The notes beneath the pieces were generated by a model. It was not told the origin of the DNA, ran no database searches, and worked only from the letters and a program-made list of their open reading frames with translations. From assembly GCA_947494155.1 (NCBI GenBank), contig CANLTW010000016.1, positions 1 through 31,170 of the forward strand: a stretch of DNA of 31,170 bases, written 5' to 3'. Below, piece after piece: positions 1 to 31,170 of the stretch (its first letter is position 1; each line of letters starts with the position of its first letter). This stretch comes from Chlamydiota bacterium. GTDB taxonomy: Bacteria > Chlamydiota > Chlamydiia > Chlamydiales > RGXB01. The translations under genes and the position numbers were made by a program.

Positions 1-477
1 CCGCTAGGGTTGGTAGCAAACGGCTTTGAAACGCACCTTAAAGCCCCTTTAATTCAAACAACTTTTGCCCCATTCGCCGATTTTTATCTGATCGAAGATC
101 CTCTTCACGCATTTCTCTATAATACCTCCCCCCCCTTCCTTCTGCCCCCCTACGTACTTGCAGGGATCCACACATCGTTAGATCTTTTGCCCTCTTTGCA
201 AAAAGAGAAAAAAGAGCTTTTGGAGAAGGCGATCTTCCTTTTTGAATCGGTGAAAAAGCTCGGGTTCGACCTTTCTATACAAAAATTTGCGCTCCATATC
301 ACCACCTCTAAAAAGCTTATCTATCAAAAGGAGCTGTTGCAAAAGGGGTGGATTCTTAAAGAGTCTTCTAACGGATTAAGTCTTTATTTAAGACAAGATC
401 ATGAGGAGTCTACCCTCGTTCAATTTCTTGCCGATCTAAAAAAAATCGTGAGCTGTAAAACTGCGGTTATCTGTTAA
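1..477 (+). CDS. 5'-truncated, divergent BioF/class II aminotransferase-like protein (C-terminal half)
   Basis: Frame is open from base 1. LPPYVLAGIHTSLDLLPSLQKEKKEL and the C-terminal LSLYLRQDHEESTL resemble the BioF C-terminal domain. The expected GTFxK PLP-lysine motif reads TTFAP. Confidence 0.45.
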   Translation, partial: PLGLVANGFETHLKAPLIQTTFAPFADFYLIEDPLHAFLYNTSPPFLLPPYVLAGIHTSLDLLPSLQKEKKELLEKAIFLFESVKKLGFDLSIQKFALHITTSKKLIYQKELLQKGWILKESSNGLSLYLRQDHEESTLVQFLADLKKIVSCKTAVIC

Positions 478-535
478 GGCTCTCTTTCCCTTTTTTTTCC
501 CTTTTACTATGATAAAGAAAAAAAAGCTTTGATAG

Positions 536-979
536 ATGAAAACGTTAAACCATTTTTTGAGATTTTTCCAATTCTTTCATTTCCCTTTTCTCATTTTCGT
601 CACAAAAAGCCTAGATTTGTACCGTTTGCAAACCCAACATGTCGAGCCATTTGCACGAGATTTTACCCCGCTGTTAAAAAAAGTAATTGTTGATATCGGT
701 CTGATTCCTTTTTCATGGCTTTTTTTTGTTTTTCTCCTTGACTACCTGGTTTTTTTTAAAAAGAGAGTCCTCTTTCTTTTGCCTTTATGGCTTTGGCAGC
801 TTTACACAACCTTGCCCCTCATTATTGTGAAAGGGAGTTCCCCGCTCTCCTGGTTAGACTCCCCTCCTTTCGAATTCTGCTCCCTAGTTTTGTCAGCCCT
901 TTGGCTTATCCTCACTCCATCCCTATTTTTTCAAAAGCAACCCCAAGCTAAGTCGTTACCCCTTAATGCTAAAGCTTGA
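536..979 (+). CDS. Hypothetical integral membrane protein (about 4 TM segments)
   Basis: 147 aa ORF with several Phe/Leu-rich hydrophobic segments; no recognised family motif. Confidence 0.6.
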   Translation: MKTLNHFLRFFQFFHFPFLIFVTKSLDLYRLQTQHVEPFARDFTPLLKKVIVDIGLIPFSWLFFVFLLDYLVFFKKRVLFLLPLWLWQLYTTLPLIIVKGSSPLSWLDSPPFEFCSLVLSALWLILTPSLFFQKQPQAKSLPLNAKA

Positions 980-1101
980 TGTCAAATAATTCCTTCTCAG
1001 AAAATACTTCCAGACTTGCTTTTTTTCCCTTTCAAAAGTTAAAATCGATCACAGAACCTTATCAAGTAAAGTTTGTCCTTCAAGCTTAGGAGGTCTTACA
1101 T

Positions 1102-1845
1102 GTGGAATGCACTAGCCCAGTTATCAAAAAACGAGCGGTATTTAAAAACAATTTACCCATTATGCAACCCGGATATATCGCCATGAGTCTAATTCAATTA
1201 CTTAACCATCCTAAAGAGAGCTTTTTCAAGCACTACTTCGTTCTGACAACACTACTCCTATTTGTATTGCTCCCTATGGGTAAAATGCTTTTTGATTACC
1301 AAGTTTTCCTCAATCACCCCTGGGTCCAAAATAGCGGCTATTCCCCCTATTTAGTCATGAGCTGTCTTTTGTTCTTGAATTGGAGCATAACTGGTCTAAT
1401 CACCTATTTCATGCTATCCCATAGCGTCAAAAAAAATCGGAACGGGCTCCTCACTTTTTTTGTTTCCCTTCAAACCCTACGCCTTTTTTTCTGTATTTTT
1501 GCACTCTCTCTGCAACGAAAAGGGATACTTCCTGCGACAGTTTTTGCCTCATCATCAGGGCAGCTTTTATCTTTTTATATCACTGAATTTTTATTGAATC
1601 CGGTTTGGCTCTATTTTGCATGGTCTTTGCGCCGCATAAACCAGCTTAACCTAATCCGCGAATCGATCGCTTCTAGCCCCGAAGCGATGCAGCATTTGCA
1701 AAACTTAGAAAATCCTACCTCACCAGGGATGATTGACCAGGTGATGAATTACCTTCACTTCAGACTCCCCCCATCGCAGCAAAAACTGATCGCCCCTCTT
1801 AAAATAGAGGCCAAAAAAAGGCTTAAGCTTGCCGATCTAGCTTAA
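1102..1845 (+). CDS. Hypothetical membrane protein (about 4 TM segments plus a helical soluble C-terminus); true start may be a downstream Met
   Basis: 247 aa ORF with four hydrophobic stretches followed by a hydrophilic tail. Confidence 0.6.
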   Translation: MECTSPVIKKRAVFKNNLPIMQPGYIAMSLIQLLNHPKESFFKHYFVLTTLLLFVLLPMGKMLFDYQVFLNHPWVQNSGYSPYLVMSCLLFLNWSITGLITYFMLSHSVKKNRNGLLTFFVSLQTLRLFFCIFALSLQRKGILPATVFASSSGQLLSFYITEFLLNPVWLYFAWSLRRINQLNLIRESIASSPEAMQHLQNLENPTSPGMIDQVMNYLHFRLPPSQQKLIAPLKIEAKKRLKLADLA

Positions 1846-2709
1846 AAGAGCGATGGCACTATCCACTTGAAGGATCTCTTTTTCCAAAAACGCCCGGTTG
1901 GATAGAACTTGGGCGGGGACCGGGAGGTTGTAGCTGAATGTTTGCTGGTAAAGGGTGCTCAAAAAAAGCTTTGTGCTATTCAAAAAATCGACGGTTGTAG
2001 AATTCACAGGCATCTGATAGGGGTTAAGAGTCAAATAGATTTGAAAAAAATAACTGCCCGGAACCTGGTTATTTTGCGCAAGATAGTCAATTGCCGCCTT
2101 TTCTATCGACAAGGTATATTTTACCGACTGTGTGGCAGTAGTGCCTGTTTTATTCTCTAGAATATTGTAATTATTATAGGAATTTCCCCATAAAAATGAG
2201 ATGGTCTGTTGCGGGGTGGAGGAGTTACCGATAACCGTTTGACCTTGGTACCAAAGCTTAACCGCATTCCCCTGATGAAAAAAAGTGCTATATGCATAGG
2301 TAGAATTAGTTACTGCAGCCCCCAGCTGAAGCGGATAAAATTGTGATTTAAAATAAAAGGGGGATAAAAACCCGATGATATTGAAGCGCTGAATCAAAGT
2401 TGCCGCTTGTAGCTGAAATGTTTCTGGAGATTGCTGAACCGGCCTCACGAGTATTTCAAAATCCAGCTCAATTTTCTGATCTACCGCTAATTGGGTAGCA
2501 GAGTATGTTTTTGAGACTGTCGGAATGAGAATGTAGGCTAAATTCGGATTGTAGCTCGTGTACGTGGTGTTTTGAGAAGCTGTAACAGTGACCCTTTTTT
2601 GAGTGTCACTGTTCACTGTAATCGTAAAATTTGCAAATTGCGTTGCCTCATTCTGCCCCGTTAAACTAAGGGGCAGTAGGACGAAGAAGCCGATCCAGGA
2701 TCGCATCAA
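1837..2709 (-). CDS. Hypothetical exported protein, beta-rich and Thr/Asn/Gln/Tyr-rich
   Basis: Signal-peptide-like N-terminus MRSWIGFFVLLPLSLTG; start overlaps the 3' end of tkt. Confidence 0.65.
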   Translation of the reverse strand: MMRSWIGFFVLLPLSLTGQNEATQFANFTITVNSDTQKRVTVTASQNTTYTSYNPNLAYILIPTVSKTYSATQLAVDQKIELDFEILVRPVQQSPETFQLQAATLIQRFNIIGFLSPFYFKSQFYPLQLGAAVTNSTYAYSTFFHQGNAVKLWYQGQTVIGNSSTPQQTISFLWGNSYNNYNILENKTGTTATQSVKYTLSIEKAAIDYLAQNNQVPGSYFFQIYLTLNPYQMPVNSTTVDFLNSTKLFLSTLYQQTFSYNLPVPAQVLSNRAFLEKEILQVDSAIALLS

Positions 2710-4624
2710 CAGTAAATCCGAAAAATTTCAAATTATCTTTGATCGGGGCAGATGCTCCAAAAGTATCTATAGCGATATGCTCTTTTGCGTATTGGCACCA
2801 ACCAAAACTGGAGGCCATCTCGATGGAAACCGTAGTTTTTGCCTGATGGCGCAATTCTTTTTTCTCCTCTTTTTGTTTTTTAAGCCATGCATCATAGAGC
2901 TTAAAACTAAATAAAGAGATTACCCGAACCGAATGCCCCTTCTCTTGCAACGCTTTTGCTACGTCGACCGCTAGCGCTACTTCACTGCCTGTAGCAAACA
3001 AAAGGTAATCCAGCATCGTTGCAGCAGGTGCCCCATCAAAAACCTCGCTATGCCCTTTTTGGATGTCTACAGCTACCAAATCTGGAGTCCGTTTGTAAGC
3101 TTGTCTGCTAAGAATCATGGCAACCGGACCGTGCTGCTGCATTGCAAAGCATAATCCAAGAGCCACTTCAAGCGGGTCGGAGGGTCTAAAAACTTGCAGG
3201 TTAGGCATGGCTCTTAACGAGGCCAGCTGTTCGATCGGTTGATGGGTAGGACCATCCTCCCCTAAACCTACCGAATCGTGAGTAAAGACAAATAGTGTGT
3301 TGACATGGGATAAAGCAGCAAGCCTGATTGATGGTCTCATGTAATCGGAAAAACAGAAGAAAGTCCCCGTGAGAATCCGCAGTCCAACCAAACGCATCCC
3401 ATTAGCGATTGCCGCCATCCCGTGCTCGCGAATTCCGGCACGTATCACTCTCCCCTCAAAGCTACCCGTACGGACAACTCCCCCCTCTTTTATAGCGGTA
3501 CGATCCGAACCAGATAGATCTGCGGAGACGGTGTAAAAGTTGTTTTGATATTTTGCAATCAGAGGCAGCGTCATTTTCAATGCATCGCGCCCCGAGATCT
3601 CTTGTGGCCAGGAGATCTTTTTGATCTCCTCGATGAGCTCTCTGGAAACCGCTTCATTCAAAAACATCGCTGTCTCAATCGCTTTGGATTGTATAGCCCA
3701 ATCGCCACTTCTTTGAAGCTTTTCTTTTTTTACAAAATGGAAAAATTTCGTTACCTCCTCCTCAAAATAAAAAGGTTTATCTAGAGGGATTTTATGAAAT
3801 TCTTTCACATTTTGCAATTCTTCAGGACCTAAAGGTTCCCCATGGGCTTCATGAGTACCCGCCTTTTTTTTCGCTCCGTACCCTATGATTGTTTTAGCCA
3901 AAATCAGTACAGGTCGCTGTTGTTCCCCTCTCAATGGAGATAAGACACGATGGATATCCTCGTAATTGTGTCCGTCGATTTGATAGACATCAAAATTTTC
4001 TGCGCGGTAGCGCGCTGCAACATCCTCTGATGCAGAATCCTCTCTAAAACCGTCGAGAGTCACGCTGTTATAATCATAGATTACAATCAGATTATTCAAG
4101 CAAAGATGGCCTGCCAAAGAGAGCGCCTCTTGAGCTACACCCTCCATAAAGCAACCGTCTCCGGCTATCACTACCGTTTTTGAATCAAATAGAGTGCCAA
4201 AACGGGTGGCTATTATTTTTTGAGCCAAAGCCATTCCTACAGCATTTCCGACACCTTGACCCAACGGGCCTGTGGTGCACTCGATCCCGTAGTCTAAATC
4301 CACTTCAGGATGGCCTGGCGTTTTGGAATTGAGTTGGCGAAATTTTTTAAGATCGTCGATTGTAAATTTATAGCCTGTTAAAAAAAGGGTCGAGTAGAGC
4401 ATGGCTGATGCATGGCCGGCCGAAAGGACAAATCGATCTCGTCCCAACCATCGGGGATCATCGGGCGAATAGACTAGAAATTCCTTGAAAAGATAGGCCA
4501 TAATATCGGCCAAACCGAGAGGTGCTCCCGGATGTCCCGATTTCGCATTTTCGACCATATCTATGGAAAGAGCTCGAATAGATTTCGCAAAGCTTGATAA
4601 AAAAACTCCCGAGTCCAGCGCCAT
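2666..4624 (-). CDS. tkt: Transketolase
   Basis: SGHPGAPLG, RDRFVLSAGH, TPGHPE, TTGPLGQG, GDGCFMEG (ThDP binding) and THDSVGLGEDGPTHQP motifs. ATG at 4624 with an upstream AAGGGG is preferred over the TTG at 4648. Confidence 0.97.
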   Translation of the reverse strand: MALDSGVFLSSFAKSIRALSIDMVENAKSGHPGAPLGLADIMAYLFKEFLVYSPDDPRWLGRDRFVLSAGHASAMLYSTLFLTGYKFTIDDLKKFRQLNSKTPGHPEVDLDYGIECTTGPLGQGVGNAVGMALAQKIIATRFGTLFDSKTVVIAGDGCFMEGVAQEALSLAGHLCLNNLIVIYDYNSVTLDGFREDSASEDVAARYRAENFDVYQIDGHNYEDIHRVLSPLRGEQQRPVLILAKTIIGYGAKKKAGTHEAHGEPLGPEELQNVKEFHKIPLDKPFYFEEEVTKFFHFVKKEKLQRSGDWAIQSKAIETAMFLNEAVSRELIEEIKKISWPQEISGRDALKMTLPLIAKYQNNFYTVSADLSGSDRTAIKEGGVVRTGSFEGRVIRAGIREHGMAAIANGMRLVGLRILTGTFFCFSDYMRPSIRLAALSHVNTLFVFTHDSVGLGEDGPTHQPIEQLASLRAMPNLQVFRPSDPLEVALGLCFAMQQHGPVAMILSRQAYKRTPDLVAVDIQKGHSEVFDGAPAATMLDYLLFATGSEVALAVDVAKALQEKGHSVRVISLFSFKLYDAWLKKQKEEKKELRHQAKTTVSIEMASSFGWCQYAKEHIAIDTFGASAPIKDNLKFFGFTVDAILDRLLRPTAP

Positions 4625-4695
4625 AATACCCCTTGCTTTTACCTGCAATTTGATTTATTTTTAACCCTACAAGTCAATCTGTGCAAGGTAAAACT

Positions 4696-7251
4696 ATGAA
4701 TGTATCGCAGATAAGAGAAAAATTTATTCACTATTTTGTCCAAAAAGGGCATATCCACGTCCCCTCATCCCCTGTGATTCCGCAAGACGATCCCACCCTT
4801 TTGTTTGCGAATGCCGGAATGAACCAGTTCAAAGATATTTTTTTAGGTAAAGAAAAACGGGATTATTCACGTGCCACTACCTCTCAAAAATGTATCCGCG
4901 CCGGAGGTAAACACAACGACCTTGATGATGTTGGTTACACATCCCGACATTTGACTTTTTTTGAGATGCTGGGAAATTTTTCCTTTGGCGATTACTTTAA
5001 AAAAGAGGCGATCCAATTTGCTTGGGAGGTCTCCACGGAGGTTTTCCAACTCGACCCCAAAAAAATCTACGTTTCGGTCTTTGAAACCGATGATGAGGCT
5101 TTTGAGCTTTGGAAAAGTCACATCCCCGAAAATCAAATTGTCCGATTTGGAGCTAAGCAAAATTTTTGGGCAATGGGCGACACGGGTCCCTGTGGCCCTT
5201 GCACCGAGCTTCTGTTTGATAGGGGCGAAAGATTTTCTTTTGCCAAAAACCCCTACGAAGATGAGTCTGGCGAGCGCTACTTGGAATTTTGGAATTGCGT
5301 ATTTATGCAGTTTGACAAAGGCCCTCATGGCCAAACCCCCCTCAAGCGCCCCTCAATAGATACCGGGATGGGGCTGGAGAGGATCGCAGCGCTTAAACAA
5401 GGGGTGGATAACGTTTTCGAAATCGACCTTTTCAAGAGCCTTATTCGTGATGCCGAAACCATACTGGGCAAAAGCTATGAACAGAATCGGGTGGCTTTCC
5501 ATGTGATAGCTGATCATATCCGCTCCCTATCTTTTGCGATCGGAGATGGAGCCATTCTAAGTAACGTCGATCGTGGATATGTTTTAAGAAAAATCTTACG
5601 CCGTGCGGTGCAGTTTGGTCGCCGTTTAGGAAAAGAGGAACCCTTTTTGTACAAAATGGTTTTGCCCTTAATTTCTCAAATGGGATCGACGTACACCGAA
5701 CTCAAGTCGCAGCAAGCTGTGATTGAAGAGATGATCCTTAATGAAGAAGAGGCCTTCTTAAGGACTCTGAAAAAAAGCGGCGGACTTTTACAAAAAGCTT
5801 TTGAAGAGGCTAAACCTAGAAATATTCTCGATGGGGAGGTGGCTTTCAAATTGAAAGATACCTACGGAATCCCTTTTGATGAACTTGCTTTGATGGCTAA
5901 AGACATGTCGATCCAAATTGATACTGCGGGCTATCTTAAAGAGGAAGAGCGGGCAAAAGAGATCTCCAGAAAGGGATTTGAGGTCAAAGAGCAAATCTCG
6001 ATGGAACCCCTACTCGAATTCGTCGAAAAACATGGCCCAGTTGAGTTTGTGGGTTTTGAAACCCTTTCAACAAAAGCTACCGTAATCGGGCTTTTGGTCA
6101 ATGGTCAGTTTGTGGACACCCTTCTTGAGGGGCAGAGTGGGGCATTGATTCTTAGTGAGACGCCCTTTTACGCCGAAAAAGGGGGGCAAATCGGGGACAC
6201 CGGAATAATCGGATCTTTTGTTGTAGAGGCGACAAAGACTCCTGTAAAAGGTCTTATTTTACACGAGGGTAAAGCGACAAAAACGATTGTGCTATCAGAC
6301 ATTCTTGAAGCCCGTGTCGATAGCTCGCTAAGGACCGAAATTGAAAAGCACCACACCGCAGCGCACATACTCCATTACGCTCTCCAGCAGGTAGCAGGCC
6401 CCGCAGTGCGTCAGCAGGGCTCTTTTGTCGGATCCAATCGGTTGCGATTCGATTTCAACTCTCAAAAACCGCTCAGTGAGTCCGAGGTCAAGGAGATCGA
6501 ACGGATCTGCAATCAAAAGATTAAAGAAAACCACCCTGTGATTGCCTATGAGTCCCCCTATGAAGAGGTGAAGAAAGAGCCGAAAATCAAACAATTTTTC
6601 CAAGACAAGTATGATCCGATTGTGCGTGTTGTCCAAATCGGAGATTTTTCGTATGAGCTTTGTGGTGGAACACATGTCAAAAACACAAAAGACATTCTCT
6701 TGTTAAAAGTGATCAAAGAATCTTCGATCGCATCGGGTGTGCGTCGGATCGAAGCTATTTGTTCTCAAGAGGCGATTGCACTACTACTACAAAAAGAGTC
6801 GACTCTTGAAAAAGCGAATCTTTTGCTAAAGTGCCCCCAGGATAAAACACTCGATACCCTAGAGTCTGTTCTGCTCCACTACAAAAAGATGCAAAAAGAG
6901 ATTGAGGAGCATAAAGAGGGGGAAAAAAGGAAAATTTTCCAAGACCTTCTCCATGCGCCAAAAGGGATGGTGATTCAGGAATTGACGCTCGATCTCAAAG
7001 ATCTTGTGGATATCGCCTGTCCGCTCGCTAAGGGGAGAAGCGAATCGGTATTTCTTTTTAACGAAAATCGCTTTGTGCTTGCTACTCCACCAAAATTAGA
7101 CGCAAAAAAACTTTTGGAGGAGCTTAAAGGTTCACTAACCATAAAAGGTGGAGGCACAAAAGAATTTGTCCAAGGAACTTTTGAGATCCCTTTAAAAGGG
7201 GAGGCTCAGCTAAAACATATACGAGGATTGCTTGAAGCCGTTTGCTGTTGA
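4696..7251 (+). CDS. alaS: Alanine--tRNA ligase
   Basis: DPTLLFANAGMNQFK, RHLTFFEMLGNFSFGDYFK, GPCGPC and IDTGMGLER motifs; editing domain HHTAAH...ELCGGTHV. ATG at 4696. Confidence 0.98.
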   Translation: MNVSQIREKFIHYFVQKGHIHVPSSPVIPQDDPTLLFANAGMNQFKDIFLGKEKRDYSRATTSQKCIRAGGKHNDLDDVGYTSRHLTFFEMLGNFSFGDYFKKEAIQFAWEVSTEVFQLDPKKIYVSVFETDDEAFELWKSHIPENQIVRFGAKQNFWAMGDTGPCGPCTELLFDRGERFSFAKNPYEDESGERYLEFWNCVFMQFDKGPHGQTPLKRPSIDTGMGLERIAALKQGVDNVFEIDLFKSLIRDAETILGKSYEQNRVAFHVIADHIRSLSFAIGDGAILSNVDRGYVLRKILRRAVQFGRRLGKEEPFLYKMVLPLISQMGSTYTELKSQQAVIEEMILNEEEAFLRTLKKSGGLLQKAFEEAKPRNILDGEVAFKLKDTYGIPFDELALMAKDMSIQIDTAGYLKEEERAKEISRKGFEVKEQISMEPLLEFVEKHGPVEFVGFETLSTKATVIGLLVNGQFVDTLLEGQSGALILSETPFYAEKGGQIGDTGIIGSFVVEATKTPVKGLILHEGKATKTIVLSDILEARVDSSLRTEIEKHHTAAHILHYALQQVAGPAVRQQGSFVGSNRLRFDFNSQKPLSESEVKEIERICNQKIKENHPVIAYESPYEEVKKEPKIKQFFQDKYDPIVRVVQIGDFSYELCGGTHVKNTKDILLLKVIKESSIASGVRRIEAICSQEAIALLLQKESTLEKANLLLKCPQDKTLDTLESVLLHYKKMQKEIEEHKEGEKRKIFQDLLHAPKGMVIQELTLDLKDLVDIACPLAKGRSESVFLFNENRFVLATPPKLDAKKLLEELKGSLTIKGGGTKEFVQGTFEIPLKGEAQLKHIRGLLEAVCC

Positions 7252-10200
7252 CGGGCTCACCTCCAGTACGAAAGCCCACTTCATCGAAGCGATCCAGAAA
7301 AAAGATCCCCTCCCCTACCTGATTATCAGTGAGGGGAATCCAGATCTATTTCACGATCTCACCTATTTTTTTCAAAAAGAGCCATTGGAGCTTGTCGCAA
7401 AAGAGGCAAACCTTGATGTGGAGGGTTTGCGCTACAAGGTAGTGAAGGCTTTTAAAGACGCTGTCGATTCTTTGCCTCTTATAGTCTCTATACAGACACT
7501 CTTTGATCCCCTCCCTAATCCAGAATCGCTGGCATTTTTTTCGCTTAAAGAGGGGCAATTGCTTCCGTTCGACCCTTTTTTATTTCAGCTTGAGACTTTT
7601 GGGTTAAACAGAAAAAAAATTGTGGTGGATAAAGGGGATTATGCGATTCGTGGGGGTCTTGTTGATCTTTTCCCGATAGATGCCATGGAGCCGATTCGGG
7701 TAGAATTTGATGGGGATAAAATCGCCTCTTTGCGCCATTTTGATCCTGTTTCACAGCGCTCAACGAAAGTGATCCAAGAGTTTCAATTTTTACCTACCTC
7801 CACAGAAGGATCTGTTACCCTTTTGGATCTTTTTCCCACCCCTTTTCGGATTTTTTTAGACCATCCGACACATCTTGAGGATCGGATGGTGCAGCTAAAA
7901 GTCGAATTAGCCCCCTTTTTAGAAAAGGCTAAAGAGGTCTATTTTCTCTTTGACGAAATGGTGGAATCTCTAATCGAGGATACCGAAATCGCCCCCGTCG
8001 GCCGTGATTTTTATCAAGGGAAACAGACCCCCCTAATTGATTTGGAGCTTTTTAAAAAAACATACCGACTACAGCACGATTTTTTATTTTACGAGCCTAT
8101 TGAGGCCCATTTGGATCTCAATAAAGTGGGACACCTGCTACACCAGCCCCCATTCGATAAAATGGCGGTACACCTTTTGGCGCAAACCCCGGTAGAGGAA
8201 AAATTTTTTGAAGAGCTTCTCCCCGATCGCTCCAAAAATTGTGTGATCCAAAAAGGATACCTCTCTCAGGGTTTCATCTATCGGCAAAAAGAGCTTTTTT
8301 TACCCCACACCGAATTTTCCAAAAGAAAAAAGATCCACCGTAAAAGATGGCGTGTCCATAACCATGTCCCTGTAAGCGAATTTCACGAATTAGAGCCGGG
8401 TGACCTTGTTGTCCACTATCACAATGGGGTGGGAAAATTTCTTGGTTTCGAGCAGATGAGTAACCATCAGAAAGTTCAGGATGATTTCATCGTTTTAGAA
8501 TACGCCAATTCCTCCAAGCTCTACGTTCCGATGTCCCAATCCCATCTAGTAAGCCGTTATATCGGAGCTAAAGAGGACCATCGTGTTACTTTAAACGCTT
8601 TAGGAACCAATACCTGGGCAAAAACAAAACTTAAAGTCGAAAAAGCGATTGTGGGTTACGCCCGTGAGCTCCTCCACCGTCAAGCGATGCGACAAATCAA
8701 AGGGGGATTTCAGTATCCTAGCGACTCGTTGGAAATGGAGCTTTTTGAGGACGCTTTTGCATTTGACGAAACTATCGATCAGATCAAAGCTATTCAAGAT
8801 ATCAAACAGGATATGTGCTCCACTGAGGGGATGGATCGGCTTATTTTAGGGGATGTAGGTTACGGTAAAACAGAAATTGCTATGCGTGCGGCGGCCAAGG
8901 CTGTTTTAGATGGGCAAAAACAGGTCGCCGTCCTCGTCCCCACAACCGTTTTAGCCGTCCAGCATTTCGAAAATTTTAAATTGCGTATGGAGGGATTTCC
9001 GATCCGCATCGAGCTTGTATGCCGCTTTCGTTCCACAAAAGAGATCAAAAACACGCTCCAAGAGGTGAATGAAGGGAAGATCGATATTTTGATAGGTACG
9101 CACCGTATAATCTCCAAAGATGTTCTTTTTAAAGATCTGGGGCTGATTATTGTTGACGAAGAGCAACGTTTTGGAGTGCGGGCAAAAGAATGGCTTAAGC
9201 AAGCTACGATTGGTGTGGATTGTTTAACCTTATCGGCAACACCTATCCCCAGAACCTTGCACCTTTCTTTAGTAAACGCGCGTAAAATGTCTGTGATCTC
9301 TTCCCCCCCGTCCGATCGTCTCCCGGTTAAAGTTGCTGTTGTGGAGGAGAGCGATTCGGTGATTCAGGATGGCCTTATAAACGAATTTCAAAGGGGTGGT
9401 CAAGCCTACTTCCTTTATAACAGAGTTGAGACCATTCACGAAATGAAAGATAAGCTTCAAAAGCTAGTCCCAAAAGCGCGGATAGGGGTTGTCCATGGAC
9501 AAATGGATCCAGATGATATTGATGAGATTTTTCATGGCTTTAAAAAGGGGGCTTTGGATCTATTGCTAGCCACGACAATCATCGAAAACGGGATCGATAT
9601 TCCTAACGCAAACACTATATTCATACATCGTGCAGATACCTTCGGCATCTCTGACCTTTACCAGCTTAAAGGGCGAGTAGGGCGTAGCGATAAATCGGCT
9701 TATGCCTATTTCCTTATCCCGAAAGGGGCGACGATGAAAGAAACCTCAACCCAAAGAATCAAAGCGATTGTGGATGCCTCCGGGTACGGAGGAGGATTGA
9801 AAGTAGCGATGCGCGATTTGGAAATCCGTGGAGCAGGAGATATTCTTGGGGTACAGCAATCGGGGCATGTGGCATCGATAGGTTTTCACCTTTATTGCAA
9901 ACTGCTCAAGCGCACAATAGACCTGATGCGTGCCAATAAACAGACGAACTTCACTGAGACAAAGGTGGAAATTCCCTTTGAGGCAAAACTCCCCCCTTTC
10001 TATGTGGATGACAAAGGGCTAAGGATGGAGATCTACCACCGCTTTGGCGAGTGTGTGGAGACCCAAGAGGTGCATGAGCTCTATAAAGAGATTCTTGACC
10101 GTTTTGGTCCGGCTCCAATAGAGGTCAAGTGGCTCTTTGTGGTCGCTTTAATCCGCACCGAGTGCGCTAAATATGGGGTGCAGCTTGTCAAACTCAAAAA

Positions 10201-10315
10201 CTGTACTTTAGTGATGGAAACAGAAAAAAAATCGCTAAGCTTTCTTTCCCCTGTTTTCAAAACCCCTAAAGAATTTCATGAGTTTGTGCTGCAAAAGCTC
10301 TCTTTATTCAGTTAG
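7232..10315 (+). CDS. mfd: Transcription-repair coupling factor
   Basis: UvrB-like RGGLVDLFP, RID GDLVVHYHNGVGKF, Walker A GDVGYGKT, DEEQRFG, SATPIPRT, QLKGRVGR, DLEIRGAG and a TRCF C-terminal domain. Overlaps alaS by 20 nt. Confidence 0.97.
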   Translation: MKPFAVDGLTSSTKAHFIEAIQKKDPLPYLIISEGNPDLFHDLTYFFQKEPLELVAKEANLDVEGLRYKVVKAFKDAVDSLPLIVSIQTLFDPLPNPESLAFFSLKEGQLLPFDPFLFQLETFGLNRKKIVVDKGDYAIRGGLVDLFPIDAMEPIRVEFDGDKIASLRHFDPVSQRSTKVIQEFQFLPTSTEGSVTLLDLFPTPFRIFLDHPTHLEDRMVQLKVELAPFLEKAKEVYFLFDEMVESLIEDTEIAPVGRDFYQGKQTPLIDLELFKKTYRLQHDFLFYEPIEAHLDLNKVGHLLHQPPFDKMAVHLLAQTPVEEKFFEELLPDRSKNCVIQKGYLSQGFIYRQKELFLPHTEFSKRKKIHRKRWRVHNHVPVSEFHELEPGDLVVHYHNGVGKFLGFEQMSNHQKVQDDFIVLEYANSSKLYVPMSQSHLVSRYIGAKEDHRVTLNALGTNTWAKTKLKVEKAIVGYARELLHRQAMRQIKGGFQYPSDSLEMELFEDAFAFDETIDQIKAIQDIKQDMCSTEGMDRLILGDVGYGKTEIAMRAAAKAVLDGQKQVAVLVPTTVLAVQHFENFKLRMEGFPIRIELVCRFRSTKEIKNTLQEVNEGKIDILIGTHRIISKDVLFKDLGLIIVDEEQRFGVRAKEWLKQATIGVDCLTLSATPIPRTLHLSLVNARKMSVISSPPSDRLPVKVAVVEESDSVIQDGLINEFQRGGQAYFLYNRVETIHEMKDKLQKLVPKARIGVVHGQMDPDDIDEIFHGFKKGALDLLLATTIIENGIDIPNANTIFIHRADTFGISDLYQLKGRVGRSDKSAYAYFLIPKGATMKETSTQRIKAIVDASGYGGGLKVAMRDLEIRGAGDILGVQQSGHVASIGFHLYCKLLKRTIDLMRANKQTNFTETKVEIPFEAKLPPFYVDDKGLRMEIYHRFGECVETQEVHELYKEILDRFGPAPIEVKWLFVVALIRTECAKYGVQLVKLKNCTLVMETEKKSLSFLSPVFKTPKEFHEFVLQKLSLFS

Positions 10316-10338
10316 GTTGAATCAATGAGTAGATCTTC

Positions 10339-11214
10339 ATGGTAAAAATTGGCTCTTATTTTGCATTGCCCCCCTACCCAGGTTATGCCTTTTCTGTGCC
10401 CGTGGCCTTCACCTTAATCTCCAAAATTGTGTATTCCCTTATAGCTCATCTCACAAAACTTTTGATAAACGCATTAAGTTCATTTTCAGGCTCGATCCCT
10501 TTTATCCGGAAAGCCACCCTAAAAAAAGCGGGGCATCTCCCTTTTGCTCCCCTCTTTTACCAGACCTCTTTTTTCAGACACGAGGAGCTCTCATTAACTG
10601 TTTACGACGTTTCTGGAAATGGAAACTGTTTTTTTTACTCTCTACATCTTTGTCTACAGGCGATGGATCACCCAAGTAAGAATCTTACCCCTGAAAACCT
10701 AAGAGAGGCCATGACCGATTATATTTTTAATCACCTGGGTAGTGATCCCGATATTGAACAAAATTTGCGCCTGGAATTATCGGAAATTGCAGATCAAAAA
10801 AGGGGGGAGCTGCAAACTCGGTTGCTCTCTTTAAAAGAACTAAGACAACAGGCCTTCGAAAGATCTAAAGATAGGATGTTGCCCCAAGGGATAGAGTTCT
10901 GGAGCGATGTCAGCGCCAGCTGTTTTTGCCCCAATACAAAAGACCCAGAACTAGTCGAAATGATCCGTCGTCAAACCCAAGAACTCACCTACGAGATCAG
11001 CAAACCGGGCTACTGGGTAGGTCATGTAGCCTTGGATATCATGGCAAAAATTCTGCAAATTCGTATACGCGTCCATAATCCTGCCCCCCTTTTGCCTGTG
11101 GTTTGCGAACTGGGAAACCCCTCTCATCCCCAGGTCGATCTTTTGCGAGCACCAAATCATTACCTTGCAATTATTTACGATAAAAAACGCAATTTAATCA
11201 AAAAAATGATATAA
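10339..11214 (+). CDS. OTU-family cysteine protease, putative deubiquitinase effector (OTU-1)
   Basis: Cys loop DVSGNGNCFFYSL (C97), variable-loop helix YWVGHVALDIMAKILQIRIRVH, His loop NHY (H274); hydrophobic/amphipathic N-terminus. Confidence 0.85.
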   Translation: MVKIGSYFALPPYPGYAFSVPVAFTLISKIVYSLIAHLTKLLINALSSFSGSIPFIRKATLKKAGHLPFAPLFYQTSFFRHEELSLTVYDVSGNGNCFFYSLHLCLQAMDHPSKNLTPENLREAMTDYIFNHLGSDPDIEQNLRLELSEIADQKRGELQTRLLSLKELRQQAFERSKDRMLPQGIEFWSDVSASCFCPNTKDPELVEMIRRQTQELTYEISKPGYWVGHVALDIMAKILQIRIRVHNPAPLLPVVCELGNPSHPQVDLLRAPNHYLAIIYDKKRNLIKKMI

Positions 11215-11236
11215 TAAATCTATATTATTTAAGGAG
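11207..11236 (+). promoter_or_regulatory. Putative extended -10 promoter (TGATATAAT) and RBS (AAGGAG) for OTU-2
   Basis: TGnTATAAT at 11207-11215 overlaps the OTU-1 stop; AAGGAG at 11231-11236 precedes the ATG at 11242. Confidence 0.5.
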
Positions 11237-11241
11237 TTATT

Positions 11242-12267
11242 ATGTTTAAAACTGCAGCATTATGTCTTGTTGGTTGGGGAGCTTACGCTCTGTTTTCTAA
11301 TAAAAACGGATCGACTGAAGCGAAAAACAGCTCCAGCATTTTCTCCTTATTTCGATCTTTTTTCTCAGTAGCCCCTAAACCGGCCATGCCCCTAAATCCT
11401 CCCCCAATAGGTAAAGCTCTAGAAACAAACTCACCCGTTTCTACAATCGCTTCCAAAGTTCTAACCCCCCCAGCAATACCCGCTGCGAACAACCCTCATT
11501 CCCCTAAGCCAGAAGAACCCGCATCGCCTCTGCTTCAAAACCCAAAACCCTTAAGCACCGTCGCCAGTACATCGCCTGAAAAACCAAAATCCTCTTTAAG
11601 CACCGTCGCCAGTGCATCGCCTGAAAAACCAAAATTTAAACAAACAATAATGGAGCGTGACGGAAATTGCTTTTTTCATTGTCTTGAACACCATTCTCAT
11701 ATCCCACATACAGATTTAAGAGGTTATGTACCTACATTTCTCGATGCGAATCGTACCCTCCCCGAACAAATCGCCCAAAAAATAAGAGTAGAACTAGCTG
11801 ACATAACTGCAGGGCTAGTCGAGAAAATTGAGGATTATATTTTGGTGATTCCCTGCTTGCCTCCGGGTCAAGCGATTGACCCTGAAAAGGTATTTTCGCA
11901 TGTGCCCGAATTCCAACATTTTATTCAGCTCCTTAATTTTAAGAAACAAACAAAAGAAACGGTCAAAGAATACCTCACTCGGTTGAATGAGGCTTTGAAC
12001 TGCTATGCAACAAAGCACGATCCGTTAAGCCTAGACGAGTTAAATTTATTTAAAACTCTTGTATCCGGTGATAAATTTCATGTGGGCCAGGGGGTAACAG
12101 AAATCTTGGCATGTATATTAGGGGTGGGAATCAATGTGTACGGATGGGATCAAGTTACGCTGAGTTATGTTACTCACTCTCAAGCTTGCTCCAATAGTAG
12201 AGGTGAACAAACTATTCACCTTCAAAGAGACGGCAATCACTTTAATTACCTGGAGCTTATGAAATAG
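11242..12267 (+). CDS. OTU-family cysteine protease, putative deubiquitinase effector (OTU-2), with N-terminal hydrophobic anchor and Pro/Ser-rich linker
   Basis: ERDGNCFFHCL (C143), FHVGQGVTEILACILGVGINVY and GNHFN (H333, N335). Confidence 0.85.
   Translation: MFKTAALCLVGWGAYALFSNKNGSTEAKNSSSIFSLFRSFFSVAPKPAMPLNPPPIGKALETNSPVSTIASKVLTPPAIPAANNPHSPKPEEPASPLLQNPKPLSTVASTSPEKPKSSLSTVASASPEKPKFKQTIMERDGNCFFHCLEHHSHIPHTDLRGYVPTFLDANRTLPEQIAQKIRVELADITAGLVEKIEDYILVIPCLPPGQAIDPEKVFSHVPEFQHFIQLLNFKKQTKETVKEYLTRLNEALNCYATKHDPLSLDELNLFKTLVSGDKFHVGQGVTEILACILGVGINVYGWDQVTLSYVTHSQACSNSRGEQTIHLQRDGNHFNYLELMK
11551..11635 (+). repeat. In-frame 45-bp-period tandem duplication in OTU-2 (LSTVAS[T/A]SPEKPK, two copies)
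   Basis: ttaagcaccgtcgccagt(a/g)catcgcctgaaaaaccaaaat at 11551-11590 and 11596-11635, one mismatch. Confidence 0.95.
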
Positions 12268-12330
12268 AAGCTCTAACATCCTTTGCGTGAATAGGTTCTA
12301 TCTTATTCATAATTAGGGGGTTTGCACTAT

Positions 12331-12359
12331 TTGTAATTTAATTTATTATATGTTACAAT
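12331..12359 (+). promoter_or_regulatory. Putative sigma66/70 promoter for OTU-3
   Basis: TTGTAA-N17-TACAAT, with a TG extension at 12351-12352, in an AT-rich intergenic region. Confidence 0.5.
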
Positions 12360-12381
12360 TAGAGAGAATATTTGGGGGAAT

Positions 12382-13086
12382 ATGATACCAGCAGACATTT
12401 CAAGGGAAGGGCTTAATTCCCCCCTAGAGTCTTTAAACGGGCCAGAGGCTTTGGATAAAGCCAGTTTAAAATTTATTAGCGATAATATCCAGCAACTAAC
12501 CGGCGAGCAAACAGTTGCCGGCTACTTAAAGACTGAGGAAAAATATTTTGGTAAACGCTCAGTAAAGTCCGGCCCGGTAAAGAGAACCCCGATAAACGCC
12601 CCTATTCGCTTGATCGCAAAAGACGGGAACTGTCTATTGAATGCTGTTCGGGAGGGGCTTGAGCTTAGGGTCAGCCATCAATCCCTTAGGGAAGAGGTTA
12701 TTCGACATATCGATACAAAAGCGCTCCCTTTTAAAATGGAGCTTTACGAATATTTTGATGCTTGTAGTCAAAACAACCCCCTTTTTAGGGAGTATTCGAA
12801 AGAGGCTCTTTTGGAGGCTTTGCTTAGCAACATCTCCACCGCAAGCGGAAGTAAAGAAATAATTTCCTACGCCACGACGACTTACCTCGAAAGCATAAAA
12901 AAGGACAAATCTTTTTTAGGCGGTTCAGCCCTTGAGGTTTTGCATCGCCGCTACCAGGTGAATTTGGATATAAGGGACAAAGACTTCCAAAAAATTGAGC
13001 AGTTTTACCATCCAAATTTTCGTAAAAACCTAACGTTACGCCTCAAGAATCAGCATTACGATATATTTGAGAGTAGTAAAGGCTAA
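12382..13086 (+). CDS. OTU-family cysteine protease, putative deubiquitinase effector (OTU-3)
   Basis: IAKDGNCLLNAV (C84), SHQSLREEV, FLGGSALEVLHRRYQVNLDI and QHYD (H225, D227), giving a full Cys-His-Asp triad. Confidence 0.87.
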   Translation: MIPADISREGLNSPLESLNGPEALDKASLKFISDNIQQLTGEQTVAGYLKTEEKYFGKRSVKSGPVKRTPINAPIRLIAKDGNCLLNAVREGLELRVSHQSLREEVIRHIDTKALPFKMELYEYFDACSQNNPLFREYSKEALLEALLSNISTASGSKEIISYATTTYLESIKKDKSFLGGSALEVLHRRYQVNLDIRDKDFQKIEQFYHPNFRKNLTLRLKNQHYDIFESSKG

Positions 13087-13943
13087 CTTCTCTTTTTCTT
13101 TGTTTTTTCCCTTTCATCAAGAAGTTGCCTTGCTTTAAGCAAAATTTCCTCTCCCAAGCTGATGTGAAGTGGCATCTTTTCTTTATAGAGCGCTTTCACC
13201 GAATCGTTAGATTTAGCTCTTAGAAGGGGTAGATCAGAGATAAGCAAAAGAGCTCCAATAGATAGCTTTCTATAGTATCCGCCAATAAAAATTGTTGCAC
13301 ACTCCATTTCAATCGCCTGGGACCTTGAGGTGATCAATCTCTTTTTAAATTCGGGATCAAACTCCCAAAAACGGATATTGGTGGTATGGGTGATTCCGAT
13401 ATGGTGCATCAGATGGTGGGTATCAAGGACTTGAGATATGGCGCTTGATACTGTAAAATTTGCCATGGCGGGGACGTCGGGGGAAAAATAGTGGTGGGAG
13501 GTCCCCTCTCCTCGAATCGCTGCGATGGGCATAAAAAACTCCCCCACCTTGTATTTTCGCCTCAGCCCCCCGCAAAGCCCAAGCATCAAAGCCGCTTCAA
13601 CCTTGATATAAGATAAAAGATCCACCACAAGCGCCGCAGCGGGTGATCCTATTTTGAAGTCGCAAATTGTGATCTCGTTTTTTGGGTCATGTGCCACTTT
13701 GAACATACTCCCCTCAAAAACCTCTAATCCATGCTTTTCGGCAAAATGTTGTACGTAGATGGGGAAGTTTGTCAAAAGAACCAGCGGTTGAAATAGAGAC
13801 GGGCTGCAGCCCGCATAGCGCTCCAAGGTTTGTAGAGCATATTCTTTTTCATTCAACGGCTCCTCTTCTAAAAAATGATGCTCGGTATCGTCGCTTGCTT
13901 CAACATGGGCTCTGAGCCTGCTGATATCTTCCTGATCGTCCAT
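13083..13943 (-). CDS. amn: AMP nucleosidase (short PNP/UDP-family form)
   Basis: TLERYAG, LLTNF, FKIGSPAAAL, LGLCGGLR, AAIRGEGTS, TTNIRFWEFD, IEMECAT and LLLISDLPL motifs. Confidence 0.92.
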   Translation of the reverse strand: MDDQEDISRLRAHVEASDDTEHHFLEEEPLNEKEYALQTLERYAGCSPSLFQPLVLLTNFPIYVQHFAEKHGLEVFEGSMFKVAHDPKNEITICDFKIGSPAAALVVDLLSYIKVEAALMLGLCGGLRRKYKVGEFFMPIAAIRGEGTSHHYFSPDVPAMANFTVSSAISQVLDTHHLMHHIGITHTTNIRFWEFDPEFKKRLITSRSQAIEMECATIFIGGYYRKLSIGALLLISDLPLLRAKSNDSVKALYKEKMPLHISLGEEILLKARQLLDEREKTKKKRS

Positions 13944-14195
13944 TATAATAGCAAAAAATCCGTAATTTTATTAATTTTTGTATACCCTCTCAAAGATCTT
14001 TTGTAAAGGCAAGGCTCTCATTATTTGTTTTACCCATTTTGGTTCAGCAAGATAAAATTTTCGCTTTATTTATCTGCTTTTAGTTGTTTTTTGAAAATTA
14101 AACTATATTTCTTGTTTTCTTTTTAATTAAATGATTTACTTGCAATTATTTAACGTTAATTAAACATTTAAATTTAATTATTTTTAGGAATCTTT

Positions 14196-15119
14196 ATGAG
14201 CGTAACACCCCCTATTTCGATCTCCGTTTTTGCCAAGGCGGGATGGAATTTTTTTAATCATGTGACCCCAAAGCCCACATCCGCGACCCGCATGGTAGCG
14301 ATTGGGATGATAGTGAGTGCCGTTGCGCTAGTTTTAATAGCGAAGATTTCACTATTTACAGGCCTCGCCGTGACGCTCGGTGCCTGCGCACTGGTCAATC
14401 ACGCAGACCTAAAGGCCAGCGCCGAAGCTCAAAAAGAGCTTGAAGCCAAGCTCCGCACCGGTAGCCGCGACCTCGAAGAAATACTCCAAAATATTAAACA
14501 TGAAACCCAAATCACAAGATTTCAAAAAGGGGAATTCATAGAACAGTCCTCGAACCTGGGATTAGTCATTGCACAAATAAAACAGCATTCGGATGCTTTG
14601 GATAGTTCGATTGAAACGCTTAAAACAACCTCTTCAAATTTTGATTCTAAACTTAATAAACACGAAAGCAATTTCAAACTTCTAGACAAAACAATTGAAG
14701 ACAGTCAGAAAAAAATATCTGCAATTCAGATAAGCAACGAAAAGTTTGAAGAAAACACGAAATCTTTTCAAGAAAACATCGATGTTTTAAAGAAAGAATT
14801 ATTAACTTTAGAGTCGATAAAAATTCAAATCAAGGAAGTTTACACGAAAATACATGAACTGCAGGATGAAAGTCGCAATAGCGTTGAAACCATGAGCTCA
14901 ATAACTAGAGAAACTGCCTCCCGATTAGAAGCTGTAGCTTCTACTTTGGAACAAAATTTTCCTTTGTTTAGTCGAATTGAAACCATGGATAAGAGGTTGA
15001 GCGAATGCTGGGAGCTAACGCAGAGAATTCGTCAGGAGCAGCAGGCTCCACGAGTGGCTCCGGCGCAGCAGTTCCAGCAGGTCGTTAGGACAGCTGCCGG
15101 GATGCAATACCGCCGCTGA
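14196..15119 (+). CDS. IncA-like inclusion membrane protein candidate (bilobed hydrophobic domain plus long coiled coil)
   Basis: Hydrophobic hairpin at about aa 33-68 broken by KIS, followed by about 200 aa of heptad-rich sequence; Ser/Pro-rich N-terminus without a Sec signal. Confidence 0.7.
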   Translation: MSVTPPISISVFAKAGWNFFNHVTPKPTSATRMVAIGMIVSAVALVLIAKISLFTGLAVTLGACALVNHADLKASAEAQKELEAKLRTGSRDLEEILQNIKHETQITRFQKGEFIEQSSNLGLVIAQIKQHSDALDSSIETLKTTSSNFDSKLNKHESNFKLLDKTIEDSQKKISAIQISNEKFEENTKSFQENIDVLKKELLTLESIKIQIKEVYTKIHELQDESRNSVETMSSITRETASRLEAVASTLEQNFPLFSRIETMDKRLSECWELTQRIRQEQQAPRVAPAQQFQQVVRTAAGMQYRR

Positions 15120-15133
15120 TTTCAACGAAGCTT

Positions 15134-15164
15134 CCCCCCCCTTTTCTAAAGGGGGGCTTTTTTT
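15134..15164 (+). terminator. Intrinsic terminator after the Inc-like gene
   Basis: ccccccttt-tct-aaagggggg stem followed by a T run. Confidence 0.8.
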
Positions 15165-15290
15165 CTCCCCTTGCCCAGCTTTGGCAACACCCTTTTTTAG
15201 ATTTTTTTTTCAAAATGAGTTTCCGTGGTAAATTTAGCTCTATTGTGTTACCCTCTTATGGAGAAAAACTAAAAAAAGAAAGGTCCATCC

Positions 15291-15863
15291 ATGAGCGATA
15301 TCGGCATGAACGATCTAAAGGCCGGAACAAAGGTTGAGTATGAGGGGAACCCCTTCAACGTGATCTCTAACCAATTTGTCAAACCGGGAAAGGGTCAGGC
15401 TTTTAATCGAGTACGCATCAAAAATTTACGCAACGGCAAAGTGATTGAGGTTACCTTCAAATCCGATGAAAAAATCAAGATTGCGGACGTGGAAGAGCGC
15501 TCCATGCGCTTCACCTATAAAGACACCGATAGCGCCGAATTTATGGATGATGAAACCTTTGACCAGGTCTCTATCCCTCTAGAAATTATTGGAGATGACC
15601 AGCAATGGCTCAAAGAGGACATCGTTTATGAAGTTGTCTTTTACGAGGGTAATGCCCTGACAATTCAACCCCCTACTTTCATGAACCTTAAAATCTCTGA
15701 AACCCATGATGCGGTCCGCGGCGATACAGCCACGGGGGGCAGAATTACCAAAGAGGCTAAATTGGAGACAGGAGCTATTGTGCAAGTCCCTATCTTCATC
15801 GACCAGGATGAGACTGTAAAAATAGATACGCGCACCGGAGAGTATGTCTCAAGGGCTAACTAA
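15291..15863 (+). CDS. efp: Elongation factor P
   Basis: VKPGKGQAF loop, RGDTA, LETGAIVQVPIFI and KIDTRTGEYVSR motifs. Confidence 0.97.
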   Translation: MSDIGMNDLKAGTKVEYEGNPFNVISNQFVKPGKGQAFNRVRIKNLRNGKVIEVTFKSDEKIKIADVEERSMRFTYKDTDSAEFMDDETFDQVSIPLEIIGDDQQWLKEDIVYEVVFYEGNALTIQPPTFMNLKISETHDAVRGDTATGGRITKEAKLETGAIVQVPIFIDQDETVKIDTRTGEYVSRAN

Positions 15864-16761
15864 AATCTCCTCAAAAGAGATTGTGAAAAAACGGGCCGAT
15901 TTTTTCCAAAATATCCGCTCGTTTTTTTCTCTGAAGGGGATTTTGGAGGTCGATACTCCAGTGCTCCTCTCTTTTCCCCCAAATGATGCGAATATTGAGA
16001 TCATGTCGGTCGAGACTAAGCTCCAGAAACGCTACTTGACCTCCTCTTGCGAATACCTCATGAAGAGGCTTTTAGCCTCGGGCTCTGGGGATATCTTCCA
16101 GCTTTGCCACGTCTATAGAGATAATGAAATCGGCCGGCTCCATAGCCCCTTTTTCACAATGCTTGAGTGGTACAGGACCGACCTTCCTCTCGAATCTCTG
16201 ATTCAAGAGGTGTTAGAACTCATCCAATTTTTAGGAATCTCTGGGGAAATCGAAAGGGGAAGCTACCAGACAAGATTTTTAAAAGCGACTGGGTTAGATC
16301 CACTAAATACAGATCGCTCAAGCCTGATCCAAAAACTTGAAGGGAAGATCTACCAATCCGAAAATTTGGAATTTGATGAACTTATAGATGCCGTTTTTGT
16401 CACCTTCGTCGAACCTACCTTCCAAAAAGGGGTGCAAATTATCGATACCTTTCTTCCGCACCAGGCCGCGTTAGCCAAGATTCGGGATTTCGAAGCGCTC
16501 CGATTTGAAATCTATATCGATGGCGTTGAGGTCGCAAATGGCTATGAGGAGTTGAACGATCCTCATGAAATCCAGTCAAGATTCGATTCTTGGAATCAAA
16601 AAAGGGAAATACCCCTTGAGGTCGACCCTAGATTTCTTAACTCTCTTGAAGATCTCCCCGCTGTAAGCGGTGTTGCGGTTGGCGTAGACCGCCTCCTTTT
16701 TTTAAAAGAAAAAGCTGAAACCTTGAGTTCGATCCTTCTGTTTGACTTTCACTCCTGCTAA
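15844..16761 (+). CDS. epmA: EF-P (R)-beta-lysine ligase (EpmA/GenX/PoxA)
   Basis: LysRS-like catalytic domain only: LEVDTP, EYLMKRLLA, FTMLEWY, RFEIYIDGVEVANGYEEL and GVAVGVDRL. Overlaps efp by 20 nt. Confidence 0.93.
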   Translation: MSQGLTKISSKEIVKKRADFFQNIRSFFSLKGILEVDTPVLLSFPPNDANIEIMSVETKLQKRYLTSSCEYLMKRLLASGSGDIFQLCHVYRDNEIGRLHSPFFTMLEWYRTDLPLESLIQEVLELIQFLGISGEIERGSYQTRFLKATGLDPLNTDRSSLIQKLEGKIYQSENLEFDELIDAVFVTFVEPTFQKGVQIIDTFLPHQAALAKIRDFEALRFEIYIDGVEVANGYEELNDPHEIQSRFDSWNQKREIPLEVDPRFLNSLEDLPAVSGVAVGVDRLLFLKEKAETLSSILLFDFHSC

Positions 16762-16764
16762 TAG

Positions 16765-18429
16765 CTAGTAGATCTCGTCAATCTGTTTTGTAGATAAAGT
16801 GAGCGGCTTGCGACGCCCTATCCCAAAAGATTTCACCGAAACCCTCAGAGGAGGCGCCGATTGTCTCCGCTTAGACTCAGCCATGTAGATTTTTTTCACC
16901 AAAGCCTCAACGATCGATTTTTCTATATGGGTATCTTTTGTAATTTGTTCTACAGTTTTAGACTCTTCAATATATCCGGTCAAAACCTTGTCAACCACCA
17001 GGTAATCGATCCCCTCCTCTCCATGTTTGGGATGGTATCTCTCCTCATGGGTGGGGGTCCGATCAATTGTTTCACGAGGGATACATTCGTAACGTCTATT
17101 GATCCACTCACAAAGCTCATACACCTGGCTTTTTTTCACGTCTGCAATCACCCCAAGAGCGCCGCACATATCTCCATAAAGCGTACAAAAACCTAAAGCC
17201 ATTTCACTTTTGTTAAGATTATTTAACAACAAAGCCTCCGATTGGTTGGAAAAAGCCATTAAAAGAGCCCCCCGCACTCTCGACTTCAGACTCTCCAGGG
17301 TCTTCGGTTTCATCTCGTGCATCGTATTTTCCATCGCTTTTTTATACACATCCACGATCGGATCAATTTCGAGTTCAAAATATTGAATACCCAGGTTTTT
17401 CACCAGCTTCTCCACCCCCTTTTTTTGTGAGGAGTGTGTTTTTTTAGAGGGTAAAAAATATCCGGTGACATTCTCTTTGCCCAAAGCCTCGGCTGCAAGG
17501 ACGGCTACCAAGGCTGAGTCGACTCCCCCTGAAAGACTTACCAGCGCTTTTTTGAACCCTGTTTTATGAAAATAGTCCTTAATCCCTAATTTTAGCGCCT
17601 CATATAAATCATGCATAGGGTCAAATGTAAGATTCAAGGGGCGCTCGGCGACCTCGGTATCAATAAAAATCCGGTCCTCAACAAAACCTTTGCCAAGCTT
17701 AAGCAGCTTCTGGTCTTTACTGACGTACATGCTGTAGCCATCAAAAATCAGCTCCGAATTCGCCCCCACCTGGCAACAATAAACCACCGGGCATTTGAGC
17801 GTCTCAGCAGCCCTTTGACAAACCTTAAGACGGGTGTCTATCTTCATGTACTGGTAGGGAGACGCGGTCAGATTGACCAGAACCTCTGGCCTGTAATCAA
17901 CAAGCTCTCTTACCGGATCTCTTGGATAGGTGGACTTTATGATATCGGAGGCGTTTTGCCACATATCCTCACAAATAATCACCCCAACCCTTTTTCCAAA
18001 TATCTCCCAGACGTGCATATCGTGACCGGGGGAAAAATATCTCCTTTCACTAAAAACGTCATAGTGGGGTAAGAGCCATTTGTCCTGAAACCCTAAAAGG
18101 CGACCATCGCAAATTATCGCGGCCGAATTCAGAAGACCCTTCTCCCCGTATCTTGAACTGCGGCGCGCTAGCCCCACAGTTACCGCTATCCCTTTGGAGG
18201 CCTTTACAATCTGATCCAAACACACACTCATCGCATCTAAAAAACTGGGGTGCAATAGCAGGTCTTCAGGGGCGTAGCCACAAATTGATAGCTCCGGAAA
18301 CACTAAAAGCTCTATATGATCTTTTTTAGCCCTTTCGATAGCGTCAAGATGCTTTTGGGTATTGTACTTAAGATTCCCAATCACTGGGTTCATCTGGTAC
18401 ATTTCGATTTTCATGAAGCCGACCCTCAA
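16765..18429 (-). CDS. nadE: Glutamine-dependent NAD+ synthetase-like protein (nitrilase plus synthetase domains); synthetase motifs partly degenerate
   Basis: FPELSICGY, K..LPHYDVFSERRYF and ICEDMW; LSGGVDS, NKSE, TLYGDM and KRRQ. Confidence 0.88.
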   Translation of the reverse strand: MRVGFMKIEMYQMNPVIGNLKYNTQKHLDAIERAKKDHIELLVFPELSICGYAPEDLLLHPSFLDAMSVCLDQIVKASKGIAVTVGLARRSSRYGEKGLLNSAAIICDGRLLGFQDKWLLPHYDVFSERRYFSPGHDMHVWEIFGKRVGVIICEDMWQNASDIIKSTYPRDPVRELVDYRPEVLVNLTASPYQYMKIDTRLKVCQRAAETLKCPVVYCCQVGANSELIFDGYSMYVSKDQKLLKLGKGFVEDRIFIDTEVAERPLNLTFDPMHDLYEALKLGIKDYFHKTGFKKALVSLSGGVDSALVAVLAAEALGKENVTGYFLPSKKTHSSQKKGVEKLVKNLGIQYFELEIDPIVDVYKKAMENTMHEMKPKTLESLKSRVRGALLMAFSNQSEALLLNNLNKSEMALGFCTLYGDMCGALGVIADVKKSQVYELCEWINRRYECIPRETIDRTPTHEERYHPKHGEEGIDYLVVDKVLTGYIEESKTVEQITKDTHIEKSIVEALVKKIYMAESKRRQSAPPLRVSVKSFGIGRRKPLTLSTKQIDEIY

Positions 18430-18663
18430 ACTTTAGGCAAAAAGCCTCTTTTTTCTCTCCATGCCAGTTTTTATAAGGCGAATCAAGAGGTTTCCTGCCC
18501 CTTAAATCTACCCTATTTATTTTGTGTTAGTTAGGAAAACATGGGCCGGACGGGGAGATTTTTGATACAAGGGTCTAGGCCTATCTACTCTATTTTTAAA
18601 AAAGCACCTTCCATAATAATAAAAATCTATTTACCTTTAGATTTTGTAACAATGTTGGGTCGT

Positions 18664-19428
18664 ATGCCAATTGAGTATCATATAGTAGTGTTTATCCATA
18701 TACTAGCGGGAATTATTGGAGCTTTTCTGGCTTTCCCGGTAGCAATTGGGGCAAAAAAGGGCTCATTTATCCATGTAACCGCAGGAAAAATATTTGTTAT
18801 CTCCTTTATCGCTATCTGTATCACAGGATATATACTCGACTACGAAAACTTTAAAAATTTCTACTTTTTAGCGGAAGGTTCAACAATAGATAAAAATATC
18901 TATTCGCATAAAAACTTCATACTTTTTACAGCCATGATCAATACGTTTGCCCTCTACTTGGTTCTTTCAGGCTGGAGAATAGCTCATCAACACTACAAAG
19001 GCTCTACCGATCTGTTTGATAAAATTTTCAACATATCATTAGCTACAGTACTCATAATTGCATCATGTATTTTTTTTCTCGTCGGTATTGAGTCATTATC
19101 TTACATTGAAGAAAAGGATCATTTTTATTTGAACAAAAAAATCTTCGCCACCATTTTAGCTTTTTTAGCCGTTGGAGGTATCGCAGAGGCAGCTTTAGAT
19201 ATAGCCAAAACACTGGGCTTCTTGCATATTAAACGATGGTGGATCGAGCACATGAGAAAAATGCTTCTAGCTCAACTTGGACTGCTTAGCGCCTTCCTGT
19301 ATAGATGTCTCCCTAGCAAAAAATATTGGTTACTTCTTACGTTAATTCTTGCCCTTCTTTTCTTATTATTTTTTGTTTTTATGATTTTTAGGATGAGCAA
19401 CTCTAAGAACCAAAAACTACTCCATTAA
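18664..19428 (+). CDS. DUF2306-like multi-pass membrane protein
   Basis: HILAG...KKGS..H..AGKIF N-terminal motif and WWIEHMRKM near the C-terminus; about 7 TM segments. ATG at 18664 is preferred over 18541. Confidence 0.6.
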   Translation: MPIEYHIVVFIHILAGIIGAFLAFPVAIGAKKGSFIHVTAGKIFVISFIAICITGYILDYENFKNFYFLAEGSTIDKNIYSHKNFILFTAMINTFALYLVLSGWRIAHQHYKGSTDLFDKIFNISLATVLIIASCIFFLVGIESLSYIEEKDHFYLNKKIFATILAFLAVGGIAEAALDIAKTLGFLHIKRWWIEHMRKMLLAQLGLLSAFLYRCLPSKKYWLLLTLILALLFLLFFVFMIFRMSNSKNQKLLH

Positions 19429-19494
19429 TTTTAAATATTTCATTATAACTTGTGCTTAAAAAGAAAGGAGGTAGCTATTTTCCCTTTTTGAGTC

Positions 19495-19556
19495 TTGATT
19501 TCTACTCTTTAAGCATGGTATTTTTAGAGATTAGCTTTTCACACGAGAAAAGCTAA
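19495..19556 (+). promoter_or_regulatory. Putative htpG promoter with downstream CIRCE-like inverted repeat
   Basis: TTGATT (19495), then TGgTATTTT (19516-19524), then TTAGCTTTTC-N6-GAAAAGCTAA (19531-19556). Confidence 0.55.
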
Positions 19557-19665
19557 ACCAAAATATTTCTTCATTAGGTCAGTTTTTATAAAAACCGCTC
19601 GTACAAGGGGCCTATTTAAAATATTTTAGCAAACGTTGAACAAAACAAACTTGGAAGTACCGTTT

Positions 19666-21462
19666 ATGGCACAAGGAACACTCAAGATTCATAGCGAAAA
19701 TATCCTGCCGATCATCAAAAAATCTCTTTACTCTGATAAGGAAATTTTTATTCGCGAACTCGTCTCGAACGCCTCCGACGCGATCACCAAATTAAAGGTG
19801 TTGATCGAAAATAATGAGGCCTCTTTTCCAAATTACAATCCTGAAATTCGTGTAAAAATAGATCAAGAATCCAAGACGATCACCATCACCGACAACGGCA
19901 TAGGGATGAGCGAAACGGAAGTCGAGACCTATATCGCCCAGATCGCTTTCAGCGGAGCCGAAGAATTTGTCAAAAAATACGACACCTCAAGTGAAAAAGA
20001 TAAAATCATCGGCCATTTTGGGCTCGGATTTTATTCTGCATTTATGGTCAGCAGCCAGGTGGAGGTGATCTCGCAATCTTTTAAAGCCGATTGCCCTTCA
20101 AGCCACTGGGTGAGCGATGGATCTAACACTTATGAGCTCAATCGTATTGATACACAGCCGATGGGGACTAAAATTGTGCTTCACATCGACGAGGAGTCGC
20201 AAGAATACCTTGAGGAGAGCAAACTTGAAACAGTCATCAAAAAATACTGCGCGTTCCTCCCTCATCCCCTTTTTGTTGGTGATAAAAGAATCAACGAAAA
20301 AGAGCCTTTATATCTAAAATCCCCCCAAGATTGTACCGATGAAGACTATAAAGATTTCTACCAACAACTCTACCCTTTTGAACCGGCACCGATTTTTTGG
20401 ATCCACTTGAATATCGACTATCCTTTCAATCTTAAAGGGATTCTCTACTTCCCCAAGGTGACCGAAAGATTAGAATTTGGAAAATGTTTTACAAAGCTAT
20501 TTTGCAATCGCGTCTATGTTTCAAGCGATATTAAGGAACTTCTCCCCGAGTATATGACTCTTTTGCGCGGTGCTATAGACAGCCCAGATCTCCCTTTGAA
20601 CGTCTCCAGAAGCTATTTGCATATGGATAAAACGGTAAGACAACTGGGGAGCCATCTATCGAAAAAAATCTCTGACAAACTTAACCAGCTTTATACCCAA
20701 GATAAGGATGCATATATCCCCCTTTACAAGGAGATGGAGGTTTTTCTTAAGCTCGGCAACCTGCAAGATGAGAAGTTTTACGAAAAAACTAAAGATCTCC
20801 TCCTTTTTGAAACTAGCAAATCAGAGTGGGTAAGCATCTCTGGATATCTTGAGGCGATGAAAGAGAAAACAAAATCTAAAGTTTTCTACCATATCGATAC
20901 AAGCGAAAGCCATTTCCTCAAACTTTTCAAAGAGAAAGAGATTGATGTACTACGCTCAACCTCCCCAATTGACAGCCACCTTTTCCAACATTTTGAATCC
21001 AAAATGAGCGAGGTGAAATTCCAACGCGTCGATGGAGGTTTGGATGATTTACTTACCGATAACGCAGAATTTGCCCCTAAAGAGGAGCTTCTGCAGTTCG
21101 CTAAAGAATCGTTCAAAGACCTTAAGGTTGAAGTGGAACTCAAGCCTTTGAGCTCCTCATCGGTACCAGGGTTTGTAATGATTGATGAAGATCAGCGTCG
21201 ATTTAGAGATTATATGCGTTTGCAAAAACAGGATTTCTCTCAGGATCTTTTTGGGAAAAAGACCTTCGTTTTGAACGCAAATTCCCCTATGGTCTCCAAA
21301 ATCGAAGAGATCCAAAAAAATCGACCCGATCTGGCAAAAGAGCTTTTAGAACAACTTTATGACCTTTCCCTTCTCTCCCAAAAGGAGTTGCACAACGATG
21401 CGCTGCAACCCTTCTTGAATCGCTCTATGAAGCTTTTCGAGACGCTCCTTTGCAAAGAGTAA
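19666..21462 (+). CDS. htpG: Molecular chaperone HtpG (Hsp90)
   Basis: LYSDKEIFIRELVSNASDA, DNGIGM, IGHFGLGFYSAFMV and DSPDLPLNVSRS motifs. ATG at 19666. Confidence 0.97.
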   Translation: MAQGTLKIHSENILPIIKKSLYSDKEIFIRELVSNASDAITKLKVLIENNEASFPNYNPEIRVKIDQESKTITITDNGIGMSETEVETYIAQIAFSGAEEFVKKYDTSSEKDKIIGHFGLGFYSAFMVSSQVEVISQSFKADCPSSHWVSDGSNTYELNRIDTQPMGTKIVLHIDEESQEYLEESKLETVIKKYCAFLPHPLFVGDKRINEKEPLYLKSPQDCTDEDYKDFYQQLYPFEPAPIFWIHLNIDYPFNLKGILYFPKVTERLEFGKCFTKLFCNRVYVSSDIKELLPEYMTLLRGAIDSPDLPLNVSRSYLHMDKTVRQLGSHLSKKISDKLNQLYTQDKDAYIPLYKEMEVFLKLGNLQDEKFYEKTKDLLLFETSKSEWVSISGYLEAMKEKTKSKVFYHIDTSESHFLKLFKEKEIDVLRSTSPIDSHLFQHFESKMSEVKFQRVDGGLDDLLTDNAEFAPKEELLQFAKESFKDLKVEVELKPLSSSSVPGFVMIDEDQRRFRDYMRLQKQDFSQDLFGKKTFVLNANSPMVSKIEEIQKNRPDLAKELLEQLYDLSLLSQKELHNDALQPFLNRSMKLFETLLCKE

Positions 21463-21468
21463 TTTCCT

Positions 21469-21498
21469 AAAAAAAGCCCCCGTTTTTCGGGGGCTTTT
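21469..21498. terminator. Bidirectional intrinsic terminator between convergent htpG and yajC
   Basis: A7-gcccccg-ttttt-cgggggc-T4. Confidence 0.85.
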
Positions 21499-21503
21499 AT
21501 CTA

Positions 21504-21827
21504 TTAAGAGATCGGCTGCTGTTCCTCCTCTTTGGGGAGCTCAACAAAACTAATCGCCATTTTCAGAATCTCTATTTCCGCGCTTCCTGTAACAAGAGTA
21601 CAGGTCGTCTCTTTTAAGTGTTTGATTGTCCCCACAATCGCACCCGCGTACACTTTTTGGCCAACCTGTAAACTCTCTTGCAGAGTCTGTAGATTTTTAC
21701 GCCTTTTTTGCTCGGGTCTGATAAAAAGAAAATATAAAAGCAGAAACATTACTGCTAGCAGAATCAGATTTTGAGCTACCGATTGTGTAGTACCTCCACT
21801 AGAATCCAAGAAAACCATTTTCAACAC
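21504..21827 (-). CDS. yajC: Preprotein translocase subunit YajC
   Basis: Single TM segment, then YFLFIRPEQKRRK and LQVGQKV...GAIVGTI. Confidence 0.92.
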   Translation of the reverse strand: MLKMVFLDSSGGTTQSVAQNLILLAVMFLLLYFLFIRPEQKRRKNLQTLQESLQVGQKVYAGAIVGTIKHLKETTCTLVTGSAEIEILKMAISFVELPKEEEQQPIS

Positions 21828-21882
21828 CCTTTTATTGATAAAGACAGATCAAAAAAAGAGTAGTAAAAATCGTTTTGTACTT

Positions 21883-23229
21883 CTAGAGGTTTTTTAGGGT
21901 AAAAAGGGCAATCATCTCTAGGTGTAGAGTTTGTGGGAACTGATCAACAGGCTGTAAACACTCTACTTTATAGCCGCAATTTTCAATCAATTGCAGGTCC
22001 TTTGCCAAACTCTTTGGATTACAAGAAATATAAAGAATTTTTTTCGCTTGCATCTGATGAAGTGTTTGAATGACCTGCTCATCAAGTCCGGCTCTTGGCG
22101 GGTCTAGGATGATGCTATCAAACGGAGCATCTTTATGCTGCACCAAAACATCTTTCACATCCCCTACGATCACCTCTATATTTTCCATCAAGTTGATGGC
22201 AATATTGCGTTTAGCATCACAAACGGCATACCTGTTCAGCTCTATACCCAAAACCCGATCTACACGATCTTTAAGACATATCCCGATTGAACCAACACCA
22301 CAATAAAGATCTAAGACCCTGTCGGCGCTATTAGGCTTTAAAAGGGAAAATGCGGTTTCGTACAAAAGCTGAGCCTGCTTTGGATTAGGCTGAAAAAAGC
22401 TTTGTGGCGACACAAGAAAAGTTTTTTCACATAGTATCTCTTTATAGTGATCCTTTCCGGACAAGTGGATCTCCGATGTGTAAGTAGGCGTACCCTTCTC
22501 AACATGTGTTAATACCACAAAAATACTGATATCTTCGCAACATTTGTTGGCATCGGTTATCGCCTGTTGAAAACCTTTTAACTCCTCATAACTGAGCGCA
22601 TAAAGGGGGTTTCCCGAAAGACCTAGAATAACCATCCGCTCCCCCGTATTTACCCCGGCTCGGCAGGTCAAAGTCCTCAAAGAGCCGGTATTGGTATGCA
22701 GGTAATACGCATCTAATTCTGTAGTGCACCAGTGGTCAAACACCGCCTTGAGAGTCGAAATCATCCACTCGGGACAAAGGGCACAACTATTTTGTGAGAA
22801 AACTTTTCCTCTGGAGTCCTCTTCCACAAGCCCGAGATATTTTCTCTTTTCTTTATCTTGGGAAAAAGAAAATTCCATTTTGTTGCGGTAGTAAAACGGA
22901 TCTTGAGCCTCTAAAATAGGTTCCACTTTATGTGTAAAAAAAAGTTTTTCAACATTTTTTTGTTTCAAAGCCACTTGCGAAGAGTAGCTCAACCCGTGCA
23001 AATTACAACCTCCACAAATCTGAGAATGGGAACATTTGGGGGGGATACGCTCCAAAGAGGGGATTTTTATCGATTGTAAAATCCCTTTTTTCACACCCCG
23101 TTTCCCCTTCTTTACCTCAACTTGTACCGTCTCGGCTAAAAAGGCTCCCTTGATATCGATCACTCTCCCCTCGTGAAAGGCTCTTCCGTGCCCTTTATCG
23201 GTCCATTTTTCAATAACACACTGTTCCAT
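21883..23229 (-). CDS. rlmD: 23S rRNA (uracil-C5)-methyltransferase, RlmD/TrmA family
   Basis: TRAM domain, C-x5-CGGC Fe-S motif, YRNKMEF, SFFQPN, LDLYCGVG, LDPPRAG, YISCNP and DQFPQT.H.E. Confidence 0.92.
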   Translation of the reverse strand: MEQCVIEKWTDKGHGRAFHEGRVIDIKGAFLAETVQVEVKKGKRGVKKGILQSIKIPSLERIPPKCSHSQICGGCNLHGLSYSSQVALKQKNVEKLFFTHKVEPILEAQDPFYYRNKMEFSFSQDKEKRKYLGLVEEDSRGKVFSQNSCALCPEWMISTLKAVFDHWCTTELDAYYLHTNTGSLRTLTCRAGVNTGERMVILGLSGNPLYALSYEELKGFQQAITDANKCCEDISIFVVLTHVEKGTPTYTSEIHLSGKDHYKEILCEKTFLVSPQSFFQPNPKQAQLLYETAFSLLKPNSADRVLDLYCGVGSIGICLKDRVDRVLGIELNRYAVCDAKRNIAINLMENIEVIVGDVKDVLVQHKDAPFDSIILDPPRAGLDEQVIQTLHQMQAKKILYISCNPKSLAKDLQLIENCGYKVECLQPVDQFPQTLHLEMIALFTLKNL

Positions 23230-23259
23230 AAGAGGGGAATTTTACCAAAAGAGGGGAAT

Positions 23260-23287
23260 AAAAAACCCGAAAATCTCTTTTCGGGTT
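23260..23287 (-). terminator. Intrinsic terminator of hctA
   Basis: Minus strand reads aacccgaaaa-gaga-ttttcgggtttttt. Confidence 0.75.
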
Positions 23288-23316
23288 CAACTTCAAAAAA
23301 AGAAGGTAAGAAAAGT

Positions 23317-23556
23317 CTATTTTTTCTTTCCCTTAGCAGCAGCCTTTTTGGCCTTTGCTTTTGTCGCTCTTTTCTTTTTTGGCATCTCTTTAACAGATTC
23401 TTTTCTGAAAAGTTTTGCCACCTTCTCTAATCTGATTGAACCTGTTCTGACGCGTTGTGCAGCAGCTTTGTTCTCTTTTTCTACAGCTTTTACAAGATCT
23501 TCATAAACCTTCTCTAAAAGCTCCATCATGTGCGTTGCAGTTTGTTTTAGTGCCAT
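23317..23556 (-). CDS. hctA: Chlamydial histone H1-like protein Hc1 (short form)
   Basis: MALKQTA..M..LL...NKAAAQRVRTGSIRLEKVAKLFRKESVK matches the Hc1 N-domain; Lys/Ala tail; adjacent to rlmD and yajC as in chlamydiae. Confidence 0.92.
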   Translation of the reverse strand: MALKQTATHMMELLEKVYEDLVKAVEKENKAAAQRVRTGSIRLEKVAKLFRKESVKEMPKKKRATKAKAKKAAAKGKKK

Positions 23557-23770
23557 AAATGCCCTCTATAGTTCGTCTATAGCTCTTTCCATATTAAGAG
23601 AACGATTTTTTGTGCAACAACTTTTCAAAATATTTTTTTAAAACCCCTCTAGAACCCGATTTTTTTTGACCCTTTTTTCAAAGTTGAAAAATTATCTTTT
23701 TTCCATCTCTTCCCTTTATGGATCTAGACATCGTATAGACCCGATTTTTTTTATTTACGTTTTGCTTTTG

Positions 23771-24241
23771 CTATTTTGAAGGAAAAAGTTTTTGAATCGT
23801 TTTTTCTCTAAAAGCAAAAATCTCCTCTAAGCGGGGTTTGACTACAAAAGGCTCCACCATTCGGCCTAAACATCCGAAAGGGAGTTTATAGTGCACTATA
23901 TCCACCATTTTCACACGACTCCCCTCTTGAGTAAAAAAGTGTTTGTGGTGCCAAAAAGCGTAGGGGCCAAACCTTTGCTCATCTACAAACATTTTTAATG
24001 GCTCCACGTGGCTAATTTCGGTCACCCAGTGAACCTTGAAAAAGGGGAAAGGGCGCACCGTATACTCAATAATTTGACCTGCAAACATCTCCTTGCTCAA
24101 GGAGCGATCTAGGATATGAAAATCGAGATTCTCAGGGGTAATTACGGCCAAATTATCCGGCGAAGAAAAAAATTCCCATGCGGTTTGTAGATTTGTATTG
24201 AGCCATGTAGTTTTTATTAAACAGTGCATAAACCTTTCCAA
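23771..24241 (-). CDS. SRPBCC (START-like) family protein
   Basis: WEFFSSPDNL..ITP, W.TEI, FVDEQRFGPY..W.HKH.F, D.V.Y.LP and IFAFR motifs. Confidence 0.88.
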   Translation of the reverse strand: MERFMHCLIKTTWLNTNLQTAWEFFSSPDNLAVITPENLDFHILDRSLSKEMFAGQIIEYTVRPFPFFKVHWVTEISHVEPLKMFVDEQRFGPYAFWHHKHFFTQEGSRVKMVDIVHYKLPFGCLGRMVEPFVVKPRLEEIFAFREKTIQKLFPSK

Positions 24242-24448
24242 TCACCTTAAAATAATTTTAATTGTTGTTGCTAAAATGCGTTTTTCCGTGGTTACCTGTG
24301 CAAAATGGAATAAATAACACCCGTGTGAAGAAACGAAAATTGTGTATAGATCCCCCTGCATTTTTCAGTATACAGCAAAAATAATTTTAACGGTTTGACA
24401 TGAATCGCATGGTTCTCTAAGTTCCATTTAAGGATTTAGGAGATATAA

Positions 24449-24985
24449 ATGATCGGAAACTTATTGTTTTTTTCTTTTCTTGTAGCTAGCGATCCAAAAA
24501 CGGTCGATAGCTTGAATTACCCGATGAAAGAGGGTGTCTACCAATTGCAATCTCAAACTGTAGCGACCTCACGTTATCCAAACGGGATGACCGAGACAGG
24601 CACAAGAAAAGTTATAAATGAGGATTTAGGGCAAAAATGGGTTACAAATACCACATTAGCCTATACCGATAGTAACAATCAGTCGTATAGAAAAGCTGTA
24701 ACCTATGAAACCATCTTTTTCAAAGACTTTAATGGTGAGGAAAAATTCTTCAAGATTGGCTCCCAAGGAAGTTATGGCCTTGGAACAGTAACAATCCAAA
24801 AGGATGGTAGTTTCGTTCAGGAAACCGAAGCGATGTCCAATAGTGTTGGAAAAATGGTTAAATCAAAAGTTGTAGTTACCCCAACAAAAAAAGGGTACGA
24901 CTCGGTGCAGACGTACTACGATGAAGCAGTTAAAAAGTGGGTTCCTTTGCGCACCACCACCTACATTTATATGCCCAAATCTTAA
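24449..24985 (+). CDS. Exported beta-rich hypothetical protein, paralog 1
   Basis: Short signal-like N-terminus and a good RBS (aggag); gapless similarity to the next ORF. Confidence 0.8.
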   Translation: MIGNLLFFSFLVASDPKTVDSLNYPMKEGVYQLQSQTVATSRYPNGMTETGTRKVINEDLGQKWVTNTTLAYTDSNNQSYRKAVTYETIFFKDFNGEEKFFKIGSQGSYGLGTVTIQKDGSFVQETEAMSNSVGKMVKSKVVVTPTKKGYDSVQTYYDEAVKKWVPLRTTTYIYMPKS

Positions 24986-24997
24986 AACTGCCTCTAT

Positions 24998-25016
24998 CCC
25001 TCCATTTCAAGGAGGG
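24998..25016 (+). terminator. Hairpin after paralog 1, duplicated after paralog 2
   Basis: ccctcc-atttcaa-ggaggg. Confidence 0.55.
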
Positions 25017-25148
25017 TATATTCTTCATGCAAAAAGATACTCTGCAAAAGGAGATCATATACCTTTTTTTTGTATAAAGGCCTTTAAAAAAGTTTTGATG
25101 TTAAAATTAATTTTCCTTAGTCAATATAAAAAATAAATGGATTAGACA

Positions 25149-25691
25149 ATGATTGGATTTTTTTTATTCTTTTCTTTACTTGTAGCTAAAGATGCAAAGA
25201 CCGTAGATAGTACCCCTTACCCTATGAAGGAGGGGATCTACCAGTTACAATCTCAGACAATTGGAACCCCCCGTTACCCTAATGGTAAGACCGAAACAGG
25301 AACCAGAAAAGTGCGCAATGAGGTTATGGGACAAAAATGGGTTACCGATACGGTTTTAACCTATACCGACAGCAACAATCAGCCCTTCCAAAAAGCTATG
25401 TCTTACGAAACTACATTTTTCAAAGACTTTAACGGCCAGCAAAGAGTTTTTGAGATCGGATCTCAGGGGGGCTATATGATCGGAACTCTTACCATGGAAA
25501 AAGATGGAGGATATACTATTGAAGCCGAGGGTATGTCGAATGCTTTAGGAAAAATGGTTAAAACTCGGGTGGTAGCTAATCCCACAAAAAAAGGGTACAG
25601 CAATGTGCAGACTTATTATGATGAGACAACAAAAAAGTGGGTTCCATTACGCACTAGCACCTTCACCCTTACATCTCAATCCTCAAATTAG
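25149..25691 (+). CDS. Exported beta-rich hypothetical protein, paralog 2
   Basis: Shares YPMKEG.YQLQSQT, TETGTRKV, FFKDFNG and KKWVPLRT with paralog 1. Confidence 0.8.
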   Translation: MIGFFLFFSLLVAKDAKTVDSTPYPMKEGIYQLQSQTIGTPRYPNGKTETGTRKVRNEVMGQKWVTDTVLTYTDSNNQPFQKAMSYETTFFKDFNGQQRVFEIGSQGGYMIGTLTMEKDGGYTIEAEGMSNALGKMVKTRVVANPTKKGYSNVQTYYDETTKKWVPLRTSTFTLTSQSSN

Positions 25692-25697
25692 ATCTTC

Positions 25698-25717
25698 CCC
25701 TCCTTTTTCAAGGAGGG
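25698..25717 (+). terminator. Hairpin after paralog 2
   Basis: ccctcctt-tttc-aaggaggg. Confidence 0.55.
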
Positions 25718-25727
25718 TCGAATTTTT

Positions 25728-26204
25728 TTAGCTAAAAGGGTAATACATGATGAGAAATGCGATCGTCATCGCAAATCCTACCCAAAGAAAATAGGGAATT
25801 AAAAAATAAAAGCTTCTTCTATCTAAATCAAATGTTTTTATTAGCAACAGCGCTAACAAAACAAAAAGAACTAATGTGTCTAAGAAACCTAGAATTGGGC
25901 TTTTCAATCCAAAAAAGAGAGGGGAAAAAAGGGCATTAACGACCAGCTGCCCTCCCCAAAGATTCAATGCAGAGTTTCTGTTTTTCCCCTTTGATAGATA
26001 AATGCGTGCTCCGGCTAGGGCAATCAGCACGTAAAGCACTGGCCAAACGGTTGCAAATACAACCGGAGGTGGTACTATAGCAGGTTTGTATAGGGTTTGA
26101 TACCAATTCATATTGGTGTCTACCCCAAATATGGAGCCGAAGAAAGCCGCAAACGCGGTAAGCATGAAAAAAAATGCATAAACAGGCAGTTTGGTTGTCC
26201 TCAT
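25728..26204 (-). CDS. tspO: TspO/MBR family tryptophan-rich sensory protein
   Basis: WYQTLYKP..VPP..VF..VWPVLY, QLVVNALFSPLFFG and LIPYFLWVGFA motifs; 5 TM segments. Confidence 0.92.
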   Translation of the reverse strand: MRTTKLPVYAFFFMLTAFAAFFGSIFGVDTNMNWYQTLYKPAIVPPPVVFATVWPVLYVLIALAGARIYLSKGKNRNSALNLWGGQLVVNALFSPLFFGLKSPILGFLDTLVLFVLLALLLIKTFDLDRRSFYFLIPYFLWVGFAMTIAFLIMYYPFS

Positions 26205-26373
26205 AATACCCCTTTTTTTTCCATAATAGACAAAACTCCTTAAATGAAAAGGAACGATCGAAAAAAATTTTTGTTTTTAGAACTCAAAATCCAGGTTTTT
26301 CCTAAAAAAAATTACATTGAAACAGGAAAATCGGTTAAACTTAGCCCCCCCTAGTACAGATATGTAGCCCCCC

Positions 26374-27264
26374 ATGACCCCATCCCTAGTAGATTGCCTT
26401 AGAGAATTTGACAGTTATAGCCCGGCTAAAACAAATTTGAACTATGGCCTTTATCTTATGACTAATGAGGAAGATTCTTTAAAAACGCTTACCAAACTGG
26501 CGCTTCTTCCTGTTGAAGGGGAATTATCTTTGGGAGTCTCAGGCTTTTTTTCTTGGGATTTGGCCGCAGTCCGCCCCGATGCAGGGGAGAAACAACTGCA
26601 ATACTTGGCTCTATTAGACTGCTCACAGAAAGTGGAGCACTTTATGAAAAAAACCCTCTCCTTTCTCAAAATTTGCCCCTCTAAAGAGGCCATGCAAGAT
26701 TTTGTTATCCAGACCCTTTCCAGCGAGTATCGGTTCTATTTCGAGGGGCTTGAGGATAGTGACCTTATAGCCAAAAATTATGTGGATAACTTTCGTGCCT
26801 CATTGGTAGATTTTAGTCTCCATGATACCTTCCCCCAAACAGGCTTTGTCTCAAGCTCCTGGCTCTCCGATCAACATCGATTCGAAAAAATGCAAAAAAT
26901 GGCTCAAAGGGGAAATATCACCTTTTCCTGCGTAAACTTTAACGACTCTTTAGCGATTAACAAATGGGTAGCAAAAGTAAAAGATCTGGGACCAGCAGAT
27001 TTTATCTACCTTTCGAACATCTATTTTCAAGGGCGAAAACCGATGGAGCTAGCAGCTGTTTCTTTGGAACAACTGATAAGCAACCGTTCGTTTATTATTG
27101 ATACAAACCGCTTTTACTGCGAACCGCTCTGTGGGAAGGGTCTTAAACAAAGATTGCAACAAGTAGGAGGGAAAACCCTCCTTGAGACTATCTCTAAGTC
27201 TGATGAGGAGACCTCTGCCCTTTTTAGTGCCAGCAGGGACGGAATTGCCAAATTTTGCCCTTAG
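26374..27264 (+). CDS. Hypothetical protein, possibly SAM-dependent Rossmann fold (BtaA/DUF3419-like motifs)
   Basis: YLMTNE, LGVSG, LLDCS, SWLS...FEKMQ and DFIYLSNI. Confidence 0.5.
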   Translation: MTPSLVDCLREFDSYSPAKTNLNYGLYLMTNEEDSLKTLTKLALLPVEGELSLGVSGFFSWDLAAVRPDAGEKQLQYLALLDCSQKVEHFMKKTLSFLKICPSKEAMQDFVIQTLSSEYRFYFEGLEDSDLIAKNYVDNFRASLVDFSLHDTFPQTGFVSSSWLSDQHRFEKMQKMAQRGNITFSCVNFNDSLAINKWVAKVKDLGPADFIYLSNIYFQGRKPMELAAVSLEQLISNRSFIIDTNRFYCEPLCGKGLKQRLQQVGGKTLLETISKSDEETSALFSASRDGIAKFCP

Positions 27265-27339
27265 GATGCACAACTTATAATAAATTATTTTACAATAAAG
27301 TAACCTAAAGTGTATACTATCCCCTTTGTGGAGGAAATT

Positions 27340-27996
27340 ATGCACCCTGTACCAAATCCTAATCAACTATCAGGCAATGAGTTAGACACTCAAAATCCCT
27401 CATTTTTGGCTAAAGGGGCAAATTTGGCCAAAAAAGTGGGCACCGTGGCCCTCAAAAGTCTTGCAGCATTAACTATTACAGCCAGTTGTATGGTGGGTTA
27501 TGGTGCCGTAGGGGCTCTTTGTGGAGCTATCGCCCTACCCGCATTTGTTGTTGTGGGTGCTGTTGTTTTATTGGTTGCAGGCATCATCTTTACTGTGGGT
27601 GCAATTCTTGATGACCCATCAGGGCTTAAAATTCCAAAAAATCACCCCGTTCCAGATCCTACAGCGAAACCCAAACTTTGGGTAGCTACAAAAGCTTTCC
27701 TTTGGAAAACGACAAAATTTGGAGCCTACATAGGTGGAGTTTTAGGTGCATTAGTTGGGCTAAAAGTGGGAGTCGAGCTCTCGTGGAATATGTTTGTTAA
27801 AAATAAACACATCACTGACATAAGCAACAAAAGTTCTATTGTAAAAGGTCTTGCATATATTGGATTTGGAGCAGGGGCACTCTTAATGGGACCCGCTGTG
27901 GCAGCTGGTGGATCTTTTAAGATACACTCCCCGGGTGTGGGTGAATTCAATAACGGTATTATCCCCAGCGTCTCAACTAATTTTAAGAAAAATTAA
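27340..27996 (+). CDS. Gly/Ala/Val-rich membrane protein, Inc-like effector candidate
   Basis: ATG at 27340 after GAGGA; continuous hydrophobic stretch of about 55 aa plus further GxxxG-rich segments. Confidence 0.65.
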   Translation: MHPVPNPNQLSGNELDTQNPSFLAKGANLAKKVGTVALKSLAALTITASCMVGYGAVGALCGAIALPAFVVVGAVVLLVAGIIFTVGAILDDPSGLKIPKNHPVPDPTAKPKLWVATKAFLWKTTKFGAYIGGVLGALVGLKVGVELSWNMFVKNKHITDISNKSSIVKGLAYIGFGAGALLMGPAVAAGGSFKIHSPGVGEFNNGIIPSVSTNFKKN

Positions 27997-28174
27997 AAAG
28001 CTGGTAATAAAAGCTATCTCCTGAATTTGAAAATTACAAGCTATTGCAGTAGGGGCGTAATACCCGCACCTGCAATTCAACCATCTTCATTGACTTTTAC
28101 CTAAAGCAGAGCTTACATCCAGAAGAAAAAGTTTTACTTGATTCTATTCTTTATTGTGCTATCCTCGATTTAAA

Positions 28175-29225
28175 ATGGAGTTTAAGCATTGTTTTTATTT
28201 TCTCTTTTTTCATCGTTATATCTCAGATAAATGGTAATTATAAAGTTTCAACTGAAAAAATACTTGTCTTAGCACCAGTAAAAAATATTGAAAAAGGGTT
28301 TTGTCAATCAAAAAAAAACATCACAAAATTCGTCTCTTTTTTTTCTGACTACAGAATCATTATATATGAAAATAATTCAAGTGATAAAACAAAAGAGTTA
28401 TTTCTTAAATGGAAAAAAACGGAGCCTAAGCTCTTATTTTTTTCAGAAAATTTAGACCAGACTTTTCTATCAAAATTAATCAAATCCCCTATAGGAAATT
28501 GTAGAACAGAAATCATAGCTCGCGCTAGAAATATCCTTATAGAAAAAGCATGCGCCAAAGAATTCGAAGATTATCACATTATTCTGATGGCAGACCTTGA
28601 TTCTTTTGGTAACTGGGATATTGAACAAATGCTCGATACTTTACGCCATCCAGAGCATGAATGGGATGCTATCATGCCTGCTGCTACCTACGATCTGTAT
28701 GCTATAAGAGGGGCTAAGTTTCTCCTTAATCCAGAAATTATCACACTTCATACATGGGCAGAATTTTTGCCAAGAATTGGCACATACTATGCTAATTACT
28801 TATCGCAAGATCGATGGATCCTAGTCGAGTCAGCATTTGGTGGGTTATGCTTTTTAAATAAAAAAAACCTAGCCGGAATCAAATACGAGGGACTAATGAG
28901 TCCCAGCTACTTAGACGATCTTTTAAATAAAGATTTTTCTAATGATTGTATTTATCGTTTAAATCCAGAAAAATTCGATAAAGAATTCCAAATACACAAA
29001 AATAATCTTCTAGCTTGGAGAGATTCGGGATTTCATAACTCTAAAATTCCCGAAAATGCCTATATCTGTGAACACGCTATGTTCTTTTTTAACATGAGAA
29101 AAAGGGGGTTCGATAGAATTTATATTAATCCTCGATGGCAAAATTTTTCAAAAGAGCACACTAACTATCCGATTACACGAGGAAATACTCTCATTAAAAG
29201 TAAAAAATTCGGTAAACAAACCTAA
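28175..29225 (+). CDS. GT-A fold glycosyltransferase (CAP59/GT69-like motifs); 5' end frameshifted or using a non-canonical start
   Basis: The frame of ORF 28587-29225 is open back to 28053 and encodes ILVLAPVKN, IIIYENNSSDKT, RTEIIARARN, MADLD (DxD), YDLYAIR, VESAFGGL and ICEH. There is no in-frame ATG/GTG/TTG before 28587, and the ATG at 28175 is out of frame. Confidence 0.75.
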
Positions 29226-29237
29226 ATTAAGGCACCT

Positions 29238-29945
29238 ATGAAAAAAGCTATTTTTCTTTTCATTTCCAGCTGGATCTTTGGATTAGATTACTACATTCCT
29301 CCTGAGATACTAAATGATACCTTCTACGAGAAAATTATTGATTTATCCTCTCGACCCACCGTGAAAAATATCCTGGAAATCGGGTCATCCTGTGGAGAGG
29401 GATCTACCTTAGCGTTTCTGCGAGGAATTTCTAAAAATCAAAGCAAGCCTAGGCTTTATTGTGTGGAAGTATCTAAAACTCGATTCGAAATTTTGCAATC
29501 TAGTTACCAAAATCACCCCCAGATTTCTGTGTACAATGTAAGTTCCGTTCCTCTTAGAGATTTTCCCAAAAAAAAAGATGTAGTAAACTTTTACAAAAAA
29601 CACAATTCTCGTCTAAGAAACTATGCGTTACATGATGTTTTGCAATGGCTTGAACAAGACATCCGTTATTTAACCACGTCCGGGGTTAATCAAAATGGCA
29701 TAGAAACGATCAAAAAAGAAAACGGCATCTCCTGCTTCGATATCGTGTTAATTGATGGATCAGAATTTACAGGCGAAGCAGAACTTAAATATGTTTACGG
29801 AGCCAAGTATATTCTGCTGGATGATGTTCTAGCTTTTAAAAATTATTTCAATTACAAAAAACTCCTTAGTGATTGTAAGTACAAGCTGATTGCAGAGGAT
29901 CTCGATTTACGAAATGGTTGGGCCGCTTTTGAAAAAATCGAATAA
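29238..29945 (+). CDS. Class I SAM-dependent methyltransferase-like protein
   Basis: ILEIGSSCGEGST (motif I), LYCVE, FDIVLIDGSEF and ILLDD; short hydrophobic N-terminus. Confidence 0.75.
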   Translation: MKKAIFLFISSWIFGLDYYIPPEILNDTFYEKIIDLSSRPTVKNILEIGSSCGEGSTLAFLRGISKNQSKPRLYCVEVSKTRFEILQSSYQNHPQISVYNVSSVPLRDFPKKKDVVNFYKKHNSRLRNYALHDVLQWLEQDIRYLTTSGVNQNGIETIKKENGISCFDIVLIDGSEFTGEAELKYVYGAKYILLDDVLAFKNYFNYKKLLSDCKYKLIAEDLDLRNGWAAFEKIE

Positions 29946-30054
29946 AATGCCCTCTAAGGGTAAGTGACGGTATTACAATTTATATGCCCTAACTAAACAA
30001 AGAATGATTGCTCCACTTCAATCTTCAAAGTGACCTACCTACATTAGATTCAAC

Positions 30055-30082
30055 AAAGCCCTCTTCTTTAAGAGGGCTTTTT
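30055..30082 (+). terminator. Intrinsic terminator after the methyltransferase
   Basis: aaagccctctt-cttt-aagagggcttttt. Confidence 0.8.
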
Positions 30083-30378
30083 AACTCTAGGAAATGATAA
30101 ACCACTCACGACTGCTTGCTTGAGTTCATAAAGTAATTTCTTAAGATTTCTTGATTCCCAAATTATCTAAAAGGGTGTTTATTGCGAAAGCTAGAGTAAA
30201 AGAGGGTCGATCAACTAAACACGATAATTAAATTATTATATTTGTCTTCTATATCCAATTAAATTATATTTCTCATTTTTTCAGGATCTGAGAGTCCTAA
30301 AAAGATAAAAATGTTCAAATAGAACTTAACCCACCTATCTAATACAAACTTAGATCTCTTAATAAAAAAAGGAATTTT

Positions 30379-30648
30379 ATGATACCAGTACCAAATGTTG
30401 ATATGAACCGCTCTGATAATGGAGTGAATCGAGGCTCAATCATGGATGAAGTTTCAAAAATTACTACAACCATCAAAGAGATCGCTCTTAAAGTGCTAAA
30501 GTCAATCGTAGCAATCCTTGTCACAACAGCTATTTGCACGTTGATGGCTATCTCGATAGCTGGTCTCCACCCTATCGTCACGCCAATAGGGATTATTATG
30601 GGCTTAGGGCAAGGGATACTTCTTGCTCACAAAATTTGGGAAGAATAA
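30379..30648 (+). CDS. Small bilobed hydrophobic protein, Inc-like candidate
   Basis: Polar N-terminus, then a hydrophobic hairpin of about 45 aa broken by HP; RBS (aagga) and its own terminator. Confidence 0.6.
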   Translation: MIPVPNVDMNRSDNGVNRGSIMDEVSKITTTIKEIALKVLKSIVAILVTTAICTLMAISIAGLHPIVTPIGIIMGLGQGILLAHKIWEE

Positions 30649-30688
30649 GATTAGATTTTAAAAATTAATACATTTTTTAATGATGAAT

Positions 30689-30730
30689 AAGCTCTAGTCG
30701 ATCGATTCAAAGCGCTAGAGCTTTTTTTTT
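30689..30730 (+). terminator. Intrinsic terminator after the small Inc-like gene
   Basis: aagctctag...ctagagctt followed by a T run. Confidence 0.7.
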
Positions 30731-30794
30731 GTTTCTACTCTCCACCAAATTTTTATCAGACTATCTATTTCAAGCGAATTCAATCATGCATCGA

Positions 30795-31061
30795 TATCCT
30801 ATCAGAGGCTCAATCGCTTCGCTCTATTTGCTGAACAAATTTACTTATGCATCGATGAACTAGAGTGAGCGATTCTCTGCCGATTTCTTATCCAGGGAAA
30901 CCAATCCCTTCGCTATCCTATCAGAGGCTCAATCGCTTAGCTCTATTTCCTATTAGAGGACCTTAAACCATTTATTAATAGATGAGGGCGCCGAAATTAA
31001 GTGAGTGATTCTCTGCCGATTTCTTATCCAGGGAAACCAATCCCTTCGCTCCATTTGCTGA
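30795..31061. repeat. Composite non-coding repeat A-spacer-B-A-spacer-B
   Basis: A (35 bp) at 30795-30829 and 30914-30948; B (51 bp) at 30864-30914 and 31000-31050; one mismatch within each pair. Confidence 0.9.
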
Positions 31062-31103
31062 CATGACCCCCGGGGAGTGACCGGGTGGCGTGATAGAGTG
31101 GGG

Positions 31104-31158
31104 GTTTTTTGCGAAGGCTAGTGTAAAAGGGGGGCCCCACACAGCCTTCGCGAAAAAC
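31104..31158. repeat. Inverted repeat/hairpin; degenerate copy of the left arm at 30173-30206
   Basis: gttttttgcgaaggct(a)gtgt ... acacagccttcgcgaaaaac. Confidence 0.8.
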
Positions 31159-31170
31159 GCACGCTATATG

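Follow-up and report, generated by a model that had tools for sequence, protein, structure and literature searches.

Background

The locus described here raises the question of whether three adjoining genes of an uncultured freshwater chlamydia encode proteases of the OTU family and, if so, on which proteins these enzymes would act. The genes lie on the + strand of the window (the whole stretch of DNA that was analyzed, 31,170 nucleotides) and are here called OTU-1 (10339-11214, 291 aa), OTU-2 (11242-12267, 341 aa) and OTU-3 (12382-13086, 234 aa). A preliminary description of this DNA had proposed three neighbouring genes encoding effectors directed against host ubiquitin, and the three open reading frames are indeed present.

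The standard order of the OTU motifs is C...H-aromatic-D/N/E (PMC7396840), and the third triad residue has been described as dispensable in several OTUs (PMC10643670, PMC7396840); since SnOTU and some viral OTUs can do without it or lack it, it is not decisive for membership in the family. SnOTU, from Simkania negevensis, carries Cys82/His234/Leu236 and cleaves M1 chains (PMC10643670), and for ChlaOTU of Chlamydia pneumoniae (CPn_0483) a role in removing ubiquitin signals once infection has occurred has been reported (PMC7396840). The preliminary description spoke of several Simkania OTUs, whereas according to PMC10643670 this bacterium carries one only. The family is ordinary in the order Chlamydiales, where Pfam OTU matches occur in 71 of 200 genomes, and neighbouring OTU genes are found elsewhere too. 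Given that the family is known and common in chlamydiae, the trio adds further representatives to it and no new type of enzyme.

Results

Membership of the three proteins in the OTU family

All the cysteine and histidine motifs that had been read from the sequence were found: GNGNC97F and NH274YL in OTU-1, RDGNC143F and NH333FN in OTU-2, and KDGNC84L and QH225YD in OTU-3. The middle motif proposed together with them (WVGHVALDIM in OTU-1, HVGQGVTEIL in OTU-2, FLGGSALEVL in OTU-3) aligns among the three proteins in hhalign and also with its counterpart in OTUs of known structure, W/Y-G-G...E-I/L.

The preliminary description had named Pfam and profile searches, AlphaFold models and Foldseek as means of checking the assignment, and all of them point to the OTU family. 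In the search with single sequences against the Pfam OTU family (PF02338, CA-clan papain-like, cut-off 23.3 bits) OTU-1 reached 30.3 bits (E 6.9e-7), OTU-3 stayed below the cut-off with 20.9 bits (E 5.3e-4), and OTU-2 gave no PF02338 match; the gathering score, attained by one of the three sequences, is a database threshold and not a property of the fold. When family profiles were compared with the PDB, the best matches of all three were OTU proteins (8.1e-7 for OTU-2, profile A1, to a viral OTU; 2e-7 for OTU-3, profile A2; 1.7e-4 for OTU-1, profile A3), and at residue level the three motifs (Cys loop, middle motif, His loop) fall on their counterparts in the solved structures. In hhalign the OTU-1 family matched the OTU-2 family at 98.1% (E 9.8e-14), and the OTU-2 family matched that of OTU-3 at 97.9%; to judge from these alignments and from the tree, the three are diverged paralogs, as had been claimed. 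The Otubain subfamily (PF10275, Peptidase C65) was rejected as an assignment: OTU-2 scored 14.1 bits (E 0.033) against a cut-off of 24.3, in a match confined to the Cys loop, no PF10275 match in Pfam was obtained with OTU-1 or OTU-3, and otubains trail viral OTUs and OTUDs in the VIA structure ranking of the OTU-2 and OTU-3 models (Z 9-10).

The AF2 model of OTU-2 has a pLDDT of about 90 over residues 128-341 and below 50 over residues 1-127, and that of OTU-3 a mean pLDDT of 80.2, with most 10-residue blocks in 71-230 exceeding 90. The top Foldseek matches of both models are all OTU deubiquitinases, the bacterial wMelOTU, Ceg23 and SnOTU included, and among the VIA matches listed, the best 50 for each model, all are OTU structures. 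The OTU-2 model superimposes best on 6dx2 (Z 13.9, rmsd 2.3 Å, 126 aligned residues), with Z 13.8 to OTUD3, and the OTU-3 model on OTUD3 (4bou; Z 12.9, rmsd 2.9 Å, 125 aligned), with Z 12.3 to OTUD1; sequence identity in the structural alignments is 12-22%. The models thereby show an OTU fold for OTU-2 and OTU-3.

C97, C143 and C84 are conserved, lie in a D/N-G-N/D-C-type motif and coincide, in the alignments, with the catalytic cysteine loops of OTUs of known structure. In the models a helix begins at the cysteine (residues 143-152 of OTU-2, 84-92 of OTU-3), and the histidine lies within the last strand (333-339 and 225-229, respectively). The histidine is followed by an aromatic residue (H274-Y, H333-F, H225-Y), is invariant and comes after the cysteine, a pattern as described in PMC7396840. 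Both catalytic residues are invariant among family members (8/8 for OTU-1, 7/7 for OTU-2, 9/9 for OTU-3), and their predicted juxtaposition in all three proteins rests on the alignment to the catalytic residues of solved OTUs. The third residue, noted earlier as L, N and D, is conserved within each ortholog group, being L or M in OTU-1, N in OTU-2 and D in OTU-3. Taken as a whole, the sequence and structure comparisons identify the three as OTU-fold cysteine proteases with intact Cys and His, the fold of OTU-1 being read from Pfam and hhalign only.

Architecture of the individual proteins

The N-termini of the three proteins differ, as the preliminary description had proposed and as hydrophobicity and composition now bear out. 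It had assigned an amphipathic helix to OTU-1; residues 17-35 (10387-10443) are more than that, a hydrophobic segment of transmembrane strength, with a Kyte-Doolittle 19-residue mean of 1.74 (1.62-2.03 in four orthologs; the classical threshold used was 1.6), and 15 amphipathic residues come after it. The segment may serve as a membrane anchor. In a test for the bilobed hydrophobic domain of about 40-60 residues of Inc-type proteins, this same window (17-35) was the highest of OTU-1, and the protein looks single-pass; a nearby open reading frame compared in this test (14196-15119) has a 40-residue block at its residues 28-67. The alignment pairs the predicted catalytic Cys97 (codon 10627-10629) with GDGNCFF, the Cys loop found in viral OTUs and OTUD3, and profile A3 matches these proteins at three places: Cys loop, WxG...I/L motif and His loop. 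His274 (codon 11158-11160), recognized by motif and conservation, would complete a dyad; it stands in H-Y-L, with no acidic third residue, and this stretch, apNHyl, aligns with THFM of a 7y5m chain and AHFD of 6dx5. C97 and H274 are invariant in the OTU-1 group down to 39% identity, and the third position is always H-Y-L or H-F-M, never acidic or amide. In the copies of G000 and G005, N replaces D three residues before the cysteine (GNGNC). By analogy, an enzyme with leucine in third place could still be active. In an Atlas feature search, 23 of the 30 matches of OTU-1 were clusters annotated as OTU, with scores of about 0.91 that serve as a lead only.

OTU-2 begins with a short hydrophobic stretch (residues 1-19, 11242-11298) that is signal- or anchor-like, with a Kyte-Doolittle value of 1.28 (1.25-1.53 in the G006 and G005 orthologs), under the transmembrane threshold; it might just as well be a Sec signal, in which case the protein would stay in the periplasm. 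A disordered linker of about 110 residues, rich in proline (19%) and serine (18%), joins it to the OTU domain (Cys143/His333/Asn335) and includes a 45-bp (15-residue) tandem repeat of 2.3 copies at 11537-11635 (Tandem Repeats Finder score 159, 91% matches); a relative that is 89% identical (P0005) is without 15 residues at this place. The predicted catalytic Cys143 (codon 11668-11670) follows from motif position and from the alignment to 7y5m, in which pkDGNCfFHcla pairs with PGDGDCFFHCLA, and around His333 (H-F-N, codon 12238-12240) the viral OTU sequences GTHFMCL and GAHFDAL pair with gnHfNyL; 7/7 sequences share H333 and N335.

In OTU-3 a polar N-terminus, of which residues 1-18 are disordered in the model and unspecific as a type III signal, precedes two conserved helices (21-58) and the OTU domain with its predicted Cys84/His225/Asp227 triad. 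Profile A2 matched yeast Otu1 at 2e-7, and OTUD2 and OTUD3 as well. For the putative catalytic Cys84 (codon 12631-12633) the aligned sequences are DNSCLFHA in Otu1 and DGNCLF in OTUD3, and His225-Tyr226-Asp227 (codons 13054-13062) correspond to HYD in Otu1, OTUD2 and OTUD3; D81, G82, C84, H225, Y226 and D227 are invariant in 9/9 sequences of the group. Compared with nairovirus-type viral OTUs, the human OTUDs and yeast Otu1 and Otu2, the spacing from Cys to His is longer in OTU-1 (177 residues) and OTU-2 (190), with extra helices between.

Genomic context and expression signals

The trio is flanked upstream by mfd, encoding the transcription-repair coupling factor (7232-10315, + strand), whose stop lies 23 bp before OTU-1 and whose product matches Pfam TRCF, CarD_TRCF_RID, UvrB_inter, DEAD and Helicase_C. 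Downstream, the AMP nucleosidase gene amn (13083-13943, - strand) is convergent with OTU-3 and overlaps it by 4 bp; its product matches NCBIfam NF005500 (306.8 bits, cut-off 264) and Pfam PNP_UDP_1. The neighbours of the trio are housekeeping genes (mfd, alaS, amn, efp). The term island used earlier is too strong, because no tRNA was found within the window and the G+C of the three genes (0.415-0.434) falls inside the window's own range (0.329-0.461).

Individual promoters had been suggested for OTU-2 and OTU-3. The 27-bp spacer between OTU-1 and OTU-2 holds nothing but an AAGGAG ribosome site and lends no support to the first of them. As to the second, the AT-rich 114-bp spacer upstream of OTU-3 (12268-12381, + strand, 0.95 identity to G006) contains two overlapping sigma-70-like sites (12321-12349 and 12331-12359, 9/12 matches each), but when such sites were counted regionally against the chance expectation, their number (12, 7.8 +/- 3.4 expected) was not above chance. 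Contigs from RNA libraries, short and possibly derived from DNA carry-over, cover parts of OTU-2 and OTU-3 only.

Distribution and evolution of the array

The preliminary description had proposed looking for the same cluster in related genomes, and the order mfd, OTU genes, amn is kept in five of six congeners, with two or three OTU copies; arrays of two genes occur in G001, G002 and G003, and arrays of three in G000, G005 and G006. Across five congeners the OTU genes adjoin mfd every time. Identity among congeners is 79-96% for mfd and 83-97% for amn, against 23-96% for the OTUs (79-96% for the flanks together); relative to these neighbours the OTU genes evolve 4-10 times faster, yet under purifying selection, with dN/dS values between G000 and G006 of 0.27 for OTU-1, 0.61 for OTU-2 and 0.29 for OTU-3, all below 1. 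The nucleotide identity profile of G000 and G006 is a mosaic, and the OTU genes carry signs of what may be allele exchange between lineages. The ancient duplication proposed earlier holds for the a/b split, which is older than the sampled genus, but not for that between OTU-1 and OTU-2, which falls within the genus lineage with moderate support (80/73) in the tree.

A search of 34 genomes drawn from 34 other families found no relative of any of the three proteins at E <= 0.001, so any relationship between ChlaOTU and the trio is at family level only. ChlaOTU, a chlamydial OTU protein as well, is much larger than the members of the trio; the comparison with it is by description only.

Discussion

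The best structural and profile matches of OTU-2 and OTU-3 are nairovirus-type viral OTUs, human OTUD1, OTUD3 and OTUD5, and yeast Otu1 and Otu2; unlike these, the trio has no polymerase or UBX/UIM context, and its N-terminal anchors and linker are genus-specific. SnOTU (PDB 8cmr) is likewise an OTU deubiquitinase of a chlamydia-like bacterium with a predicted transmembrane region, and its catalytic residues have the same H-x-L arrangement as OTU-1 (PMC10643670). The OTU-3 model matches it in structure (Foldseek E 1.4e-3; VIA Z 8.8, rmsd 3.0 Å, 105 aligned), but the best structural matches in this work are viral OTUs, OTUD1 and OTUD3. SnOTU is described as otubain-like, with the transmembrane region C-terminal to the domain and as the sole OTU of its genome (PMC10643670), whereas here there are three paralogs and the hydrophobic segments of OTU-1 and OTU-2 are N-terminal. 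Legionella, with LotA, LotB/Ceg23 and LotC, offers a parallel of several OTU-type paralogs delivered as effectors by one intracellular bacterium (PMC7690952, PMC10643670). Ceg23 matches OTU-3 (Z 8.8, rmsd 4.3 Å, 152 aligned) but has an A20-type arrangement with an acidic residue before the Cys (PMC7396840); the Lot genes are Dot/Icm substrates, and the Lot enzymes are not top matches and are absent among the matches listed (best 50) for OTU-2. The intracellular symbiont Wolbachia pipientis has in wMelOTU (PDB 6w9o/6w9r) an OTU deubiquitinase of typical sequence topology (PMC7396840), which superimposes on OTU-2 (Z 12.9, rmsd 3.2 Å, 133 aligned) and OTU-3 (Z 10.9, rmsd 3.2 Å, 130 aligned) but comes from another phylum and another domain context, with 16-19% identity in these alignments.

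In the genome, which is 97.6% complete, we found SctV/FHIPEP (726 bits; FHIPEP by itself cannot tell an injectisome from flagella) and a HrpJ/CopN-type gatekeeper (36.5 bits, cut-off 25), and no Pfam match to ubiquitin. With type III secretion parts present and no ubiquitin match, secreted deubiquitinases directed at the host are the best reading, and the host-directed action proposed earlier fits this genome. The trio are paralogous OTU proteases that are probably exported and cleave ubiquitin, or a close ubiquitin-like modifier, from host proteins, ubiquitin being the most likely substrate.

Three other readings were weighed against this one. Modifier specificity varies among OTU enzymes, and the viral OTUs that best match OTU-2 also cleave ISG15 (titles of 5jze and 6oar); nonetheless, it seems unlikely that the trio are active proteases of which at least one has a non-ubiquitin substrate (host NEDD8, SUMO, an Atg8-type modifier or another protein), since confirmed bacterial OTUs are described as ubiquitin-specific with one exception (PMC7396840) and SnOTU was unreactive with SUMO, NEDD8 and ISG15 probes (PMC10643670). 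Less probable still is that at least one member, OTU-1 above all, is a pseudo-enzyme that keeps the fold as a ubiquitin-binding decoy or scaffold and has lost useful catalysis. The whole OTU-1 group is without an acidic or amide third residue, and the GNGNC of G000 and G005 would agree with such a loss, but Cys97 and His274 are invariant in 8/8 sequences down to 39% identity, OTU-1 has a dN/dS of 0.27, and SnOTU is active with Leu at this position, which some viral OTUs lack entirely (PMC10643670). The aligned 7y5m chain, too, carries H-F-M.

We regard as quite improbable an action of the trio inside the bacterium or its envelope, be it as proteases that serve anti-phage defence or a ubiquitin-like conjugation pathway of the bacterium or, through Sec, in the periplasm (OTU-2). 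Bacterial ubiquitin-like defence systems carrying their own proteases exist, and OTU-2 has a signal-like start; OTU-1 and OTU-3, however, begin otherwise. A conjugation or anti-phage protease is ruled against by PADLOC, in which none of the three proteins matched a family (0 each at E <= 0.01), by the housekeeping neighbours, with no E1, E2 or Ubl-like gene among them, and by the genome without a ubiquitin-family match.

For the host-directed deubiquitinases preferred here, we infer that the bacterium exports the three proteins into or onto a cytoplasm-facing compartment of its eukaryotic host, where each Cys/His site would free proteins of the host or of the vacuole surface from ubiquitin, or from a modifier closely resembling it, and so blunt ubiquitin-dependent defence. 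Labour would be divided among them: OTU-1 would be held at a membrane by its hydrophobic helix and work with a Cys-His dyad and Leu third, OTU-2 would carry its Cys/His/Asn domain on a long, disordered, repeat-bearing Pro/Ser spacer behind a weaker hydrophobic N-terminus, and OTU-3 would be soluble, with a full Cys/His/Asp triad after the two-helix region. The trio would have arisen by duplication at the conserved mfd-amn junction of the genus, followed by fast evolution and possibly allele exchange.

In a search of the genome for three classes of deubiquitinase (OTU, CE-clan C48 and USP) these three were the only candidates found, and we tentatively suggest, as a possibility that is rather doubtful as a whole, that they make up, in a freshwater chlamydia of 1.4 Mb, a minimal set of deubiquitinases that has undergone sub-functionalisation. 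If so, OTU-1 would have become, after duplication within the genus, a membrane-anchored Cys-His dyad enzyme that lost the third triad residue, like the linear-chain-specific SnOTU, and its catalysis may, as in SnOTU, depend on the substrate. Its sister OTU-2 would be an enzyme tethered on a repeat spacer of variable length and swapped among lineages as divergent alleles, and OTU-3 would have stayed soluble, with the full triad. In that case the locus would offer a natural experiment on the way in which specificity for linkage or location evolves in an arms race with a protist host.

Results

ORF calling on the window returned three consecutive + strand genes at the coordinates claimed in the preliminary description, OTU-1 (10339-11214, 291 aa), OTU-2 (11242-12267, 341 aa) and OTU-3 (12382-13086, 234 aa), and a script check located each of the motifs at the residue named there: GNGNC97F and NH274YL in OTU-1, RDGNC143F and NH333FN in OTU-2, and KDGNC84L and QH225YD in OTU-3. 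The source genome comprises 1.41 Mb in 24 contigs and is 97.6% complete. A close homolog in NCBI, from a 'Chlamydiae bacterium' MAG, is annotated merely as a hypothetical protein.

Searched as single sequences, the three proteins approach the OTU family to different degrees. OTU-1 passes the Pfam OTU model (30.3 bits, cut-off 23.3), OTU-3 falls slightly under the same cut-off of 23.3 with 20.9 bits, and OTU-2 gives a weak Otubain match alone, located at the Cys loop (E 0.033, Pfam). NCBIfam holds a model for none of them, and single-sequence phmmer against the PDB found nothing significant for any (best E 0.37-0.43). The OTUs in the PDB were reached by family profiles only, made from the ortholog alignments of OTU-1 (A3, 8 sequences), OTU-2 (A1, 7 sequences) and OTU-3 (A2, 9 sequences); the best match was a nairovirus-type OTU for A3 (1.7e-4), a tick-virus OTU for A1 (8.1e-7) and yeast Otu1 for A2 (2e-7). 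In these alignments the Cys loop of the trio falls on loops of the GDGNCFF or DNSCLF type, the middle motif on the W/Y-G-G...E-I/L motif of solved OTUs, and the His on their catalytic H-F/Y-x. Alignment to the catalytic residues of solved structures points, and only indirectly, to a probable juxtaposition of Cys and His in the trio. The profiles also connect the paralogs with each other: by hhalign the OTU-1 and OTU-2 families match at 98.1% (E 9.8e-14, 180 columns) and the OTU-2 and OTU-3 families at 97.9% (E 4.3e-13, 156 columns), the match between the OTU-1 and OTU-3 families being weaker (72.9%, the C-terminal 71 columns).

The AlphaFold2 model of OTU-2, obtained from A1, has a pLDDT of about 90 for residues 128-341, and in the model of OTU-3, obtained from A2, most 10-residue blocks of 71-230 lie above 90. 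With these two models the proposed OTU fold was borne out, given that the top Foldseek matches were all OTU deubiquitinases. In VIA searches OTU structures accounted for 50 of the 50 matches listed for each model, among them 6dx2 for OTU-2 (Z 13.9, rmsd 2.3 Å, 126 aligned) and OTUD3 4bou for OTU-3 (Z 12.9, rmsd 2.9 Å, 125 aligned). For OTU-1 no structure was found in the Atlas, where a feature search gave OTU-annotated clusters in 23 of the 30 matches listed, which we take as a lead only. The Pfam and profile matches, hhalign and this lead together argue for OTU-1 as an OTU protein.

The Cys and the His are present without variation in every family member, even where identity falls to 21-39% (alignments A1-A3), and all three proteins have the order C...H-aromatic-x that PMC7396840 describes for typical OTUs. 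The third triad residue differs among the paralogs, as had been proposed: OTU-2 proteins carry N there and OTU-3 proteins D, and throughout the OTU-1 group the position is L or M. According to PMC10643670, SnOTU of Simkania (Cys82/His234/Leu236) is active and M1-specific, and some viral OTUs are devoid of a third triad residue; L or M at this position of OTU-1 is therefore no argument against activity. Catalysis by SnOTU has been described as substrate-assisted. According to PMC7396840, mutating the third residue in OTUs can abolish activity, lower it in part or leave it unchanged. At its His motif, the tick-virus OTU chain that aligns with OTU-1 reads H-F-M. The mention of Simkania OTUs in the plural has to be corrected, since PMC10643670 presents Simkania with one OTU.

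The architecture outside the catalytic domain is distinct in each protein. OTU-1 and its orthologs start with an N-terminal segment whose Kyte-Doolittle value (1.62-2.03) is at or above the classical transmembrane threshold, followed by an amphipathic stretch. The corresponding hydrophobic segment of OTU-2 is weaker (1.25-1.53) and precedes a stretch of about 110 residues that the model shows as disordered (pLDDT below 50), with Pro at 19% and Ser at 18%. Within this stretch a 45-bp unit is repeated in tandem (2.3 copies), and one 15-residue unit is missing from a relative of 89% identity. In OTU-3 the hydrophobic segment is absent, residues 1-18 are modelled as disordered, and the helices at residues 21-58 (window 12442-12555) keep S28, L29, I32, T40, G41, Y48 and E52 invariant in 9/9 sequences. 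This two-helix region is outside the catalytic domain, and elsewhere the nine orthologs are just 30-55% identical; it may serve in chaperone binding or in targeting, or as an additional site for ubiquitin binding. The OTU-3-like genes of two congeners (L022 of G003 and L023 of G001) have an extra hydrophobic segment, LFSLFEKLAALITYILGKI, right before the Cys loop (Kyte-Doolittle 1.3-1.6), an insertion absent from other OTU-3 orthologs; in this sub-lineage the 'soluble' paralog may be membrane-associated.

Upstream of the trio are the genes for transketolase, alaS and mfd, and downstream a convergent AMP nucleosidase gene (amn), followed by efp and an EpmA-like gene. A search for the same cluster in related genomes, as had been suggested, located OTU genes at the mfd-amn junction in five of the six congeners; the sixth, G004, which has no OTU match, is 72% complete. 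Three-gene arrays are found in G005 and G006. G001 and G003 have two-gene arrays, OTU-1-like plus OTU-3-like, separated by a 214-bp spacer that is too short for a third gene, and G002 also has two genes, the first of which (the 'a' gene) is similar to both OTU-1 and OTU-2. Relatives of each of the trio were sought in 34 genomes of 34 other families of the order and found in none (0/34, E <= 0.001), and for OTU-2 a search of 1.84 billion representatives gave no more than 4 relatives. Within the source genome no further OTU copies were seen, the A1 profile matching OTU-2 alone and Pfam OTU matching OTU-1 and OTU-3 alone. In 27 loci of other families, examined with 1.5-kb flanks only, efp adjoins amn in 19, and 7 have the aligned end of mfd at a distance of 81-777 bp from the amn 3' end. 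In the window mfd and amn are 2767 bp apart, so that the OTU genes have the look of an insertion between two housekeeping genes that have long been neighbours. The term 'island' overstates the case: the window was found to contain no tRNA, and the composition of the three genes is not anomalous.

A 2.2-kb contig (L038, G064:C163:1-2213), assigned by binning to a genome from a different family (86% complete, 4% contamination), carries an amn gene 94% identical to that of the window, an OTU-3-like gene (51%) and a counterpart of the Inc-like gene described next (53%); its source is probably a mis-binned member of this genus. In the window itself, a + strand ORF at 14196-15119 (307 aa) separates amn from efp, two genes that mostly lie close together in other families, and encodes a 40-residue hydrophobic block (28-67) and then a long coiled coil, an Inc-like architecture. 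This protein is 42% identical in G005 and partial on G064:C163; the weak matches that it gave in PADLOC (JetC/LmuB-type) and in NCBIfam look like coiled-coil noise. Further along the + strand lie two tandem paralogous ORFs (24449-24985, 178 aa; 25149-25691, 180 aa), whose signal-like N-termini, MIGNLLFFSFLVA and MIGFFLFFSLLVA, are nearly identical, and a 228-aa ORF (27310-27996) that has a long hydrophobic block at residues 56-104 and may likewise encode an Inc-like membrane protein; no Pfam family was found for the pair or for the 228-aa product. In the final 3 kb of the window the G+C content goes down to 0.33-0.36.

OTU-1 starts 23 bp past mfd, and OTU-2 27 bp past OTU-1 with an AAGGAG site ahead. 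Promoters had been proposed for OTU-2 and OTU-3; that of OTU-2 is not supported, since no promoter-like match was found in the 27-bp spacer carrying the AAGGAG site. The 114-bp spacer 5' of OTU-3 includes two overlapping sigma-70-like sites, in a region whose count of 12 such sites is within chance (7.8 +/- 3.4). The locus, whole or in part, was detected in freshwater and lake metagenomes (20 rows, 18 studies, one possibly the source). Four metatranscriptomic-library runs gave contigs of 157-212 nt, 95-99% identical except one, that cover parts of OTU-2, the OTU-2 end with the spacer, and OTU-3; no contig of these runs was found to cover OTU-1. Given that runs X17 and X18 have identical contigs and are apparent duplicates, and that DNA carry-over is possible, these contigs are at most a weak hint of OTU-2 and OTU-3 expression and allow no conclusion on either expression or silence.

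A maximum-likelihood tree was made from 28 catalytic domains, 23 of the genus lineage and 5 of other families. The gapped OTU-2 of G006 was excluded from it, and dN/dS for this gene was computed on the C-terminal piece alone; a frameshift splitting this gene was ruled out, the gap being a run of N in the assembly. The tree recovers the clades OTU-1/a (97/97), OTU-2 (95/94) and OTU-3/b (95/94), with OTU-1 and OTU-2 as sisters (80/73), the G002 'a' gene outside both (83/69), and a weak separation of the genus set from the outgroups (63/79). From this topology, we tentatively propose an ancestral a+b pair, a duplication of 'a' after G002 diverged, and a later loss of OTU-2 in G001 and G003; the order of events is tentative because of long branches and a long-branch join warning from the tree tool.

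As dS was saturated in all other comparisons, dN/dS was used only for the pair formed by the source genome (G000) and G006. The ratio is 0.05-0.07 for flanking genes (dS 0.29-0.50), 0.27 for OTU-1 with an oddly low dS of 0.073, 0.29 for OTU-3, and 0.61 for the C-terminal 159 codons of OTU-2 (dN 0.358); all values of the trio are below 1, which indicates that the genes are maintained. Sliding identity over 150 nt between the two genomes is near 0.91 in the flanks, 0.96-0.99 over most of OTU-1, 0.65-0.81 in OTU-2 and 0.87-0.93 in OTU-3, a mosaic from which we infer recombination or allele exchange at the locus. At window 10501-11250, compared with the G006 locus (L020), OTU-1 has 96-99% nucleotide identity and the housekeeping flanks about 91%, which suggests that this segment was recently exchanged between the G000 and G006 lineages.

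Across the order, Pfam OTU (E <= 0.001) was matched in 71 of 200 genomes (one genome of the 200 was not scored), with 62 over the cut-off and 52 of 127 genera represented. At least two matches within about 5 kb occur in five genomes outside the genus (G015, G093, G012, G078, G100). The G093 pair are sisters in the tree (93/90) and represent an independent tandem duplication. Three matches within about 5 kb were seen at G015:C1:121819-126609 and G100:C148:316-5717; in G100 two of them share one 761-aa frame, which may be a double-OTU protein.

Discussion

The reading of these genes as OTU deubiquitinase effectors is well supported as far as family and fold are concerned and, in terms of function, plausible. 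Searches of the genome found SctV (726 bits), a gatekeeper of the CopN/HrpJ type (36.5 bits) and no ubiquitin-family match, and no PADLOC defence-system model matched any of the trio; these results favour host-directed deubiquitinases. Peptidase_C48 (CE-clan) had no match in the genome, and neither did UCH/USP, in a search that is uninformative, as it matched no control genome either. The best-supported interpretation is thus that the trio would be exported as host-directed deubiquitinases, for which we infer export, topology and substrate, and that the three enzymes would be placed differently, one membrane-anchored, one tethered and one soluble.

With ChlaOTU, the Lot enzymes, SnOTU and wMelOTU, OTU deubiquitinases are well known as a class of bacterial effectors; in consequence, this locus adds members and not a new principle, the trio being new to a family that is known and locally common, and restricted to one genus. 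The order-wide scan points to a large reservoir of OTU enzymes in environmental chlamydiae, most of it uncharacterised. The value of the locus is comparative: two-gene and three-gene versions of the array occur in one genus at one fixed chromosomal site, the loss of the third triad residue is dated for one paralog, one paralog has a linker of variable repeat length, and identity between close relatives is mosaic. As a compact natural series, the locus lends itself to the question of how specificity, anchoring and the demands on the catalytic triad diversify among OTUs.
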